A stretch of 64,000 bases of DNA from Promethearchaeota archaeon (GTDB taxonomy: Archaea > Asgardarchaeota > Lokiarchaeia > Sigyniarchaeales > SOKP01): positions 1 to 64,000 of the forward strand of contig JAGXNO010000016.1 of assembly GCA_019894975.1 (NCBI GenBank), written 5' to 3'. The notes below the pieces were generated by a model, which saw nothing but the letters and a program-made list of their open reading frames with translations, ran no database searches and was not told where the DNA came from. Of this stretch, positions 1 through 64,000 are shown piece after piece. The position numbers and the translations under genes were made by a program. Within the stretch, counting starts at the first letter, position 1. Every line of letters starts with the position of its first letter.

Positions 1-2459
1 ATTAATATTGTGTAATTTTTAAAAACTTCGTTTCTCAATTCTCCTATTAATGCATTAGTTCCCAGACTCGGTAAATATGTACAGTTATATAATTCAAGGT
101 CATAAATATCAATATACAAAATTATCTTTTTACAACCTATAGCAGAACCATTAAACCAGAAGAATCCTAATTCATATTCTCCAAATACGGGGATGTCTTT
201 TGTGACATCCAATATTGTCACATTATTAAAGTCATAGGATAAGAAGGATTCACCAATGATACCCGATGAAGATATCATTTCTGCGCCCGGATATCTTGTC
301 CCGTTAGGATAAAAGAGAGTAGTATTTACATCACCACTTAACGGTGCGTTAGAATTATGATCTTGAATATCTACACTAACGGAAACATTATCTCCATACA
401 TAAAACCATTCGTTTCCCATAATGTCCCATAGTAATTGATATAAGTGTGCATTTTATTAATAAAATTGAAACTTGTCAAGTTTAGTGTGTATATTCCATT
501 AAGGTTCGAAAAAGTCTCATTAATTACTAGTTTTAAATTTTGAGGACTATCAGAAACAACAGATTCATCATCTAATAACCAAAGAAATTCTTCATCATTT
601 GGATTTGTTAAATTGTGAGCAGACATGAAATTTGGATATACATACCAAAATTCAAGGAAATTCCAATCATTGAAGTTTGGATTAGTCTTATCAAAATCAA
701 AATTAAAAGCCCATTCAGGATTTTCACTATATGACGCATTATAATATGTTGTTGCACCTTCAATCCAATATGCATTTACAGAATAATTATAAACATTAAA
801 GCTGAAATCTGATATAATACTTCTATTCCAATTTAGGTATACTTGAAATTGATTAGATGGAGTATCTTCAATTGCCGTAGAAAACGTATTATTCCATCGT
901 CCTAAGCCCCATGTTAAATAAGAGCTTTCATTATATGGATATGCATCTATTACTAAATTGCTAACCGTAGCGTTTTGAATTCTTAACGTATTGTTATCAT
1001 TAAAACTAAAATCTGAGGGCATATAACCACGAGTAACATTTAATGCAAAAGAACTAGCATCTAATTGACTTGAAGTATAAGTATAAGGTAAATTATCTGT
1101 CTCAATTATCCTTTCTGCAAAATCCCAATTTATACCGTAATCAACCGTTGTAAGTAATTGATGCTCAGTTCTCCCATCGTCCCCATAATCAAAATAAGGT
1201 AATGTAACTAAGCTATATACATCTGTTGAATTTGTTGATTTTATAACAATAAAATAATTTGAAAGGTTTAAAGCTCCAGTATTAACAGTATTAAAATCAA
1301 AATACGTTAATTGATCATTTGTATAACCAATCAATTGAGAATCAATCAACTCATTATAATCAGGATTTATTTCGATACTTCTTAAATTATCATCCGAACG
1401 GACAATAGTATTGTTTGCACGGTATAATGAGATGTTTAACTGTGAAGTTAATGCTTCAGTTGGGTCTAGGGTTCGTATCCATGCATAAAATCCATTAACG
1501 GCTGATTCTTCTCCCTTTAAATCAAATTCTAATGCAACATAATTCTGATCAGTAATGGGGAGGTCAAAAGCATAAGTAGATTCAATGTCAAATTCATACA
1601 ATCTAGCTTCAAATGGATCTAGATCGGCTCTTTCAAAAATAAATTGTATATATGTTGTATCCGTTAAATCAACATAGTTTAAATTTTCATTAATTAAATT
1701 TTCTTTTAATCTTTGAATGCCCAGAGAACTATTGAATAAAAGAGAAGATACTACTTCGTTCCAAGTGGATTGTGAATAATCTCTTAATCTCACAGTTAGA
1801 TTAGCATCTGAACTAAGCCTTAGTACTAAGGAATATATCAAAGCTAAAATTTTGGTTCGATTAAATTCAATATTACCATTTATCCCGCCTGTAGTGTAAT
1901 CTGTATCAGTAAAATTGGCTCTGATTGTAAAATTTAAGACTCCAAGGGTAGCGTTTAAGTGGATATAAGTTGAATTAGAACCATCTATCAATTCGCTGAA
2001 AAATCCATCGATTATATCAGTATCTGGGTGGTAAGAAATTCCAGAGAGCCCCGTATCATAATCGAATGATATAAAATCTGCGGCATATAAAGCATCATCG
2101 TCCTCGAGAACATAATCTGTAGTAAAGTTATTTTGAAATGTGAAATTAAAATCTCCATAAGTGAGATACATGTCATCAGAGGTTACCGAAGGGATCTCGA
2201 AGAAATCCTCGTTATTATTGAAGTTTTCAGATTCGTTAAATACATAAATTCTAACATCTTGATCGTTTCCAAAACCTGTAATATAATCATCCACATTGAG
2301 ATCAGAGCTGATTGGCAAGTTCTCTAATCCCTCATCCTCAAAACTAACTCCTCTAGATAGATTAGAACTACTCAAAAAGTGAATATTACTTACCAATACT
2401 ATTGATATGAAAAAAACAACAAGAATAACTCCTTTAATTCCTTTATTTTTATGAGCCAA
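1..2459 (-). CDS. Large secreted/cell-surface protein; 3' part runs off the window
   Basis: Not in the ORF track. Reading frame open from TTG at 2459 (MAHKNKGIKGVILVVFFISIVLVSNIH..., basic + hydrophobic signal peptide) to the window edge. Rich in Asn/Thr/Asp/aromatic residues with many N-x-S/T sequons. Confidence 0.85.
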   Translation of the reverse strand, partial: MAHKNKGIKGVILVVFFISIVLVSNIHFLSSSNLSRGVSFEDEGLENLPISSDLNVDDYITGFGNDQDVRIYVFNESENFNNNEDFFEIPSVTSDDMYLTYGDFNFTFQNNFTTDYVLEDDDALYAADFISFDYDTGLSGISYHPDTDIIDGFFSELIDGSNSTYIHLNATLGVLNFTIRANFTDTDYTTGGINGNIEFNRTKILALIYSLVLRLSSDANLTVRLRDYSQSTWNEVVSSLLFNSSLGIQRLKENLINENLNYVDLTDTTYIQFIFERADLDPFEARLYEFDIESTYAFDLPITDQNYVALEFDLKGEESAVNGFYAWIRTLDPTEALTSQLNISLYRANNTIVRSDDNLRSIEINPDYNELIDSQLIGYTNDQLTYFDFNTVNTGALNLSNYFIVIKSTNSTDVYSLVTLPYFDYGDDGRTEHQLLTTVDYGINWDFAERIIETDNLPYTYTSSQLDASSFALNVTRGYMPSDFSFNDNNTLRIQNATVSNLVIDAYPYNESSYLTWGLGRWNNTFSTAIEDTPSNQFQVYLNWNRSIISDFSFNVYNYSVNAYWIEGATTYYNASYSENPEWAFNFDFDKTNPNFNDWNFLEFWYVYPNFMSAHNLTNPNDEEFLWLLDDESVVSDSPQNLKLVINETFSNLNGIYTLNLTSFNFINKMHTYINYYGTLWETNGFMYGDNVSVSVDIQDHNSNAPLSGDVNTTLFYPNGTRYPGAEMISSSGIIGESFLSYDFNNVTILDVTKDIPVFGEYELGFFWFNGSAIGCKKIILYIDIYDLELYNCTYLPSLGTNALIGELRNEVFKNYTIL

Positions 2460-2595
2460 GAATATAACCGTGAAACTTAATTTTAGTTTATAAAATAATT
2501 TAAAAGTTAAAAAATTAAAATTTCCTAAATATTTTAATTTTATCAGTAAGTTTAACAATATGACAAAATATTTATTTATTCAAGAGGGAAAGTAA

Positions 2596-3942
2596 ATGGA
2601 AAAAGACTTAATACTAGACGAAATTGAAAAAAATAGAGAAGAGTATATTGAATTTCTAAGGGATTTAATTCAAACCGAATCATATAATCCTCCCGGCAAT
2701 GAGAAAAACGTAGCATTGGTTATTAAAAAGTATCTAGAAGATGCAAATATAGAATGTGAAATCTTTCCTTTTGGGGAAAATCGTGCTAACCTCTTTTCCG
2801 CTTTAAATAATAGGTTTGATAGAAAAAATCTTTTGTATAATGGACATATGGACGTAGTTCCCCCCGGAAATGAGGAAGAGTGGAAATATCCTCCTCTCTC
2901 AGCTTCAATTAAAAGGAAAAAAATTTTTGGTCGAGGTGCAACTGATATGAAAGGAGGTTTAGCGGCAATGATTATTTCTTTAAAAATTCTAAAAAAATTG
3001 GATTTAAAACTCTCGGGAAATTTACTCTTAAATGCCGTTGCAGATGAAGAAACAGGTGGAACATATGGAACAGGATGGTGTCTTGAAAATAAATTAAATT
3101 CGATAAAGAGCGATTTTGTGATTATTGGGGAACCTACAGGATTAAGTCCATTACCCAAAGGCATAATTCTAGGAGAAAAAGGTCGTGTAGAACTTAAAAT
3201 CGTTACAAATGGTATTTCATGCCATGCGTCTGTTCCATTTATGGGGAAAAATGCAATCTATATGATGAGTGAAATTATACAAAATTTAGACAAACTGGAA
3301 GAAAATATGCCAAAAGTAGATCCTCCTATGTCTGTAGATGAATTAAAGGAACAGATGAGTGTTGTATTTCCCAATAATGAAACTTTTGAAAATATTTTAC
3401 AAGAACAAGCTATTCTACAAGATATTATATCTGCAAATGCACAATTTGCCAAAAATTTAACCATGATTAAAGGTGGCATAAAATCTAACGTAATTCCTGA
3501 CTCCTGCGAAGCTATTATGGATTTCAGGTTATTACCTGGTCAAACTACTGAACATGTTCTAGAATCAATGAAAAAATTGATAAAGGATTTAGGATATGAT
3601 GTAAAAAATGAACCAACTGGATCACCTGAAGATGTTTTTGTCTATTTAGAAGTATTGAAAAAAGGTGAAGCTTCTTATTGGCAAGATTGGAGAGATTCAA
3701 AAGATCTAGAAACTTTCCATTCAATCGTAGGTGAAATTTATAAAAAAAAACCTATTTATTTCATCTTGCCTGCCAGCTCAGATGCTGAACATTATCGTAA
3801 TACAGATTATTGTCAACCAACAATATTATTCGGACCTGGATCACCTGGAACGGCTCATGCTACTGATGAATATATAGTAATTCAAGACTTTATAGACTCA
3901 ATAAAAGTCTTTTCGTTGTTTGCCGTTGAATTCTTAAAGTAG
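2596..3942 (+). CDS. M20 family metallopeptidase/deacylase (ArgE/DapE-like)
   Basis: Motifs GHMDVVP, GRGATDMKGG, DEETGG, GEPT, C-terminal AHATDE. Confidence 0.92.
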   Translation: MEKDLILDEIEKNREEYIEFLRDLIQTESYNPPGNEKNVALVIKKYLEDANIECEIFPFGENRANLFSALNNRFDRKNLLYNGHMDVVPPGNEEEWKYPPLSASIKRKKIFGRGATDMKGGLAAMIISLKILKKLDLKLSGNLLLNAVADEETGGTYGTGWCLENKLNSIKSDFVIIGEPTGLSPLPKGIILGEKGRVELKIVTNGISCHASVPFMGKNAIYMMSEIIQNLDKLEENMPKVDPPMSVDELKEQMSVVFPNNETFENILQEQAILQDIISANAQFAKNLTMIKGGIKSNVIPDSCEAIMDFRLLPGQTTEHVLESMKKLIKDLGYDVKNEPTGSPEDVFVYLEVLKKGEASYWQDWRDSKDLETFHSIVGEIYKKKPIYFILPASSDAEHYRNTDYCQPTILFGPGSPGTAHATDEYIVIQDFIDSIKVFSLFAVEFLK

Positions 3943-4063
3943 ATATCTTCTGAAACTGGAACTTTATTATTAGATAGACTCAAGTTTTCATAAAAGAAAT
4001 TTATAAGAATTTACTATTATTATATATTTAATTTCTAAAATTTAGAGTAATTCACATTCAATT

Positions 4064-5242
4064 TTGCCTGAAATAAAAATCGAAGACACAGTTATATTAC
4101 TTGACTCATCTAGATCCATGCTCAGAAAGGATTTTAAACCTAGTCGAATAACTGTAGAACTTCAAGCAGCAAGAAATTTTATCAAATCAAAATTATCATT
4201 TGACATGAAAGATAGGATTTCAATAATTTCCTTTGGAGAAACTGAGAAAAGATTAATCGATTTTACATTTGATATTGATAAATTAAATGCGTCAATGAAA
4301 AAAATTCAAATTTCTGGTAATGGTATTCTGCATGAGGCAATTTCTTTCGCTTTGCAGGTTTTGGTTCAAGAAATGCGTAAACTTGGGGGTAAAACCCCTC
4401 GAATTCTTTTAATAACTGATAATAAATTAGAATTTGATTTAACTCGATTAGAAAAAGTAATCAATATAGCTAAAGGCTTAGGTGTTTATATTGATATTTG
4501 TCAATTGGGTGGAGAACAAGAGCATGGAAAATTATCACTGAAAAGAATTGCACAATTGACTAGAGGTCAGTATAGTTATTTCAATAATTCTAAAGAATTG
4601 CTAGAAGGGATTAAGTTATTTGCTTCACAAAAGGAGGTAAAAAAGACTTCTGATTATTTTGATCCCCAAAAAAAAGAAGATTTAGCACCGTTAATAAGTG
4701 AAATTGCATTACCATTAAGAAGACCAACAGTTTTAGAAATAAAACTTGTACTGAGTGGAAGGAGTAATCAAGAAAAATGTCAAATCTGCCACTCAGTTAA
4801 AGCCCCTGCTACGGGATCTGACTTCTATAGTGAAGGAAGATTTTGTCCATCATGTGATAGAGCTATGCATTTATCATGTGCAGCAATGTGGGCAAAAAAG
4901 ACAGAATATAAGGATAATATATTTCGATGTCCATTTTGTTTCTTTCTTTTGGAGTTGCCAAGAGCAGCTTTAAAATTTGCCGAAGATAAAAATGAAGAAT
5001 CTCAAGAAGTAAAGATATTAGAGGAAGATAAGGGCAGAATAGCAAATATGCATCTGATTCCTGATTCAGATATAGCTCAAATTGATGCCTCATGTTCATA
5101 TTGCCATAATATTTTTTTAGGGGATTATAAAGTCTACCAATGTGATAAATGTAGTTCATATTACCATCAACCATGTCTAAATAAGATGATAAATGAAATT
5201 AAGGCTTGTAGGTATTGCGGTGCTCAAATTGTTGTAGATTAG
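4064..5242 (+). CDS. vWA domain protein with two C-terminal RING/PHD-like zinc fingers (Ssl1/p44-like architecture)
   Basis: N-terminal DSSRSM..KDFKPSR MIDAS/vWA motif; fingers CQICH..FCPSC..HLSC..W..CPFC and CSYC..YQCDKC..HQPC..CRYC. Confidence 0.8.
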   Translation: MPEIKIEDTVILLDSSRSMLRKDFKPSRITVELQAARNFIKSKLSFDMKDRISIISFGETEKRLIDFTFDIDKLNASMKKIQISGNGILHEAISFALQVLVQEMRKLGGKTPRILLITDNKLEFDLTRLEKVINIAKGLGVYIDICQLGGEQEHGKLSLKRIAQLTRGQYSYFNNSKELLEGIKLFASQKEVKKTSDYFDPQKKEDLAPLISEIALPLRRPTVLEIKLVLSGRSNQEKCQICHSVKAPATGSDFYSEGRFCPSCDRAMHLSCAAMWAKKTEYKDNIFRCPFCFFLLELPRAALKFAEDKNEESQEVKILEEDKGRIANMHLIPDSDIAQIDASCSYCHNIFLGDYKVYQCDKCSSYYHQPCLNKMINEIKACRYCGAQIVVD

Positions 5243-5327
5243 ACTTTTTAATTGCGATAAAAAAAATATAGTGTAGTTTAAAATATTTAAGCTACTATTC
5301 GTTCTATATATAAACAAGAGTAATAAG

Positions 5328-7385
5328 GTGATTAATTTAGCGAATAATCCTAAAGGTAAATGGGTTGTAACTTCCGCATGGCCATACGTAAACGCTACCC
5401 CCCATTTGGGTAATTTAATAGGAAGCACATTATCAGCTGATGTTTTCGCACGATTCTTGAGAATGAAAGGTGAAGAAGTGGTGTTTGTTTCTGGATCAGA
5501 TTCTCATGGAACACCCGTTTCTGTAGAAGCAAAGAGACTGAATGTTCCTGCCGAGGATCTTGCTTTTAAATATCATAAGAAGATTAAAGATCTACATGAA
5601 AAATGGATGATCTCTTTTGATAACTATACAATAACTCATAACCCTACCCACATTGACTTAGTAAAGAAAATATATTTAGATGTAGAAAAAAATGGATATG
5701 TGGTACAGAAGGAGATAGAATCCCTTTATTGTGAAAATGATAATATTTTTTTACCTGATAGATACGTTGAGGGAACATGTCCTAATTGTAAAGAGGATGG
5801 TGCAAGAGGTGATCAGTGTGATAAGTGCCAGAAACTACTCACACCCATAGAATTGATTAAACCATTATGTGCGATTTGCGGATCAACTCCTGTGATTAGA
5901 AAGTCAAGACATTGGTATTTAGATTTACCTAAATTGCAAGATAGATTAAAAAAATTAATTGAAGAAAACGAGATCATACCCCCTAATGCTCGGAAGATGT
6001 GTATAAATAGTATTACAGAAGGACTACCTCAACGAGGAATTACCAGGGATCTTGAATGGGGAATTAGTGCTCCTTTCAAAGGGGCTGAAAATAAGGTTAT
6101 ATATGTATGGCTAGAAGCTGTGTTAGGATATATTACTGCTGTGAAAGAATGGGCTGATAAGTTGATTAATGATCCTGGCAAGTTTGATTACTTTTGGAAA
6201 GATCCTAACACAAAAACCGTCTTTTTTATAGGGAAAGATAACATAATCTTTCATTTAATTATATTTCCGGGATTACTAATGGCTTATAATGAAGACAAGA
6301 ATGATACTGACAAATTTGTCTTGCCATATAATGTCTCCTCTACAGAATTCCTGATGATGGGAAGTGAAAAGTTATCTAAATCAAGAGGGGTTGGAATGGG
6401 AATTGATGAAGCTTTAGAATTAGCTCCTTTAGATTACTGGAGATTTTATTTGCTGTTTAATCGTCCAGAAACAAGCGATACCTCTTTCCTTTGGTCTGAA
6501 TTTGAGAATAATATGAAAACCCTTAATGATAACATCGGAAATTTTGTCCATCGGACATTAACCTTTATAGAAAAACAATTTAATAGTAGAGTGCCCGAAA
6601 AAATAGAATATGATGCGACTGATAAGAAACTCATAGAAAAATTAAATGCCATTAGTCTAGATGTAGGAGAAAGTCTGCTTAATTTTAAAATAAGAAAAGC
6701 TATAAGAGATATTGTAAATTTTGGAAAAGAATGTAACATATATTTAAATGAAAAATCACCTTGGCATTTAATCAAGAAAGATAAAAAAGCTGCAGGGCAT
6801 GTGTTTAATATCTGTGCTCAAGCAGTAAACGCTTTAGGAATTTTATTAGGCCCATTCATACCAGATACTTCTGAAAAGATCCTTTCTTATTTAAACGCTC
6901 CAAAATTAGGTGATGTAGAATGGGACAGTATTTCTGAAAATTCTGTTAAAGTAGGACGGACTATTAAGAAGCCTACACCACTCTTTCAGAAATTAGAGAT
7001 TGAAGAAATTAAAAATGAATATAAAAAATTAAAAGAAGAAAAACCAGAAAAAGGTGGTAAAGAACTGATAACCTATGATGAGTTTCAAAAATTGGATATT
7101 CGAGTGGCTTTAGTGGAAAAAGTAGAAAAAGTTCCTAAAGCAGATAAACTGTATAAACTATCAATTGACCTAGGAACGGAGAAAAGAACAATTGTAGCAG
7201 GTTTAGCTGAATTTTATAAGGCTGATGAATTAGAAGGTAAGAAAATTATTGTTCTAACTAATTTGGAACCAAGGAAATTGCGAGGAATTACAAGTGAGGG
7301 GATGCTCTTAGCCGCAGATTTTGAAGATAATGTCTCAATACTAATTCCCGATAAAGATATTCCTTTGGGTGCTAATATCAGGTAA
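5328..7385 (+). CDS. metG: Methionyl-tRNA synthetase with C-terminal tRNA-binding OB domain
   Basis: HLGN (HIGH-type) and KLSKS (KMSKS-type) motifs, zinc knuckles, FIGKDNIIFH, C-terminal NLEPRKLRG..SEGM. Confidence 0.97.
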   Translation: MINLANNPKGKWVVTSAWPYVNATPHLGNLIGSTLSADVFARFLRMKGEEVVFVSGSDSHGTPVSVEAKRLNVPAEDLAFKYHKKIKDLHEKWMISFDNYTITHNPTHIDLVKKIYLDVEKNGYVVQKEIESLYCENDNIFLPDRYVEGTCPNCKEDGARGDQCDKCQKLLTPIELIKPLCAICGSTPVIRKSRHWYLDLPKLQDRLKKLIEENEIIPPNARKMCINSITEGLPQRGITRDLEWGISAPFKGAENKVIYVWLEAVLGYITAVKEWADKLINDPGKFDYFWKDPNTKTVFFIGKDNIIFHLIIFPGLLMAYNEDKNDTDKFVLPYNVSSTEFLMMGSEKLSKSRGVGMGIDEALELAPLDYWRFYLLFNRPETSDTSFLWSEFENNMKTLNDNIGNFVHRTLTFIEKQFNSRVPEKIEYDATDKKLIEKLNAISLDVGESLLNFKIRKAIRDIVNFGKECNIYLNEKSPWHLIKKDKKAAGHVFNICAQAVNALGILLGPFIPDTSEKILSYLNAPKLGDVEWDSISENSVKVGRTIKKPTPLFQKLEIEEIKNEYKKLKEEKPEKGGKELITYDEFQKLDIRVALVEKVEKVPKADKLYKLSIDLGTEKRTIVAGLAEFYKADELEGKKIIVLTNLEPRKLRGITSEGMLLAADFEDNVSILIPDKDIPLGANIR

Positions 7386-7386
7386 G

Positions 7387-8616
7387 TTACAATTTAAGGG
7401 AAAATAAAGGATTTAATCGAGCGATAATATCTCCAAGGTCAAGTTGCATAGTTTTCAAAACTACGTCGCGTCCCCTATACTCAAATTGCAAATTCCCGAC
7501 ATCTCTTACTATTTTTAACCTACTTATATTTGTTTTTAGAGATGTTACAAAATATCTTTGATGTTTGTACTCTAAAATATCAAGAACATCTTCAATATCT
7601 GACAAACTATATCCTCCCCCATGTGGAAGTATACACGCATTTTTTAATAATTCCAGAAGTTCAAGATCTTCAGCTCTATTCGTGAAGTTTAAATTGTTCA
7701 AAGCTGTAATAGATAGATTTTTTTTACCTTTAAACAAATAAGCAGCAATATCAGCTCTTAATGTAGTTGGATAAATATCAGAAATTGAATCTGTACAATT
7801 ACTCCCCAGATACATATTATTATAGTCTTTAAGAAATTGGTGTGGTTGATTACATATAACCTTATACCCATAATCAAAAAGACGATCAGCAATTACCACT
7901 CTCTTAGCATTTGAGAATTTTAACGCTTTTTCATGGAGTTTTAAATAATCTTTAGCATCTGAATCCAGCAAAATATATTGGGGCCCAAATTTTGTCTGTT
8001 CCTCTATGGCTAGATCTTTTAGAGGTTGAGATTTATCGATATAAAGACCAAGACTATCTTTAGGGGCTCTAAATTCTGGTGCTGAACCATGAATTAAAAA
8101 GATGTAAGGAGGAAGTTTTATATCGGATAAATTTTTTGTTTCAAAGCAATTGACAAAATGATTAGATATTCCAAAATCCCAGTTAATTAACATATTGTTA
8201 TGATAAAGTTCATTCGATTTTATTTCATCAACTTTTTTGATTAAATTATATGGATCGGGTAGTTCTTCTAAACCCCCTACCAGAATTCCACAGCAATTAG
8301 GTTTAACATTTAAAAATATGATTTTTTCTTTTCCATTTCCCCAATTTAGACGACCTCCATAACCCAAGCCTGAATTCCATCTAAATTCATTTCTTGAAAT
8401 AGTTTCATCAGGTGAAGAAATAAAGGTTGCCTTTGGTTCGAAACCATATTTCTCTTGTATAAGATGCATCTGGCTTAGACCATATTTCATATTAGCTTTA
8501 CATAGTTTTGATGCCCCATCATTCAGACCAGTAGAAAAAATAAATTCATTTGCTCTTTCCAATAACTCTGATTTTGTTAACTCTGATACTGTTTGGTATA
8601 AAGCTGATGAAGTCAT
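7387..8616 (-). CDS. Divergent RtcB-like (RNA 3'-phosphate/5'-OH ligase fold) protein
   Basis: Motifs PD..GYGG, NCCG, SNHF, IHGS, PHQ, PHGGG and terminal LNPLFSLK occur in the same order as RtcB motifs PD..PIGG, DINCG, GNHF, HTGS, HN, HGAGR, LxP..K. Confidence 0.6.
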   Translation of the reverse strand: MTSSALYQTVSELTKSELLERANEFIFSTGLNDGASKLCKANMKYGLSQMHLIQEKYGFEPKATFISSPDETISRNEFRWNSGLGYGGRLNWGNGKEKIIFLNVKPNCCGILVGGLEELPDPYNLIKKVDEIKSNELYHNNMLINWDFGISNHFVNCFETKNLSDIKLPPYIFLIHGSAPEFRAPKDSLGLYIDKSQPLKDLAIEEQTKFGPQYILLDSDAKDYLKLHEKALKFSNAKRVVIADRLFDYGYKVICNQPHQFLKDYNNMYLGSNCTDSISDIYPTTLRADIAAYLFKGKKNLSITALNNLNFTNRAEDLELLELLKNACILPHGGGYSLSDIEDVLDILEYKHQRYFVTSLKTNISRLKIVRDVGNLQFEYRGRDVVLKTMQLDLGDIIARLNPLFSLKL

Positions 8617-8753
8617 TTTAATGAGAATTTTTAGTTCGTTAGAGATATTCTTATCAAAACATATATAGGAAATATTTTTATATAAGATTAATGATAGTAC
8701 ATGGAACAGTTCATAAAATAAGTCTTAAATAAACTAAAGATTGAACTCATAAA

Positions 8754-9380
8754 ATGAATAATCTAACTGATTTTGTCCTCTATGATTCATTAAACAAGAA
8801 AATATCCTATGGAACATATACAGGGTCAATTATTTCCAAATGTGAGGATAAAATTATCTTTTCTGACAATATGACAATCTCAAATTCAGATGAAATCTCG
8901 ATTTCTCATGGTTTGGTTATCGGATTTGATGAAGTTAACAATAAAACTAATGCTTTTTCAAGAAAATCAAACTTTACATGGAAGAATTTAGGGGAATCAT
9001 CATTAGAATATTCTGTTCTAATATCAGATAATATTGTAGATCATTATAATCGAGAGCAATTTACAGATGACTTTCCGTTTACAATAAATTTATTACATAC
9101 AGCCGGTTTGTATCTAAATCATGCTGATGTTGAAATTAACCATCTTGATTTCTTTAAGAATGAAATTCTTAAAAATCCTGTTTCTTTAATTGAAAATGGA
9201 ATTATTATGGCAGACCGTGTAGTAATCAATGAGATGGGAGATCCTGTATTCTATGATAGTATTATTGTAGGAAGAGACGATAAAGATGAGATTAAAGTGA
9301 GTTATGAAACATTTGTCAATGTAGATGACAAAAACGTTTTATACATCATTATATTAGGAATTGAAGAATTGAAAGAATGA
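8754..9380 (+). CDS. Hypothetical protein
   Basis: 208-aa ORF, 18 bp upstream of the ATPase gene; no motif recognised. Confidence 0.7.
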   Translation: MNNLTDFVLYDSLNKKISYGTYTGSIISKCEDKIIFSDNMTISNSDEISISHGLVIGFDEVNNKTNAFSRKSNFTWKNLGESSLEYSVLISDNIVDHYNREQFTDDFPFTINLLHTAGLYLNHADVEINHLDFFKNEILKNPVSLIENGIIMADRVVINEMGDPVFYDSIIVGRDDKDEIKVSYETFVNVDDKNVLYIIILGIEELKE

Positions 9381-9398
9381 GTGGTTTAAGCTATAAAG

Positions 9399-10646
9399 AT
9401 GCTTCTATTCGAGAATAAAGAACAAAAGCTAATTAATATTTTAAAGTTTATTGGGTCTCCCTTCAAAAAATTCGTTTCTACAGGGGAGATAGAAGAAGAT
9501 ATTGGATTAGTACAATCTAGACAAGATTTTTTACAGGAAATTGTTAGTATTATAGAACGAAATGAAAATTTTATTTTACCTATAATAGGAGATGTAGGGC
9601 AAGGTAAGACTCACCTATATTGGGCATTAAAACATGAATTATACAATTATAATATCGTATATATCTCCCTTGAAACTGTTTATAAAAGATTTTATTATAA
9701 CACATATGCCGAATTCATTGAAAATTTAGGAGAGAAATCTGAAGATCGGGTAGAACCTTTAAGGAATATGACAAAACGATTATGTAATGAATGGGATATA
9801 GGGGAGAGAAGATTTGGATTTTTCCAAATAGCAGATACCGAGGAAGTTAGAAAACAAGCTTATAAAAACTGGTCGAAAAAATTTGAAGATAAGGAGGCTT
9901 TAATGGAGGTAATAACCGCAATAACAGCTCATCAATGTGATCCTTATAAGAAGGTTGAAGCGGAGAGATGGTTAATTGGCGATCTTATGGATGTTAGAGA
10001 CCTTTCACGATTAAATCTGAAACATGATTTAAGAAAAAGAAATATCTCATTTACTATGTTAAAAGTCTTAATTGAGAATTTAAAAAAAGAAAGCGTCTTA
10101 TTTATAGACGACTTTGAACGAATCATCTCAATCAAGAAACCCGCCTACGAAACAAGTGATGACCTTGAAGAAATTGAAGAAGTTTTTGACCCACGATGGT
10201 TTGGGGTTAAGCAGACTCCTGAAAATTACAGTTCGGATAAAGTTCTAGACAAAATCCTTGAGTTGCATAAAATTAGAGGATTAAGAATAATTATAACCCT
10301 CAAATCAAAGGAATATTTAGAGGAAATTAAAAGAAAGATTGAGAACAAAGATCGAAAACTTTTACTTATGGTGAAGAAACCTCTAATCATGGCAAATTTC
10401 GAAGAAGAAGATGTCATTAGATCTTATAAAAATCACCTAGATTTCTTTTTTGCGAGAATTAATTATTATGATTATTCTAAACATTTTTCGAATTCTTTTT
10501 TCCCTTTAACTGAAACTGTCCTAAAATATATTTTTCATGAAACCAAAGGTAATCCAAGAGAAGTGTTAAAATATTTCATTAAAATATTCAATGAAATAAT
10601 CAGATCAAGTGAAAAATTAGAAGATATTCTCACAAAATATCAATAA
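9399..10646 (+). CDS. P-loop (AAA+/STAND-like) ATPase
   Basis: Walker A GDVGQGKTH, Walker B LFIDDFE, C-terminal GNPRE; helical insert between the Walker motifs. Confidence 0.85.
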   Translation: MLLFENKEQKLINILKFIGSPFKKFVSTGEIEEDIGLVQSRQDFLQEIVSIIERNENFILPIIGDVGQGKTHLYWALKHELYNYNIVYISLETVYKRFYYNTYAEFIENLGEKSEDRVEPLRNMTKRLCNEWDIGERRFGFFQIADTEEVRKQAYKNWSKKFEDKEALMEVITAITAHQCDPYKKVEAERWLIGDLMDVRDLSRLNLKHDLRKRNISFTMLKVLIENLKKESVLFIDDFERIISIKKPAYETSDDLEEIEEVFDPRWFGVKQTPENYSSDKVLDKILELHKIRGLRIIITLKSKEYLEEIKRKIENKDRKLLLMVKKPLIMANFEEEDVIRSYKNHLDFFFARINYYDYSKHFSNSFFPLTETVLKYIFHETKGNPREVLKYFIKIFNEIIRSSEKLEDILTKYQ

Positions 10647-10656
10647 GCGTTAAAGT

Positions 10657-11391
10657 TCACATATTTTGTAAAAGAATCCTTTCAAAAGTGTTTAACTCTT
10701 TCAAATAATTCTCTTTATATCTTTCTTCCCAGTTAGCGTTTATTATCATTTCTCTAAATGATTCAGCGTTGATTATAGATTTGAATTGTATAAGCAAAAG
10801 AGCTCGTATACCTCTAGGTTTTAAAATTCTATAATTGTCAATGCTATCCAATATATGAAATATTCTGTCTGGTTGTTGAGGAAATCTTTCCAAAACTCTT
10901 CTACATCCTTCTAATATCTCTTGATCTCTAGAGTTCATAAGAAGAATAAGGTTTTTTAAAATAGTATCTGGAAGATTCTTGAAATTTAAAAGTAAGTTCA
11001 ATGTGTTAATTTTAATTGGGATGTATTCGTCATTTAATGCGTTGCTTAGTAATTCAACAGTTTTTTCATTTAATTCTGACTTCTTAGATATTTTAGAAAT
11101 AGCTTGAATGATTTCGTTTCTTACCCATCTATCAGATTTATAATATACATCTTCTATAAATCGTAAATAATGGTCGGATAATTGTGTTAATTTACCCATT
11201 TCACCTAATATGAAGATTAAACTAAGTTTTATTTTAGCAAAGATCTGAGGATCTAAATTTTTAATAAAATAATCTAAGTATTCTAAATGTTTTGCATTCG
11301 GATTATCACTTAACTCAAGTAAAAAATCATTTATTGTTTCTGGATTTTTGGAGTTCTTTATTTCATCGAATTTTTGTTTTGTAAAGACCAT
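10657..11391 (-). CDS. HEAT/ARM-repeat protein
   Basis: HEAT-like helical repeats (SDRWVRNEIIQAI, ALNDEYIPIKINTL). Confidence 0.7.
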   Translation of the reverse strand: MVFTKQKFDEIKNSKNPETINDFLLELSDNPNAKHLEYLDYFIKNLDPQIFAKIKLSLIFILGEMGKLTQLSDHYLRFIEDVYYKSDRWVRNEIIQAISKISKKSELNEKTVELLSNALNDEYIPIKINTLNLLLNFKNLPDTILKNLILLMNSRDQEILEGCRRVLERFPQQPDRIFHILDSIDNYRILKPRGIRALLLIQFKSIINAESFREMIINANWEERYKENYLKELNTFERILLQNM

Positions 11392-11596
11392 ATCCCTAAA
11401 CTATTCTATTTATTTGGTAAAGCTAATCTTTCTAACTTTTATTCAGTTAATGAAATTGTTCTATCAATAAATATATCTAATTTGGATTATATACTTATGA
11501 ATGTTTAAGCTACTTAAAATTTTAAATATATTGTTAGAGGTGAAATGTAGAGATCAGAATTTAATAAAAAAGAAAGAAAAATAAATAATTTAAAAC

Positions 11597-11833
11597 TTAC
11601 TTTACTGCTTCAAAATAGATATACCACTGCTCGTCATCTTCAATGAATTCTGTTCCTAAATGTTTATGCTTAGTTTTAGCTAAATCTCGCGGAACAGATT
11701 CGCTTGCGGGTTTGTAGTCTGTTATTACTTTTAATACTGTACCAGGTCTCATTTTCATAAGCTGCTTTTTAGTTTTTAAAGCAGGTACAGGGCATACAGA
11801 GCCACAGACATTCAATTCCATATCAAAATTCAT
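11597..11833 (-). CDS. tusA: TusA-family sulfur carrier (second copy)
   Basis: L..CGSVCPVP.LKTKK motif, 78 aa; GAGGT RBS upstream. Confidence 0.92.
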   Translation of the reverse strand: MNFDMELNVCGSVCPVPALKTKKQLMKMRPGTVLKVITDYKPASESVPRDLAKTKHKHLGTEFIEDDEQWYIYFEAVK

Positions 11834-11869
11834 AATTTTATACCTCTTGGTAATTTTTATTTTATTTTT

Positions 11870-14338
11870 TTAATCACATATTAAAGTAAATATTGGTTCT
11901 TGCATTCCAGTATCAACCTTCATCTCAACTTGCATTAATTGGGCTAATCGAAGGGCTTCATATCGTACTTTTATAGGTTCTAGATTTAATTTTTTTGCCA
12001 TATCACTGATTGTAGTTGGTCCTTGAAGGGTAATGTAATCTAAAACTTGCTGTCTTGGAGTTTTTTCGAATGTTAAGAGTTCTCGCTTCGATTTAAGATT
12101 TATTGCTTTATTCAATTCTTCTTCATTTACTTCTCCTTTTTCAAATAAACCACTTTTAATGGCGTTATCAATTATTTCTTTTCCTTTATCAGTCCAAACT
12201 ACTACAGTTGTGTAACCCTTTTGAGATCCAACTTCACCTGCAGTTAAATCAGAATAAATCGCAGGAAAATCTTGACAATGTGAACAGAAATGATTACAAC
12301 TCAGACACCTACGCGTTTCCTGTAGAGCCATTTCTTCGTCAAACTTTTGGTCGATTTCTTCAAAACTCCATGCAATTTCTTCAGTCGCATCAGCTAAAGT
12401 CTCGGGTTTTAGTGAATAATCTTTAGGTGGTTTCTTTGGACCTCTGAAAAACATTTTATCTTGCTTATACCTTCCTTCTATTAAACTCTCGCCTTTTAGA
12501 TATCTATCAATTGAAATTGCAGCTTCTTTTCCGTGTGCTATTGCCGCAATAGCTACTGCTTTAGTATTGTTGATAATGTCTCCTCCTGCAAATACACCGG
12601 GCATATTAGTTTCAAACGTCACTTCGTTTACTTTTATCTTATTTCGTTCTTTTTCTAGTTTATTATCAGTAGCAACGTCGATTTGATCAAAATCTACAGC
12701 TTGACCAACAGCAATAACAATAGAATCAATAGGAATTTCATACTCTGAATCCTTGACTTGTTCTAATGATCTTTTTCCTTCTTTATCAGGAGCAGTCCAT
12801 TCAACTTTGTAACAATTCAACACTAATCTGTCATCATTCTTAGTAATTTTAGACGTAGATGTGGTAAAATGATATTCCATAAATTCACGTTCATTCTCAG
12901 GGATCTCTTTCAGAGTTAATTCAAGTTGTTCTTCAGACATGATATCGACAAGATGAATTTTTTCAGCACCTAATCTGAGCGCTGTTTGAGCAACATCGAC
13001 AGCAACAGGACCTCCACCGATTATGCCTACTGTTTTTCCCTCGAATTCTTCCTTGTTTTCCCAGTAGCGGTATTTTCTATCCATAAGAAATGTTATTGCT
13101 ACATGAACATTGGGTAAATTTTCACCTTCTAAGTGTAATGTTCTTGGCTTATATTGACCTGTAGCTATAAAAATTGCTTCAAATCCATCATTTTTTAAGT
13201 CATCAATCGTCATTTCGGGACCTAATGGTTTGTTAAGTACAATATCGACTCCAGAGTTTTTTATCATACTTACATCGTAATCTAATACATAATTTGGTAA
13301 TCGAAATTGCGGTACTCCGAATCTCAACATTCCGCCTGTTTGATCAGACTTTTCAAAAATCGTTGGTGCATACCCCATTCCTTTCAGAAAATATCCTGCT
13401 GTCAATCCAGCTGGACCAGATCCTATTATCGCAACTTTTTTTGCATTCTTCTTAGGTTTATTTGTAGATTTTGAATCAATCTTTTTCGATTGTTCAATTT
13501 CCCATTCTGTTACAAATTTCTTTAACTCCCGTATTGCTACAGGATGATCATCACCAATTAACGTACAACCATGTTCGCATTCATTAGTACAAATTCTTCC
13601 ACAAATCGAGGGAAGTGGATTATTTTCACGAATTAAATCTACAGCTTCTTGGTATTGTCCTTGTCTTATCAAAGATATATATCCCTGTGCATTCACACCT
13701 GATGGGCAACCACTACTGCATGGTGAGTATACCAATCCTTTATCGGATTGCTCAGTTCGCATATGAGAATTACAAAACAAACCAATCTTTAATATTTCCC
13801 TGTTCATATCTTCTTCTAGCTCAGCAGCACCTCTCATTTCACATGGAACACCTACAATTCCTACTGGTTCGAATGTCTCTCCGACTAAATCTACTAATTT
13901 TTCTAGAACTCCTGAACGGCCATAAACGACACCTGCTTTCTGTACGGCTTCATCTGGGTCGGACACTATATCTGCTTGAGGTCTTTCATCTACGTTTTGA
14001 ACCATCACAATTTCAGCAAGTGATTCGTTCTCTAATAGATTCTTTACTAATGTAGTTACCACGCCACCACTTGCCGCTTTTGATAAAATTTCAGGATTTT
14101 TGCTTCTCAATGAATACACAACTTTCGGTTGCTTTTCTTCAAATTTTTTCTGGATAACTTGAGGACAGCTTTGGTAACATTTACCACAATCTTGTCCATT
14201 TCTCTCAAGAATACAATAGTCTTTTAATGCTGGGCGTAGAATACTCATCTCAATATGTTTACACGAACCAGCACATAGTCCACATCCTTGACATAATCCT
14301 GCATCAATAATTTCTTTTCTTAATAATTCAAAACTCAT
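11870..14338 (-). CDS. Ferredoxin + FrhB/FdhB-like subunit with inserted GltD-type NAD(P)H flavoprotein and C-terminal winged HTH
   Basis: N-terminal CxxCxxCxxxC ferredoxin; FrhB motifs SGGVVT, GVPC, GLFC; GltD module (PC..GCP, ICGRIC..ECE..C, GSGPAG, GGMLRFGVP.FRLP, GGGPVA.D, VFAGGD, RRCLSC); then FrhB C-terminus (CSHCQD..SDLTAGEVGS..G.T.VVVWTDKG) and a wHTH. Confidence 0.88.
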   Translation of the reverse strand: MSFELLRKEIIDAGLCQGCGLCAGSCKHIEMSILRPALKDYCILERNGQDCGKCYQSCPQVIQKKFEEKQPKVVYSLRSKNPEILSKAASGGVVTTLVKNLLENESLAEIVMVQNVDERPQADIVSDPDEAVQKAGVVYGRSGVLEKLVDLVGETFEPVGIVGVPCEMRGAAELEEDMNREILKIGLFCNSHMRTEQSDKGLVYSPCSSGCPSGVNAQGYISLIRQGQYQEAVDLIRENNPLPSICGRICTNECEHGCTLIGDDHPVAIRELKKFVTEWEIEQSKKIDSKSTNKPKKNAKKVAIIGSGPAGLTAGYFLKGMGYAPTIFEKSDQTGGMLRFGVPQFRLPNYVLDYDVSMIKNSGVDIVLNKPLGPEMTIDDLKNDGFEAIFIATGQYKPRTLHLEGENLPNVHVAITFLMDRKYRYWENKEEFEGKTVGIIGGGPVAVDVAQTALRLGAEKIHLVDIMSEEQLELTLKEIPENEREFMEYHFTTSTSKITKNDDRLVLNCYKVEWTAPDKEGKRSLEQVKDSEYEIPIDSIVIAVGQAVDFDQIDVATDNKLEKERNKIKVNEVTFETNMPGVFAGGDIINNTKAVAIAAIAHGKEAAISIDRYLKGESLIEGRYKQDKMFFRGPKKPPKDYSLKPETLADATEEIAWSFEEIDQKFDEEMALQETRRCLSCNHFCSHCQDFPAIYSDLTAGEVGSQKGYTTVVVWTDKGKEIIDNAIKSGLFEKGEVNEEELNKAINLKSKRELLTFEKTPRQQVLDYITLQGPTTISDMAKKLNLEPIKVRYEALRLAQLMQVEMKVDTGMQEPIFTLICD

Positions 14339-14340
14339 CT

Positions 14341-15576
14341 TTATCCCTCTCTAATTTTAATTTCTTTTATAATCCCTTCTGAATCTATGCTATATTCTAC
14401 AGAACCATTTTTATAGGTTCCTTCAACCACTTCAAACACATGGGTTTTGTAATCTTCAAGATTATCTTCTGCATTGATTTTTGATTTAAATCCTCCAAAA
14501 AATACGTTTGATAAATTCATATTTCCCGCAATTTTTCGAATTTCTTCTGTTATTTCTTTATATTGTTCTGCGTTTTCATTTTTTATAGTATCATGTAGTT
14601 TTTCTTCTAAGGTTAAGAGATCTTTTCTATATTTTTTTGCCTGTTCACTAACCTCAATATCATTAGCTTGTTCATAAGTTTCAATTATCTTAAGTGTGAA
14701 TGAAATTGATTTATCTCCTCCTAGGAGTCCTGCAATTAAAGGTAATTCTTCAATTAATCTTCCCGTAAATAAATCTTCTAATAGGGTACCTGAGGATGGA
14801 ATTCTTCCTTTTGGCAAACCAGAGGTGGTTAATGTAAATCTAAAGAAATTTCCAAGGATATCTGGTAAGCTTCCGGTTACATCATCATCTTCATCAGCTA
14901 ATTTGTCTGTTGCTCCTTTTACAGAATGTTCAGTAGCAACTTCAATATTTCCCATGAGTGTTCCAAACATGCCAAGCATACGGATTCCAGGTCTTTCAAC
15001 TAATTTTTTACAACCTCTGCATGGTGTATTGTAATCAATACATCGTTCTTTACATTCTCTAGAAACAAAACCATTGCAAAGAAATCCTAAATCATTAAAA
15101 CAAGGCTCCTCATCTTCTAGTTCAATTTGACGATGTACATCATCTAAGTAATCACACGTAGCTCTTCTGGTGCACAGTTCACATAAATTTTTTGGTTTTG
15201 TTAACTCTTCCCCATTAATCATAGATAATAACTCTTCAACTTCCCCTAAACAACCTTCGATTTCAATAATATTGTCAATTAAACCTTTCAATGGAGTTAT
15301 ATCATGTCCACGCTGGTTTGCTAATGCAAAAACGCCACCTGTAACAGTGCAACTACCATAAGCTATAACCTTATTTGCATTAGATCTTATCTTACTGAGT
15401 AATTCTTTGTCATCAGGGAGTAAATATCCTGTTATCACAGCTGTTTCTATTTTTTCTTCTTTCCATGTTTTAGGATCTTTGATATATTCAACGTTTAAAT
15501 CTGAATTTAATTTCAATAGCAATGATTCGTTAAAACATTTATTACAACCATTAAATTGAAAAACTTTAACATCCAT
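14341..15576 (-). CDS. mvhG: MvhG/FrhG-like Fe-S protein (hydrogenase small-subunit homologue) with C-terminal extension
   Basis: GCNKC, YGSC..TGG, EGC, LCELC.R, CF...GFLC.G, C..RC...PCRGC cysteine pattern. Confidence 0.8.
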   Translation of the reverse strand: MDVKVFQFNGCNKCFNESLLLKLNSDLNVEYIKDPKTWKEEKIETAVITGYLLPDDKELLSKIRSNANKVIAYGSCTVTGGVFALANQRGHDITPLKGLIDNIIEIEGCLGEVEELLSMINGEELTKPKNLCELCTRRATCDYLDDVHRQIELEDEEPCFNDLGFLCNGFVSRECKERCIDYNTPCRGCKKLVERPGIRMLGMFGTLMGNIEVATEHSVKGATDKLADEDDDVTGSLPDILGNFFRFTLTTSGLPKGRIPSSGTLLEDLFTGRLIEELPLIAGLLGGDKSISFTLKIIETYEQANDIEVSEQAKKYRKDLLTLEEKLHDTIKNENAEQYKEITEEIRKIAGNMNLSNVFFGGFKSKINAEDNLEDYKTHVFEVVEGTYKNGSVEYSIDSEGIIKEIKIREG

Positions 15577-16018
15577 CTTTTATCGTCCCCTCTTCTTTAA
15601 TTGCGGTTGTTAGCCTGTCTACTATATCTTCAAAATCTCCAACCGCCGTTTCACCTTCAGCAGCTCTAGAAGTATATTGATTAATGAACTGATCACTATA
15701 ACCTAATTCCTTAAACAATTTTTTCATCAGCTTTATTCTATGCATTGACAAAATATTTCCATTGAAAAAATGACAAGCCCCTAAACAACATCCAACACAC
15801 GCAACAGCATCAGCACCGTTATTTAAAGCGTCCATAATTTGGATAGGACCAATTTGACCTGTACATTGTACTCGTATGATTCTTATAGCAGGGTTATAAC
15901 CCATTCGAGCAACTCCAGCAGTGTTAGCAGAACCCTGACCGCATTCATTACACATAAAAACTACTATATTTTGAATTTTTTCTTGAATTAATCCATCAGG
16001 TGTTTCACAGTCGCTCAT
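15566..16018 (-). CDS. mvhD: MvhD [2Fe-2S] adaptor subunit
   Basis: FMCNEC, IRIIRVQCTG, GADAV..VGC..G.CHF..GN; ATG at 16018 overlaps the hdrA stop (ATGA). Confidence 0.93.
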   Translation of the reverse strand: MSDCETPDGLIQEKIQNIVVFMCNECGQGSANTAGVARMGYNPAIRIIRVQCTGQIGPIQIMDALNNGADAVACVGCCLGACHFFNGNILSMHRIKLMKKLFKELGYSDQFINQYTSRAAEGETAVGDFEDIVDRLTTAIKEEGTIKDGC

Positions 16019-18045
16019 TCGCAAACAATACCTCCGCCAGATACGGCGATTATTTCATCTAATAATTGATCATCACTAAAATTTATTAACTGAATTGCTG
16101 CTGTAGGGCACACTGGCATACACATTCCACAAGATTTACAAGCAACCTCGTTTACGGTAGGTATTCCACTTTCATCAATATCAATCGCTGCTGGAGCACA
16201 TACAGTTTTACAAAGTCCACATTTTACACATAAATCATAATCTACTGAAGGAACCAGCATCTCTTTTTCAATATATCCTCTAACTAAAGGAGCAGCAGCT
16301 AATGCGGCAGCACTTCCAGCATGAGCCACAGTCTCAGAGATATCTTTAGGTCCCTGTATTGTACCTGCTAAGAAAATACCCCCCTTACTACTAAGAGTAG
16401 GATTCATCTTTATATGAAATTCTTTTAAAAATCCTTCTTGTGATCTCAGAACATGAAGCTTCGAACCAAGTGGACCAATTCCCTCAGGAGGAACCATAGC
16501 AGCAGAAAGTACCACTAGATCTGCATTTAATTGTAAAGGTGTTTGACTTAACGTATCCTCAACAATTACTTTTAACTCTCCTGATATTGGATCTCTAATA
16601 ATTTCAGATGGCCTTCCACGTATAAACCTAACTCCAATTTCTTGAGCAGATTTGTATAATTCTTCAAAGTTTAATCCTGGGGTTCTTATATCAATATAAC
16701 ATATCGATACATCCATATCAGGATACATTTCTTTTATGATTCTCGCATTTTTAATAGCGAACTTACAACATACTCCAGTACAATATTTATTTCCAACTTG
16801 GTCATTTCGACTTCCAACACATTGGATCATAACAACACTTTCAGGAATTTTTCCATCAGTGGGTCTTAGAACTTGACTATTAGTAAGTGACGTTGGAGAT
16901 AACATTCTCTCTAGCTTTAATTGAGTAATTACATCTTCATATCCTTCTTGTCCATAATGATAAGGTTCGATTTCAGTAGGATCATATTCTTGATACCCCG
17001 CAGCAACAATTATTGAGCCAACTTTTACGGTTTTGGTTTCTGATTCCATAGAGAAATCAACTGCTTGAACTGGGCAAATATTAATACATGTATTGCACTC
17101 AATACAATTTTTCTTATCCCTGACAAATGTGGCTGGTATTGCTTGAGGATACGCTTTATAGATAGCATTTCTCATAGACATCCCCTTATCCCATTCACTG
17201 GGTACTTCTACAGGACAGTTTGCTGCGCAATCACCACATGAAGTACAATTATCTTTAACATATCGCGGTTTTATTTCAATCTCAATCTCAAAATTTCCTA
17301 ATGAGCCTTCTACGCTTTTAACTTGAGCATTTGTATAGAGTTCTATTAAGGGGTGATTCGCAACTCCGTTAGTAAGTGGAGATATGGAACACTGTGGACA
17401 TTCTAATGTTGGGAATGTTTTATTCAATCGTGTCATATGACCGCCTATAGTAGAATCTCTTTCCACTAAAACTACTGGAATACCTAATTCTGCCATATCA
17501 AAGGCAGATCGTAACCCAGCTATACCTGCACCGATAACTAATGCCGCTTTAGTAGTTTCTACCCTCCTTGTTTCGACATCTTCCAATTTCCTTGATCGAT
17601 TCACTCCTGCTTCAACAAGTCTCATAGCTTTTTGAGTCGCTTTTTCTTTTTCTTTTTGGTGAACCCAACTATCGTACTCTCTTACATTAACCTGTTGATG
17701 ACGATGTTTGTTCAATCCAACTTCTTCAATTGCTTTAGCAAAAGTTCTTCCATGCTGGTTTTTAGAGCATGAAGCAACTACAGTTCTATTCACTCCGAGT
17801 TCTTCTATAGAATCTTTGACCATCTGTACTCCCGGCTTAGAGCACATAAACATATAATGCTCAGCTTTCACTACATTTGGTAATGTCGAAGCATATTCCG
17901 CAACTTTAGAAACGTCCACAGTTCCAGCAATGTTGTGCCCACAGTGACACACGAATACTCCGATTCGTGGTTCCTCGCTTTCTTCAGTCTCAACCATTTC
18001 CCCTAAATTTTCGGTTTCTTTAACTTTTCCTTCTTTTACAGTCAA
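16015..18045 (-). CDS. hdrA: Heterodisulfide reductase subunit A
   Basis: GVFVCHCG, GAGIAG, KTFPTLEC, inserted 2x[4Fe-4S], IQCVGSR..YC..VCC, FIRGRP, GPKDI, C-terminal ferredoxin; TTG start. Confidence 0.97.
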   Translation of the reverse strand: MTVKEGKVKETENLGEMVETEESEEPRIGVFVCHCGHNIAGTVDVSKVAEYASTLPNVVKAEHYMFMCSKPGVQMVKDSIEELGVNRTVVASCSKNQHGRTFAKAIEEVGLNKHRHQQVNVREYDSWVHQKEKEKATQKAMRLVEAGVNRSRKLEDVETRRVETTKAALVIGAGIAGLRSAFDMAELGIPVVLVERDSTIGGHMTRLNKTFPTLECPQCSISPLTNGVANHPLIELYTNAQVKSVEGSLGNFEIEIEIKPRYVKDNCTSCGDCAANCPVEVPSEWDKGMSMRNAIYKAYPQAIPATFVRDKKNCIECNTCINICPVQAVDFSMESETKTVKVGSIIVAAGYQEYDPTEIEPYHYGQEGYEDVITQLKLERMLSPTSLTNSQVLRPTDGKIPESVVMIQCVGSRNDQVGNKYCTGVCCKFAIKNARIIKEMYPDMDVSICYIDIRTPGLNFEELYKSAQEIGVRFIRGRPSEIIRDPISGELKVIVEDTLSQTPLQLNADLVVLSAAMVPPEGIGPLGSKLHVLRSQEGFLKEFHIKMNPTLSSKGGIFLAGTIQGPKDISETVAHAGSAAALAAAPLVRGYIEKEMLVPSVDYDLCVKCGLCKTVCAPAAIDIDESGIPTVNEVACKSCGMCMPVCPTAAIQLINFSDDQLLDEIIAVSGGGIVCE

Positions 18046-18046
18046 G

Positions 18047-18964
18047 TTAAATTGCCTCCTCTTCTTTTTCTAATTCTTCTCCCCCAAAAATATACTCTCT
18101 ACCCATTAATTGGTATTGAAGACCAATGAATTTTTGATCCATACCCATACAATAAGCAGTTAGTTGGGAAAGATGAATAACTGGATAATCATAATTACAA
18201 CTTTTATTTTTGTTTAGATAATCTTGACCTGTCTCATATTGTAAATGACAAAATGGACAAATATCAAGTATAATATCAGGTTTGACCTCATCGATATTTT
18301 TCATTTTTTCTCCGAAAATCGTCATACTTGCATTTCCGTCATAAGCTTTTACTCCACCACCAGCACCACAGCAAGTTAGTTGCTCTTTGAACCTAACTGA
18401 TTCGACCCCTAGGGCTTCCACAAATTCTTCTACAATTGTAGGGCTCTCAGAACTTTCGATCTCTCTAATTCTAGTTGGTTTTAAAAAATGGCAACCATAA
18501 TGGATTGCGGCTCGAATATTTACTTTTCTTACGATAACATCTTCTATACCCCATGGCCCAACTTCATACCCTAAAACTTCTGCTACATGACGTACATCAA
18601 TAGTACCTTTAAATTCGTAATCTCCGATTTCTTTTAATCGTTCGTTAACCATATTTCTATGTTCTTCATTTTCTTTCAAATGCTTATTAACTTCTTGAAG
18701 TGTACCAAAACAACCATTACATACAGTCAAAATATCCGCATCCAACTGTTCTGCTATACATAGATTTCTTGCCGCAGCAACCATCCAATCAACCTTGTTA
18801 AACGATCGAAAAACTCCTGGAGCCGGGCAGCATGTTGCTCTCTCCATATCTAAGAGTTCATATCCTAATTTATCCATTACAAATTTTGTTGATTTTTCTA
18901 TAGCAGGATATCGATTTGGCATCAAACATCCTAAAAAGAAAGCAAATGTCTTTTCTTTTACCAT
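18047..18964 (-). CDS. hdrB: Heterodisulfide reductase subunit B
   Basis: Two CCG domains: FLGC, CCPAPG, CNGC, HYGCH, CCGAGGG, CPFC. Confidence 0.97.
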   Translation of the reverse strand: MVKEKTFAFFLGCLMPNRYPAIEKSTKFVMDKLGYELLDMERATCCPAPGVFRSFNKVDWMVAAARNLCIAEQLDADILTVCNGCFGTLQEVNKHLKENEEHRNMVNERLKEIGDYEFKGTIDVRHVAEVLGYEVGPWGIEDVIVRKVNIRAAIHYGCHFLKPTRIREIESSESPTIVEEFVEALGVESVRFKEQLTCCGAGGGVKAYDGNASMTIFGEKMKNIDEVKPDIILDICPFCHLQYETGQDYLNKNKSCNYDYPVIHLSQLTAYCMGMDQKFIGLQYQLMGREYIFGGEELEKEEEAI

Positions 18965-18967
18965 ATT

Positions 18968-19522
18968 TTACTCATCCTCTTCCTTTTTTTCCTCCTTCAC
19001 GGGAGGTAAATCAAACATTTTATCTTCAATATTTTTTAAATCTTTATCATCCCCCTCCTGTTTGAATCTAAAAGCAGTAGGTGGAAGTTCTTCTAATCCT
19101 AATTCGACTCTTCGTTTTCGTACCTCATCATTTATAGGTACAGCATGTCCAAAATTCTTCAAATAACCTACAACAGCCCTATGGTTAGGCGAGATATTTC
19201 CTTTTTTAGTCGCATAATTTCGCAACTCCATAATTACATCTGTAGGTCTTACATCACGCGGACATCGTTCATAACATTGATAACATGTAGTACAGAGCCA
19301 AATATCTGGATCTTCTAATACTGATAAATCTCCCAAGACCACTTTTCTAATAATTGAACGGGTCTTTAAGGCAGTCCATCTTCCACTCTCGCAACTTGCG
19401 GTACACGTTCCACATTGGATACACTGCCAAATGTTAGATTTTCTCTCAATATTTTTAAAAAATTCCTTATCAAAATCATCGTCTGTCTTATATTCCCTTG
19501 ATTCTTCTTTTACATCAGACGT
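18968..19522 (-). CDS. hdrC: Heterodisulfide reductase subunit C (apparent ACG start)
   Basis: The frame stays open 60 codons upstream of the ORF-track start and contains CIQCGTCTASC; second motif WLCTTCYQCYERCPR. The first codon after the in-frame TGA TAA is ACG (19522), 6 nt downstream of GGTGA. Confidence 0.92.
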   Translation of the reverse strand, partial: TSDVKEESREYKTDDDFDKEFFKNIERKSNIWQCIQCGTCTASCESGRWTALKTRSIIRKVVLGDLSVLEDPDIWLCTTCYQCYERCPRDVRPTDVIMELRNYATKKGNISPNHRAVVGYLKNFGHAVPINDEVRKRRVELGLEELPPTAFRFKQEGDDKDLKNIEDKMFDLPPVKEEKKEEDE

Positions 19523-19575
19523 TTATCATCACCTTTATTTAAATATAAAATAAAAAAAAAATTGTTTTAATTAAT

Positions 19576-19998
19576 TTATAAACTAACTATTCGTCCACCA
19601 TTACTCATTTCTAAAAATGTGGCGGCTCCAACAGGTTCTTCAGCAATATCAATTATTTGTTCTGCCTTAATTTTCATTAAATCCATAGTCATCTGACATG
19701 GATATAATTTTAAATTACCACTCTCGACACCATCTTTAATCAATTGCCATGGATCTTCAATTCCAAATTTCTTCATCCTTTTACCAAATATCTTTGCCCC
19801 CATACCCTTCATAGGGGTAGGCATTCCAGCAACCTTAGGTTTAAACTTTTTAGTTAATAAGTTCAATCCCCAAAAGGTAAAGAAAAAATTCATTTTAATA
19901 TCCATAGCATCACCTGTTGAACCAAGGATAGCCATCATTGCAAATTTCTCGAATGACTTATCCTTGACAATAAAATTTATTGTTTCTGATTCTGCCAT
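19576..19998 (-). CDS. DsrE2-like (DsrE/DsrF/DsrH-like) sulfurtransferase
   Basis: FFTFWGL and YPCQMTMDLM..GAATFL motifs; GAGGTG RBS 6 nt before ATG 19998. Confidence 0.88.
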   Translation of the reverse strand: MAESETINFIVKDKSFEKFAMMAILGSTGDAMDIKMNFFFTFWGLNLLTKKFKPKVAGMPTPMKGMGAKIFGKRMKKFGIEDPWQLIKDGVESGNLKLYPCQMTMDLMKIKAEQIIDIAEEPVGAATFLEMSNGGRIVSL

Positions 19999-20111
19999 AT
20001 ATGACACCTCTTTTTTTTTTTTTATTATTTTTTTTGTTTAGTAGTAATTTATTTCTGGTATTACCAGGTTTTACTAAAAATCTTTTAAGATTAATTTTTT
20101 TAATGTTTAAG

Positions 20112-20453
20112 CTACATCCAAGAAATGACCTTAGGAGTAGCGTCTATAACATCTATAAGATCGTCGTATTCTATAGATTTAATTTTACTATGAATAAATT
20201 CTGGATCTATTCCACGAGCTATTGTATCAGATTTCATTGCAAATACAGCAACATCTAAATCAAGTAGTTCTTCCATTTGTTTGGGAATTTTTCCCTTTGT
20301 TGAAATACCTATTACTCCGTCTTGAATTAATGCTAATCCAAGTTTAGTGTTCTTTTTAATCTGACTTTTTAATATGGGTAGTAATCTCCTCAATTGATTT
20401 CCTGCCAATCCACTAAATCCAAATAAATATATCATATCAAGATTGTTTGTCAT
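20112..20453 (-). CDS. dsrH: DsrH/TusB family sulfur relay protein
   Basis: LIQDGV..., D..ARGI, I.YDDLID, terminal ISW. Confidence 0.88.
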   Translation of the reverse strand: MTNNLDMIYLFGFSGLAGNQLRRLLPILKSQIKKNTKLGLALIQDGVIGISTKGKIPKQMEELLDLDVAVFAMKSDTIARGIDPEFIHSKIKSIEYDDLIDVIDATPKVISWM

Positions 20454-20469
20454 TATCTTTTATCCTCCA

Positions 20470-20838
20470 TTAAAATCTAAAGCTTGTATCAGCATTGGCA
20501 ATTAACTCCGTTAATTCATCGTAGTTTATGACTTTCAGGTTTTCATATTCGGTTAAGTCATCCTTTGTCATTCCTGCTTCAGCTAAGGCAGATTCAATAA
20601 GATACACTTCTAAATCAGACAAGTCTGCCATTTCTAATACCTCTGTCAAAGGATCCATCCCAACAGCTTCTGGATTGCAATGCTTATTGAATAGATACAC
20701 AGCATCACCTGTTAATACAACCTTACAATCAATTATTTCTCCAAGAGCAGTGAATCCTGAACCAATCCTAATTGCTTCAATTGCCGAATTTCTCCCTATA
20801 GGGGATTGATCGCTTATAACTACTACTGATTCTATCAT
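20470..20838 (-). CDS. dsrF: DsrF/TusC family sulfur relay protein
   Basis: SP.G...A.EAIR, GDAVY, ESAL..AG, terminal FRF; lies between dsrE and dsrH. Confidence 0.85.
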   Translation of the reverse strand: MIESVVVISDQSPIGRNSAIEAIRIGSGFTALGEIIDCKVVLTGDAVYLFNKHCNPEAVGMDPLTEVLEMADLSDLEVYLIESALAEAGMTKDDLTEYENLKVINYDELTELIANADTSFRF

Positions 20839-20842
20839 TTTT

Positions 20843-21211
20843 CTATCCTCCCGTACCAAATACTAATAATTTATCTGCTTCTATTGCCCAATTTGAAAAG
20901 TCTCCTAATCCTTCTTCAGTCGCACCTTCAATGAATTCCGGTTCTTTTAATCCTGTAATACTAACCCATGTGCTACAACCCGCAACTGGAATGCTGTTTT
21001 CCCTGCTAAATTGTTCTATTTTCTCTGGAATGTTTCGAATTGAGGATCCGCAACTTATTTCTTTTTTAAGATTGTATACTCCTGTACCAAAGAAAAATAT
21101 CCCTGTTATTTCATGTCCCTTTCTAATCGCGGCTTTCCCTATTTCGATTAGCGTATCGACTGCTTGATATTTGTAAGGTTCTGTGCTAATAAAGAAAACA
21201 TATTTAGACAT
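20843..21211 (-). CDS. dsrE: DsrE/TusD family sulfur relay protein
   Basis: EPY..., KGH.ITGIFF.G.GVYN, candidate active-site Cys in VAGCSTW, GLGDF..ADKLLVF. Confidence 0.88.
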   Translation of the reverse strand: MSKYVFFISTEPYKYQAVDTLIEIGKAAIRKGHEITGIFFFGTGVYNLKKEISCGSSIRNIPEKIEQFSRENSIPVAGCSTWVSITGLKEPEFIEGATEEGLGDFSNWAIEADKLLVFGTGG

Positions 21212-21237
21212 AATCTATTTACTCCGCACTAAAGATT

Positions 21238-21462
21238 CTAAGCTTTCTTAATTATGAAAATTAAATTGCCATTATCTTCTTTAAGCTCAACTAATTCATC
21301 GCCAATTTTATTCAATAAGGCGGGAATATCTTTTTTTGCTCCGACATCGTCAACAATTACCTCAATGACTTGACCAGAACTCATGGTTTTCAATTCCTTC
21401 TTTGTCTTCAATACCGGCATTGGACATTTTAGTCCAGTATAATCAACTGTTTTATCAACCAT
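21238..21462 (-). CDS. tusA: TusA-family sulfur carrier
   Basis: D.TGLKCPMPVLKTKK..DD.GAKKDIP. Confidence 0.95.
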   Translation of the reverse strand: MVDKTVDYTGLKCPMPVLKTKKELKTMSSGQVIEVIVDDVGAKKDIPALLNKIGDELVELKEDNGNLIFIIKKA

Positions 21463-21507
21463 TTTTTTCAACCTTTTTAGTTTTTTTTAGTTTTTTTTGT
21501 TCTATTT

Positions 21508-21533
21508 ATGTCATCGTTTTCTAAAAATGACAT
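21508..21533. promoter_or_regulatory. Inverted repeat ATGTCAT-N12-ATGACAT, candidate operator
   Basis: Perfect 7-bp arms with inner TTTT/AAAA symmetry, lying between a TTTAAATA box (~21561-21568, minus strand) and the tusA start. Confidence 0.5.
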
Positions 21534-21738
21534 TCATTGTAGAATAAAAATGTGATATAGTATTTAAACCATAGTTTTTTGCGCTATAAACGATCCATTT
21601 ATTTAGCAAATATCACTATATAAATCAAAGAAAATAGTATAAAAAATTATAAGTCTAGATTTCTTATGATTACTTGAAACTTAAATAAATAATTAAGTAA
21701 TTATTAAATATTGAAAGAAATAAATAAGGGATTAAAAA

Positions 21739-22233
21739 ATGGTAGTTACTAATTCAGCAAATAAGATAGTTGATGAAATCGATAAGCAAATTCTCGAACT
21801 GTTACAAGAAGATGCAAAAATTACAATTAAACAAATTTCAGAAAAAATTGAAGAAAATTTGGATGAAAAGAAAAGCCATACAGCGATAAGATCTCGGATT
21901 CAAAGATTAGAGAAAGTATTAATTAAAAAATACGTTGCTTTAATTGACTGTCGTCAGTTAGGGTATCGAGAAATGGTGATGGCATCTCTTAGATTGAACA
22001 CTACTAAGCCATTAGATTTAGTCAAGAAAGAGATTGAGAGGATGGAAAAGATAAAATATGCTTATCAGGTTACAGGAGAATATCCTTTATTTATAATGGC
22101 AAAGTGTCTTAATCATCAAGATTCTATGGGCTTAATTGAAACTCTTCGTAATCTTCCTGGAGTAGAGGAAGTGAAAACTGAAATCGTGATGGATCGAATA
22201 AAAGAGGACCATTCAATTATTATTCCGGACTAG
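21739..22233 (+). CDS. Lrp/AsnC family transcriptional regulator
   Basis: DEIDKQILELLQEDA HTH, R.RIQRLE, VTGEYP, C-terminal RAM domain; divergent from the tus/hdr cluster. Confidence 0.93.
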   Translation: MVVTNSANKIVDEIDKQILELLQEDAKITIKQISEKIEENLDEKKSHTAIRSRIQRLEKVLIKKYVALIDCRQLGYREMVMASLRLNTTKPLDLVKKEIERMEKIKYAYQVTGEYPLFIMAKCLNHQDSMGLIETLRNLPGVEEVKTEIVMDRIKEDHSIIIPD

Positions 22234-22336
22234 TTTCGGTAGAATAAAATCTAATTAGCAGATATCCTTATATACAATACTGTCTATTCAATTATCGGTT
22301 AAGTTGAAATAGATTTAAATTAGATTTTTCTTAATA

Positions 22337-22636
22337 TTGAAGTTGAATGACTTAGAAAGAGAAATTGACCAATTATTAGGTTGGTATGGTATAAAGAGAA
22401 AATATGTCTCGGGATTGTGTTTAACCGTGGCTGGAATTTTTGTTTTTATTGTAAAATTAATATTGCTATATTCTCTCTTACCAAATTATATTGCTTATGA
22501 TCATGGTGTTCTTATTTACAATGGAACTATGATTAGATTTTATGTGGGTATTATAATGGGCTGTATAGGGGGATTACTTTTGTTGATTGGATTACCATTA
22601 TTAATCATTAACACTAAAAAGAAGAAAAAGCTTTAA
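22337..22636 (+). CDS. Small two-TM membrane protein
   Basis: Two hydrophobic segments and a Lys tail. Confidence 0.65.
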   Translation: MKLNDLEREIDQLLGWYGIKRKYVSGLCLTVAGIFVFIVKLILLYSLLPNYIAYDHGVLIYNGTMIRFYVGIIMGCIGGLLLLIGLPLLIINTKKKKKL

Positions 22637-22657
22637 AATAGTAATTATTAAATTTAT

Positions 22658-22808
22658 GCCCGATATCAGTCTATTTCTTTTAAAAACGCATTAAATCGTC
22701 GAATTTTACGTTTTATCCAAAAGTGTAAGAGGAATACAAAAGATCTATACTATTATATTGAATCTTATCCTATCAAAGCATATCTAAACAAATTTTGGGG
22801 ATAAGAAT
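22658..22808 (+). repeat. Copy 1 of a ~150-bp upstream element repeated at 24929-25079
   Basis: Shares AAAGTGTAAGAGGAAT and an identical 32-bp block (22745-22776 = 25016-25047). Confidence 0.9.
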
Positions 22809-24875
22809 ATGAAAAATAAAACAACAAAATTAGTTATTATATTAATGGTAGGGCTTGTCTTTCCATTAATTCTTACGTCTAATTTCAATTTCAGTAGTGA
22901 ATCTAATTCTAAGATAATTAAACCAGAAGTATCGGGAGGTTACACAGAATCCTATATCCATATTACCGGGGGTAATTGGTCAAGTACAGCTAGTTCCAAA
23001 CCTTGGTGCTATTTTGATAACGGGTATTATATAATTGAAAACGTCACTATTGATGCCAGTAGCTCGCCTACGGGAAGTGGTATCTTTATTGAAAGTTCTG
23101 CTGTTTTTTTTATTATTAGGAACTGCACAATATATAATGCGGGGGGCGGTGTTTTGGATGCGGGAATCAGATTAAATACTGCAAGCAATGGACAGATATA
23201 TAATAATACATGTTTCAATAATGGGAAATATGGAATCGTTCTTTATTTTTATTGTGATGATAATATAATTTCTGGAAATGTTGTTACTAACAGTCAGTAT
23301 GTGGGGTTATATCTGGTAAGTACATGTAATAATAACGATATTATTGGCAATGATGTAAATAATAATTCCAATTCCGGAATATCTCTATATAATAACTGTA
23401 ATAATAACAACATCACCGGAAATACTGCACGCGATAATGGTAATAGGGGAATACAATTGCATACTACATGTAATTCTAACACTTTCTCAGGTAATATTGT
23501 TAACGATAACAATTATGGGATAGATATTACAACCTCGGACAACAACTATTTTACAAAAAATGAAGTATACGAAAACTCACAGAGTGGGATATATTTAAGC
23601 GGTTCGGAAAATAATAATATTACTGAAAACAACTTAGATACAAATGAAAAGTATGGAATAGAGATAAAATCTAGCTCCATATGGAATAATATTACGAGAA
23701 ATACTGTAAATGATAACACATTGATAGGGATTTATTTACAAACCACTAGTGATAACAATTTAATTGAAAATAATACTATAAATAGAAATGATTTAGGGAT
23801 ATTGCTTGATCAGAGTGATAACAATAATGTCACAGATAATATTTTGCATGATAATAGTAGGTGCATTTTAGAAATTGCTTCTACAGGAAATATCATAATA
23901 AATAACGATTGTACGTCCACCACTGTGCAAGAACCAATCTTTATTGATGGCATTGCCACTGGTGTTGGTGCGCACAATTGGACTTGGGCAATTAATCAAG
24001 GTTTATGTACGGGTTCAGGAACAAAGGAACTCCCATATGTCATCGAAAATCTTAAGATAAGTGGTTTCGGCGTTATGAAAGGTATTGAGATAAGAAATTC
24101 AGATGTCTATTTTATCATTCAAGATTGTGAGATATATCATTGTACTACAGGAGGCATCTATTTTAATAATGTCACTAATAGTCAATTGATTGAGAATAAC
24201 TGTTCTAACAATTATCAAGGGATAAATCTATATGACAAATGCGATTTCAATGAAATCATAGGGAATGTAGCAAATGATAATTCTAATCATGGGATATTTA
24301 TTGGTGATTATTGCGATAATAATACAATTTCATATAATATTGCATCTTACAATGATGAAGCAGGGATAGTTTTAGCTGGAGGAGATCTCAGTAGCTATAA
24401 TAATACCATTTCAGAAAACACAGTAAACAACAACAATTACGGAATACGATTTGGAGAAGGTGATTTCCATTTTAATAAAATCTCGGGAAACATTATAAAG
24501 AGTAATAATATCGGAATCTCTATAGAAGATACTGGGTGTAGTAACAACTCAATCTACAATAATATCTTTCTGGAAAATGGGATTCATGCTATTGATAATG
24601 GGATTGATAACAAATGGAATATCTCCACTATTGGGAATTATTGGGATAACCATACTGGGCCAGATTCTAATAAGGATGGAATTGTCGATAATCCTTATAA
24701 CTACATCGGTGGTAGTGCTGGAAGTATAGATTATCTCCCAATAGCCGAAGGTGTTTCTGGAAATCCATTACCTCCAGGGGTTATTGCCGTAATCATAGTT
24801 GTTTCCGTAGCGGGAGGACTAGGATTAATAGGTGCTGTTTATATGTTTCTTATTAAGCGAAGAACAACAAAATAA
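22809..24875 (+). CDS. NosD/PbH1 right-handed beta-helix cell-surface protein, membrane anchored
   Basis: Signal peptide, two N/GI-rich beta-helix blocks, GNYWD..GPD..DGIVD.PY, C-terminal TM + KRR. Confidence 0.9.
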   Translation: MKNKTTKLVIILMVGLVFPLILTSNFNFSSESNSKIIKPEVSGGYTESYIHITGGNWSSTASSKPWCYFDNGYYIIENVTIDASSSPTGSGIFIESSAVFFIIRNCTIYNAGGGVLDAGIRLNTASNGQIYNNTCFNNGKYGIVLYFYCDDNIISGNVVTNSQYVGLYLVSTCNNNDIIGNDVNNNSNSGISLYNNCNNNNITGNTARDNGNRGIQLHTTCNSNTFSGNIVNDNNYGIDITTSDNNYFTKNEVYENSQSGIYLSGSENNNITENNLDTNEKYGIEIKSSSIWNNITRNTVNDNTLIGIYLQTTSDNNLIENNTINRNDLGILLDQSDNNNVTDNILHDNSRCILEIASTGNIIINNDCTSTTVQEPIFIDGIATGVGAHNWTWAINQGLCTGSGTKELPYVIENLKISGFGVMKGIEIRNSDVYFIIQDCEIYHCTTGGIYFNNVTNSQLIENNCSNNYQGINLYDKCDFNEIIGNVANDNSNHGIFIGDYCDNNTISYNIASYNDEAGIVLAGGDLSSYNNTISENTVNNNNYGIRFGEGDFHFNKISGNIIKSNNIGISIEDTGCSNNSIYNNIFLENGIHAIDNGIDNKWNISTIGNYWDNHTGPDSNKDGIVDNPYNYIGGSAGSIDYLPIAEGVSGNPLPPGVIAVIIVVSVAGGLGLIGAVYMFLIKRRTTK

Positions 24876-24928
24876 TCTTCTTATATTATACTTTTTCTTT
24901 TTTTATAGACTCTGAATATTAAATCTAA

Positions 24929-25079
24929 GCCTGATATCAGTCCAGTCTTATTAAAAACTCGTTAAATCATCTAATTTTAAGTGTTTTCCGAAAGTGTAAG
25001 AGGAATTTAAAAGAACTATACTATTATATTGAATCTTATCCTATCAATTCATATCTAAAATAAATTGAGGAATAAGAAT
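24929..25079 (+). repeat. Copy 2 of the ~150-bp upstream element
   Basis: Aligns with 22658-22808. Confidence 0.9.
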
Positions 25080-26807
25080 TTGAAAACGAAAACAAAACAG
25101 TTAGGAGTTTTATTATTAATGTTATTCATTTTCCCATTAATTCTTACTTATGAAATTAATTCCAACCATGAACATAAAACTAATATTATCAACCCTAAAA
25201 CCTCAGGTACATATGTAGGTATATGGATTGATGATACTCTAACCACTAATGGTACTAGTTGGGGTAATTGGACGTGGGCAAGATCTCAGCCATGGTGTAC
25301 TGATGGGGATGGAACAAAGGAAAATCCCTATATAATAAAGGACTCAACGTTTATACCTGCAGGACCGAGTGATTGCTTATCGATTTATCATTCAAGAAAA
25401 TATTTTATTGTAAGTAATTGTACTTCTAAAGATATCCCCGTTGGTACCTTTTCAGGAATTAAATTAAACAATGTTACTAATGCGAATATCATTGATAATC
25501 ACGCCTATAACAACTCTTATGGTATATATTTAGACGATTGCTATTATAACAATATTTCGGGAAACTCTGTAAACAATAACTCCCTTGGGATTTATTTATA
25601 TTTTTGTGATAACAACACGGTTTCGGGAAACACCGCAAACTATAACGTTGATGGGCTATATTTAGAAGAAAGCAATGATAATACTGTAACGGGAAACACT
25701 GCAAATGGAAACTCTCAGAACGGAATATATTCATACTTCTGTGACTACAATAATATTACTGGAAACGCGATAAATAATAATGGAGATTCGGGGCTAGATA
25801 TAGAGGACAATTGCGATAATAATATCATCTCGGGGAATACTGTGAACAACAACACTTATAATGGGATTTATATCTATGATGATTGTAATTATAACACAAT
25901 TTCGAATAACATTATAAATGGTATGGGTACCCAGGATTTTGGAATCTCTTTACATTGGTACAGTCTGAATAATACCATTATTAACAACATTGCGAACTAC
26001 AATGAAGAAATAGGAATAGAAATATATGACTACTGTGAAAATACCACGGTTTCAAACAACATCGTAAGCTACAATGGAATAAACGGAATAGGAATATATG
26101 ATTTCTCTGATAATAATATTCTTACAAAAAATGTTTTGTATAATAATACTATCGGAGTATATATTGATAACGGTGATAATAACACTTTTTATAAAAATGC
26201 CTTCGGAAAGAATGGATTACATGCGTTAGATGGCGGAATAGATAATAAATGGAACACATCTATTATTGGTAATTATTGGGACAATCATACCGGTCCAGAC
26301 CTAAGCCCACAAGACGGGATTGTCGACAATCCATATATGTTTATAGATGGTCCTGCGGGGAGTATTGATTTTCTACCTATAGCAGAAGATGATGCTCCAA
26401 GGATAACAATTAATTCACCTCTAACAGGAAGAAGATTTAGTACTGCTCCTTCATTCAATGTAGAGATCATTGATGTGGCATTATACGAGATGTGGTATAC
26501 TCTCGACGGAGGATTGAATAATTATACGTTTAGAATAAATGGAACTATTAATCAAGCTGCGTGGGATGCTTTATCTAATGGAAGTGTTACGATTAGGTTT
26601 TACGCTAGAGACGTTTTAGGGAATGTAGCGTTTGAAGAAGTTACAATAATCAAGGGTGTTTCTGCAGATAAATTAGATCCTGGTATCGTTGCTGCGATTA
26701 TTGTTTCCGTTATTGGAGGTATAATTTTAGCCGCTTTGGTAATACTTGTGAAGAAAGGAAAAATCTCATTAGAAAAGATTAAAGAATTTTCATTTAAGAG
26801 AAAGTAA
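25080..26807 (+). CDS. NosD/PbH1 beta-helix cell-surface protein with Ig-like domain and C-terminal TM (paralogue)
   Basis: Same architecture plus a P.I.I.SP..WYTLDGG Ig-like domain; TTG 25080 is positionally equivalent to the ATG of the upstream paralogue. Confidence 0.9.
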   Translation: MKTKTKQLGVLLLMLFIFPLILTYEINSNHEHKTNIINPKTSGTYVGIWIDDTLTTNGTSWGNWTWARSQPWCTDGDGTKENPYIIKDSTFIPAGPSDCLSIYHSRKYFIVSNCTSKDIPVGTFSGIKLNNVTNANIIDNHAYNNSYGIYLDDCYYNNISGNSVNNNSLGIYLYFCDNNTVSGNTANYNVDGLYLEESNDNTVTGNTANGNSQNGIYSYFCDYNNITGNAINNNGDSGLDIEDNCDNNIISGNTVNNNTYNGIYIYDDCNYNTISNNIINGMGTQDFGISLHWYSLNNTIINNIANYNEEIGIEIYDYCENTTVSNNIVSYNGINGIGIYDFSDNNILTKNVLYNNTIGVYIDNGDNNTFYKNAFGKNGLHALDGGIDNKWNTSIIGNYWDNHTGPDLSPQDGIVDNPYMFIDGPAGSIDFLPIAEDDAPRITINSPLTGRRFSTAPSFNVEIIDVALYEMWYTLDGGLNNYTFRINGTINQAAWDALSNGSVTIRFYARDVLGNVAFEEVTIIKGVSADKLDPGIVAAIIVSVIGGIILAALVILVKKGKISLEKIKEFSFKRK

Positions 26808-26950
26808 AGTATAGAAATAACTAATATGATTAATTATTTTTAATCAAATTCTTTTTTTTACCTCTCAAGAAAAAAGATTTAAAATTAATTTAAGGTTTTA
26901 TAAATTTTTACGTACTTGACACATTACTCTTTGAATGTCAGAAGTGTTTG

Positions 26951-27142
26951 TTATCGTAAAGACAATTCTTTATACTTGTAATATAATTTTTCGATAATTG
27001 CATTAAATGCTTCTAATACCCCCTGACCTGTTTTTGCAGAAGTAACATAATATCCAAGCAAATTATGTTCATTAACAAGGTCTTGAATTTTTATTTCATC
27101 TATACCGTTTTCATCAACCAAGTCAACTTTATTAGCAATATC
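26951..27142 (-). pseudogene. 3' remnant of a Rab-like small GTPase
   Basis: Has only G4 (ANKVD), G5 (TSAKTG) and the final helix; G1-G3 are absent. Confidence 0.8.
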
Positions 27143-27252
27143 AAGCAGAAGAGGAAACACCACGGGATCCTATCGATCTTGGAGTCATTACGGTTATTAT
27201 TGTTGTTTCAGTAGTGGAAGGTTTAGCAGTAATAGCAATCACACGATCATAA
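27142..27252 (+). pseudogene. 3' remnant (membrane anchor) of a further PbH1-type surface protein gene
   Basis: Translates as AEEETPRDPIDLGVITVIIVVSVVEGLAVIAITRS*, matching the C-termini of the two upstream paralogues; no start codon. Confidence 0.7.
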
Positions 27253-27446
27253 GGAGGGTAAAAAGAACATTTTAAACATAAATCATTTGAGGCTTTAAGA
27301 ACTAAGATTGTAAATCCTCTTGACGTCTGGATCACACTTTAGCGTTCATCACTTAGCTCAAATATAAGTATTTCGTAATTAAAAGAAGGAGAAAGAATAA
27401 TTATAACAAATAAACTGCTTATTCTAATTCATCAAAAAAACGTTCT

Positions 27447-27716
27447 TTATAATTTTTTTAGTTTTTTGATCTTTTCTTTTTTAACTTTTTTAATTTCTTT
27501 TTTTAAGAATATTATAGTTGCGTTAATTTCTCCTTTTTTTGACTTTATTTTAGAAATCTTAGAATGATCAATAATTTTAGTATCATGATTAATCGCTCTT
27601 TCAATTTGAATCAATTCTTTATGCTTTATTGCTAATTTAGCCTCTAACTCTTTCAATTTTTTGTTATATTCAGATTTTATTTTATTAGCTAATTCAGATT
27701 TTGATAAATCAGACAT
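27447..27716 (-). CDS. Small Lys-rich coiled-coil protein
   Basis: 89 aa, heptad pattern, basic. Confidence 0.65.
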   Translation of the reverse strand: MSDLSKSELANKIKSEYNKKLKELEAKLAIKHKELIQIERAINHDTKIIDHSKISKIKSKKGEINATIIFLKKEIKKVKKEKIKKLKKL

Positions 27717-27776
27717 AAGATGAATTAAAATAGAATTAATTTAATATTAATATTCTTATTCTTTCTTAACTCCTAA

Positions 27777-27992
27777 GTAGATTATGAAGATACCTTATAT
27801 AGGCATTGGTATATTTACCAAACGTACCTAAAACCAGGGATATATTATAAAGCACTTGAAGATTATGATTTAGCACTTATAAATCTTAAAAATGGTAAAG
27901 AATTAACAAAGGAAAGTACATCTGACTCTGAAACCAAGCAGAATTGACTCACTATAACAGATCTTTTTCTTAATGAAATCGAATCCTTATGA
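27777..27992 (+). pseudogene. Probable TPR-like gene remnant
   Basis: Frame reads YQTYLKPGIYYKALEDYDLALINLKNG...KQN*LTITDLFLNEIESL*, with an internal TGA (27945) and no start codon. Confidence 0.4.
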
Positions 27993-28267
27993 GCTTATAA
28001 TTCAGATTAAAAAGTACTACTGAATATAATTTATACCTAGGAGGAAAAGAATTCTAAATTCAAAAAAATTGCTTCATAGAAAAATTAGATATTAGCCTTT
28101 ATCAATGGTCAATTTAAATGGTTTAATAAAAATAATAGAAATAATTTTAATTTTAAAATTTTAATATTTTCATCATTATTCATACTTCTTTACTCCTTAT
28201 TTGGTTTACAATCAATAATCTAAAAAAAAATTAAAAGCTATCTTTAATAATTATTTTTATAATCATC

Positions 28268-29395
28268 TTAATTGCTTTCCCTTTGTTTAAGGAGCTTTTC
28301 CTTTATAACGCATCCTAGAGGTTGGGCACGAAAGCAAGCATTACAACTAGTACATAATGGGGGTGATAAATCACCATTTTTCCATCGATTTGGGAGAGAC
28401 GGTTCAATGACTAATGGCCTGCTTAACGCTACAAAATCAGTAGTACCTTCATGAAGTAATTTTTCTGCTTTCAAGGGATTTCTAATACCTCCCATCAGAA
28501 TAATTTTAGTATTCTTAAGAACTGAAGAATATTCATTTACCGTAGGCAAGAAATAATTTTCTTGTTCCTCCGTTTTTACTACAGGAGCAGGAAATGTTTT
28601 TCCTGACATGAAAATTGTTTCCAATCCTCCAGCACTTGGTTCAATAGCGTCATAACCAGTATCCACAAGGATTTTGGTGATCTTTTTACCTTCCTCTAAA
28701 GTTAGACTATTTTCTACAAAATCTTGCGTTTGTAATTTTACTGTTATTGGAAAGTTTTTACCAACTTCATCAGTGAGTTGATTATATATCTCAACCAAAA
28801 TTCTGGTTCGATTTTCGGTATTTCCTCCATATTCATCAGTTCTCTGGTTAGAGTAGGGACTAAGAAAATTTGACAGCAACCAGCAGTGAGCTCCATTTAG
28901 TTGGACTAAATCATAACCACATTCATAAGCTCTACGTCCAGCACTAACGAAATTTTTAATAATAGTTTTAATTTCTTCGTTTGTTAACTCACGGGGCATT
29001 TTTTTCGTAACCTGGTATAACACAGCTGAAGGGGATATTGAATTCATACCTTGCCGACCACAATGACAAAGTTGAGGTGCTATTTTAACCTCAGAGTATT
29101 CATGAACCGCCTTTACAAATTTTTTTTGACCCTCGAGATGAGAATCATCATACAGTCCAGCTTGATTATTGTTCAATTTTCCTTCTTCATCTATAGCTGC
29201 TAAACCTGTAATAATTAATCCCGTTCCCCCCTTAGCTAGATCTGTGTAAATTTTAATGAACTCATCTGTTACCGTTCCATCTGCGACCGTTCCATCTGCG
29301 TTTGCAGCGTTTGTAAATGTTGCTGAACGGACTATCCGATTTTTTATTTCAACATTTCCTATTTTACAGGGACTAAAAAGTGTTTTTAATTCCAT
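28268..29395 (-). CDS. NADH:flavin oxidoreductase (Old Yellow Enzyme family)
   Basis: LFSP.KIG..EIKNR, QL.H.GR, FLSP.SN.RTDEYGG..ENR.R, RPL..EP.LP, C.SCN.C. Confidence 0.93.
   Translation of the reverse strand: MELKTLFSPCKIGNVEIKNRIVRSATFTNAANADGTVADGTVTDEFIKIYTDLAKGGTGLIITGLAAIDEEGKLNNNQAGLYDDSHLEGQKKFVKAVHEYSEVKIAPQLCHCGRQGMNSISPSAVLYQVTKKMPRELTNEEIKTIIKNFVSAGRRAYECGYDLVQLNGAHCWLLSNFLSPYSNQRTDEYGGNTENRTRILVEIYNQLTDEVGKNFPITVKLQTQDFVENSLTLEEGKKITKILVDTGYDAIEPSAGGLETIFMSGKTFPAPVVKTEEQENYFLPTVNEYSSVLKNTKIILMGGIRNPLKAEKLLHEGTTDFVALSRPLVIEPSLPNRWKNGDLSPPLCTSCNACFRAQPLGCVIKEKLLKQRESN
29271..29300. repeat. Perfect 15-bp tandem duplication inside the OYE gene (ADGTV x2)
   Basis: accgttccatctgcg occurs twice in a row. 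Confidence 0.95.
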
Positions 29396-29663
29396 GATTT
29401 TTACTCTCTTATATGCAATAATATCTAAAAGTCAATTAATTAAATAAAGAATATTCTTTATGTGGCTAAAAAAAATTATAATAGCAATGACTTTTGCTTA
29501 CTGATTGATAAAAATGGCTGTAAATTATGAACAGAAAGCTAAAAAAATGGGTATTATTGGCTCAAATTTTTCTTTTCCTTTTAATTTAAAACCTATTTAA
29601 CACTCATAGTTTTCTTTCTTAAGGAAGAATTTTAAAACTGAATTAAACTGATATTTACTTAGA

Positions 29664-30686
29664 GTGAACCTAAATAAAAATGAAAGGTCAGGAATAAGAA
29701 GAACTCTTAGACTTCCATTCTTCATAATTCTTCTTTTAATAGGAACAGGTATTCTTATAAATATTACCTCATCAAACCTTTACAAATTGAGAAAAACAGG
29801 TAGCGAGGGATTTCCCGATTTCATAACTGCAAATGATGATTATTTTGTAACAAGGATTGGAGATATCCCTAATATTGATCCAGAATCATATACACTTACT
29901 GTGTGGGGACAAATAGATAATCCACGTGATTTCACAATTAATGAACTATACTCTTTAAATCAAACTGAACGGATCTTAACAACGGAATGTATTGGTAACC
30001 CTACTAATGGGCCACTTTTATCCACAGCAGCATGGAAAGGGTTTTTAGTATATGACCTTATAGAATCACATGGGCTGAGATCTAATGCTACAGGGGTGAA
30101 ATATATCGCCGCTGATGGATACTATGTCTATCACACCCTTGAACAACTAATATTAAATGGAACCATAGGAGCACTCTATATGAATGGAGGGATTTTACCT
30201 CCAGTTCAAGGATTTCCCCTCCGAATCGTCAATCCCGGATCATTTGGAGCTAAACAACCCGCATGGGTAACAGAAATAAAAATTATTGATATGCCTATTA
30301 ACGATTACTGGGATGATAGGGGTTGGGACACATCTCCTCCGATGGATGTTGATTCTACAATATTTTTCCCCCAAGGTAGTGTGGAAGTACATGTTGGGCT
30401 ACCACTAGAAATTGGAGGAGCTGCATTTGGAGGAACTCGAATTTTTATCGTTGAGTATACTATTAATGATGGTTCAAATTGGAATCAAGCATACATTAAC
30501 ACATCAATTGACGTGGATCATGTATGGGTCTTCTGGAAAGTTTTAGTCACTTTTAATGAAACTGGAACGTATTCGTTTTATACAAAAGCAACCGATATTT
30601 ACAATAACACACAGCCATTCAATGATCCCTTCAAAAAGGATGGGTCAAACAGTTGGCCTAGAATGATTATTAATGTAATAAATTAA
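29664..30686 (+). CDS. Sulfite oxidase-family molybdopterin oxidoreductase, exported/membrane anchored
   Basis: N-terminal TM; ECIGN (Mo-ligand Cys), AADGY, MNG..LP..QGFPLR...PG..G.K; C-terminal Ig-like domain. Confidence 0.88.
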   Translation: MNLNKNERSGIRRTLRLPFFIILLLIGTGILINITSSNLYKLRKTGSEGFPDFITANDDYFVTRIGDIPNIDPESYTLTVWGQIDNPRDFTINELYSLNQTERILTTECIGNPTNGPLLSTAAWKGFLVYDLIESHGLRSNATGVKYIAADGYYVYHTLEQLILNGTIGALYMNGGILPPVQGFPLRIVNPGSFGAKQPAWVTEIKIIDMPINDYWDDRGWDTSPPMDVDSTIFFPQGSVEVHVGLPLEIGGAAFGGTRIFIVEYTINDGSNWNQAYINTSIDVDHVWVFWKVLVTFNETGTYSFYTKATDIYNNTQPFNDPFKKDGSNSWPRMIINVIN

Positions 30687-30710
30687 TCTGTGACTGTTTT
30701 ACCTAAAATT

Positions 30711-31715
30711 TTAATCATTCTTTTTATCTGTTTTATTAGAATTATGATTTACTAAATATATTCCTAAAATCACCAAAAATAGGGCAAAAGGATATATGAA
30801 AACATCAAATTCTTCTGGCAAAAATAGAGCAGAGAAAATCACACCAAATAAAGGTACTAATGTCTGAAAGATTGCCGCTCTGCTTGCACCTAAGCGCTTA
30901 ACACCTTCTAAATAGAACGTGTACGCACCTATCGTAGAAATAAATGCCAAATATGAAATTCCAATCCAGATTCGAGGGGGAACATTGAAATATTCAAGAG
31001 GATTAAGATATTGTGGACTAATTACTATAGCTATAGGAGTAATAATTAGAAATCCAAAAAAGGATACCCAAGTAATTATCCAAAGAGAGGATGGCTGATG
31101 AGATTCGAGATTCATCTGAGTTTTATTCAAGAAAAAACGAGAAGTAACTGTATAAACCGCATAAGCAAGTGCAGCTGCGAGTATTAGAATATCCCCAAGA
31201 ATCCTATTTAATACCTGTTCATTTGGGGAAAAACCAACAACGAAAACAACAGCTATAAACGCTAATATGGTTCCAATCAACTTTTTCCAAGTGAAGAATT
31301 CTGTTTTTAAAAATACACTGGAAAGTATTACCACCCAAACTGCGTTTGTTGCTACCATGATACTGGCATCACTAGCAGCGGTAAAAATCTCACCTAAAAG
31401 ATATCCTACTTGATAGATTGTTACAGATAACAAACCCATTAATGCCAAAATCTTCCAGTTTTCCTTAGCAAAACTCCAATTTAATGTCCCCTCCTTATAT
31501 TTTAAAATGAGAAAAAAACAAATCAAGGCAAGAAAATAACGGATCACAGCAATCATAAGTGGTGGAATTGTTGCCCCCCCAACTTTTTCAGATACTAGCC
31601 ATCTTCCTAATGGCCAAGTACCGCCCCAAATAACCATCGTTAAGAGTAATAATAGATAAGCAATGATATCTTGTTTTCTTTTACTACTTAATGGAGGTTT
31701 TTTTCCTTCACTCAT
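30711..31715 (-). CDS. DMT/EamA family transporter
   Basis: About 10 TM, two EamA repeats (IWGGTW, LGASRAA). Confidence 0.9.
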   Translation of the reverse strand: MSEGKKPPLSSKRKQDIIAYLLLLLTMVIWGGTWPLGRWLVSEKVGGATIPPLMIAVIRYFLALICFFLILKYKEGTLNWSFAKENWKILALMGLLSVTIYQVGYLLGEIFTAASDASIMVATNAVWVVILSSVFLKTEFFTWKKLIGTILAFIAVVFVVGFSPNEQVLNRILGDILILAAALAYAVYTVTSRFFLNKTQMNLESHQPSSLWIITWVSFFGFLIITPIAIVISPQYLNPLEYFNVPPRIWIGISYLAFISTIGAYTFYLEGVKRLGASRAAIFQTLVPLFGVIFSALFLPEEFDVFIYPFALFLVILGIYLVNHNSNKTDKKND

Positions 31716-32347
31716 ATTTCCTCATACCATTTATTAATCAAATCTTGTTTTTTGATATATCTAAGAAGATATATAGTTATAATTAAGAATACTACTGTTT
31801 CAATTAGCCAAATAAGATCATATACCCTTATATTACCATCTAGTTCTATTTGTCCAATAGAAAAAGTGCCATAATCAATAATTGAATATAGTAATATTTC
31901 AGGAGATTGTAAAATAAGAGGAAAAAAGAGTTCAATATTCTCATGGGCAGGGAGATCAAGTAAGAGATGTGTCAATCCCCCAATTAATGCAGAATAAATA
32001 CCAACAATAAAGAACTTCTTATTGAATTTTTTTTTCTTTAGATTTTCGAATTTATCAATACCAAGATACCTCATAGGTCTAAATTTTTTTGCCATTTTTG
32101 CCAAAAAAGGACCAAAACACTTGCTAAACAATATGGTTAGAAAAATGGTTAGAGGTATTACTAGTATTAATAAACCTAATAAGCTATGAGTAAAATTTCT
32201 GAATTCAAATGGTAAGAAAGGATTAACCATTACATTTATATCAGGGATTATGGTACCAATGCAAAGAGCTGTTCCATCCAACTTTTTTGGATATTTTAGT
32301 TTTAATATTAATCCTGGTGCTTGATGAGAAAATAGACTACTCGGCAT
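31712..32347 (-). CDS. DUF4184/YdjM-like membrane metal-dependent hydrolase
   Basis: SH, PD, THS, THLLLD motifs. Confidence 0.75.
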   Translation of the reverse strand: MPSSLFSHQAPGLILKLKYPKKLDGTALCIGTIIPDINVMVNPFLPFEFRNFTHSLLGLLILVIPLTIFLTILFSKCFGPFLAKMAKKFRPMRYLGIDKFENLKKKKFNKKFFIVGIYSALIGGLTHLLLDLPAHENIELFFPLILQSPEILLYSIIDYGTFSIGQIELDGNIRVYDLIWLIETVVFLIITIYLLRYIKKQDLINKWYEEI

Positions 32348-32392
32348 TTAACTACAGTTTTTCTTTTGAATTTTAAAATTTTCGTATAAGTA

Positions 32393-33208
32393 TTAACTTT
32401 TTGAAAATCCCCCATGATGGAATTGAATCTTGTAATTAAGTTTCTTATCTTCACAATAATTTGTAATCTCATCTTCAAGAATATCCCAATAACCACGATC
32501 TTTTTGGATTTCCTTATAAGTATTAAGTAGATGTGGAAAATGTTCCTTGATGGTGTTCATTATTCGGGGAACATTATGAGGTCTAAAGTTTAGATTCTCA
32601 AAACTGAATCGATTTGAGTATCCTTCAGCCTTTTCAATAATATCTTTATAATTCGTAATTTCTGGAAAATAGGGGGAAATAAAAGTGTAAGTTTCAATAC
32701 CTGCTTTAGATATCAGTTTAATTGCTTCCAAACGTTCTAAAGGTTTAGACGCAGCTCGTTCTATAATTCTGGCAAAATCTTCATCTAAAGTACTGATTGA
32801 AATACCGACTCGTATATTTTCAAACTTCTTAAATAAATCAATGTCTCTTACTACTAATTTGGATTTCGTGAGCACAGAAACAGTAGCTTTGGTATCAACT
32901 AATTTCTCTAATATCCTTCGAGTATTCTGATATTTCTTTTCTAGGGGTAGGTAAGGATCCGTCACTGAACTGAGCAATATATTCTTTCCATTATATTTTT
33001 CAGGTTTTATCTTATTAATATCAAAAGTTTTAATATCTAGAAACTGACCCCATTTATCCCCCTTATGATTAGTAAATCGTATCATAAATTCAGCATAGCA
33101 ATAGATACAACCGTGCTGACAACCGGTATAAGGATTAATTACGTAATCTATTGAAGGAATATTACTTTTCGTAATAATACTTTTAGCCTTTCGAAAGTCA
33201 ATTTTCAT
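32393..33208 (-). CDS. Radical SAM protein (spore photoproduct lyase-like family)
   Basis: NPYTGCQHGCIYCYA, SSVTDPY, LTKS.LV.RD. Confidence 0.9.
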   Translation of the reverse strand: MKIDFRKAKSIITKSNIPSIDYVINPYTGCQHGCIYCYAEFMIRFTNHKGDKWGQFLDIKTFDINKIKPEKYNGKNILLSSVTDPYLPLEKKYQNTRRILEKLVDTKATVSVLTKSKLVVRDIDLFKKFENIRVGISISTLDEDFARIIERAASKPLERLEAIKLISKAGIETYTFISPYFPEITNYKDIIEKAEGYSNRFSFENLNFRPHNVPRIMNTIKEHFPHLLNTYKEIQKDRGYWDILEDEITNYCEDKKLNYKIQFHHGGFSKS

Positions 33209-33209
33209 G

Positions 33210-34016
33210 TTATAGATCCCTCCTTCTTCTCTGGTAATAAAATAACAAAACAAAAAAGTTTGTAATTAAATGAAAGAACCAAGCATATAGTAACCCCAGT
33301 TGTATTAAGGCAATGAAATATATTAAAGATGAAATCAACAGTGAAATTATTTGCCCTGTATTTTTTAGCGCAACAGTGTGAACGAAACTAAAGAGCAAAG
33401 AACCTATAAGAATCCCCATCCCCATATTGAAATCAAAGTAATATATGAGTGCACTTAATACTAAACTTCGATAAATTAATTCTTCCACAAATGCACTTAA
33501 CGGGAATAATAATGTTAAAGAAAATAGTTTTTCATTATTCATATTATTTGTAAAATAATGAAAAATCTCATCCCCTTTTCCCATTTCAAAATTTCCAGGA
33601 TTTTTTAAGAAATATATGAAGATGATAAATATTTTCACGAAGATTAGCGTTAATAGAGGGAGAAATACATAAATTTTAAAAGAATGCTTTATACCAATTA
33701 GGTCATAAAAGGAAAAGAGAAAAGGGTTGGTATTAGGAATAAAAGAGAATAATAAATCTAGTAAAAAGATTATTGGGATTAAATAGATCAGAATATAAGA
33801 TGTAAAAGCTATTGAGTTTATATCTTTTTGAATTAAGTATTTAAAACTTAATATTAAAGCAGTAACTAGTAAAAAGAATGAGGAAATAAAAATTATACTA
33901 ACATACGCATTAAAAGTCGAATATACAAACCAAAATAGAAAGAACAATAGAATTATGATATTGCTAAAAATAAGATTATTAATTTTAGATCTAATGCTAT
34001 TATTATAATTTAACAT
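33210..34016 (-). CDS. CPBP (CAAX/Abi) intramembrane metalloprotease
   Basis: EELIYR, FSFVH, H..TN in a polytopic membrane protein. Confidence 0.85.
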   Translation of the reverse strand: MLNYNNSIRSKINNLIFSNIIILLFFLFWFVYSTFNAYVSIIFISSFFLLVTALILSFKYLIQKDINSIAFTSYILIYLIPIIFLLDLLFSFIPNTNPFLFSFYDLIGIKHSFKIYVFLPLLTLIFVKIFIIFIYFLKNPGNFEMGKGDEIFHYFTNNMNNEKLFSLTLLFPLSAFVEELIYRSLVLSALIYYFDFNMGMGILIGSLLFSFVHTVALKNTGQIISLLISSLIYFIALIQLGLLYAWFFHLITNFFVLLFYYQRRRRDL

Positions 34017-34163
34017 CTGTATGGAACTTACTTGTTGTATTCCATAAATACAAATTAATTGAAAAATTCCATCATTAAAGTGTATTAGAGATACTATTAA
34101 ATTCCTTTTAAATTAAAATCTTAATAATATTTTGTTATTGGTTTAGGGATTATTCTAAATAAC

Positions 34164-34616
34164 ATGAAAGTTCCTGAGAGATTAGAAACAAAACGGCTCA
34201 TTCTTAGACCTTATTCAGAGGAAGATATTAATCAATTTTTGGATTCATATAAAAATGCAGACCCAGGATTTAGTTTGGTAATCTCTAATAAAGAATATAA
34301 CTCCTATTTAGGAACTTGTGGCTTATATCCAATAAGAGACGGTAATAGTGTAGGGCTAATTTATGCACTCTTACCAAAATTTAGAGGTAATGGATTTGCA
34401 ATCGAGGCAATGCTAAAACTAATAGAATATGTTTTTATTATGTTAAAGATTCCCAAAATCATTGTCTATATCCACCCCGACAATACTCATGGTTGTAAAG
34501 TAGCAGAAAGAATAGGAATGAAATATATGGGTCATGTCCAACACAAAGATTTCATTCCAAAAGCAATGCTGTTAACTCTTACGAAAGATGAATACGTTGG
34601 GCAGCATTTATACTAA
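34164..34616 (+). CDS. RimJ/RimL-like GNAT acetyltransferase
   Basis: LETKRLILRP, FRGNGFA.EA, N....KVAERIGM. Confidence 0.9.
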   Translation: MKVPERLETKRLILRPYSEEDINQFLDSYKNADPGFSLVISNKEYNSYLGTCGLYPIRDGNSVGLIYALLPKFRGNGFAIEAMLKLIEYVFIMLKIPKIIVYIHPDNTHGCKVAERIGMKYMGHVQHKDFIPKAMLLTLTKDEYVGQHLY

Positions 34617-34742
34617 AATTTCATAGAAATGTCGCTTCTATGAATGTTTCTATGAAAGTACCAGGTAGAATTTTCATATTCAATTAATATTTATTTCCTT
34701 AATAATAAGAAGTTTTATTTTATTGGAATTCAATGATTTCTT

Positions 34743-35099
34743 ATGACTTTAAAACCAAATTTAGAAAAATTGTTTCAAGACTGGAACGAGTTAAATATAA
34801 GCACCCAAAAATCTCTTGGAGATTTTGATTTTGCAAAAATAAAAGAAATTAGGGCTAAACAAGGACAGCTTGAAGATTCTATATACGAAATCCTAAAAAC
34901 TAATGCATCAGATGATATTAAAAAAATATTACCTGATGGTTGTGGTGAGATGGAAGTTGGATTTGAGAGTGAAGAGAAGCGATTCTATTTCGTAATGTTC
35001 GATCCTGATTATGAAGAAGAGGATGAGCCTAAGATCATTGCGATTACTATTGATCTTAATGAAAATGTAAGTTTAATTAAAGATTTTAAAATGGAATAA
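34743..35099 (+). CDS. Hypothetical protein
   Basis: Acidic 118-aa ORF. Confidence 0.7.
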   Translation: MTLKPNLEKLFQDWNELNISTQKSLGDFDFAKIKEIRAKQGQLEDSIYEILKTNASDDIKKILPDGCGEMEVGFESEEKRFYFVMFDPDYEEEDEPKIIAITIDLNENVSLIKDFKME

Positions 35100-35128
35100 C
35101 AAATTGAAATAAAAAAAAATTAAAAAAA

Positions 35129-35824
35129 TTATTTAATATTTCTCTTTTTGAGGTATACTAATCCTGCTATTGTTATTAGTGCAAAAATCAAGAAGGAAAA
35201 ACCAAAAGGAATGTCATCTCCTCCTCCCAACCCAAGTGTCATTACAACCATAGTTACTCCAAATATTTGCGCCACTAATTTAGTTACAATCCCATCAGAG
35301 TTATAAGTTAAAATATACGTTCCAAGAATTGCGCCTTCAAGGGTAAGTTTATCTCCCTCGACTAGATAACTTACAAAAAATCCCGTAGACACTGCATATT
35401 CACCAATCATTGTTAAATTTATTGGAGTAGGGATAATTAAATACAATCCGCCCATTGATACGGTACTCTCATAATCAATAAAATTCTGAGTTTCATTCGC
35501 AGCAACATAAAATGCATTATTAATATAAATAAGCCATGAATCTGCTGTTTTATTATAATAACGTAAAGTAGCATTTATCATATAAGAATCAACAGTCATG
35601 TGGGAACCATTATAAATATCCTGGATTGTCAAGTTAAATCTATGACCGCTATATTCAGGTGCTCCACCAGTAGTAGTCCAAATTAAACTTTCGCCTTCAT
35701 CTACGCCAAACGTAGTATCTCCTTGCGTAGTAACACAGGTGGCACTAGAAATAAAGGGGAGGACGAATAAAGTGGTACAGAGTAATACAAGTATAATTTT
35801 CTTTAAATGTTTCATACTTATCAC
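35129..35824 (-). CDS. Exported protein with C-terminal IP-x-G/TM/basic sorting-type tail
   Basis: Signal peptide, GV.EG...W motif, tail GGGDDIPFGF..TM..KKR. Confidence 0.8.
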   Translation of the reverse strand: MISMKHLKKIILVLLCTTLFVLPFISSATCVTTQGDTTFGVDEGESLIWTTTGGAPEYSGHRFNLTIQDIYNGSHMTVDSYMINATLRYYNKTADSWLIYINNAFYVAANETQNFIDYESTVSMGGLYLIIPTPINLTMIGEYAVSTGFFVSYLVEGDKLTLEGAILGTYILTYNSDGIVTKLVAQIFGVTMVVMTLGLGGGDDIPFGFSFLIFALITIAGLVYLKKRNIK

Positions 35825-35999
35825 ATTCTAATTAAAACTTTTTTTTGGATTCAAGATAAATTTAAGTTAAATTATATTTCTATTTTCACCTATTTAACTG
35901 TTAACATTAATTAAAAAGTAAAGAGATATAAATGAAGTTTTAAAATATTCAATTAATGCGAGAATTATAATCTAAAATAATGAATTATCGCAACCAGAT

Positions 36000-36755
36000 G
36001 TGAAAAATTTGTATAAAATCGTCTTATTACGGCATGGGGAAAGCACTTGGAATAAAGAAAACAGATTTACAGGATGGACCGATGTGGATCTTTCAGAAAA
36101 AGGAATTGAAGAAGCCAAAGAAGCTGCCAGATTGTTAGTTGGAGAAGGATATACATTTGATATTGCTTATACTTCTGTTTTAAAAAGAGGGATAAGAACA
36201 TTATGGATTGTACTGGATAAAATGGATTTAATGTGGATTCCTGTCCACCGTTCATGGAGACTTAATGAACGACACTATGGTGCACTTCAAGGTTTCTATA
36301 AAGCTAAGATGGCTGCGGAAGTAGGGGAAGAACAAGTCCTCATTTGGAGGAGAAGTTATGATATTCCCCCTCCTGCTCTCAAAACAAGTGATCCAAGATA
36401 TCCAGGAAATGATAAACGTTATAGTGAATTGAAAGCAGAAGAACTCCCTTTAGCGGAATGTCTCAAAGATACTGTAGAGCGAGTTTTACCTTACTGGCAT
36501 GAGACAATTGTCCCCTCTATTAAATCTGGAAAAAAGATTTTAGTTTCCGCTCATGGAAATAGCTTACGAGCACTTGTCAAATATCTTGATAATGTTCCAG
36601 AAGGAGAAATTGTAAAATTAAATATCCCCACAGGCATACCATTAGTATATGAGTTAGATGAAAAATTAAAACCAACTGACCATTATTATCTTGGAGACAC
36701 CGAAAAGTTAGAAGAAGCAATTAAAGCCGTTGCTGATCAAGGAAAAGCACAATGA
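36000..36755 (+). CDS. gpmA: 2,3-bisphosphoglycerate-dependent phosphoglycerate mutase
   Basis: [52 protein letters not shown]. Confidence 0.97.
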
Positions 36756-36863
36756 TTACAATATAATGGTTTATAAAAAAGTTTATAAAAATTAAGAATA
36801 AAATTGAAATACAATTCTTTTGATTTCCTACTTAACTAACTTATTTAATAGGATTCAATAAAA

Positions 36864-37430
36864 ATGAAGATAAATTATAGTATAAAGATTACTGCCTTTT
36901 TTTTGGTTTCGTTTTTATTCATTATTCTTGCTGTAATACCTATTCATCCTGTTAATGCTGCATCATACACAGATTTTTCTATACCCACAGCATATGAAAT
37001 GACAAATAATCACACTCAATATCCTAATTTGGTAATACTTGATGTTAGAGAACAGAATGAATATGATGAAAGTCATTTAATTAACGCAACTTTGATACCA
37101 CTTGGTGAAATTAATGGGAGGATTGATGAACTCGAACCTTATAATGAAACTGAAATACTTGTATATTGCAGATCAGGAGCCAGAAGCGCGTCAGCAAGCC
37201 TAAATCTTGCGGATAATCACGGCTTTACTAAAATTTTCAACATGCTCGGGGGGATTACTGACTGGATTACCGCAGGCTATCCTATTTGGTCACCTGATAA
37301 CGGACAAGAACAACCGACTATCAACTTTTCATTTAACGTATTTATAATAATATTATTTGCGACACTCGGTATTACCTTAATTTATTATTACAGACAGGGA
37401 ATTCAAAATAAAAACTCAGATATTTATTAA
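36864..37430 (+). CDS. Exported, membrane-anchored rhodanese domain protein
   Basis: Signal peptide, LDVRE..EY..H, active loop YCRSGARS, GGI..W, C-terminal TM. Confidence 0.9.
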   Translation: MKINYSIKITAFFLVSFLFIILAVIPIHPVNAASYTDFSIPTAYEMTNNHTQYPNLVILDVREQNEYDESHLINATLIPLGEINGRIDELEPYNETEILVYCRSGARSASASLNLADNHGFTKIFNMLGGITDWITAGYPIWSPDNGQEQPTINFSFNVFIIILFATLGITLIYYYRQGIQNKNSDIY

Positions 37431-37449
37431 AAATTGTTAGTTTCGATTC

Positions 37450-37684
37450 TTAATTACTTTCAAGCTTTCTAAAAATTTTGTATTTTTTCTGTGCAACATA
37501 AAGTCCATAAATAATACCACCAACAATGGTGAGGATTATAATTATTCCCCCAAGAATAAAGAGAATCCCCCCGATATTGTGGGGGGGTATCCCGACAAAT
37601 ATATATCCGGGTATCAAAATAATAATTCCGATTATGAAGAGAATAAATAAGCCGATACCAATTTTCTTAGAAATTTTTTTTCAC
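37450..37684 (-). CDS. Small hydrophobic membrane protein, start out of frame across an A8 tract (or ATT start)
   Basis: 74-codon open frame ISKKIGIGLFILFIIG...KLESN* (37674-37450); GTG at 37684 is out of frame by one A. Confidence 0.5.
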
Positions 37685-37979
37685 TACTAATACTGATTTA
37701 AAAAAATTGTATATTTCACAAATATGTATATCAATTATTTAAACGTTATGAATATGAACCCTATTCTTCAAAAGGATCTCTGGTAGGATCAGTTATCAAA
37801 TGCCTAAAAGAAATGGGGTGAGAACAGCAATTGAAGACGAATATTTGATGATACTTTCACGTATATAAGTTTGAAAAATCGATACAATTCGATTAAAAAA
37901 AATAAAATTATCTTGAAAGTAAAAAAGAATTGAAAGAATCAATTATTACAAAAAAAAAAGTATTAAGAATTTAATTAAA

Positions 37980-38288
37980 TTACCATTTCATCCCAAGCAT
38001 TTCATATGTATCAGATACTCCTGTTAAAGTTTCAATTTGCCAACGAAAACCTTCAATTCCCGTAAGAAATGGCACGAAATATTTGGAAAGCTCCTTTCCA
38101 GCAGCTTCTACTTTTTCTCTTTCTGTATAAATTAAATGGTATTGTTTAGCACCATCTATGCCGCCTGGCGTATTGAAAACACGCCATTTGGTTATATAAG
38201 GTAATTCTCTTGGTTGTTTCAAATACAATTTCGCCATATCCGTGCCTTTATTGTTAGGAACCCAAACTGTTATCATTAAAATTCCCAT
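37980..38288 (-). CDS. Hypothetical small alpha/beta protein
   Basis: 102 aa, preceded by a GAGGTG RBS. Confidence 0.75.
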   Translation of the reverse strand: MGILMITVWVPNNKGTDMAKLYLKQPRELPYITKWRVFNTPGGIDGAKQYHLIYTEREKVEAAGKELSKYFVPFLTGIEGFRWQIETLTGVSDTYEMLGMKW

Positions 38289-38439
38289 GTTGATTTACAC
38301 CTCTAAAATTTTTATTAGATTCTAAGGTAAACCCTTTTTTACATTCAATTTAAAATTTTACATTTTTTTCACAAATAATTCCTCTAAAAAGATGTTGTAA
38401 AGGAAAGTTATTTAAGTCTGATTAAAAAAAATTTATATT

Positions 38440-39228
38440 ATGACAAAAAAATTGTTAATAGATAATCCAACAGTTTCCAATATCGTTTTTTATCCTCGAA
38501 AAACTCCTATCCCAAAAGAAACTGATCCAAACATTAAAGTACTGAAGTTTCAGATTGAAAAAAATGTCCTTATTGGGGGATTTTTTTATTTGAATAATCC
38601 TGAGTTTCCAACAATTTTATTATTTCATGGTAATGGAGAAATTGCCTCAGACTATCAATATTTTTTAGATTTCTTCTTTCGGTGTGGGATAAATTTGACG
38701 GTGGTGGATTTTCGTGGCTACGGGTTTAGTACTGGTAGTCCCTTCTATACAAGCCTAATAATTGATGCCCTTCCCATTTATAACAAATTTCATAAATGGT
38801 TGGTCGAAAATAGTTTAAATGATTCAATATTTATACTTGGTCGTTCTTTAGGAAGCGTTTGTGCTTCTGAAATTGGGTCACATAACCCTGAGAGTTTAAA
38901 GGGAATAATATTTGAAAGTGGGTTTGCAAGTCTCTATGATATGATGACAAGATTATTTAGAGTTAGTGGTCAAGAAATAAATCCTGAATCTTTGAGTGAA
39001 TATTCCAACGATACCAGAATCAGGAAAATTTTAAAACCAATACTAGTAATTCATGGTACTGTTGATTGGATTATCCCATCCACTCAGGGAAAACTAATAT
39101 ATGAAAATATTTTTGAAGGAATTGAAAAAAAATTAGTATTAATTGAAGGTGCTGGTCATAATGATATTTTTTCTTATGAAGATGAATATTTAACTCCATT
39201 AACAGTATTTATTCAGAAATTTAGGTAA
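38440..39228 (+). CDS. Alpha/beta hydrolase (BEM46/ABHD13-like)
   Basis: FHGNGE, DFRGYG.S, GRSLG, HG..D, GAGHND. Confidence 0.92.
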   Translation: MTKKLLIDNPTVSNIVFYPRKTPIPKETDPNIKVLKFQIEKNVLIGGFFYLNNPEFPTILLFHGNGEIASDYQYFLDFFFRCGINLTVVDFRGYGFSTGSPFYTSLIIDALPIYNKFHKWLVENSLNDSIFILGRSLGSVCASEIGSHNPESLKGIIFESGFASLYDMMTRLFRVSGQEINPESLSEYSNDTRIRKILKPILVIHGTVDWIIPSTQGKLIYENIFEGIEKKLVLIEGAGHNDIFSYEDEYLTPLTVFIQKFR

Positions 39229-39346
39229 CCGAACTTTTATTTCATTATTCTTTTTAAGAAATAATTAGAAACTGGACTAAGAATCATTTTATAATTCTTA
39301 ATTTTTAAATTCAATTAAAAGAATAAAGAATTTCCTTATATTCTCG

Positions 39347-39655
39347 ATGGTCTCAACTAAATTGAAATTTTGTCCTTATTGTGGGAAAAGAATTGAAAAA
39401 CATAATAGTAACTTCTGTACCTACTGCGGTAAGAATTTAAAAAGGATTAATAATTCTTCTATCAAGAAGGTAAGTTGTACTATATGTCATGAACCCGTTG
39501 GTTTGAAAGTAAAAGAGAAAATTAAATGTTCTTACTGTGGAAGTCAGTATCATCGAAATTGTATCACATCTTGGTTATTAAAATATAAAACTTGTCCCTT
39601 GTGTTTAAATGTGTTTCTTACGCCAAAGCTAAATTCAATAGAGAATCGATATTAA
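39347..39655 (+). CDS. Zinc-ribbon + RING finger protein
   Basis: FCPYCG..FCTYCG followed by CTIC..C..C..H..C..W..CPLC. Confidence 0.85.
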   Translation: MVSTKLKFCPYCGKRIEKHNSNFCTYCGKNLKRINNSSIKKVSCTICHEPVGLKVKEKIKCSYCGSQYHRNCITSWLLKYKTCPLCLNVFLTPKLNSIENRY

Positions 39656-39840
39656 TAAAAAAAAATGGAAAAGGTAATTAATAATTTCTTTAAAATGAAT
39701 ATACCATTTTCTATAAACCAAGTTAAATTTGCAAAATAACTTATATATTGGTTTCAAAATATATTTATAACTATTGAAATGAAAGAAGAAAAGAGAAAAA
39801 GTGGTTGTTAAAGCCTTAATTCTAAAGGTATAGAATTTTA

Positions 39841-40077
39841 TTATTCTGTTAAAAATTCATGGATCAATATTTCTTTATAATCTGATTCTTTCTCCTCAAA
39901 AGGGATTAGCTCTTCACCATTATATATATCTGGAGCATTAAAACTTTTGAAAGCAACAGAGAAAGGGATGATTAACTTTGAAATATCTGGAAAATTTTCA
40001 GCGATTTCGATTTCAGGTTCTAAATCTTCATATTTTTTATCTAATATTTTTATACTCATTTTATACCCTTTACTCAT
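39841..40077 (-). CDS. Small protein, paralogue family 'PF..IYxGxExIPF'
   Basis: Shares the motif with 40582-40797 and 47720-47956. Confidence 0.75.
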   Translation of the reverse strand: MSKGYKMSIKILDKKYEDLEPEIEIAENFPDISKLIIPFSVAFKSFNAPDIYNGEELIPFEEKESDYKEILIHEFLTE

Positions 40078-40162
40078 TTTATTTAATTTCATTATAAGAT
40101 TGGACCTATTTAAGAGAAAACACCCGACAAATTTAGTGAAATTTTCATCAGTAGAATTGTTT

Positions 40163-40474
40163 TTACAATAGATTTTCTTTCAATATATGTTTTACCTTGG
40201 AATTTGGTTTTCTTACTAAACTTCTTTTATCATTTGAGTAAACATCAATTGGAAAATTCTCATTGTATATATTTAGAATTAAGATTATCAAGTTCGAGAT
40301 ATTATGGAAGCATATTGTTGAATTTTTGCAATTAAACAAGTCAGCTACGAGTTTTGAGAGTAATGAAAATCTCCTTTTCTGAATTTCATCATCTATTATG
40401 TATTCTTCGGTACAAAACGAATTTTCTAAAAAATCCTCAACCTTCTTCTCAATAGTGTTGGTATTATAATCCAT
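40163..40474 (-). CDS. Hypothetical protein (possible distant member of the same family)
   Basis: C-terminal P.DVYS...K.ILKE.L loosely matches the family. Confidence 0.65.
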   Translation of the reverse strand: MDYNTNTIEKKVEDFLENSFCTEEYIIDDEIQKRRFSLLSKLVADLFNCKNSTICFHNISNLIILILNIYNENFPIDVYSNDKRSLVRKPNSKVKHILKENLL

Positions 40475-40581
40475 CGTAAAATTGTACTCATTTACGATTT
40501 TTCTAGCTCTAAGTATATAAAGAAACAGCTTTTTGGTGAAACTCCCTTTTATGAATATTAACTGAGTTTTTAGAAGATTAA

Positions 40582-40797
40582 CTAATCCTTAAGAAACTCC
40601 TCTTTAAATATCTGTTGATATTCACGATCTCTTTCATTAAAAGGAATTTTTTCATCCCCGTTGTAAATATATTGAGTTTCTTCAAATTTATTGGATTCTT
40701 CAAATGGCATAACAGCACCTGAAATATCTGGAACTAACATTTCATCCAGACGTTCAATACTTTGTTGGTATATTTTAATTACTTCTTCAGTCATCAT
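40582..40797 (-). CDS. Small protein, paralogue family 'PF..IYxGxExIPF'
   Basis: PDIS..VMPF..IYNGDEKIPF.ER..EY..I..EEF. Confidence 0.75.
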   Translation of the reverse strand: MMTEEVIKIYQQSIERLDEMLVPDISGAVMPFEESNKFEETQYIYNGDEKIPFNERDREYQQIFKEEFLKD

Positions 40798-40981
40798 AAT
40801 ATAAATCTTTTAGACTCAGTGAGAGTAGCATATTTTTATTGTTATCCTATTAATGAAATGGCTATATTTAATGATGAATAAAAACAAAAGTATTTAAACA
40901 AAAACATTGATTTCAAGAGGATTACCAATAAAATTGCGAGTATTCTAAGATTACCTTTTGAAAAAAGAGATAAATTTGACC

Positions 40982-42169
40982 TTAGAAGAAATCATGTAGA
41001 TAATTATTAGTTTTTGGAAATAACTTTTGTATTACCTCAAGTTTTTCATTATTAACTGTAATGAAGCCAAATTCCAATAAATCATTTACCGTTCTGAATC
41101 CCGCGACTAGTTGTGCAAAATAACTAATATCTATTTGAATATCAATGATATTTTCTGAAGATTTCTTAAATACTACATTGATTGTATTATCCATTGAATT
41201 TAATGTGAAATATCCATTATTCCAAGGGCAAAACTCATCATTTACATGTAAGGTGAGAGTAAAATCGGAAAGAGGATATTCAAGATTTTCAAGAATAGTT
41301 TTTACATCAATTACTCTTAACATTGAGTTATCTACAATTATACGTCTAAGGATTCTTGGTGTTTTTAATAAATCCATTATGTTTTCATTGGCGGGGAAGG
41401 TTCCTGCTATGTATTTACGTTGATCACGATGACTCGATAGTAAATTGAAAATCGTTTGCTTAGCTTCTTGATCAAGCCAGAAGACTTCTCGAATTTGTAT
41501 TGTTTTCTCGGGACTTTTTAGCCATGGCTCATCTGGTTTAGAAAATCTCATTATTATATAACCTACTGGTTGGTCACCTTTATAACAAATGAATTTATAA
41601 TTTCCTTTAAAATGACCTCTCCAATAATCAATTGTAGGTCTTTTTGCGATGTAATCAAATTTTGACACCACCTTATCATACACATTTCTAATATCATCTC
41701 CTATCTTTACAACTTCCTTTATATGATAGTCTGTTTTTCTGTAGATAATATCTGAAATTCTAAATTGATAAAAGATATGCTCATCAACTAATTTATATCC
41801 CAACATCTCATAAAATGAAAACTTAAATGGATAGAGAACTGACACAGGAATATTAGAATCATACATATTCTTAAACATTCTAATCATAATTTCTCTTATG
41901 GTGCCACGATTACGGTATTCTGGCTTTGAGGCAATCCCCATTACTCCATGCATTTTAAAATCTCGAGAACGCAATTTGATATCAAACGGGATAGCTCCTG
42001 CACAAGCAAATAAAAAACCCTCTTCAAATGCTCCGTAATAAAAATCTATAGGTGTTTTAGCATCGGGATACTTAAGATCGTCATAACTATTTTCTGATGT
42101 CTGAAAAGCATAACGACTAAGCTTCTGGCATGCTTCTCGATCGTTTTCCTTTAATTTTCGAATTTCCAT
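40982..42169 (-). CDS. Eis-family GNAT acetyltransferase with C-terminal SCP2-like domain
   Basis: V..IAS.PEYR.RG, LYPF..FYE.LGY, MLRVIDV, D..CPWNNG. Confidence 0.9.
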   Translation of the reverse strand: MEIRKLKENDREACQKLSRYAFQTSENSYDDLKYPDAKTPIDFYYGAFEEGFLFACAGAIPFDIKLRSRDFKMHGVMGIASKPEYRNRGTIREIMIRMFKNMYDSNIPVSVLYPFKFSFYEMLGYKLVDEHIFYQFRISDIIYRKTDYHIKEVVKIGDDIRNVYDKVVSKFDYIAKRPTIDYWRGHFKGNYKFICYKGDQPVGYIIMRFSKPDEPWLKSPEKTIQIREVFWLDQEAKQTIFNLLSSHRDQRKYIAGTFPANENIMDLLKTPRILRRIIVDNSMLRVIDVKTILENLEYPLSDFTLTLHVNDEFCPWNNGYFTLNSMDNTINVVFKKSSENIIDIQIDISYFAQLVAGFRTVNDLLEFGFITVNNEKLEVIQKLFPKTNNYLHDFF

Positions 42170-42301
42170 TAGTAATCTCTGTCCTATTTTTCTTTTGATT
42201 CTTAATCTAAATTAAATTAAAAATTTTTATAAAAATCAAGCAAGTATGTAGAAATCCTAACAAAATTGAATAAAAAAAAAGAAAAAAAATTTTGAATTAT
42301 T

Positions 42302-43696
42302 TTAAGAGGGATTACTCTTTACGAATGAGATGATTAAGACCCCAATTGCCATTATTATCCCAACAGATATCATAGCCCAACCGTATGCTGCTTTACCTAT
42401 GACATCATAAGATAACATAATAGCCCCCCAAACAAAGGGACCAAGCGCGCTGGAGAATTTTCCACTTAGCTTGGAAAATCCAAAGAACTCTCCGAATTTC
42501 TCTTTAGGAGCAAGTTCCACTACCATGATGCGTTGTGCTGTCCATGTTCCTCCAAGAGCTGGGCCTGCTACCACGCCCATAAGAAGGCTAAGCATGAAAG
42601 GGAGATTTAACCCAGCATCGATGTATGGTGTTATAAATACTAACATAACACCAATAATTAATGCAATACCCCATAAAGCTCCGACAAGATAAAATAGATT
42701 TTTAGCTCCGTACTTTTCACCAAATATACCCATAAAATATGTAAAAGCAACTGCTGATACTGTAGCAAGTAATATAAAGAGGATAGCAAATAAAGTTGTT
42801 CCACCTGCAATAATTAACCCATCAGTAACTATTAATGTCATATAGAGAACTATAACATTAGCAATGTCAGCAATAAAGAAATAACCAATAATAAATATAA
42901 ACATTGATCTATGTTTTCTAATATCTCTAAATGTACTTCTTAATTGTGTGAAAGTATTAGATATTAGTTTTCCTAGTGGAGGTCTTCTACTCTTTTTCTG
43001 TTTTTCACGAACATAAAGAAATGGGATTGTGCATAACAGAAATAAGATCATAGGAATCAAAAAAGTAATCCAGTATCCTGTAAACCCATATGCTATATCT
43101 GGATCTGGTGGAATGGCAAGTGGATCAGGTGGAGTAGAGACTATATCATTTAATAATATAATTAAAGGATATATTACAATTAAAGCAAGGATAGTACCTA
43201 AATAGCCCCAAGCAACCCCAAATCCAGCAACTCTTCCGATATCTTCTCTTTTTGCAATAAATGGGAGCATTGCGTCATAGAAAGTAAGACTAAACTGATA
43301 AGCAACATTTGCAATTACATATAGAACTAAAACAGTAGTTATATCATGAAAGAATCCAAGTAGACTGGCAAAAAGAAGGATAATACCTGTCAAACTTATT
43401 ATAAAAGGTTTTCGTTTTCCTACATTATCACTCAATGCTCCTAAAATAGGAACACAAATAGCTACTCCGACTTGCATTATGGTACTAACTATACCAAAAA
43501 GAAAACTAGCTTCACCATAGGACATACCATGTTCTAATTGCCCAATAACCAGTATATATTTACCAATGATTAAACTCACAATTACCATGGAGTAAATGGT
43601 GTTTGCTAGGTCGTACATGGCCCAAAAGAATACGTTACGTCTTGAAGTCGTGGTTTCGAATTCTATCTCTTCATTTCCTAATATTTCAGACGACAT
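42302..43696 (-). CDS. MFS transporter (UMF1/ATG22-like)
   Basis: WAMYDLAN, LGALSD..G.RK, FYDAMLP, EFFG...L.GK. Confidence 0.9.
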   Translation of the reverse strand: MSSEILGNEEIEFETTTSRRNVFFWAMYDLANTIYSMVIVSLIIGKYILVIGQLEHGMSYGEASFLFGIVSTIMQVGVAICVPILGALSDNVGKRKPFIISLTGIILLFASLLGFFHDITTVLVLYVIANVAYQFSLTFYDAMLPFIAKREDIGRVAGFGVAWGYLGTILALIVIYPLIILLNDIVSTPPDPLAIPPDPDIAYGFTGYWITFLIPMILFLLCTIPFLYVREKQKKSRRPPLGKLISNTFTQLRSTFRDIRKHRSMFIFIIGYFFIADIANVIVLYMTLIVTDGLIIAGGTTLFAILFILLATVSAVAFTYFMGIFGEKYGAKNLFYLVGALWGIALIIGVMLVFITPYIDAGLNLPFMLSLLMGVVAGPALGGTWTAQRIMVVELAPKEKFGEFFGFSKLSGKFSSALGPFVWGAIMLSYDVIGKAAYGWAMISVGIIMAIGVLIISFVKSNPS

Positions 43697-43840
43697 ATGA
43701 ATCATTTATTTTAGATTTAAATTAATAATGAATAATGGGTTATCTTCCATTTTCATATAAATTTTATGTAATATTGTATTTTTATATAGAAAGAGATGAA
43801 AACAGAATCTTATTCTTAAAAAAAGATAGGAAAGTTTTGT

Positions 43841-44629
43841 ATGAAATTTGTTGATTTGAGTTTAGAAATTAAGGAAGGTTTAGGTGATATTCCAGATGAA
43901 TTTAAGTACCTTGAAAAAGGCTTATCTGCTAAAATTAGACATTCAGATCATAAAGAGAATATACCTATAATGATTGGATCTTTTCCGGGTATTACTGCCG
44001 ATGATCTCCCGGATGGCCTAGCTTGGGCTGACGATTATCTATCATTAGGTGTTCATATGGGTACACATATGGATGCCCCGTGGCATTTTCATCCTACAAG
44101 TGAAGGAAAAAAGGCAAAAACCATTGATGAAATCCCAATCGAATATTGTTTTAGTGATGGAGTTGTACTCGACATGACTCATAAAGAACCAGGAGATCTG
44201 ATAAACTCAAAAGATATTCAAGAAGCTCTTCAAGAAATAAGATATACTTTGAAGCCATTAGATATTGTCTTGATACGGACAGATGCAGATAAATTATGGG
44301 ACACAATGCGATACTGGGCAGACTATTCTGGAGTAGGAAGAGAAGGAACAATTTGGTTAGTCGATCAGGGAATAAAAGTGGTAGGAACTGACGCAGCGGG
44401 CTGGGATCGTCCTTTTCACTTCCAAGCTAAGGAATTTCGCGAAACTGGTGATAAAAAGCTTATTTGGGAAGGACATTTTGCAGGGATTGAAAGGGAATAT
44501 TATCAGATGGAAAAATTGGCTAACCTAGATAAACTACCTCCTTTTGGATTTAAAGTGAGCTGTTTTCCTATTAAAATTTTAAAAGCTAGTGCAGCCTGGG
44601 TAAGACCAGTTGCCATTTTCGAAGACTAA
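43841..44629 (+). CDS. Cyclase family metal hydrolase (kynurenine formamidase-like)
   Basis: HMGTHMDAPWH motif, EKLANL, PIKI..A..RPVA. Confidence 0.92.
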   Translation: MKFVDLSLEIKEGLGDIPDEFKYLEKGLSAKIRHSDHKENIPIMIGSFPGITADDLPDGLAWADDYLSLGVHMGTHMDAPWHFHPTSEGKKAKTIDEIPIEYCFSDGVVLDMTHKEPGDLINSKDIQEALQEIRYTLKPLDIVLIRTDADKLWDTMRYWADYSGVGREGTIWLVDQGIKVVGTDAAGWDRPFHFQAKEFRETGDKKLIWEGHFAGIEREYYQMEKLANLDKLPPFGFKVSCFPIKILKASAAWVRPVAIFED

Positions 44630-44667
44630 TAGTTAACTATTAATTATATTCATACTTCCTACAAAAT

Positions 44668-45243
44668 TCATTCTTCTCTGATAATTAAATAAAAGGATTC
44701 ATTGCGGATAAAGGCCTCAACAAAACACCCCCAATTATCGATCAATAACTTTTCGAAGTATTGTGCCCAAAAAATACTATAATCTTTTGTTAATTCATGA
44801 TTGAATCTAATTTGAAATGTTCCTTTTTCGTTTTTCTCCAATTCTATATTATAAAAATAATTAGCAGCCAACCACATTCCTTTAAGACCTTCTAAAAAAT
44901 TTTCTAGTGTCATATTTTCTATCCTTTTTCCCAAATACCATTCAATTGCTTCGAGTGCAATATTTTTTGTGTAAGCCTCCTCAACATTACCTTTAATATA
45001 ACTAAGAAATGTTGTTTTCCCTACCAAAAGCATATTTAACTCGTCTCTAGCTCTACACCATATTTTTCTTTGATCTTCTAATAATGGTTCTTTAAGTTTC
45101 TTTAATGATTTGAGTCCAGCATCTACAACAGCAGATTTTGAACCAAATTCTTCTTTAAATTGTTGCAAAATTTCATAAGATTCATCGGAAATAGTAGCAT
45201 GAACTGAATTTTTTTGACCTTTTCTTTCATGGGATATAATCAT
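44668..45243 (-). CDS. Ribbon-helix-helix regulator with C-terminal alpha/beta domain
   Basis: N-terminal VHATISDESYEIL...SKSAVVD.GL. Confidence 0.6.
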   Translation of the reverse strand: MIISHERKGQKNSVHATISDESYEILQQFKEEFGSKSAVVDAGLKSLKKLKEPLLEDQRKIWCRARDELNMLLVGKTTFLSYIKGNVEEAYTKNIALEAIEWYLGKRIENMTLENFLEGLKGMWLAANYFYNIELEKNEKGTFQIRFNHELTKDYSIFWAQYFEKLLIDNWGCFVEAFIRNESFYLIIREE

Positions 45244-45368
45244 TTCACCTTTTCATTTGAATAATTATTTATGTCACTTATTATGTCATAATATATCATA
45301 ATATTTAAATATTAATGTCACTATTCTCAATAAGTATGGCATTATTAAAAAAAAAGGAAAAAACCAAG

Positions 45369-45539
45369 ATGAGTAAATTTGAGGGTGAAAGCATCAATCC
45401 TACTTCTATTCTGATAAGCTTACCTGCATGTTATGGAAATTTTAAAAGTATTTCGAATTCCTGTCGACATTGTTATATTAAAGATAAATGTAAAAGACTA
45501 GTTCCACCAAAAGAACCATTATGGTGTAATAATCCTTAG
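45369..45539 (+). CDS. Small Cys-rich protein
   Basis: PACYG...CRHC....C; alternative starts at 45315/45336. Confidence 0.5.
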   Translation: MSKFEGESINPTSILISLPACYGNFKSISNSCRHCYIKDKCKRLVPPKEPLWCNNP

Positions 45540-45574
45540 AATTATTTTAATCAACTGTTATCAAGGATTAATTT

Positions 45575-46744
45575 ATGACAATTATACAAAGTTATATTGG
45601 GGGAGATAATTGGGAATGTAGTGATATTATTTATCATAAATTAACGGGGAAGAAGATCCAATCTAATTATTTCCCATCTATACCTGTAACTGTTAGGGTA
45701 CTCCCTGAGCTTATATCAAATAAAAATTTATTTTGTCTATTTTGGGGCACTCCGACTTTTAAAGACACGGATTGTCAATATTTACTTCATGTTTATGATC
45801 AGAAAAAAATTGACTATATCATTTCAACATCATCTGGAAACACAGTCGAATCTATGGCGAGAACAATAAAGAAGTATAATATTGAATCAAAAAAAGAAAT
45901 CAACGTAATTTTATTGGTTCCTGAAATCTCTTCTTTCAAAGTATCTAAAAGTGCAATTGAAAATAATCCTTATGTAAAATACATTGTTTTAAAGAATTCA
46001 TCACTAGATAGCATAAGGATTTTTTCTGTAAAACTAAAAAGAAAATTATCAGAATCATATAAAGTTGTTTCAGCTGATGAAAAATTAAAAACTGCTGCAT
46101 ATACCCAAATTGGATTTGTATTAGATCAAATGAACCTAATAAATAGTGACACTTGTTATGTACAAACTGTATCTGGAGGTGTAGGGCCCATAGGACTAAT
46201 TGAATATTCCTTATTTGCAAAGTTAAATCCTGAGATTTTAGTGGTTCAACCTTTTAGTAACAGATCAATGCCCATTGTTGATGCCTTGGATGAGCACAGT
46301 CTAGGTAAAAATCCTTTAGATCTATTTAAGCAAAGAACTTATGAAACTTCTGAAATTGAACCTACATTAGGAAGTACTAAACCAAATTTTGCGATAGAAA
46401 AATTCATTCGTTGGAGAGAAGATGGTATGAAAATTCATCCATCCCAAGTTTCAGAGAAAGATATCATAAATTACAAAGATCCTATCCTTAAAGATTTAGT
46501 CAGTGCTAATGTGTATCCTTCCTTTGATATAGGTTTAAAATTTGTTGAAATTGAAAAAAGTGGATTAATTGCAGTGATTGGAGCAATAATTTCAGCAAAA
46601 TCGATTAAATCTAAAAATATTGTTGTAAATTTCACAGGAAGATATCCTGAAAATAATTCCATTCTACCGATACCTGCTACCCCTTATACATATTATGATC
46701 CAAATAGAGGAATAAATCACTTCATGGAAATATTAAATTTATAA
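45575..46744 (+). CDS. PLP-dependent fold-type II enzyme (threonine/cysteate synthase-like)
   Basis: T.TFKD (PLP Lys), SSGNT, VQTVSGGVG, VNFTG. Confidence 0.75.
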   Translation: MTIIQSYIGGDNWECSDIIYHKLTGKKIQSNYFPSIPVTVRVLPELISNKNLFCLFWGTPTFKDTDCQYLLHVYDQKKIDYIISTSSGNTVESMARTIKKYNIESKKEINVILLVPEISSFKVSKSAIENNPYVKYIVLKNSSLDSIRIFSVKLKRKLSESYKVVSADEKLKTAAYTQIGFVLDQMNLINSDTCYVQTVSGGVGPIGLIEYSLFAKLNPEILVVQPFSNRSMPIVDALDEHSLGKNPLDLFKQRTYETSEIEPTLGSTKPNFAIEKFIRWREDGMKIHPSQVSEKDIINYKDPILKDLVSANVYPSFDIGLKFVEIEKSGLIAVIGAIISAKSIKSKNIVVNFTGRYPENNSILPIPATPYTYYDPNRGINHFMEILNL

Positions 46745-46853
46745 TCCAAATAAAAGCGAGAATAAGCTCTAAATAAGAAACAAGAATAAAAGAAATAGTT
46801 AATTTAAATTTTTAAATTCCTATAAAAATTGAAAATTATTTTAATAATTAGAA

Positions 46854-47714
46854 ATGAGAGAATTTAAAAATAAAGTAGCAGTAATAACTGGTGCAGCAAG
46901 TGGGATTGGTTTAGGCATTGCTAAACGTTGTGTAAAAGAGGGAATAAAAACAGTTTTAACTGATATCGAAAAAGATTTACTTTTCAAGGTCACTGATGAA
47001 TTGAAAGATAATGGTGGGGATGTACTTGCAGTTGTGTGTGATGTATCTTCACTAGAAGAAGTAAAAAAGCTTGCTGACCAGACTTTAAAAAAATATGGAA
47101 AAGCAAACTTACTCTTTAACAACGCGGGGGTAATTCCTGGAACAAATATCCTTAGAAATACTATTAAAGATTTTGAATGGGTAATAGGTGTTAACCTTTG
47201 GGGAGTAATCTATGGGGTCAACACCTTTCTACCAATAATGTTTGAGCAAACTGAAGAATCTCATATTATAAATGTGGCTTCTGGAAGTTCTCTTTATCCT
47301 GGAAACGGAGCTTACGATATCACAAAATATGGAGTAACAGCAATGTCAGAATGCATGAGAATAGAACTTAAAAAGATCGAATCTCACGTAAGTGTTTCTT
47401 TACTCGTTCCTGGAATTGTAGACACCGGAATAGTTGATAGCAACAGAAATCGTCCTCAAGAGCTAAAAAACCCAAGTAAAGGTTCAAGAAATTGGGATGA
47501 AATGAATAAAAGATTAGAAGAAGTAAGAGATAGGTACCGTGGTTCGATGTCTCCGGATCTTGTAGCAGATATGACATTCAATGCTATTGAAAAAGATGTC
47601 TTTTACATTTTTACAGAAATGGGCATGAAAAACGGAATTGATGCACGGTATAAATGGATGATGAGTGGATTTGATACCCTACAGAACTTTCTAGAGAAGA
47701 CCAATCGAGAATAA
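46854..47714 (+). CDS. Short-chain dehydrogenase/reductase
   Basis: TGAASGIG, NNAG, YDITK. Confidence 0.95.
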   Translation: MREFKNKVAVITGAASGIGLGIAKRCVKEGIKTVLTDIEKDLLFKVTDELKDNGGDVLAVVCDVSSLEEVKKLADQTLKKYGKANLLFNNAGVIPGTNILRNTIKDFEWVIGVNLWGVIYGVNTFLPIMFEQTEESHIINVASGSSLYPGNGAYDITKYGVTAMSECMRIELKKIESHVSVSLLVPGIVDTGIVDSNRNRPQELKNPSKGSRNWDEMNKRLEEVRDRYRGSMSPDLVADMTFNAIEKDVFYIFTEMGMKNGIDARYKWMMSGFDTLQNFLEKTNRE

Positions 47715-47719
47715 GAAAT

Positions 47720-47956
47720 CTAAAATTTAGAAAATTCTCTTCTCAAAATCGTCTTAAATTCATGTTTTCTCTCCTTGAAAGGAATTCGTTCGTTCCCGGA
47801 ATAAATATCTCTAGGTTTATAAGAATTAAACATTTGAGAAAAGGGGATAACTATTTCTGAGTAATCAATATCTGTATCTGGAACATTTTCATAAGGTATA
47901 TCATATGAATCCTTCATAATCTCTTGATAAATTTGCTCTAGTTTTGCTAAACCCAT
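47720..47956 (-). CDS. Small protein, paralogue family 'PF..IYxGxExIPF'
   Basis: D.S.IVIPFS..DIYSGNERIPF.ER..EF..IL..EF. Confidence 0.75.
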   Translation of the reverse strand: MGLAKLEQIYQEIMKDSYDIPYENVPDTDIDYSEIVIPFSQMFNSYKPRDIYSGNERIPFKERKHEFKTILRREFSKF

Positions 47957-47970
47957 ATTATATCACTTTT

Positions 47971-48396
47971 CTATTCTTTAACAATTAGTTTTCCTCTTAT
48001 CCTAAGCTTAACACCAAGCTTTTCTAATTTGTTTTTATGTTCAAAAATTATATCTCTCAAAATCTTACGACTAACTTCCAATTGTTCAGCTAAAATGTCA
48101 AACTCAATCTCATTGAACAGTTCAGAGTATCTTATTAATTTTTGAATAGTCTTCTGTATGACTTCATTGTAATCAGTAATTTCTATATCTCGAGTAATAT
48201 CAGTCAAATCTATATCATAATTGCTTTTAAGGATGTTTGTGTTGTTTTCAATCCAATTATGTATAAGACTTCTGACTGTTTCTGAACGTGATTGTTTTCT
48301 TTTTTGTGCCATCAGATTAATTACTCGCTCATCAAACGCATCCAGACTAAACGTAATTCTAGATAAGTCCGATGATTTTTGTGTGTCTGATGGCAT
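47971..48396 (-). CDS. Ribbon-helix-helix (CopG-like) regulator with C-terminal wHTH-like domain
   Basis: ITFSLD....I..MA..R..SRSE.VR.LI; ATG 48396. Confidence 0.75.
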   Translation of the reverse strand: MPSDTQKSSDLSRITFSLDAFDERVINLMAQKRKQSRSETVRSLIHNWIENNTNILKSNYDIDLTDITRDIEITDYNEVIQKTIQKLIRYSELFNEIEFDILAEQLEVSRKILRDIIFEHKNKLEKLGVKLRIRGKLIVKE

Positions 48397-48445
48397 TTTC
48401 TTAACTTCCCGACAAAATTTTCTAATTATTATGATCATTTCTTTT

Positions 48446-48553
48446 CGAATATTTAAATATTTGCATAAATGATCATTTAATGCATCACTGAAGATGCATA
48501 GGTTTATAAATGAAGAGGATCATATAGTATTCATATGACACCTCTATGTCATA
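48446..48553. promoter_or_regulatory. Divergent promoter region with four palindromes
   Basis: AATATTTAAATATT (48448-61), TAAATGATCATTTA (48466-79), ATGCATC-N6-GATGCAT (48480-99), TATGACA-N6-TGTCATA (48534-53). Confidence 0.55.
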
Positions 48554-48571
48554 CAAATATTATACTGTCGT

Positions 48572-49222
48572 GTGTATGAAATGTTAGAACTTTATACCCC
48601 TGAATATGAAATCATCAATACCAAAGAGCGTATAACGATTGATTTACTCAAAGATGGTCAAGATTTTTTGGAGAAGTTTGACATCAATACAGAACTTTTA
48701 TTAGATACTGCTTCTTTAGTCTACAAGTATTTAAGAAATAATGGAAAAATCCCTCATAACTTGTTTAAATTTTTTATAGCTGCATATTATATCATTTCAA
48801 GGCACCCTTTTACGTTTCCTGCCCATGAGACGAAGAAGGAATATTGTGAGAAATTTGGGCTTCAAGTAAGCTCCTTGGAATATTGCGTGGAGAAGATAAC
48901 TGATTCCCTAAATTATATTAAAATTTTGGATGACATGAACTTTCCTTACTTTGTTGATCCAAAAAGAGATATTGCTTTGAATGTCATTAAAAAGCTAATT
49001 AAATCTAAGGTTGATAAAGCAATGATGAATTTTTTACTCTGTCATCAATCTATTAACTCGCAGATTCTTTCTGAAGAATTAGTTCATGAGGTTGTTTTCG
49101 AACAAAAAGCATTTCCTGAAGAATTATTCAGACAATTGTATGAAATAGTTTTCGAGTATGTAGAAAGGGAATTTCTAGATTATAATCAATATATAAAAAT
49201 GCAGAAAAAATACTTTATTTAA
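48572..49222 (+). CDS. Hypothetical protein with TFB/cyclin-box-like helical repeat
   Basis: IAAYYIISRHP....T..E.C..FG....SL resembles the TFIIB repeat AA.LY...R....T..EIA. Confidence 0.55.
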   Translation: MYEMLELYTPEYEIINTKERITIDLLKDGQDFLEKFDINTELLLDTASLVYKYLRNNGKIPHNLFKFFIAAYYIISRHPFTFPAHETKKEYCEKFGLQVSSLEYCVEKITDSLNYIKILDDMNFPYFVDPKRDIALNVIKKLIKSKVDKAMMNFLLCHQSINSQILSEELVHEVVFEQKAFPEELFRQLYEIVFEYVEREFLDYNQYIKMQKKYFI

Positions 49223-49352
49223 CCTTTTCCTTGAATTTTACATTATTTTAACCCAAATATTTGCTATATATACTAAAACTAGGATTTTGGCTTAATCCAT
49301 ATAGTGAAAATCTTTTAATTTTTACGAATATTTTTGAAGTTGTGAATATAGA

Positions 49353-50549
49353 ATGATAACTATTATTCAAGTAGACACAGAATCTTTAGATGATGTTAAA
49401 CAAGCTATGGGGAGATTAATCGATCAGCTTGGTTATAAGCCATCCAAGCCTCGAGTCTTTTTGAAACCAAACATGGTTGACGCATTACCGCCAAGTCATG
49501 CGGTAGATGTCAATCCTATAGTAACTGCGGGACTGATTTTGGCGCTTAATGAGAAGTTTGATATCGAAGAGTTTGTTATCGGGGAAAATTCAGGATATTT
49601 TTCTGAGAAACCTGAGACTTATCAGCGTCTTATTGAAACATCGGGTTATAAGGAAATGGTTGAGAATCTAAAAGAAAATTATAATATTCCTTTAAGTCTC
49701 ATAAATTTGGAATATGTAGAAATGGATGAGTATAAATGGAAATTCAAACCATTTAAATTAAAGCTACCTTCTATTTTAAAAACACACAGCTATATAAATA
49801 TCCCTAAGATGAAAACTCATGGTTTATGTATGGTTACTTTAGGAGTAAAAAATCAGATAGGTCTTCTTCTTCTGAGAGATAAGAGAAATTTCCATCTAGG
49901 GTTTAGAGATGATGATGGAAAATATTATAGTAACTTACACGGGTGTATTTCTGAATTGGGAAACTTAGTGAAACCAGAACTTACAATTTGCGACGCTACT
50001 ACAGCGTTGGAAGGAAACGGTCCTACAACAAATCCTGGTACAACGTGGGTAAGAAAATTAGATATTTGTATTGGAGGAACTGATATGATAGAGGTAGATA
50101 ATGCCTGTTGTCAAATTATGGGTATTCCCATGGATCTTGTAGAACACATACCCGAAGTTGATGGTTCTATAGCACCGGGTAGTCTACCATTAGAATGTGA
50201 AGAACCATTTAAAAGACCTGTCAAACGTACTGAACCCTATGGAAATATGTATCATCATTCATCTATGTGGATGTGCACTGGATGCCAAATGACTCTAACT
50301 AGAATGAATAGAAAAATAGCTTACACCCCAGAATTAAGAGAGAAGTTGAAGGAGAGAGAAAAGAAGTACGATAGAATTGATTTTTTTATTGGGAGGACTG
50401 AAGAAGAGGATATTCCTGATGAGCACGGTGTCCTTCTATTTTGCGGAAATTGTACAGAGAAAGTATCTCGATTGTATCCAGATGCTGTACATGTTGCAGG
50501 GTGCCCTCCGCATTATCGGGAGTTAGCAGAGAAGTATGTAAACCTATAA
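49353..50549 (+). CDS. DUF362 domain Fe-S protein
   Basis: LKPN, IGE, PKMKTH..TLGVKN, EGNGP, C-terminal C.GC, GNC, GCPP. Confidence 0.88.
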   Translation: MITIIQVDTESLDDVKQAMGRLIDQLGYKPSKPRVFLKPNMVDALPPSHAVDVNPIVTAGLILALNEKFDIEEFVIGENSGYFSEKPETYQRLIETSGYKEMVENLKENYNIPLSLINLEYVEMDEYKWKFKPFKLKLPSILKTHSYINIPKMKTHGLCMVTLGVKNQIGLLLLRDKRNFHLGFRDDDGKYYSNLHGCISELGNLVKPELTICDATTALEGNGPTTNPGTTWVRKLDICIGGTDMIEVDNACCQIMGIPMDLVEHIPEVDGSIAPGSLPLECEEPFKRPVKRTEPYGNMYHHSSMWMCTGCQMTLTRMNRKIAYTPELREKLKEREKKYDRIDFFIGRTEEEDIPDEHGVLLFCGNCTEKVSRLYPDAVHVAGCPPHYRELAEKYVNL

Positions 50550-50639
50550 CTTTTTATTCTTATTTCCTACTTTTTCAAAAACTAATTAGTTTTATTCTTC
50601 CTGTCTGACTTGTAGCTTGCAAAATTCCCTCTTCTTTGC

Positions 50640-50765
50640 CTAGGAGATCGTTTTATTTCTAGATTCAAAAGCATGATTGTATAATTCAATAGTAATATTC
50701 CCAGAATAATTTATTTCTTTAAGCTTCTCAAAAATCGGTTTAAAATTGATGGTCCCCTCCCCAAT
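50640..50765 (-). pseudogene. 3' remnant of a sugar-phosphate isomerase/AP-endonuclease-2 TIM-barrel gene
   Basis: IGEGTINFKPIFEKLKEINYSGNITIE matches the G.G.I.F..I...L....Y.G....E end of that fold; no start codon. Confidence 0.65.
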
Positions 50766-50769
50766 GTTA

Positions 50770-51237
50770 CTAACAAAGTTTTTTCCCTAAGTTTATTGCC
50801 CATTCTTTAACTTTCTCTGGATCAGTATAATCTGCATCACCAAATCTCCCCGAATATCTCCCTCCAAAAGCTTCAGAAGCAATAGGTTTTAGATGTGGAA
50901 ATTTAGCCAATTTATTATTTATATATTTCGTTATTGCCTCCCCATAAGTTTCAGGGTCTCCTGCGGTACCAGAAGATAAAAATATTGCTATATTTTTATT
51001 TTTAAATTTATTTTTTAGAAATTTCTTGGCTTTTCCATACCACATCCCCATTCTAACTCCACTACCAATAATAATATTTTCATATTGAGTTAGATCAGGT
51101 TTAGGAGAAGTTTTTAGGTTAACTAAATCAACTTCAAACCCATAATTCTCTTGCAGTACATTTGAGATGATAGTAGCATTTTCTTCAGTTACACCTGATT
51201 TAGTAACATACGCTATTAATGTCTTATGATTACTCAT
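50770..51237 (-). CDS. Flavodoxin-domain protein (HemG-like)
   Basis: IAY.TKSG.T, IIGSGV..G.W, AFGGR. Confidence 0.88.
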   Translation of the reverse strand: MSNHKTLIAYVTKSGVTEENATIISNVLQENYGFEVDLVNLKTSPKPDLTQYENIIIGSGVRMGMWYGKAKKFLKNKFKNKNIAIFLSSGTAGDPETYGEAITKYINNKLAKFPHLKPIASEAFGGRYSGRFGDADYTDPEKVKEWAINLGKKLC

Positions 51238-51276
51238 TTTATACACCAATTAATTAAATAATTATTAAATATTAAT

Positions 51277-52134
51277 CTAACTAGAGACCGATTTTTGTTC
51301 ATATAGATTTAATTCTTCCAGTATATTATTGACTTTAGAAAAAACTCCGGTTATAAGACTTAATTCTCTTTTTGACATAATTGCTCTTTCAAATACGTTT
51401 CTAAAAGCTAATTTTACATTTTCTTTTTTATGAGTCCTTGTTTTTAACTTATTTATGATGTTTAGAATAAGACGTTGAAGTAGTTGACGGTCTTCTCTAT
51501 CTGCTAGTAAAACAGGATGAGTTCCTCTTCCAATATTTATTTTATATAATTTTTTAAATATTTCGTATAATATTACTCCGCATGCATGTGAAATATTTAA
51601 AGCAGGATAATCTAGACCTGTAGGGATTCTTAGTAAGATATCAGCAAGACTAATCTCATCATTAGTTAATCCTCTAGATTCCCTTCCAAATAAAATTGCT
51701 ATGTTTAAGGGTTGCACAGAATTTGGCAGTGATATGTCCATAGGGAATATTGCTAATCTCCTAATATTAGAATTCTTCTTACCTTTAGCTGTAGTCGCAA
51801 TGACTAAATCAAATTGCTTCAATAACTTTTCATATTCAGTCATATGATTTTTTTGATCTTCTACTTCTTTAAGGTCAGCACTCATAAGAATCTCTTTTCC
51901 GTGCATGGCAAATCCTTGAGATTCATGGCTAAAAATATTCTCTTTACTCTCAATAGGATTAAAGATTATAAGGTTTTTAAAATTAAAATTTTTCATGACT
52001 CGAGCAATTGAACCAACATTCCCTGAATGTTCTGGGCGTACCAATACTACAGTAAAAGATAAATTCCTATATTCTTCAGCAATTTGAATTTCTTGATACG
52101 AACTCAATTCTCTATTATGTTTTTTTTTGTTCAA
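51277..52134 (-). CDS. trmJ: TrmJ-family SPOUT tRNA methyltransferase
   Basis: VLVRPE..GNVGSIARVMKNF, FGRES.GLTN.E, YP.LN.SHA. Confidence 0.88.
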   Translation of the reverse strand: MNKKKHNRELSSYQEIQIAEEYRNLSFTVVLVRPEHSGNVGSIARVMKNFNFKNLIIFNPIESKENIFSHESQGFAMHGKEILMSADLKEVEDQKNHMTEYEKLLKQFDLVIATTAKGKKNSNIRRLAIFPMDISLPNSVQPLNIAILFGRESRGLTNDEISLADILLRIPTGLDYPALNISHACGVILYEIFKKLYKINIGRGTHPVLLADREDRQLLQRLILNIINKLKTRTHKKENVKLAFRNVFERAIMSKRELSLITGVFSKVNNILEELNLYEQKSVSS

Positions 52135-52263
52135 TTTAAATGCAACTCGATTTATTCTATAAATTTCAGTACAAGCAAATATAATCTATGATAAAAATAT
52201 TTTCAAAACTACATGCAAAAAAAAGATAAAAAGTTGTTAGGAAATTTTGTATGGATATAAAAA

Positions 52264-52923
52264 TTAGAGTAATTCGGAATAAGGTAACATACTAACGCCT
52301 CTATAATGTTCTTTAGGTGCAACCATTCGAAGAGGTCCAAAAAATTGTTTAGAAAAGTCATCAGCAGGGAGATAAGCTTGAGGAGGGGAATACGTCTTCC
52401 ATAAATCAATTACTTCATTTGGGCTTCCCCCTATTGGACGCCAGCTAGCTATAATAAGCGCAGATATTGGTGATTTATTTTTAATACCTTCTTCAAATCC
52501 TTGAATAAATTGAGGCATCATATTCGGATTTACCTCAAGAGTTGCCACCCCATAAACGTTTACAGGTGTTTTTTTACTTGCTTCAATTGCATTATGTAAG
52601 GTTTCTGGTGGAATCGGCCCCAATGGTTCTAATAAACGGGATCGTCGTTCTGGGGCAATTTCTTCCAATTGTGCCGCATATTCTCCCCATCCTACGTCTT
52701 TACTGGCACCTATTCGGAATTTTTTCAAAGCATCCATATCATTGAATTCCATAATTTGAGTCACCTGACTGAACCATTCAACTGTAGAAGTCCAGGCAGC
52801 TACTACTCTTGTTCCTAAGCGTTCACATACAGGAACTAATTTTTCCTGTGCTAAACCAACGAATTTATCAAGATTTTCGGGATGGGCTGGTAAAAGATTA
52901 AGAGTTTCTTCTAAATATATCAT
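52264..52923 (-). CDS. NIPSNAP-like protein (paralogue 1)
   Basis: IYLEE.., G.R.V.AW, terminal L PYS.L. Confidence 0.75.
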   Translation of the reverse strand: MIYLEETLNLLPAHPENLDKFVGLAQEKLVPVCERLGTRVVAAWTSTVEWFSQVTQIMEFNDMDALKKFRIGASKDVGWGEYAAQLEEIAPERRSRLLEPLGPIPPETLHNAIEASKKTPVNVYGVATLEVNPNMMPQFIQGFEEGIKNKSPISALIIASWRPIGGSPNEVIDLWKTYSPPQAYLPADDFSKQFFGPLRMVAPKEHYRGVSMLPYSELL

Positions 52924-53093
52924 TATAATATTCTTCCCTCAGTTTGATTTTTTATATTCGCATGTTAAATGTAGTTGTTGATAATACTTACTTCTACGAA
53001 GAATATGATAAAAATATTTTCATTAAATCTAACCAGACACAAAATAAAAAATAAAAAGGGGAATAATTATAGATTTAGCATACTTTCAAAATA

Positions 53094-53747
53094 CTATTTT
53101 AACGGTGAATAGGGCAACGTGTATAGTGGTACTATACGTTCTTTTGGAGCCATTGCACGTAGATCTCGAACCCACTGTTGTTCTTTAGTAAAAGGATGAT
53201 AACCCATAGCCTCAGTGCTGAATAAAACATCTCCCTTCCACAAATCAATAATTTGATTTGGACTCCCAGCAATTGGGCGCCAACTAGCGATAATCGGCAT
53301 TACTTTATGTCCTGCTGATATAAAACCAATCATATCCTTCATTTTACCAAGGTTTGCTTCGAGAATCGCCATACTGTATACTTTAAGTGGTGTTTTCTGA
53401 CTATCTTCTATTGCTTTATGCAGTACTTCTGGCGGGACAGCACCTATTGGTTCTAGTAATCGAGTACGACGTTCTGGAGCAAAAACCTCTAGTTGAGATA
53501 GGTATTTTCCCCATTCTTTATCCTGACTTGAATTAATACGAAAATTTTTCAACGCTTCTATATCATCAAACTCAAAAATCTGAGTTGTTTGCATAACCCA
53601 TTCATAATGTCCGTTCCAAGCACAAACGAGACGTGCTCCCAACCGTTCACAAGCAGGAACCAACAATTCTTGAGCGACTTTAATATATCCATCCCGAATA
53701 TCTTGACTAGCAGGAGTAATATTAAGAGTCTCTTCTAAATAAATCAT
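53094..53747 (-). CDS. NIPSNAP-like protein (paralogue 2)
   Basis: Clear tandem paralogue of 52264-52923 (MIYLEETLN, APERR.RLLEP.G, IIASWRPI.GSPN). Confidence 0.75.
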   Translation of the reverse strand: MIYLEETLNITPASQDIRDGYIKVAQELLVPACERLGARLVCAWNGHYEWVMQTTQIFEFDDIEALKNFRINSSQDKEWGKYLSQLEVFAPERRTRLLEPIGAVPPEVLHKAIEDSQKTPLKVYSMAILEANLGKMKDMIGFISAGHKVMPIIASWRPIAGSPNQIIDLWKGDVLFSTEAMGYHPFTKEQQWVRDLRAMAPKERIVPLYTLPYSPLK

Positions 53748-53901
53748 ATTTGATATTTACATCTATTTTTATTATTCTAATTTAATTTCCAAACTATTTA
53801 AAATTTTATCTGAATAGGATTTTAAATAGCTCTTATGTAATTGAAAGATATAAATAGGTTCACTCTCATTAAGTGGTTAAATTAAATTGGATTGAAATTG
53901 A

Positions 53902-54498
53902 TTGATGCCCGTTTACAGAAATATTGGGGAATTTCTTGAATTTATCAATATTAGTAAAGAAGAATCCACATTATTTGAGTGGAAACCTGAAAAATCTTAT
54001 AGAAGGTTTGATTTAGACCTAAATATTGTTAAGGAAAACCCCGTAAGTGATATCTTTTTCCATAGAGACAAGGGGAATATGAAATTAGCTTATATTCGAA
54101 ATAACGGGTTCATCTATACTGTAGGCGCCAATATTACTGTACAATTCCAGCTTTTAGAGGCACTCCTTGAGCACGTAAGTTTTAAATTTCATGAAATGTA
54201 TGACGTAAACGTTATCATGTCTTATGGGGATTTTAATCCTGCCATGTTTCAGGGATTTAAAGAAATTATTGAAGATATAATAAAAAATTTTGCTGATTTA
54301 GGTCTAGTTGAGAGAATTCAAGTAGAATGCCGAGTTTGTAATAAAGTCCTTCCCTTGTTTGTTAAAAAGAGCATGATTGAAAATGCTGACTCCTATCCGG
54401 TACCGATCGTGTATGTTCATGAAGGACATGCTATATTGTGTTTTATAGATCAAAATTTTCACCATCGTGGTGTAGAACTCGTGAATATTACGGGATAA
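53902..54498 (+). CDS. Longin-like protein with C-terminal Zn-binding motif
   Basis: Beta-beta-helix-beta-beta-beta-helix pattern ending F..F...I; C-terminal CRVC...H..H. Confidence 0.5.
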   Translation: MMPVYRNIGEFLEFINISKEESTLFEWKPEKSYRRFDLDLNIVKENPVSDIFFHRDKGNMKLAYIRNNGFIYTVGANITVQFQLLEALLEHVSFKFHEMYDVNVIMSYGDFNPAMFQGFKEIIEDIIKNFADLGLVERIQVECRVCNKVLPLFVKKSMIENADSYPVPIVYVHEGHAILCFIDQNFHHRGVELVNITG

Positions 54499-54584
54499 AC
54501 AGTAATATCAAAAAACGGGTTAGACAAAATTTGATCTAAAGATGATTTCAATATTAATAAGAAGGAGAATAAACTATCCCTTAT

Positions 54585-55238
54585 GTGTTAACCTATGATG
54601 TTTGTATAATTGCTTGTGAAGGAGTAAGTAAAGAAAACCTCGTTGGCAATTTTGTAAACCAAATATTAAAAGAAGAATACAAGATAACTTTAGGTATTGA
54701 TCTTCCCATAAAAACTCTACAACAAAAAGTGAGACTGCAATTTTGGTTATTTCCCTATAATCGACTTGCCAAAGTAGAAAACTGGGAGGAATTTGTGTCA
54801 AAAAAGATTAAAGGATCAAAGGGAATAATTCTTATTTATGATATTACTAATGTTGAGACCTTAAGTTGGGTGTCTGATAAGATCCAGGTAATTAAAGAGA
54901 ATTTGGATCACGTTCCTTCAATTTTAATACTCGGTACTAACTTAGATTTAGGAGATAATCGAGAAATATCAGAAGAACAAATAGATCACTTTAAACAAGA
55001 TCATAATATTGCCTTTTTGATGGAGATATCTTTGAAAACGGGAGAGAATATAGAAAAGTCCTTTATGAAATTGATAGAGATGATGCTAGGTAATACTAGA
55101 ACGGATTACAAAATAGATATTAAAATGCTGGTTTTTCTGAGGGAAAATAAACGTCTTGCTATTTTCTTATTTTTTGCGATAATTTCAGTAACGTTTCTAT
55201 TAAGTTGGCTTATGTATTATTTAATCTATGGGATCTAG
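54585..55238 (+). CDS. Degenerate Rab-like GTPase with C-terminal transmembrane helix
   Basis: TLGID, GIILIYDITN, LG.N.DL, EISLKTGENIE; G1/G3/G4 altered; hydrophobic tail. Confidence 0.75.
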   Translation: MLTYDVCIIACEGVSKENLVGNFVNQILKEEYKITLGIDLPIKTLQQKVRLQFWLFPYNRLAKVENWEEFVSKKIKGSKGIILIYDITNVETLSWVSDKIQVIKENLDHVPSILILGTNLDLGDNREISEEQIDHFKQDHNIAFLMEISLKTGENIEKSFMKLIEMMLGNTRTDYKIDIKMLVFLRENKRLAIFLFFAIISVTFLLSWLMYYLIYGI

Positions 55239-55303
55239 TAATTATTTTTTAAAGGAAATAACTCAGAGAAACAGTTATAAAACTTTTAACCTTTTTTATT
55301 ACT

Positions 55304-56350
55304 ATGGAAGAAGATCAGAATTCCGATGAAAAACCGTTCTTTGAAGATATTGTCAAAAAAACTAAAACAGGAATAACTTTTCCAAAGGATCTAAGAGATC
55401 TTTTATTTGAAGATGACTCAGAAACGTTTTTTAAGTTAATTGTACCTCAAGAAAAAGATAAGATTATATTAGAAATTATTAATGAAGAACAAGCAAAAGA
55501 AATTTCTGAAAAAATTAAAACTCATAAACCAAAACCCATTAAAGCTGAAGGTGAAAAAAAGGTTGTTAAAGCTCGCAAACCTGCTCAATTAAGTCCTGCA
55601 TGGGGGGAATATTTTGTTTATGAATTTGATTCTAGGGACAAAATTCAACCAATTTTAGAGTCAGCTTTTTATAAGTTCGCTGAAACTCCTCTTAATTTAG
55701 AAGATGCGATGGGGAGAGTTAAGTATGCATTGGTATCATTTCTTTCTTCAACCAAAACAGAAAATGCTAAGTTGTATTATTCTGTTGAGAAATTTCTAAT
55801 TGATATAGTAGAGAAATTTGATCAACCAAATTTACTTGATTGGATTTTCGAAAAGATTATACCCAATATTGAGAGTAAATTCCTCTATGAGCAAGGGTTA
55901 CTTGAATTAGTTGAAACAAGTTTACAATTTAGAAGATGGGAAAAATCTGAATTGTACATTTTCTATGTATTAAAAAATATTGACGCTTATGCAAAAACGG
56001 AAATGTATAATGTTATGAATAGCTTTAAGCAACTAGTTAATAAAATAAAACACCTCGAGCGAACTGATAAAATAGATATTTTACTTAAAGAAAAGCTCAT
56101 GGAATATGGTAATGAGCTACTTGAGGATGTTTCTTACAAGATTCAGATTATCGAGTTCCTTGAGGACCTTAAATATATAGAACTAGCTTATGATCTAGCA
56201 AAGAAAATACAAGTGAGTTTACCTCCTGATAGTGTCAGGATGGAAGATGTGAGAAAATTAGTAAGAAGATTACATCACACTCCAGTATCTGAGAATAAGC
56301 CTCAATCAAGTCTGGATTATGATCTAGATGAAGATAGTAAAGAAGAATAA
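55304..56350 (+). CDS. Hypothetical protein: AbrB-like N-terminus + helical repeats
   Basis: GITFPKDLR.LL resembles AbrB; the rest is predicted all-alpha. Confidence 0.55.
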   Translation: MEEDQNSDEKPFFEDIVKKTKTGITFPKDLRDLLFEDDSETFFKLIVPQEKDKIILEIINEEQAKEISEKIKTHKPKPIKAEGEKKVVKARKPAQLSPAWGEYFVYEFDSRDKIQPILESAFYKFAETPLNLEDAMGRVKYALVSFLSSTKTENAKLYYSVEKFLIDIVEKFDQPNLLDWIFEKIIPNIESKFLYEQGLLELVETSLQFRRWEKSELYIFYVLKNIDAYAKTEMYNVMNSFKQLVNKIKHLERTDKIDILLKEKLMEYGNELLEDVSYKIQIIEFLEDLKYIELAYDLAKKIQVSLPPDSVRMEDVRKLVRRLHHTPVSENKPQSSLDYDLDEDSKEE

Positions 56351-56353
56351 TAT

Positions 56354-57643
56354 TTAGGGTTCATCTTCATTCTCTTCAAGTTGTCGTTGAATTTCTTCGT
56401 CTACTCGTTTCATTTCCTCATCTTTAATTTTTTGTTCTTTCTTCTCAAGAGATTTTTGTTTTAACTCTAATTCAACCTTAGATAGCTCTTTTTCTTTTTC
56501 AATTAATTCTTCTTTTATTTTTAACACTTTCTCTCTTTCCAAGATCTCCTTTTCTTCTAATTTTTTCTCTTTTTCCTCAATTTCAAGTTTTTTCTTTTTG
56601 ATTTCTATATCTTTCTTTTTTAACTCAAGTTCTTTATCAATGATATCTGACTCTTCTTTCTTCAATTTTTTCGGAATTTTAACCTTCGGAGCTTTTTCTT
56701 TTACTTCAGATTCTTCGCTGATTGCTGTTTCTTTTATCAAAATTTCTTCTTTTAACTTTAAAACTTCTTGTTTAGTTTGTATTACTTTTTCTTCCATTTC
56801 TTTTTCTTTTTCCTCTAACTCTAATTTTTTCTTCTTTATTTCTAGCTCTTTCTTTTTCAACTTATATTCTTTATCTAATATTTCAATTTCTTCCTTCTCT
56901 AGATTTGTGGAGGTTATATCTTCTGAAACAATATCTGCAGAAGGTTTTTCCAATTTACTCTTTTCTTCTTCTACAATTTCTTCTATTTTTTCGACAGTGA
57001 TGATTGATTTCATTATGGTATCTATAGAGCCTTTTAATTTATCGTTTTCAGAAAAATCTGCAAATTCCTTCACATAATCAGTTAAAATTTTTGTTACCAC
57101 TGATGGTGATCTTGTTCCTATAGTAGTAAGAGCTTGTATGGCTTTTTCAACAACAAAATCCTTCTCGTCACTTAGTTTTGTGATAATAGTTTTAATCAAT
57201 GATGGATCATCTATAGTTGCATTACCACCTGCCATATAAATGATTAATTGTAAATCTGCTTCTCGAACATTTGGATCAACAGATTTTAACAAATCTTCGC
57301 TGTAAGGAAGGAATAAATCACATTCATTCTCACAGATTGTTTTAAGTAATAAGAGGAAGGTATATCTCAGCACAGAATCCTTTTTAGAAAGATTTTCTAA
57401 TAGGGAGGGAATATCTATAATTAAATTTTCAAGTAGGAACCTTAGAACGGTTCTACCTCCATGAAGAGATAGAAGAGTTTCAATAATATTTTCTAACCTA
57501 TCGATATAATCGTCTTCGGTAGAATCATTGAGATATAGGGCAATTATGTTTACGGCATCATCAATTCTCCCATCTTTTACAAAATCTTTAATTGTTTTGA
57601 TTTCAGCAATTTCTGTTTCATTTTCAACCATAATAACCACCAA
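56354..57643 (-). CDS. HEAT-repeat protein with long K/E-rich coiled coil
   Basis: DPNVREA, DEKDFVVEKA HEAT motifs; internally duplicated KKKxxEIKKKKLE coil. Confidence 0.8.
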   Translation of the reverse strand: MVVIMVENETEIAEIKTIKDFVKDGRIDDAVNIIALYLNDSTEDDYIDRLENIIETLLSLHGGRTVLRFLLENLIIDIPSLLENLSKKDSVLRYTFLLLLKTICENECDLFLPYSEDLLKSVDPNVREADLQLIIYMAGGNATIDDPSLIKTIITKLSDEKDFVVEKAIQALTTIGTRSPSVVTKILTDYVKEFADFSENDKLKGSIDTIMKSIITVEKIEEIVEEEKSKLEKPSADIVSEDITSTNLEKEEIEILDKEYKLKKKELEIKKKKLELEEKEKEMEEKVIQTKQEVLKLKEEILIKETAISEESEVKEKAPKVKIPKKLKKEESDIIDKELELKKKDIEIKKKKLEIEEKEKKLEEKEILEREKVLKIKEELIEKEKELSKVELELKQKSLEKKEQKIKDEEMKRVDEEIQRQLEENEDEP

Positions 57644-57653
57644 TTTTATTTTC

Positions 57654-58610
57654 TTAATCCACCCATAATATATAATAATCGTGATAAATACGATTTATAA
57701 AATTTAATATTAATCTTAAATCTCTAAATCTTAGAGGTACAGGATTTTCTTCTTCATCATAGTTTTTCGTTTCATTACTCAGAACTAAACTTATCTCAAG
57801 ATTTTGACTTTTATCCATTTGTAAATGAATTTCATCACAATATTGAGTTAAAGAATTAAGATCCTCCCAAAATGTATTCCAAAAATAATGATCAACTTTA
57901 GAATCGTTCTCTATTGGATGCTCAGGTGATACTTCATTTAAAACATCATAGGGAACTTTTACAGTAATTTCAACATGTTCAGATTGCCGTTGTTTTAATT
58001 TGACTTCTGGAAAATAAATTCCTGAATAAAGTTTACAAACTCCTTGCAACAACTCAAGATCCGGAATATTTTCTCTATTAGCATTACATAAGACATACAG
58101 TTCGTCGAGAAAAATTACGTGAATCCTATCTTCAAATTTAAATAATAAATATTTTTCCGTTAAAAGATAATCAAATTTCTCATTTCTGTTGTTTATTCGA
58201 TCATCGAAAATTTTAAAAGTATCATCCCAATTTTTAAAAGATATAAATTTATTTAATTTTCGGTAATCTCCATGGAAAAATACATCCAGAAAATCAATTA
58301 AATATAAAAAAGCGTCATACGGTCTATATACTACAGTTTTATTTCTGAAAAATCTTTCAACAACTCCTTTATGAACACTATAACAAAATTTGGGCAAATC
58401 CTCATATTTGAGATGATTTTTAATTCGTAGTTTAAGTAAAAATCTCCGGCTACATAGCGGAGTCAAAGTGCATTGTATTCTATCTCGTTCACATTCATCA
58501 AAACATAAATTATCTATTCTTTTCCTTAATAGTTCTAATAATTCGGATTTAAATTTTGTCTCTGATTCGTTATCCAAAAATTTGATAATATCTTCAGGAG
58601 TTAATGGCAT
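57654..58610 (-). CDS. Hypothetical protein with N-terminal Cys cluster
   Basis: C-x3-C-x6-C-x5-C...C; 318 aa. Confidence 0.7.
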   Translation of the reverse strand: MPLTPEDIIKFLDNESETKFKSELLELLRKRIDNLCFDECERDRIQCTLTPLCSRRFLLKLRIKNHLKYEDLPKFCYSVHKGVVERFFRNKTVVYRPYDAFLYLIDFLDVFFHGDYRKLNKFISFKNWDDTFKIFDDRINNRNEKFDYLLTEKYLLFKFEDRIHVIFLDELYVLCNANRENIPDLELLQGVCKLYSGIYFPEVKLKQRQSEHVEITVKVPYDVLNEVSPEHPIENDSKVDHYFWNTFWEDLNSLTQYCDEIHLQMDKSQNLEISLVLSNETKNYDEEENPVPLRFRDLRLILNFINRIYHDYYILWVD

Positions 58611-58774
58611 CTTAGGAATTTTAAAATTATACTTATTCTATTAGGTAAAAATTATTGAGATCTAATATTTTTTATCATTTTTGCCTAAACTATTTGTAAT
58701 GGAATTATAAAGAATTATTAATTAGTATTTCTTTTTTCTTAATATCGAAATTATTAGATTATGTAAAAATAGCT

Positions 58775-60346
58775 ATGTTACGCCAGCTTCATATTTTTAA
58801 CGAAAAAGAACATGTTTTTGTGAAGGATTATGCAATAGCTTTTGGAAATGAAGAATTACAAAATGTTCTTGAAACAATCAATAAATATATGGAAATGCCT
58901 ATTCCTGGAAAAACACTTAACAGAAAAATTTCTAATTTTCAAATTTTTCATAAAGGGATTGGGGGGCTCTATTTCCTTTTAGTAACTGATCTTATTGATT
59001 CCCTTCAGTACATTGAAAAAATAATGGATGGAATTATTAAAAAATTCCAGAACTTATTTCCAGATCCAATAAAATTTAAAGATTCAGAAGAACTACTTGA
59101 GGAATTTTCAGATTTCTTAAACAAAGTTCAGAGAGACATGCACTCGAAAATATCAATTATAGGCCCAACAAATGTAGGGAAGACTACTCTGTATGATTTA
59201 CTGAGAAATGATGAAGAAAAAACAATGATGGATTTTGCAAAAATATCCACATTAAACATTGATGGTATAAATTTTGAAATTTGGGATTTCCAATTACGGG
59301 ACAGCTTTTCCCTATTATGGTCTAAATTTGTAAGCGGTTCTGATTTAGTTATTTTGGTTTTTAATTTAGGAAATTACCATTTGAAAATCCTGAATCATTT
59401 TTTAAATATTCAAAAATTAGAGTGTAAAAATTCTAAGGTTTTAACAATTGGGAACAAAAGAGATTTAGTAAAAGATGAGGATCTTAAACGAATTAGGAAT
59501 GATTTGAATAATACTGATTTTACGGAAATTTCATTAAATTCTCCTGATGCTAAATCAGAAATTCAGACATTTATAAAACAAAGGTTAGGTCTAAAAGAGG
59601 AATTACCTGAAAATTTCGAAGAATTGATAAAGGAAGCAGATCTTCTGGTCAATATGGGGAATAAAATCCAAGCATTAGCAAAATACAGAGAACTTGTTCA
59701 AATTTCAACGTCTTACCAAGATTTTGAACATATAAAACTATTTCAAGAAAAGGTTCAAGAATTAAATGATAAATTAAGAGAGCAGAAAGAACTAAGAAAA
59801 GAATTCACCAAAGAGATGAAATTTGAAATTCCTAAAGAACTAAAATTTAAAAAGAAGATAAAAGTTCAACCCCTTCCTACATCAGAATCCCCAAATGGGC
59901 TCATCACTCAAGAAAAGACTGAAGAAGAATCTGTACCTCCAACTGAAGAAAAACCTAGCAAATTGGTTTCATTTCAAAAACTAGAGACTAAACCAGGAGG
60001 TTTAAAACTTATAAAACCCTCAGAATTACCCTCTAGGCAGGCTAAACCCGCTAAACCTGTTTTTTTTGATAAACCCATTGATAAGGAATCCGAAAAATCT
60101 GGACTGAAGATGCCTATGGAGTTATTTCCCCCTCATGAAGACATAGCTAAAGATGTTAAAAAACCAAAAATCTCTGATTTTGCTAAAGATGTGCAAAAAA
60201 TAATCTCTGAAAAAGGAAGTAATCTTAGCTTGAAATTATGTGAACTACTTGTTACTGATTTAGAACAATCTTTAGGAAGACCCTTAACTGCTCACGACGT
60301 TAAATTAGCGGCTGACTTTTTTGTAAAACAAGAGCAATCTGCCTGA
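58775..60346 (+). CDS. Longin domain + small GTPase + helical bundle + Pro-rich linker protein
   Basis: Longin-like N-terminus; GPTNVGKTT, IWD, GNKRD; MIT/TPR-like helices. Confidence 0.8.
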   Translation: MLRQLHIFNEKEHVFVKDYAIAFGNEELQNVLETINKYMEMPIPGKTLNRKISNFQIFHKGIGGLYFLLVTDLIDSLQYIEKIMDGIIKKFQNLFPDPIKFKDSEELLEEFSDFLNKVQRDMHSKISIIGPTNVGKTTLYDLLRNDEEKTMMDFAKISTLNIDGINFEIWDFQLRDSFSLLWSKFVSGSDLVILVFNLGNYHLKILNHFLNIQKLECKNSKVLTIGNKRDLVKDEDLKRIRNDLNNTDFTEISLNSPDAKSEIQTFIKQRLGLKEELPENFEELIKEADLLVNMGNKIQALAKYRELVQISTSYQDFEHIKLFQEKVQELNDKLREQKELRKEFTKEMKFEIPKELKFKKKIKVQPLPTSESPNGLITQEKTEEESVPPTEEKPSKLVSFQKLETKPGGLKLIKPSELPSRQAKPAKPVFFDKPIDKESEKSGLKMPMELFPPHEDIAKDVKKPKISDFAKDVQKIISEKGSNLSLKLCELLVTDLEQSLGRPLTAHDVKLAADFFVKQEQSA

Positions 60347-60490
60347 GCTACTCAAAATTTAGTTCAACTATAGTTCATATCTTACTTCTTTTAAAAGAAT
60401 TAAGCATTCTCTAAATTATTAGTAAAATTTTATTGAAAAAGTAAAACTAAATTCTTTAGTCTTACTTAAAATAACCTAAAGGTTTTATAA

Positions 60491-61981
60491 ATGAGTGCAA
60501 TAAAAGAACTACAAGAGCGTTTTGCTGAAATAATGAGATTACATTACATCTCGGCATTATTAGGCTGGGATCAAGAAGTAAACATGATGAATTATAAGTC
60601 TTTAGAAGGTAGATCTAAGCAGGTAGCATTAATGCAGAAATTAATTCATCAAAGAGAAACTTCTGAAGAAGTTGGTAAGTTAATAAACCAGGCGAAAAAA
60701 GAAAATCTCAGTGAAATCGAAGGTGCGATGTTACGTGAAATTGAAAGAGAATACACTCTTGCTACTAAATTACCTGAAAAATTAGTTATGGAAATTGCTG
60801 AAACAAGTATTTTAGCTGCAAAGGAGTGGAGAGAAGCACGAGCAAAAAGTGATTTTTCTATTTTTGAAAAATTACTAGTTAAAACCGTTGAATTACAAAG
60901 AGAGAAAGCAGAAAAACTTGGAACCCACCCTGATTTATATTCAACTTTAATAGACTTGTATGAACCTGGAGCAACCTATGATTGGATTGCTAATATTTTT
61001 AATCCAATTAGACCAAAACTGATAGATTTAGTTAAAAAGTTAAATTCTTCTCCAGATCAACCTGATGGTTCTATATTTGAGAAAAGTTATGATGAAGATA
61101 CCCAATTTGAACTCAGTCGGAAAGTTATTGAAAAACTAGGTTTTGATTTTGGATATGGGCGTCAAGATAAGGTCACACATCCATTTTCAACATCTCTTGC
61201 AGCTTTGGATGTTAGAATTACTACGAGAACCACAGAACCTTTTCCTGATTGCATTACTAGCACAATTCATGAGCATGGTCATGCTATTTATGAAATGGGT
61301 ATCAGTAAAGAACTTCATGATACGATTTTATGCAATGGCACATCAATGGGGATCCATGAAAGTCAATCACGGATGTGGGAAAATATAGTAGGACGTAGTA
61401 AGGAATTTTGGATGTATTGGTATCCTGCGTTTCAAAAACATTTCCCAGAAAATTTGAAAGACGTTCCTTTAGATGAATTTCACAGAGCTATGAATATTGT
61501 CAAACCATCTTTCATACGGGTAAATGCTGATGAGGTTACATATGGGTTACATATCATATTAAGATTTGAAATTGAAAAAGATCTCATTGAGGGTAAAATT
61601 CAAGTTAAAGAGCTTCCGGAGATTTGGAATTCGAAGTTTGAAAAATTGTTAGGTATTGTTCCACCTGATGATGCAAAGGGCGTATTACAAGATGTTCACT
61701 GGAGTATGGGGAGTATTGGATACTTTCCTAGCTATTTTCTAGGAAATCTTTATGCTGCACAAATATACAATAAAGCTCTGCAGAAATTACCATCTTTACC
61801 TGAAGATTATAAAAAAGGTGAATTTTCTACATTATTATCTTATTTGAAAGAAAACATTCATCAATATGGGAGCATCTATAGGTCAAGTGAATTAATTAAT
61901 AGAGTAACAGGAGAAGACTTGAATTCAAACTACTTCTTAAAATATATTGAGAACAAATTCATACCAATTTATAGATTATAA
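60491..61981 (+). CDS. Carboxypeptidase M32 (Taq-like)
   Basis: HPF, DVRITT, HEHGH, HESQSR, IRVNADE, QDVHW, GYFPSY. Confidence 0.96.
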   Translation: MSAIKELQERFAEIMRLHYISALLGWDQEVNMMNYKSLEGRSKQVALMQKLIHQRETSEEVGKLINQAKKENLSEIEGAMLREIEREYTLATKLPEKLVMEIAETSILAAKEWREARAKSDFSIFEKLLVKTVELQREKAEKLGTHPDLYSTLIDLYEPGATYDWIANIFNPIRPKLIDLVKKLNSSPDQPDGSIFEKSYDEDTQFELSRKVIEKLGFDFGYGRQDKVTHPFSTSLAALDVRITTRTTEPFPDCITSTIHEHGHAIYEMGISKELHDTILCNGTSMGIHESQSRMWENIVGRSKEFWMYWYPAFQKHFPENLKDVPLDEFHRAMNIVKPSFIRVNADEVTYGLHIILRFEIEKDLIEGKIQVKELPEIWNSKFEKLLGIVPPDDAKGVLQDVHWSMGSIGYFPSYFLGNLYAAQIYNKALQKLPSLPEDYKKGEFSTLLSYLKENIHQYGSIYRSSELINRVTGEDLNSNYFLKYIENKFIPIYRL

Positions 61982-62043
61982 TTTCTTTCTTTTTTTCTTT
62001 TATATCATTTTTATTGTATATAATATTAGAAGATGCAAGTCTT

Positions 62044-62640
62044 ATGTTATTACAAGTAAAAAAATTCTCAGGAAAATTATTAGCACCATTAGCTCGTAAA
62101 ATAAAAAGAATTCCTGCAAATATTATTACTACATTTGGATTAATTTTCGCTATTTTAACTTTCTTTGCTTTCATTTTTAATTTAAAATATTATATTATTA
62201 TTGGATTATTCGTAACAGAATTTTTTGACCAACTAGATGGTGTTGTAGCTCGTCTCCAAGGCCCAACAACATTAGGGTCTTTTTTAGACTCAACACTTGA
62301 TAGAATAGGTGATTTTTTTATTTTTGCGGGAGTTATTCTTGGAGGATATACTATAATCGAAATTGGTTTATTAGTCCTAATAGGGGCATTTTTAACATCA
62401 TATACCAGAGCTAAAATAGAAGCCCTAGGAATTGACAATCTTTATGGGGTTGGCCTGATAGAACGAACAGACAGAGTTCCTATTTTGTTTATAGGGGCAA
62501 TCTTCCAAATCTGGTTTCCTTCAGCTATTTGGTGGACAATGGTGGTTTTAGCAATAGGAACAAATCTCACAGCAATTCAAAGAATAATTTATGCCTTCCG
62601 TAAATTTTCAAGCAAGAACTCTAAAATTGCTGGCGATTAA
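62044..62640 (+). CDS. CDP-alcohol phosphatidyltransferase (archaetidylinositol-phosphate synthase-like)
   Basis: D.LDG.VAR...G.FLDS.LDR, SYTRA..E. Confidence 0.9.
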   Translation: MLLQVKKFSGKLLAPLARKIKRIPANIITTFGLIFAILTFFAFIFNLKYYIIIGLFVTEFFDQLDGVVARLQGPTTLGSFLDSTLDRIGDFFIFAGVILGGYTIIEIGLLVLIGAFLTSYTRAKIEALGIDNLYGVGLIERTDRVPILFIGAIFQIWFPSAIWWTMVVLAIGTNLTAIQRIIYAFRKFSSKNSKIAGD

Positions 62641-63283
62641 ATAATAAAGTGTCCACGAATAATATTATCCCTGTTAATGATATTCCTAAAGATAAGGCAA
62701 AAATAACTGGATTTAATGCATCAATGTAAAATGTTGGCAAAAGGATAAGTGAGGACAACTGACTCCCTAAATAAACTGATAAAATTGCTGCTACAGGGAC
62801 GGAGGAGACTAGTACACCAAAAAAGATCCCAATTGAACATGTAATTGACATCGAAGAAATCCCAACAAGTAGAGATTCAAGTGTTATGTTAAGAAAGTTT
62901 TCTACTAAATCTCCCCTAATTATATCGATTATTAGACCAACAGAGAGTGAAATTGAAACTGCAATAACTAAGCATGAATAAACTGCTAAATATTTTGCTA
63001 AAATTAAACTACTGCGCCTTACAGGTCTAATTAAAAACAATTCATACACATGACGATTTTTTTCACTAACTATTGAAGTACTTAACATTATCGCAGAGAG
63101 CGTTCCTCCTATACTTGAAACAACAAGAGAAACTAAAAAAGAAACGGGCATTCCTTCATACTCGCTAGGATTAATAAATTGAATAAGAAGAGCTAATAAG
63201 GGTAATCCAACCCATAAAACAACCATAACCTTTGATTTTGCATATCCTCTTAATTCATCAAAAAAGAGTAGTTTTAAACTCAT
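62621..63283 (-). CDS. ABC-2 type transporter permease
   Basis: Six TM; EK...ELFL.RPV.R...ILAK. Confidence 0.85.
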   Translation of the reverse strand: MSLKLLFFDELRGYAKSKVMVVLWVGLPLLALLIQFINPSEYEGMPVSFLVSLVVSSIGGTLSAIMLSTSIVSEKNRHVYELFLIRPVRRSSLILAKYLAVYSCLVIAVSISLSVGLIIDIIRGDLVENFLNITLESLLVGISSMSITCSIGIFFGVLVSSVPVAAILSVYLGSQLSSLILLPTFYIDALNPVIFALSLGISLTGIILFVDTLLFNRQQF

Positions 63284-63999
63284 TCTATTTTACCTCTTAC
63301 ATAATTTAAATAAACGTCTTCTAAACTTGGTTTTACAAGACGAAAGCTTCTAATCTTACATTTCTGCTCATTTAATTTACCTAAAATCTGAGGGATAATT
63401 AAGTCTATATCTGATTCAGGTTTCAAGTAAATTAACTGTTTATTTTCTTTTGAATTTTCTACATAATCAATATCTTCTAATTGTTCTAAATTTTTACAGA
63501 GGACCGAATTTTTAGCTACAAGAATTTCAATTACATTTCCAACTTGAAAACTGTCTTGTAGTTCTTCAGGTGTACCTAATTGCATAATTTTTCCTTCATT
63601 TAAGATTCCTATTTTATCAGCAATATCTTGAACATCGTTTAGTATATGAGAAGAAAAAAGTATAGTTATCCCTTTTTTAGCAAGAGTTTTAATTACTTTT
63701 TTAAATTGATATCTACTTGCGGGATCTAATCCAGATAAGGGTTCATCTAGGACTAAAATTTCAGGATTATGTAGAAGCGCTTGTCCTAATCTTAATTTTT
63801 GAAACATACCTCCCGATAAGTGAATAATTTTTTTAAATCTTTTGTCAGAAAGGCCAACTAATTCCAAAACTTCTTGAATTCGGTTTTCAAGGTGATCTGA
63901 AGTAAGCCCAGAAAGACGACCATATGTTTTATATGCATGGTCAATAGTTCTCCACTCTTGAAAACCCGCATCCTGAGGATGATAACCTATTTTGTTATA
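63280..63999 (-). CDS. ABC transporter ATP-binding protein; 5' end outside the window
   Basis: GYHPQ Q-loop, LSGG signature, VLDEP, SSH; frame open to the window edge. Confidence 0.93.
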   Translation of the reverse strand, partial: YNKIGYHPQDAGFQEWRTIDHAYKTYGRLSGLTSDHLENRIQEVLELVGLSDKRFKKIIHLSGGMFQKLRLGQALLHNPEILVLDEPLSGLDPASRYQFKKVIKTLAKKGITILFSSHILNDVQDIADKIGILNEGKIMQLGTPEELQDSFQVGNVIEILVAKNSVLCKNLEQLEDIDYVENSKENKQLIYLKPESDIDLIIPQILGKLNEQKCKIRSFRLVKPSLEDVYLNYVRGKIE

Positions 64000-64000
64000 A

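Follow-up and report, generated by a model that had tools for sequence, protein, structure and literature searches.

A Lokiarchaeal gene cluster combining sulfur carriers with a methanogen-type Hdr and a decayed hydrogenase arm

Gene content of the locus

The window, a 64,000-nucleotide stretch of contig JAGXNO010000016.1 from a Promethearchaeota archaeon (GCA_019894975.1), contains a block of 12 genes at positions 11597-21471, all on the minus strand and divergent from a plus-strand gene for an Lrp/AsnC-type regulator (21739-22233; Pfam HTH_AsnC and AsnC_trans_reg), which is separated from tusA1 by a 267-bp gap. Gene identities were assigned by Pfam and NCBIfam profile searches, which recovered all 12 gene names of the initial annotation, and the divergence from lrp that it described was likewise confirmed. 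From hdrC through tusA2, adjacent genes either overlap or leave gaps no larger than 36 bp. As had been noted, the cluster encodes no hydrogenase catalytic subunit, Flx, DsrC/DsrAB, or LbpA.

The first gene, tusA1 (21238-21471; PF01206, E = 7e-25), encodes a single-cysteine TusA sulfur carrier in which Cys16 of the CPxP motif is invariant (49/49 orthologues). It is followed by the genes for DsrEFH, namely, dsrE (TusD-like; 20843-21211; PF02635), dsrF (TusC-like; 20470-20859; PF02635, with TIGR03010 below the cut-off), which overlaps dsrE by 17 bp, and dsrH (TusB-like; 20112-20453; PF04077, with TIGR03011 at 45.6 bits versus a cut-off of 49.2). DsrE, the active-site subunit, aligns to A. vinosum DsrE (2HY5_A) such that Cys79 matches Cys78 of that protein, and Cys79 is conserved in 49/49 orthologues; DsrH has no cysteine here or in any of its 49 orthologues. 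In the annotation of strain MK-D1, the corresponding genes are labeled TusA/D/C/B. The next protein (19576-20007) matches PF13686, in agreement with its earlier designation as DsrE2, but the precise type is DsrE2B: its best solved relative is 2QS7 (E = 1e-15), a protein named DsrE2B in PMC11094781. Its Cys104 is invariant in 57/57 orthologues. The second TusA gene, tusA2 (11597-11833; PF01206), invariably closes the hdr operon. Cys14 of TusA2 is invariant (52/52 orthologues), and 49 of 50 have a second cysteine, which belongs either to a CGxxCP motif (position 10) or to a C-terminal ECVK motif. With 84-96% identity among close relatives, TusA2 is conserved on par with HdrB.

The central genes encode the HdrABC-MvhD of methanogen type that the initial annotation recognized, as alignments to solved methanogen Hdr chains corroborate. 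The catalytic subunit HdrB (18047-18964; TIGR03288, 372 bits versus a cut-off of 345) aligns end to end with methanogen 9SFI_C/5ODC_B (E = 1e-92), is 45-50% identical to methanogen HdrB, and has both of the CCG domains previously reported (PF02754 twice), with their cysteines retained (CCPAPG..CNGC and CCGAGGG..CPFC). HdrA (16015-18045; best NCBIfam match HdrA2, 730 bits) is a full-length flavoprotein of the bifurcating type, residues 25-666 of which align to 9SFI_A/5ODC_A (E = 1e-190); it keeps a cysteine at the Sec/Cys position along with the LKLERM and KNARI motifs, and the LExER/KNA residues have been tied to bifurcation (PMC12054007). The [2Fe-2S] connector MvhD/FlpD is encoded at 15566-16024 (PF02662, E = 1.5e-31). 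HdrC (18968-19522; TIGR03290) contains both CxxCxxCxxxC motifs only when the ACG at 19520-19522 is taken as the start codon; the start selected by the ORF-calling tool, GTG 19342, would delete the first motif, and no ATG, GTG, or TTG lies in frame ahead of it. Across loci, the homologous start codon is ACG in 17, ATG in 30, GTG in 3, and ATA in 4, and this position is preceded by a GGTGAT Shine-Dalgarno sequence. Such an ACG start would be noncanonical.

The electron-input arm is a degenerate hydrogenase. The protein denoted MvhG' (14341-15576; Oxidored_q6) was initially called MvhG-like, which holds for residues 1-259 but misses their fusion to a relic of the [NiFe] large subunit (residues ~263-411; nt 14341-14790). 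When aligned with MvhG, MvhG' has ligands for all three clusters, and in the AF2 model (pLDDT 78), residues 1-259 match 5ODC_E with a Z score of 13.6 (VIA-align). The tail, residues 263-411, matches large subunits (FrhA 6QGT_A, Z = 12.9; 4KL8_L, Z = 12.0; 5AA5_C, Z = 11.9; VIA-align), and hhalign against MvhA encoded elsewhere in the same genome places RICGIC opposite GLLGGD (E = 4e-4, probability 34%). There is no cysteine in the tail here and no conserved cysteine in the tails of the family; it is a Cys-free, nickel-free relic of ~150 aa. The second component of the arm (11870-14338) had been described as an FrhB/GltD fusion. Both modules are indeed in one protein, but the NfnB/GltD-type module is inserted inside FrhB (Pfam order FrhB_N, Fer4_20, Pyr_redox_2, FrhB_C), with the NADPH-FAD-2x[4Fe-4S] insert spanning approximately nt 12287-13756. 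In the alignment, the Thor-type FrhB sequences lack columns between Cys189 and Cys685, and the C-terminal domain of ~70 aa in the present protein also occurs in the insert-free forms. By both sequence and fold, the PDB matches of the insert are the large subunits of NfnABC, Stn, and NfnI, and it is closest to NADPH-binding NfnB-type subunits.

Conservation, co-inheritance, and transcription

A search for the 12-gene synteny across Asgard and other genomes, which the initial annotation had proposed, was performed on 80 loci fetched with HdrB as the query. The complete gene order was found at ≥40% identity in 28 of these, and in 6 more with a more diverged dsrH, for a total of 34 Promethearchaeota loci; the complete genomes of P. 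syntrophicum MK-D1 and L. ossiferum are among those represented. In almost every Loki locus, a homologue of lrp lies upstream of the block; in MK-D1 and L. ossiferum, it is located between dsrE2 and hdrC. Carrier and hdr genes remain adjacent throughout Lokiarchaeia, Sigynarchaeum, and Thor-type relatives, the more distant of which have them in rearranged form: in Thor-type and unbinned relatives with MvhG' at 35-37% identity, tusA and dsrE flank hdrCBA-mvhD-mvhG'-frhB. In methanogens and Thermoplasmata, the loci whose HdrB is 45-50% identical have none of these neighbors. The MvhG' family is very small, comprising 18 representative clusters at E < 1e-30 among 1.84 billion, and all contexts long enough to read carry sulfur carriers. 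Loss of the adjacency in relatives had been named as grounds for abandoning a link between the carriers and Hdr; because the adjacency is retained, this test does not refute it, and the evidence supports a functional connection rather than chance proximity.

Co-inheritance was assessed using MvhG' and DsrE2B as markers for the hdr and dsr/tus halves, respectively. Within the genus, 25 genomes have both, 15 have neither, and 12 are discordant; in several of the latter, the gene lies within a few kb of a contig start. Several congeneric genomes that are >95% complete lack the module, which fits an accessory role and gives no clue to the substrate.

The T-tract reported between dsrE2 and hdrC is present as a T10 run on the minus strand (19552-19561), a possible archaeal terminator or attenuator, and a T-rich spacer is kept in the orthologous loci. 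Given this tract, or lrp at the same place in MK-D1 and L. ossiferum, the dsr and hdr halves may be transcribed separately; an RNA-library contig from a single relative that spans the spacer is a weak hint to the contrary (n = 1). The T-tract, the weak NCBIfam matches of TusB/TusC type, and the MK-D1 gene labels would also be compatible with two unrelated neighboring operons, with tusA-dsrEFH serving as a TusABCD-type relay for tRNA thiolation. This explanation is disfavored and appears highly improbable, considering that TusE/DsrC was not found in the 95%-complete genome, that the halves are adjacent in 34 loci as well as in rearranged form in distant relatives and are mostly present or absent together, and that a second tusA ends the hdr operon.

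Relation to known Hdr systems

The closest precedent is Elp-Hdr (ElpABC-HdrABC of Methanothermobacter marburgensis; PDB 8RJA/8RIU family), in which a dead catalytic subunit, an FdhB/FrhB-type subunit, and MvhD provide F420H2 input (PMC12350162). In both systems, a hydrogenase-free arm feeds a methanogen-type HdrABC via an MvhD-type [2Fe-2S] connector, and the arm consists of an FrhB/FdhB-type flavoprotein and a dead relic of a catalytic subunit. The relic, however, derives from FdhA (ElpA) there and from a [NiFe] hydrogenase here, where, in addition, FrhB holds the inserted NADPH-type NfnB/GltD module, the host is not a methanogen, and five sulfur-carrier genes lie alongside. Compared with MvhAGD-HdrABC of methanogens (5ODC, 8RVU), HdrA, HdrB, HdrC, MvhD, and the MvhG part show full-length homology and keep all cluster ligands, but the gene cluster has no MvhA with a Ni-Fe site. 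The composition of this putative hydrogenase-independent Hdr complex is well supported. The FlxABCD-HdrABC and HdrL-MvhD-HdrABC systems of sulfate reducers and syntrophs resemble it in pyridine-nucleotide input through a GltD/NfnB-like module to MvhD and HdrABC and, for Flx-Hdr, in the proposed use of a sulfur-carrier protein, DsrC, as the acceptor. In those systems, the GltD module is fused to HdrA (HdrL) or provided by FlxA, whereas here it resides in FrhB, the hydrogenase-derived MvhG' wire is interposed, and DsrC is absent.

In the sHdr-LbpA system, sulfur is received from TusA and DsrE proteins (PMC11094781), and, as in the present cluster, a CCG enzyme of the Hdr type is genetically linked with carriers of the TusA and DsrE families (there TusA, DsrE3, and DsrE2); the likeness extends to the DsrE2B-type protein, which in M. 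cuprina is encoded in dsrE3A-dsrE2B-tusA (PMC4175335). The present cluster differs in having only one hdrCB pair, in its full-length HdrA and its MvhD, and in DsrEFH replacing DsrE3, and it has no lipoate genes; of the defining marks of sHdr, LbpA and a second HdrB/HdrC pair are both lacking.

The novelty is partly pre-empted by a 2025 preprint on Nerearchaeum marumarumayae (bioRxiv 10.1101/2025.07.22.663070), the available passages of which sketch a related idea with H2 as the donor, supplied through a group 3c [NiFe] hydrogenase (Fig. 5 legend); those passages contain no gene-cluster analysis, pseudohydrogenase arm, or FrhB::GltD protein.

Proposed function

Most likely, the block encodes one soluble redox system of two parts. 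We tentatively favor a reductase of TusA/DsrE-bound sulfur, driven by NADPH or F420H2 and probably bifurcating, a reading that we hold with less than even confidence. FrhB with its NfnB/GltD insert would accept hydride from NADPH and/or F420H2 (the F420 biosynthesis genes cofD and cofE are present in the genome), and electrons would travel along the three [4Fe-4S] clusters in MvhG' and the [2Fe-2S] cluster of MvhD to the FAD of HdrA, with the nickel-free relic probably acting only as a cap or scaffold. By analogy with Mvh-, Fdh-, and Elp-Hdr, HdrA would split the electron pair, sending one electron to ferredoxin and the other via HdrC to the noncubane clusters of HdrB. As its oxidant, HdrB would use carrier-held sulfur rather than CoM-S-S-CoB, a candidate being TusA2 with its two cysteines in a persulfide, trisulfide, or disulfide state; TusA1 would supply TusA2 by way of DsrEFH and DsrE2B, and the reaction would yield H2S and the reduced carrier. 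A precedent is offered by DsrK-type CCG proteins, which reduce the trisulfide of DsrC. DsrEFH, for its part, usually delivers sulfur to DsrC/TusE, the absence of which here counts against the proposal. Sulfane sulfur (S0, polysulfide, or the sulfane atom of thiosulfate taken up through TsuA/TsuB, a TsuA/YeeE gene being adjoined by a TusA-like gene) could serve a syntrophic fermenting Lokiarchaeon as an electron sink or sulfur source, with reduced ferredoxin regenerated alongside. If so, this block of five sulfur carriers and a methanogen-type Hdr with a decayed hydrogenase arm, found also in cultured Lokiarchaeia, may reveal what electron-splitting Hdr reduces in non-methanogens.

HdrB shows no sequence mark of an altered substrate. 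It scores above the trusted cut-off of the CoB-CoM heterodisulfide reductase equivalog and is ~50% identical to solved methanogen HdrB, as would be expected if the complex were a conventional NADPH/F420H2-driven reductase of a small-molecule heterodisulfide (CoM/CoB-like or another low-molecular-weight thiol pair), with TusA/DsrE engaged in a separate neighboring task, such as providing sulfur for synthesis or repair of cofactors, Fe-S clusters, or thiol cofactors. The initial annotation had suggested looking for mvhA and CoM/CoB genes elsewhere in the genome: there are two MvhA genes for [NiFe] large subunits, unlinked to the cluster (contigs C93 and C109), and homologues of ComD and ComE exceed the NCBIfam cut-offs, leaving room for coenzyme-M-like thiols, but neither ComA nor McrA was found in this genome. 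Without Mcr, the known source of CoM-S-S-CoB is missing. The ~23 CCG-domain proteins of the genome would fit a thiol/disulfide pool serving many enzymes, and the T-tract or lrp between the halves would suit separate tasks; against this, tusA2 belongs to the hdr operon, where relatives at 35% identity also retain it, and matches HdrB in conservation, the two halves mostly come and go jointly, and biosynthetic thiolation is covered by a separate ThiF-TusA-ThiI set. We consider this alternative unlikely.

The direction of electron flow is a further point. The standard potentials are about -320 mV for NADPH, about -270 mV for S0/HS-, and -450 mV or lower for ferredoxin, which makes NADPH-driven bifurcation to ferredoxin and a persulfide roughly isoenergetic and the thermodynamics marginal. 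The reverse reaction would accordingly be feasible: in vivo, sulfide or carrier sulfane sulfur could be oxidized, either in an sHdr-like manner or to make persulfides from HS- for biosynthesis, with the electrons confurcated with those of reduced ferredoxin onto NADP+ or F420. Hdr complexes are reversible in methanotrophs, and the habitat of Lokiarchaeia is sulfidic sediment. Pathways of sulfur oxidation characteristically feature TusA, DsrE-family carriers, and DsrEFH (PMC11094781). Nevertheless, oxidation is the improbable direction: the defining sHdr features are all absent, no sulfite-handling genes adjoin the cluster, the genome has no NIR_SIR match to a sulfite reductase above the cut-off, DsrC was not found, and a biosynthetic necessity would not be missing from near-complete congeners. 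Because the host is an anaerobic fermenter, the carrier-sulfur reductase that we favor would likely run reductively, unlike sHdr. In MK-D1, the cluster DSAG12_01139-01150, which probably extends to 01151, is expressed at 191-348 RPKM across 12 rows, inside the range of most genes in the parts of the table compared, an unremarkable level; the culture had received no added sulfur oxidants.

Layout, conservation and co-inheritance of the cluster

The AT-rich window (GC ~31%) carries twelve co-oriented ORFs on the minus strand at 11597-21471, which Pfam and NCBIfam searches identified, in order, as TusA (TusA1), DsrE, DsrF, DsrH/TusB, a PF13686 DsrE2-type protein, HdrC, HdrB, HdrA, MvhD, an MvhG-like hydrogenase small subunit (Oxidored_q6, VhuG-like; 411 aa; 14341..15576; hereafter MvhG'), an FrhB-type protein (822 aa; 11870..14338; FrhB_N, Fer4_20, Pyr_redox_2 and FrhB_C domains in this order in Pfam) and a second TusA (TusA2). 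A Lrp/AsnC regulator (21739..22233, plus strand) is transcribed divergently from this block, and all twelve genes named opposite Lrp in the initial annotation were borne out. From hdrC to tusA2 (the hdr half, as opposed to the dsr half, tusA1 to dsrE2B), neighboring genes overlap or are spaced by no more than 36 bp. Downstream of lrp lies a gene for a 688-aa NosD/right-handed beta-helix protein (22809-24875, plus strand), with a 99-aa ORF lacking a family match in between.

The synteny search proposed in the initial annotation revealed that the adjacency of these genes is conserved. Among 80 loci retrieved with HdrB as the query, all twelve genes were found in the same order, at identities of at least 40%, in 28, and six more loci keep this order with a more diverged dsrH; in nearly all remaining Asgard loci of this sample, contig ends fall inside the cluster. 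The closest loci all belong to Promethearchaeota (Lokiarchaeia) metagenome-assembled genomes (MAGs), and the loci with the full gene order include the complete genomes of Promethearchaeum syntrophicum MK-D1 and L. ossiferum, in both of which an lrp gene is located between dsrE2B and hdrC, as well as a Sigynarchaeum MAG. The diverged Thor-type loci encompass hdrCBA-mvhD-mvhG'-frhB (without insert)-tusA, directly followed in one case by dsrEFH. MvhG' with its C-terminal tail was recovered in 18 representative clusters among 1.84 billion at E<1e-30; in both of the distant members that lie on long contigs (35-37% identity), this core is again preceded by dsrE genes and adjoined by tusA, and three further members, on contigs of 2-3 kb, show only the mvhD-mvhG' adjacency. 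None of these neighbors is present in methanogen and Thermoplasmata loci with HdrB 45-50% identical to that of the window. The cluster is real, conserved and largely undescribed: a literature search covering few subscription journals found no published description of it, its pseudo-hydrogenase or the FrhB insertion. In Promethearchaeum (L064:1906-6412, which is MK-D1, and L063), a second hdrC-hdrB-hdrA-mvhD-ferredoxin operon is divergent from tusA1, so that the sulfur-carrier genes are sandwiched between two Hdr operons.

Of 400 genomes sampled across the phylum, 79 encode MvhG'; within the window's genus, MvhG' and DsrE2B were each detected in 31 of 53 genomes. Both proteins occur together in 25 genomes of the genus and are both missing from 15, with 12 discordant genomes, several of which have the gene only a few kb from the start of a contig; the relatives being non-independent samples, these counts are presented as a pattern, without a statistic. 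The distribution is that of one accessory module. It is therefore very improbable that the two halves are unrelated operons brought next to each other by coincidence, a reading that we reject given their synteny and co-inheritance. The earlier interpretation of the locus thus held in part, with the pairing of sulfur carriers and Hdr being supported by both lines of evidence.

The Hdr core and the sulfur carriers

As described previously, HdrB retains both CCG domains (PF02754 x2), with ligands for two noncubane [4Fe-4S] clusters. It scores 372 bits against TIGR03288, the CoB-CoM HdrB equivalog (trusted cut-off 345), and aligns over its full length to the solved methanogen HdrB 9SFI_C/5ODC_B (E 1e-92), with both CCG motifs kept. 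The canonical HdrA motifs reported in the initial annotation were likewise confirmed by alignment of residues 25-666 of HdrA (676 aa) to the solved HdrA 9SFI_A/5ODC_A (E 1e-190), which revealed the methanogen-type N-terminal cluster, TrxR-like FAD domain, and inserted and C-terminal ferredoxin domains. The LKLERM and KNARI motifs provide E356/K409-type residues (numbering per the aligned chain), the LExER and KNA positions of HdrA having been tied to bifurcation (PMC12054007), and a Cys occupies the position of Sec in some methanogens. Judged by sequence identity, gene content and the NCBIfam cut-off, the Hdr core belongs to the methanogen-type HdrABC-MvhD family.

The hdrC gene encodes both [4Fe-4S] motifs, the first of which is located upstream of any canonical start, with ATG, GTG and TTG all absent upstream of this CxxCxxCxxxC motif. 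The frame opens with ACG (19520-19522) directly after in-frame stops, with a GGTGAT Shine-Dalgarno sequence 6-7 nt ahead, and hdrC appears to start at this codon, the first Fe-S motif being included only if ACG initiates translation. At the homologous position, ATG is found in 30 loci, ACG in 17 (L003, L004, L006, L007, L013, L016-L018, L021-L028 and L048), ATA in 4 and GTG in 3. ACG is thus recurrent across independent assemblies rather than an error of this one. In the ACG-type loci, a four-codon out-of-frame mini-ORF (ATG ATA AAC GTC TGA) overlaps the ACG start.

The nearest solved relative of the DsrE2-type protein is 2QS7, a DsrE2B (PMC11094781). In the structure-chain alignment, a Cys of DsrE coincides with Cys78 of A. 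vinosum DsrE. The sulfur-binding Cys residues are invariant in the orthologues (TusA1 C16, TusA2 C14, DsrE C79 and DsrE2B C104); DsrH is cysteine-free, and the scores of both DsrF and DsrH are below the NCBIfam equivalog cut-offs. Whatever the arrangement of the dsr genes, tusA2 is always the final gene of the hdr operon, and its conservation equals that of HdrB (84-96% identity among close relatives). A second Cys is present in TusA2 in 49 of 50 cases. In the window's family, L. ossiferum and one distant relative, it precedes the active Cys by four residues (CGxxCP); in MK-D1 and the Thor-type proteins, it is part of a C-terminal ECVK motif. The carrier DsrC, which serves the CCG protein DsrK, forms an intramolecular disulfide or trisulfide between two cysteines. 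By analogy, the two-Cys TusA2 could hold one as well.

With sHdr (hdrC1B1A-hyp-hdrC2B2, or hdrB3, with a short HdrA, no MvhD, LbpA and maturation genes), the cluster shares the TusA and DsrE-family transferases (two TusA, DsrEFH and DsrE2B), a trait defined in PMC11094781, but differs from it in containing one hdrC, one hdrB, the 676-aa HdrA and MvhD, with no lipoate-binding protein among the 12 genes. Unlike in FlxABCD-HdrABC, there are no Flx-type genes in the cluster and no DsrC (PF04358) in the genome, although the idea of pyridine-nucleotide input is common to the Flx-Hdr and HdrL clusters and this one. Family searches confirmed the reported lack of Flx, DsrC and lipoate-binding protein in the cluster. 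Compared with the TusABCDE/DsrEFH-DsrC relay, TusA, DsrE/TusD with the active Cys, and the F and H subunits are present, whereas the terminal acceptor TusE/DsrC is absent from the source genome, with no match to PF04358 after scoring 11 candidates.

The electron-input arm

In structural alignments of the predicted model, residues 1-259 of MvhG' match MvhG 5ODC_E (Z 13.6), with the ligands of all three clusters kept. For residues 263-411, the matches are [NiFe] large subunits, superposed over 147-149 residues at 2.4-2.6 Å (FrhA 6QGT_A, Z 12.9; 4KL8_L, Z 12.0; 5AA5_C, Z 11.9; also HycE, NuoD and the MBS large subunit). The original "MvhG-like" label therefore holds for residues 1-259, the tail being a large-subunit relic rather than MvhG. 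Profile comparison aligned the tail with residues 41-151 of the source genome's MvhA, a match that is weak alone (E 4e-4, probability 34%), with GLLGGD of the tail opposite RICGIC of MvhA. The tail (~150 aa) contains no cysteines here and no conserved Cys among 26 relatives. The combination of an MvhG-like wire and a Cys-free, large-subunit-like tail identifies the arm as a fossil hydrogenase, made up of a small subunit and a large-subunit stub devoid of nickel that would act together with FrhB. There is no active catalytic subunit (MvhA/FdhA) in the donor module, and the lack of a [NiFe] large subunit in the cluster, already reported, agrees with zero PF00374 matches on the window's contig.

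Elsewhere in the source genome (95% complete, 8.6% contamination), the search for mvhA suggested in the initial annotation detected two unlinked [NiFe] large subunits, on contigs C93 and C109, each adjoining other Hdr paralogues; the genome encodes ~23 CCG-domain proteins. The sole MvhA of MK-D1 is encoded 3 Mb from the cluster, and in L. ossiferum the distance is 0.4 Mb. In tblastn searches with the cluster proteins, region G000:C109:20000-108000 of the source genome contained many HdrA, MvhD, FrhB and CCG paralogues and one MvhAG set.

In the protein alignment, FrhB of the Thor-type relatives has the GLFC motif (Cys189) followed directly by the CxHCxDF motif (Cys685), between which the Loki proteins have ~490 additional residues. 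By sequence and predicted fold, the nearest counterparts of this insert are found in Nfn-type transhydrogenases, namely in their NADPH-binding large subunits (NfnABC 9BOV_A and 9N5U_A; StnC 8OH5_C; NfnI 5JCA_L); in a Foldseek search with the 822-aa model, the GltD/NfnB module filled the match list. Both modules of the previously named FrhB/GltD fusion are thus present, arranged as a GltD-type insertion inside FrhB, not end to end. Signs of both candidate donors were found, namely, FrhB domains together with CofD and CofE genes in the source genome for F420, and the NADPH-type module. The FrhB::GltD orthologue of Sigynarchaeum (L057:14608-17058) contains a single in-frame TAA at the position aligned with residue ~499 of its counterpart in the window, for which an assembly error, pseudogenization or recoding may account. 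At L016 and L066, labeled Hermod/Hodarchaeota MAGs, no FrhB::GltD match follows mvhG'; the ~1.2 kb before tusA2 possibly encodes an insert-free FrhB, and a further hdrC-hdrB pair (30-37% identity) comes after tusA2.

The ElpABC-HdrABC complex of Methanothermobacter marburgensis (Elp-Hdr; PMC12350162) likewise combines a dead catalytic-subunit relic, an FrhB/FdhB-type FAD subunit and an MvhD homologue beside hdrABC. The Elp relic is homologous to FdhA, whereas that of the cluster is homologous to [NiFe] large subunits, hence the same design in a different family. By analogy, the input arm would work like that of Elp-Hdr, from different ancestors. This would be a second, independent case in which the catalytic subunit decayed to a scaffold and an FrhB-type flavoprotein took over, with the addition here of an NfnB-type NADPH module spliced into FrhB.

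Candidate substrates of HdrB

In the proposed mechanism, hydride from NADPH (at the NfnB/GltD insert) and/or F420H2 (at FrhB) would enter the arm, and the electrons would reach the flavin of HdrA by way of the MvhG' clusters and MvhD, a route comparable to that in Mvh-, Fdh- and Elp-Hdr; this entry and path are the part best supported by architecture and precedent. HdrA would then bifurcate electrons to ferredoxin and, via HdrC, to HdrB, which would reduce sulfur held by the carriers encoded alongside, TusA2 being its likeliest direct partner, and release H2S. We tentatively suggest that the "heterodisulfide" of non-methanogen Hdr in Lokiarchaeia may be a protein: TusA1, DsrEFH and DsrE2B would load sulfur onto the two-cysteine TusA2, where it would be held as a persulfide or trisulfide, and HdrB would reduce this to H2S while HdrA bifurcates electrons of NADPH/F420H2 to ferredoxin.

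Several arguments weigh against reduction of carrier-bound sulfur. HdrB looks entirely conventional, ComDE is present and DsrC is missing, the two halves may be separate transcripts, and NADPH as the donor leaves little energetic margin. We assign a low probability to the same complex running oxidatively or forming persulfides. The first two arguments bear on the other alternative, a small-molecule disulfide as the substrate, which we consider unlikely. Adjacent homologues of ComD and ComE (sulfopyruvate decarboxylase alpha and beta; G000:C55:65240-66288, L104:5240-6288) score above the NCBIfam equivalog cut-offs, and we accordingly make no claim that thiols of the coenzyme M type are lacking. 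The proposed check for CoM biosynthesis thus gave a mixed outcome, as ComA, like McrA, was not found in the 95% complete genome. No sulfite reductase scored above the cut-off. Mcr generates CoM-S-S-CoB in methanogens; here, ComD/ComE may act in organosulfonate metabolism or with an unrecognised thiol cofactor.

Asgard archaea, like many other non-methanogens, are rich in Hdr complexes, and the metabolic models published for MK-D1 and related strains simply adopt "MvhADG-HdrABC" and CoM-S-S-CoB. Here, the most methanogen-like Hdr of these genomes is conserved and co-inherited with TusA/DsrE, which provides concrete candidate substrates, and the presence of the pairing in the cultured MK-D1 and L. 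ossiferum makes the substrate question directly testable. If the tentative protein-heterodisulfide reading is true, cultured members of the Asgard archaea, which among archaea are closest to eukaryotes, would possess an energy module that depends on sulfane sulfur but not on a hydrogenase and has a fossilised [NiFe] hydrogenase as its base. Should the complex reduce sulfur, Lokiarchaeia would participate in sedimentary sulfur cycling, which would also bear on hydrogen-sulfur syntrophy scenarios for eukaryogenesis.

The MK-D1 cluster corresponds to DSAG12_01139-01150, probably extending to 01151, in Table S3 of Imachi et al. (2020), where the fusion protein is named "sulfide dehydrogenase subunit alpha". 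The 12 rows from DSAG12_01139 to 01150 list 191-348 RPKM, compared with roughly 100-400 for most genes in the parts of the table consulted, so the cluster is transcribed, the very flat dynamic range of these values being informative on transcription, not regulation. Metatranscriptome contigs of relatives (90-95% alike) cover cluster genes, and one RNA-library contig bridges the dsrE2B-hdrC spacer, a weak hint rather than evidence of co-transcription; such contigs are uninformative on transcript ends or expression levels, and the parts that they leave uncovered are meaningless.

Other sulfur-carrier genes of the source genome include a TsuA/YeeE transporter gene adjoining a TusA-like gene, a ThiF-TusA-ThiI set and a second DsrEFH set. 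On contig C88 (L101:2052-4501), a DsrE-TusA pair immediately precedes genes for a corrinoid-binding protein and a URO-D-type methyltransferase, beside a LysR regulator, an arrangement that may tie sulfur carriers to the metabolism of methyl-sulfur compounds or to methyltransferases.

Follow-up and report, generated by a model that had tools for sequence, protein, structure and literature searches.

What donates electrons to the Hdr complexes of the Asgard archaea, and what accepts them? Among known organisms, Asgard archaea are the nearest relatives of eukaryotes. They carry many Hdr complexes, yet they are not known to have the heterodisulfide of methanogens, so both the donors and the acceptors of Hdr are in question in this group. 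Cultured Asgard archaea are syntrophic fermenters, and how they re-oxidize NADH and ferredoxin is unsettled (PMC7015854). The window considered here is the whole stretch of DNA that was analysed, 64,000 nucleotides of a Promethearchaeota contig. One gene in it offers a testable answer for one conserved Hdr complex. On the donor side, an NADH-type flavoprotein module sits where an FrhB-like subunit formerly had its F420-contact loop. The sulfur carriers TusA and DsrE link the complex to its acceptor side. Going by its sequence, we lean towards reading the product as the NADH-oxidizing electron-input subunit of a soluble, hydrogenase-free HdrABC-MvhD-MvhG' complex that is retained in some Asgard archaea. 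We found no published description of this fusion protein. New here are its cassette-free relatives, the secondary deletion of the cassette, and a solid winged-helix fold for which autoregulation is unlikely.

Domain architecture

The reading frame at 11870-14338 on the minus strand is open and its product has 822 aa. From N to C terminus it consists of a 2x[4Fe-4S] ferredoxin domain, the N half of an FrhB fold, an NfnB/GltD-like cassette, the C half of the FrhB fold and a winged helix (wHTH):

aa 1-65, 14144..14338 (-): ferredoxin domain with two CxxCxxCxxxC-type motifs (C16, C19, C22, C26; C42, C51, C54, C58), predicted to hold 2x[4Fe-4S]
aa 72-204, 13727..14125 (-): FrhB fold, N part, from Pfam and PDB alignments, with the FAD-pyrophosphate helix SGGVVT at 90-95 and the cluster ligands C166 (GVPC) and C189 (GLFC)
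aa 205-684, 12287..13726 (-): NfnB/GltD-like cassette, from Pfam and PDB matches
aa 685-750, 12089..12286 (-): FrhB fold, C part, from PDB and Pfam alignments, with C685 and C688 as cluster ligands 3 and 4 and DLTAGEVGS at 697-705, the F420-adjacent loop of FrhB
aa 755-822, 11873..12076 (-): wHTH domain with helices at 761-772, 777-784 and 788-800 and two strands

The earlier note had described an FrhB split by a GltD-type flavoprotein, and the Pfam parse bears this out. FrhB_FdhB_N matches at 74-146 (47.9 bits, cut-off 22), Fer4_20 at 205-283 (84.9 bits, cut-off 25.8) and Pyr_redox_2 at 300-603 (94.1 bits, cut-off 26.1). FrhB_FdhB_C scores 70.8 bits (cut-off 23.3) and its match is broken into two stretches. 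Profile positions 3-48 cover aa 158-199, and positions 65-149 cover aa 654-739. Both domains of the FrhB/FdhB family (PF04422 and PF04432) are thus above the gathering threshold. The motifs it had named are where it placed them: C166 is the last residue of GVPC and C189 that of GLFC, while C685, C688 and D690 belong to CSHCQD. It put the insert at about 475 aa; the measured length is roughly 480 aa (205 to about 684).

The ferredoxin domain aligns with its N-terminal counterparts in Fsr (7np8) and in the zeta subunit of CODH (8rja_E), and all eight of its cysteines are invariant among 25 aligned orthologues. The FrhB C part can be aligned to 3zfs_C 191-254, 8rja_E and 8riu_B. A MAFFT alignment of the whole protein to FrhB paralogues scattered pieces of the cassette across the middle region of FrhB. 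The comparison with FrhB was therefore made through alignments of the shared parts together with the Pfam and PDB alignments. A full-length AF2 model built on 25 close orthologues has a mean pLDDT of 59 and a pTM of 0.35, and it is confident only for the wHTH and parts of the core domains.

The cassette

The cassette has the parts of a GltD/NfnB domain. The Fer4_20 body (205-283) contains C207, C211, C246, C250, C254 and C258. It is followed by an FAD GxGxxG motif (304-311), an NAD Rossmann motif (440-447) ending in VDIMS (464-468), GVFAGGD (581-587), a linker and a tail (658-687) with C678 and C681. Fer4_20 and Pyr_redox_2 are above their cut-offs, and the Fe-S cysteine motifs and the FAD motif are present. 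The tail matches Fer4_20 profile positions 4-35, which puts C678 and C681 next to C685 and C688. The best PDB matches are NfnA 9n5u (1e-87), StnA 8oh5 and NfnB 4ylf/5jca, with E values from 1e-62 to 1e-87. The cofactor motifs are intact when aligned to NfnB, StnA and NfnA, and they are invariant among the 25 aligned orthologues. The NCBIfam models did not reach their cut-offs: TIGR01316 gltA (290 against 472 bits), NF009410 PRK12771 (391 against 516), and the GltD models TIGR01317 (227 against 448) and TIGR01318 (240 against 483).

The cassette shares two [4Fe-4S] motifs, the FAD motif and a second Rossmann fold with NfnB (4ylf, 5jca), StnA (8oh5) and NfnA (9n5u). The difference lies after the second Rossmann motif, where all three carry VYRRS, an NADPH motif, and the 822-aa protein carries VDIMS. 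The Tyr-Arg-Arg that specifies NADPH in GltD/NfnB is missing; D-I-M stands in its place, as the earlier note had observed, and is of the NADH type. D465 is invariant in the 25 aligned orthologues, and H[LF]VDI is found in 108 of the 121 full-length orthologues. As a rule of thumb an Asp after beta-2 points to a preference for NADH, but it does not prove one. We infer that the cassette is specific for NADH.

The F420 site

In FrhB of M. marburgensis the [4Fe-4S] cluster is bound by Cys104/134/192/195, and F420 is contacted by residues 148-172, a three-stranded beta-sheet with an IGKGK turn (PMC3591093). C166, C189, C685 and C688 align with these four ligands and are invariant among 25 aligned orthologues. 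The cassette sits between ligands 2 and 3 (C189 and C685), which is the place of the F420-contacting sheet. S209 of FrhB, the small residue beside the F420 ring, corresponds to Glu702. The 822-aa protein therefore has neither the IGKGK sheet nor the small residue. The relatives without a cassette lack the sheet too; they have Phe at the S209 position, and GLFC and CxxC are only about 17 aa apart in them. The canonical relatives aligned alongside retain DIKGK and Ser. A basic turn, RGPKKPPKD (632-640), was considered as a stand-in for IGKGK and dropped; it is not kept in P0122 or P0123.

Two functions had been suggested in the earlier note, an F420:NAD(H) transhydrogenase-like or multi-donor input subunit, or an FrhB in which an NADH module had taken the place of the F420 site. 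We favour the displaced site, since the cassette lies at the F420 sheet, E702 occupies the S209 position and the sheet was already lost in the cassette-free relatives. A transhydrogenase would be less likely.

The operon

The neighbouring genes, with their Pfam assignments, are:

11597..11833 (-): TusA sulfur carrier, 78 aa, with a CPVP motif, downstream, 36 bp past the stop codon (Pfam TusA, 67 bits)
14341..15576 (-): MvhG/FrhG-like Fe-S subunit, 411 aa, upstream (Oxidored_q6)
15566-16024 (-): MvhD (FlpD)
16015-18045 (-): HdrA (FAD/Fer4)
18047-18964 (-): HdrB (CCG x2)
18968-19342 (-): HdrC, whose start may lie further upstream (Fer4)
19576-20007 (-): DsrE2-like
20112-20453 (-): DsrH
20470-20859 (-): DsrE/F-like
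20843-21211 (-): DsrE
21238-21471 (-): second TusA
21739..22233 (+), divergent: Lrp/AsnC-type regulator (HTH_AsnC-type and AsnC_trans_reg)

The stop codon of the MvhG/FrhG-like gene abuts the start codon of the 822-aa frame, and the operon has no hydrogenase large subunit. A neighbour of this kind, 402-431 aa long, is found in all related loci. The order HdrCBA-MvhD-Oxidored_q6 followed by this subunit still holds at 46-56% identity, and the cassette-free clade has it too. In 13 of 13 further genomes the distance to the downstream TusA is 36-48 bp, and at the loci L009 and L010 TusA comes directly after the gene; across the syntenic loci it is directly downstream in all save L030, where it is upstream. 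A regulator of the Lrp/AsnC type flanks L010, L026, L028 and L030, whereas L029 has a related HTH regulator at its flank. The operon is accompanied by such a gene in both clades.

Distribution and order of events

Full-length orthologues form more than 120 clusters with identities of 72-100%, and two further ones have 56% and 46%. The long form occurs in 36 of the 81 species genomes of one Asgard family, without internal stops. Contigs from other studies bridge both junctions, which disposes of the worry that the fusion might be an assembly chimera. The doubt that the C-terminal segment might match neither FrhB_FdhB_C nor a wHTH falls away as well, the former by its bit score and the latter by fold. 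A TGA within a second partial copy on contig C64 was considered as selenocysteine and rejected, because a run of N shifts the frame.

A second Asgard family has relatives of about 345 aa at the same operon position. These consist of FrhB' and the wHTH without a cassette. Since they have the winged helix and already lack the F420-contact sheet, the winged helix is ancestral and the cassette was inserted later. The rare short form is a secondary deletion of the cassette; a FastTree tree is the sole source for the nesting of the short forms. Selection still maintains this cassette-deleted form within the same operon. There are thus three architectures at one operon position: cassette-free, cassette-bearing and cassette-deleted.

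The winged helix

The winged-helix fold proposed in the earlier note is real. The C-terminal 68 aa are predicted as helix-helix-helix-strand-strand (AF2, pLDDT 83), and the best 50 Foldseek matches in the PDB are all winged-helix domains. The top match is the PKZ Zalpha domain (rmsd 1.0-1.1 A, target-normalised TM 0.81-0.94, 28% identity), and a profile of the domain finds Zalpha in the PDB at an E of 3e-4. No Pfam wHTH family reached its gathering threshold. Below threshold there are HVO_A0114 (21 of 25 members, best E 7e-5), HTH_9, HTH_24 and TFIIE_alpha. The domain is homologous to the C terminus of the cassette-free clade (hhalign 98%), where the conserved positions are of the core type (Y..L.L.Q, P, aromatic). 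Its nearest structures, Zalpha, MarR and ArsR, are DNA or Z-DNA binders. It has their fold, and the wing Pro and aromatic residue are conserved. Unlike them it is acidic (mean net charge -1.9, pI 5.6), fused to the C terminus of a redox enzyme and below the Pfam wHTH thresholds. Protein docking or assembly is its most likely role. An ESM Atlas feature search with the domain gave scores of at most 0.77, below the meaningful level, and served only as a pointer to MarR- and wHTH-type clusters. A predicted complex of the domain (755-822) with the downstream TusA had a score of 0.03 and returned no answer.

Rival readings

It is worth considering what else this protein could be. The FrhB' flavin might still exchange hydride with F420. 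The subunit would then have two donors, with Hdr fed from F420H2 and NADH, or it would be an F420:NAD(H) transhydrogenase with both pools equilibrated through the shared Fe-S chain. F420 is made by this organism, since cofH, cofD and cofE are encoded, and the genome has at least 11 other FrhB paralogues. The FAD-binding helix SGGVVT (90-95) and AG..Y (135-139) are invariant even when canonical FrhB members are included, and the cassette-free and cassette-deleted forms need some donor in the same operon. Against this, the sheet with the IGKGK turn is missing from all three architectures, and Glu or Phe faces the F420 ring where the canonical relatives have a small residue, so we regard an F420-active subunit as rather unlikely. 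An assembly chimera or a decaying, functionless gene fusion can be given next to no credence. Nothing was found to support it beyond the fact that the genome is a MAG whose contamination is estimated at 8.6%, and it is opposed by the orthologue clusters, the genomes without internal stops, the bridged junctions and the invariance of all cofactor motifs.

The remaining readings concern the C terminus. According to the earlier note the wHTH could make the enzyme a redox-sensing regulator of its own operon. It would be a trigger enzyme that binds the operon promoter and reports redox state to transcription. BirA and PutA are precedents for enzymes with HTH domains, the fold is genuine with DNA binders as its nearest structures, and R792 and R797 of helix 3 are invariant in the cassette-bearing clade. 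However, the domain is acidic, R797 is Val in the cassette-free clade and R792 is not kept there as a basic residue, and the Asn and Tyr by which Zalpha makes its contacts are not kept. The promoter region (21440-21760) is AT-rich and gave no convincing operator, its inverted and direct repeats being of low complexity. The acidity, the unconserved basic residues of the recognition helix and the separate Lrp regulator flanking the operon in both clades make autoregulation unlikely, and the trigger enzyme is in our view quite improbable. A longer shot still is a tethered arm like that of DsrC/TusE, with C821, the penultimate residue, as persulfide or heterodisulfide acceptor for a TusA/DsrEFH relay. 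In the cassette-bearing clade the ancestral winged helix would have become a thiol arm that takes sulfane sulfur from TusA/DsrEFH or pairs with it in a mixed disulfide, and HdrB would then use electrons from NADH to reduce this arm. In that case the enzyme would carry its own substrate handle, and the long-sought 'heterodisulfide' of Hdr in non-methanogenic Asgard archaea would be a protein-bound per- or disulfide. A penultimate Cys is also found in DsrC and TusE. In 116 of 121 long-form orthologues the last four residues include a Cys, and the operon has DsrEFH-like and TusA genes, yet DsrC/TusE (PF04358) was not found in the genome, which is 95% complete. Against the arm, this Cys is missing in P0122 and P0123, the long forms that diverge most, and in the six aligned cassette-free proteins that retain the wHTH and the operon. 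In the AF2 model it directly follows the last strand and is not on a long flexible arm. A DsrC- or DsrD-like C-terminal domain was rejected, as there was no Pfam or fold match, nor any match to the DsrC sequence.

Proposed electron path

This brings us back to an NADH-oxidizing input subunit. The ancestral subunit, FrhB'-wHTH, had the ferredoxin domain, an FrhB fold without the F420-contacting sheet and the C-terminal winged helix. In the Loki-type family a cassette with an NADH-type Rossmann site, predicted to hold two [4Fe-4S] clusters and FAD, entered the shortened loop between ligands 2 and 3. A long-form subunit is predicted to contain 2 FAD and about 20 Fe, as five [4Fe-4S] clusters. Electrons would pass from NADH to the cassette FAD, through the two cassette clusters to the FrhB [4Fe-4S], and on through the two ferredoxin-domain clusters, MvhG' and MvhD to HdrA's bifurcating FAD. 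The first cassette cluster may be closed by C207 together with C678 and C681, three residues ahead of the FrhB ligands C685 and C688. HdrA would split the electrons between ferredoxin and HdrBC, and HdrBC would reduce a disulfide or persulfide, probably borne by TusA or DsrE. The path could also run in reverse. What the analysis establishes is the order of domains, where the ligands lie, the altered motifs, their conservation, the synteny and the sequence of evolutionary events; cofactor occupancy, NADH specificity, the assignment of cysteines to clusters, the direction of flow and the thiol substrate are all proposals. The FrhB' core must have an electron entry of its own, since the cassette-deleted form persists and the cassette-free clade works without an NADH module. 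NADH may thus be an added donor and not the sole one.

Comparison with known systems

FrhB-family subunits are proven input modules of Hdr, via MvhD, in Fdh-Hdr and Elp-Hdr, and ElpABC-HdrABC and FdhAB-MvhD-HdrABC of methanogens follow the same gene-cluster logic (PMC12350162). The methanogen complexes take electrons from F420H2 or formate and use a truncated FdhA as their wire, whereas the Asgard wire is an MvhG/FrhG-like protein. The Asgard subunit also differs in lacking the F420-contact sheet and in having an NADH-type cassette and a wHTH. Its operon contains TusA and DsrE proteins, while the methanogen complexes serve methanogenesis. The order of a ferredoxin domain and then FrhB is shared with FrhB (3zfs/4omf), the N half of Fsr (7np8) and, in ethane oxidizers, the zeta subunit of CODH and the Fwd-associated subunit (8rja, 8riu). 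All of these conserve the four cluster cysteines and the FAD helix, as the Asgard subunit does. They retain the three-stranded sheet, the I-x-K-G-K turn and the small residue, and the Asgard forms do not.

FlxA belongs to the FNR/PyrK type of NAD(H) flavoproteins and is unrelated. Sulfate reducers and syntrophs have FlxABCD-HdrABC, which is proposed to be an Hdr complex that depends on NADH and contains an MvhD-like connector; the function suggested for the Asgard subunit is analogous. The Flx complex is not known to have an FrhB fold, a cassette insertion or a wHTH. For Asgard archaea, Flx-Hdr complexes linked to NADH have been invoked (PMC7015854).

A parallel for the insertion itself had been drawn by the earlier note and holds. 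NfnB-like insertions in HdrA are known from HdrA9-11 of ANME-1 (PMC9012536). In both cases the same kind of cassette, about 500 aa in HdrL/HdrA-NfnB, lies within an Fe-S-binding segment of an Hdr-system protein. The host in ANME-1 is HdrA, in its inserted ferredoxin domain, but in the Asgard case it is an FrhB-family subunit and HdrA has a gene of its own. For the ANME cassette a link to NADPH is discussed (PMC9012536), whereas in the Asgard cassette an Asp replaces the Arg pair. The Asgard system has no NfnA-type [2Fe-2S]/FAD partner, so bifurcation at the cassette flavin is not implied. The three architectures form a comparative series on the swapping of redox modules by insertion at Fe-S ligand loops, the same mechanism as in HdrA (HdrL). 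A cassette is also part of a 920-aa HdrC-cassette-HdrB fusion. A second, paralogous cassette is encoded in the same genome and is 52% identical.

A flavoprotein within FrhB

The open reading frame at 11870-14338 on the minus strand encodes 822 aa. It is an FrhB-type protein with an NfnB/GltD-like flavoprotein module (the cassette) inserted into it. The Pfam parse suggested in the earlier note recovers four domains, with FrhB_FdhB_C in two stretches.

Pfam domains of the 822-aa protein
aa 74-146: FrhB_FdhB_N
aa 158-199: FrhB_FdhB_C, profile positions 3-48
aa 205-283: Fer4_20
aa 300-603: Pyr_redox_2
aa 654-739: FrhB_FdhB_C, profile positions 65-149

Searches of solved structures agree with this parse. 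Residues 3-179 and 683-749 match F420-reductase/oxidase modules: Fsr (7np8), FrhB (3zfs_C), and 8rja_E and 8riu_B, which are CODH- and Fwd-associated subunits of ethane oxidisers that share these FrhB-side segments. Residues 200-617 match NfnB-type modules (NfnA 9n5u at 1e-87, StnA 8oh5, NfnB 4ylf/5jca). Two ferredoxin-type Cys motifs lie within the first 65 residues, as is also seen in Fsr and the CODH zeta subunit. The [4Fe-4S] ligands of FrhB are Cys104, 134, 192 and 195 (PMC3591093). They correspond to C166 (GVPC), C189 (GLFC), and C685 and C688 (CSHCQD), so the earlier note was correct that the insert parts ligands 2 and 3. The observation of a flavoprotein-split FrhB is confirmed, and its interpretation is supported in part.

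It is worth considering whether the fusion is an assembly chimera. There are more than 120 clusters (at 90% identity) of full-length orthologues, all from Asgard MAGs, which are 817-825 aa long and 72-100% identical. Each of the two junctions (about nt 13726 and nt 12289) is spanned by Logan contigs of other studies (X4 record 23; X5 records 28 and 32; X3 records 9 and 12). A chimera therefore fails as an explanation.

The operon

The gene is second to last in a minus-strand operon with the order TusA, DsrE, DsrE/F, DsrH, DsrE2, HdrC, HdrB, HdrA, MvhD, an MvhG/FrhG-like Fe-S protein (411 aa), the 822-aa protein and a second TusA. No hydrogenase large subunit was found in the operon.

Features of the operon and its flanks
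10657-11391, minus: 244-aa repeat protein
11597-11833, minus: downstream TusA
18968-19540, minus: HdrC region
21238-21471, minus: first TusA of the operon
21739-22233, divergent from the operon: Lrp/AsnC gene

The HdrCBA-MvhD-Oxidored_q6-822-aa gene-TusA core is kept at two loci (L009 and L010) despite orthologues that are just 56% and 46% identical. TusA follows 36-48 bp downstream of the gene in 13/13 further genomes. This TusA is better conserved across loci than the enzyme itself (73-96% versus 46-92% identity) and is distinct from the first TusA (37% identity). The repeat protein is encoded immediately after the operon, also on the minus strand, and has an Adaptin_N/HEAT-like match that stays below threshold. 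The HdrC frame as listed gives 124 aa from a GTG, versus 168-187 aa in related loci, and its true start is probably upstream of the first listed start codon.

Three architectures and the likely order of events

Architectures of the subunit
Cassette-free, 345-353 aa: ferredoxin domain, FrhB fold and C-terminal domain (P0338, P0345, P0357, P0368, P0371, P0374; genes L028:10001-11062, L029:10001-11041, L030:10001-11038)
Cassette-bearing: the 822-aa protein
Cassette-deleted, 369-399 aa: P0283, P0285, P0286, P0290, P0292, P0296, P0306-P0310 (P0290 genes L026:10001-11143, L027:5627-6769)

In other Asgard genomes the cassette-free proteins take this same place in the operon; they were found in 4/43 genomes of a second family of the phylum. 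At L028 and L029 a Lrp-type regulator is followed by DsrE-HdrCBA-MvhD-Oxidored_q6-FrhB'-TusA, where FrhB' is an FrhB fold without the sheet that contacts F420. At L030 TusA is upstream rather than directly after the FrhB' gene. At all three loci the end of Oxidored_q6 and the start of the FrhB' gene overlap by about 10-20 nt.

The cassette-deleted forms sit in the same operon as the long form and occur in just 1/37 gene-bearing species genomes. They retain remnants of the cassette (RCGCTLIG..., ELKKFxEEWE, RCxSC), including remnants of Fer4_20 and six linker Cys. In a FastTree tree of the shared parts they form one clade (support 98) within a long-form clade of support 100, and the long forms P0121, P0122, P0123 and P0101 branch before the latter; this tree was rooted with FrhB paralogues, whose long branches call for caution. 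We argue that the likely order of events is cassette-free -> insertion -> rare secondary deletion. TusA is followed at L026 and L027 by an additional pair of HdrC-like and HdrB-like genes.

The same genome also encodes the closest relative of the cassette, as part of a 920-aa fusion (G000:C95:43217-45976, plus strand; L011:718-3477) that joins an HdrC-like Fer4 dicluster, an NfnB-like cassette and two CCG (HdrB-like) domains. Its cassette is 52% identical to aa 205-675 of the 822-aa protein and has the same VDI motif, and this type (P0129) is the top non-orthologous match in a global search. Many genomes of the family encode such fusions (919-937 aa), even in genera that do not have the FrhB fusion. 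This suggests the cassette arose within the lineage, with the 920-aa fusion as its likely sibling or donor. An aldehyde:ferredoxin oxidoreductase gene comes after the fusion gene.

The F420 site and the cassette

The Cys134-Cys192 stretch of FrhB is a three-stranded sheet (148-172) in which 163-IGKGK alone is conserved. This element lies at the F420 ring, its lysines are the proposed ligands of the F420 phosphate, and S209 and V210 point towards the ring (PMC3591093). D-I-x-K-G-K is preserved in this genome's canonical FrhB paralogues and in canonical relatives, as is a small residue where FrhB has S209. The 822-aa protein does not have the sheet, and a nearly invariant Glu702 takes the S209 position. 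It retains the FAD-pyrophosphate helix (SGGVVT) and the AG..Y loop. The F420 site thus looks remodelled, judging from these alignments. In the cassette-free proteins GLFC and CxxC are only about 17 residues apart and the S209 position is Phe, which argues that the sheet was lost before the cassette arrived. Since cofH, cofD and cofE score above cut-offs, F420 synthesis is encoded and the cofactor is available. It has at least 11 further FrhB-family frames (323-611 aa), several clustered on contig C109.

Every NfnB/GltD cofactor motif is present in the cassette, and all are invariant in 25 orthologues: PC207xxxC211P, C246GRIC250xxEC254xxGC258, GSGPAG (FAD), GGMLRFGVPxFRLP, GGGPVA (second Rossmann motif) and GVFAGGD. 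After beta-2 of the nucleotide fold NfnB, StnA and NfnA have V-Y-R-R-S, whereas the 822-aa protein has V-D-I-M-S with D465 invariant in the same orthologues, so the change that the earlier note saw at the YRR position holds up. The Arg pair binds the 2'-phosphate of NADPH; an acidic residue in its place classically marks NADH use.

Residues 658-687, the tail of the insert, match Fer4_20 profile positions 4-35 (E 1e-4; 2e-5 in P0122). Canonical GltD begins with the same 'F-x-E...EA-x-RC-L-x-C' segment that ends this insert. PRK12771 and PRK12814 (NCBIfam) and many Hdr-linked fusions match up to residue ~690. The tail match argues that the cassette is of a widespread form with the GltD start segment placed after the flavoprotein body. 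The resulting junction motif is C678-x2-C681-x3-C685-x2-C688. C678 and C681 would close a cassette cluster with C207 and one further cassette Cys, and C685 and C688 would serve the FrhB cluster. Such a cluster-to-cluster clasp implies that electrons could pass directly between the cassette chain and the FrhB cluster.

The winged helix

Folded alone, residues 738-822 give a confident prediction (H-H-H-strand-strand, pLDDT 83). In a Foldseek search of the PDB, each of the best 50 matches is a winged helix (Zalpha, MarR, ArsR, AspA); the top one is PKZ Zalpha, with an rmsd of 1.0-1.1 A. Profiles of the cassette-bearing and cassette-free clades independently match Zalpha and ArsR/MarR domains in the PDB, and no Pfam wHTH family scores above threshold. 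The predicted winged helix is borne out, and the cassette-free C-terminal domain is homologous to it (hhalign 98%, E 2e-13).

One can imagine this domain binding DNA and regulating its own operon, as the earlier note proposed. However, it is acidic (mean net charge -1.9, pI 5.6 across 121 orthologues). The cassette-free clade has not conserved R792 and R797 of helix 3; what it does conserve is hydrophobic or core-type. Asn and Tyr, which make the Zalpha contacts, are likewise not conserved. The operon is also accompanied by a dedicated regulator of the Lrp type, so we consider autoregulation improbable. A role as a tethered thiol is prompted by a Cys within the last four residues, mostly penultimate, in 116/121 long forms, and by the lack of any DsrC/TusE family match in the genome. 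The divergent long forms and the cassette-free clade do not have this Cys, and of the two ideas this is the less credible, at best a long shot. We think it more likely that the domain, which is ancestral to the subunit family, serves docking or assembly. Oligomerisation via a C-terminal extension is known in related modules such as the CODH zeta subunit.

Proposed role

FrhB-family subunits are proven electron-input modules of HdrABC via MvhD in Fdh-Hdr and Elp-Hdr, and in the latter a truncated FdhA is the wire (PMC12350162). Asgard archaea have been credited with NADH-linked Flx-Hdr complexes (PMC7015854). We lean towards the 822-aa protein oxidising NADH as the input subunit of an Hdr complex that has no hydrogenase and is probably bifurcating; on the thiol side, the substrate of this complex would be linked to TusA and DsrE carriers. 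The existence of cassette-free and cassette-deleted complexes means that electrons must also be able to enter at the FrhB' core itself, so NADH may be one more donor and not the only one. Three natural architectures make these hypotheses directly testable, and they bear on anaerobic bioenergetics and Asgard physiology.

HdrL has the same kind of insertion as the HdrA of ANME-1. NfnB-like cassettes are inserted into HdrA in ANME-1 (PMC9012536), whereas the cassette described here is NADH-type and sits in the former F420 loop of an FrhB-type input subunit. The literature searched, which spans part of the journals, gave no description of an FrhB/NADH-type cassette fusion.

Distribution

Among 1.8 billion representatives at 50% identity, the whole architecture is found in only two more clusters, P0122 (56%) and P0123 (46%). 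A search of 26 further families of the phylum (160 genomes, E<=1e-100) did not find the long form. The long form is present in 36/81 species-representative genomes of one Asgard family. The counts per genus, which include one short form (G065, g4), are 13/20 in g1, 15/21 in g4, 5/6 in g7, 1/7 in g5, 1/2 in g61 and 1/1 in g63.

It must be noted that the same assembly holds a second, partial copy of the gene on a 1-kb contig (G000:C64:1-1067; L012). It covers about aa 394-760 at 73% identity and is broken by a run of N, which also explains an in-frame TGA that is only apparent. This copy is probably an other-strain contig or a contaminant; the estimated contamination of the genome is 8.6%.
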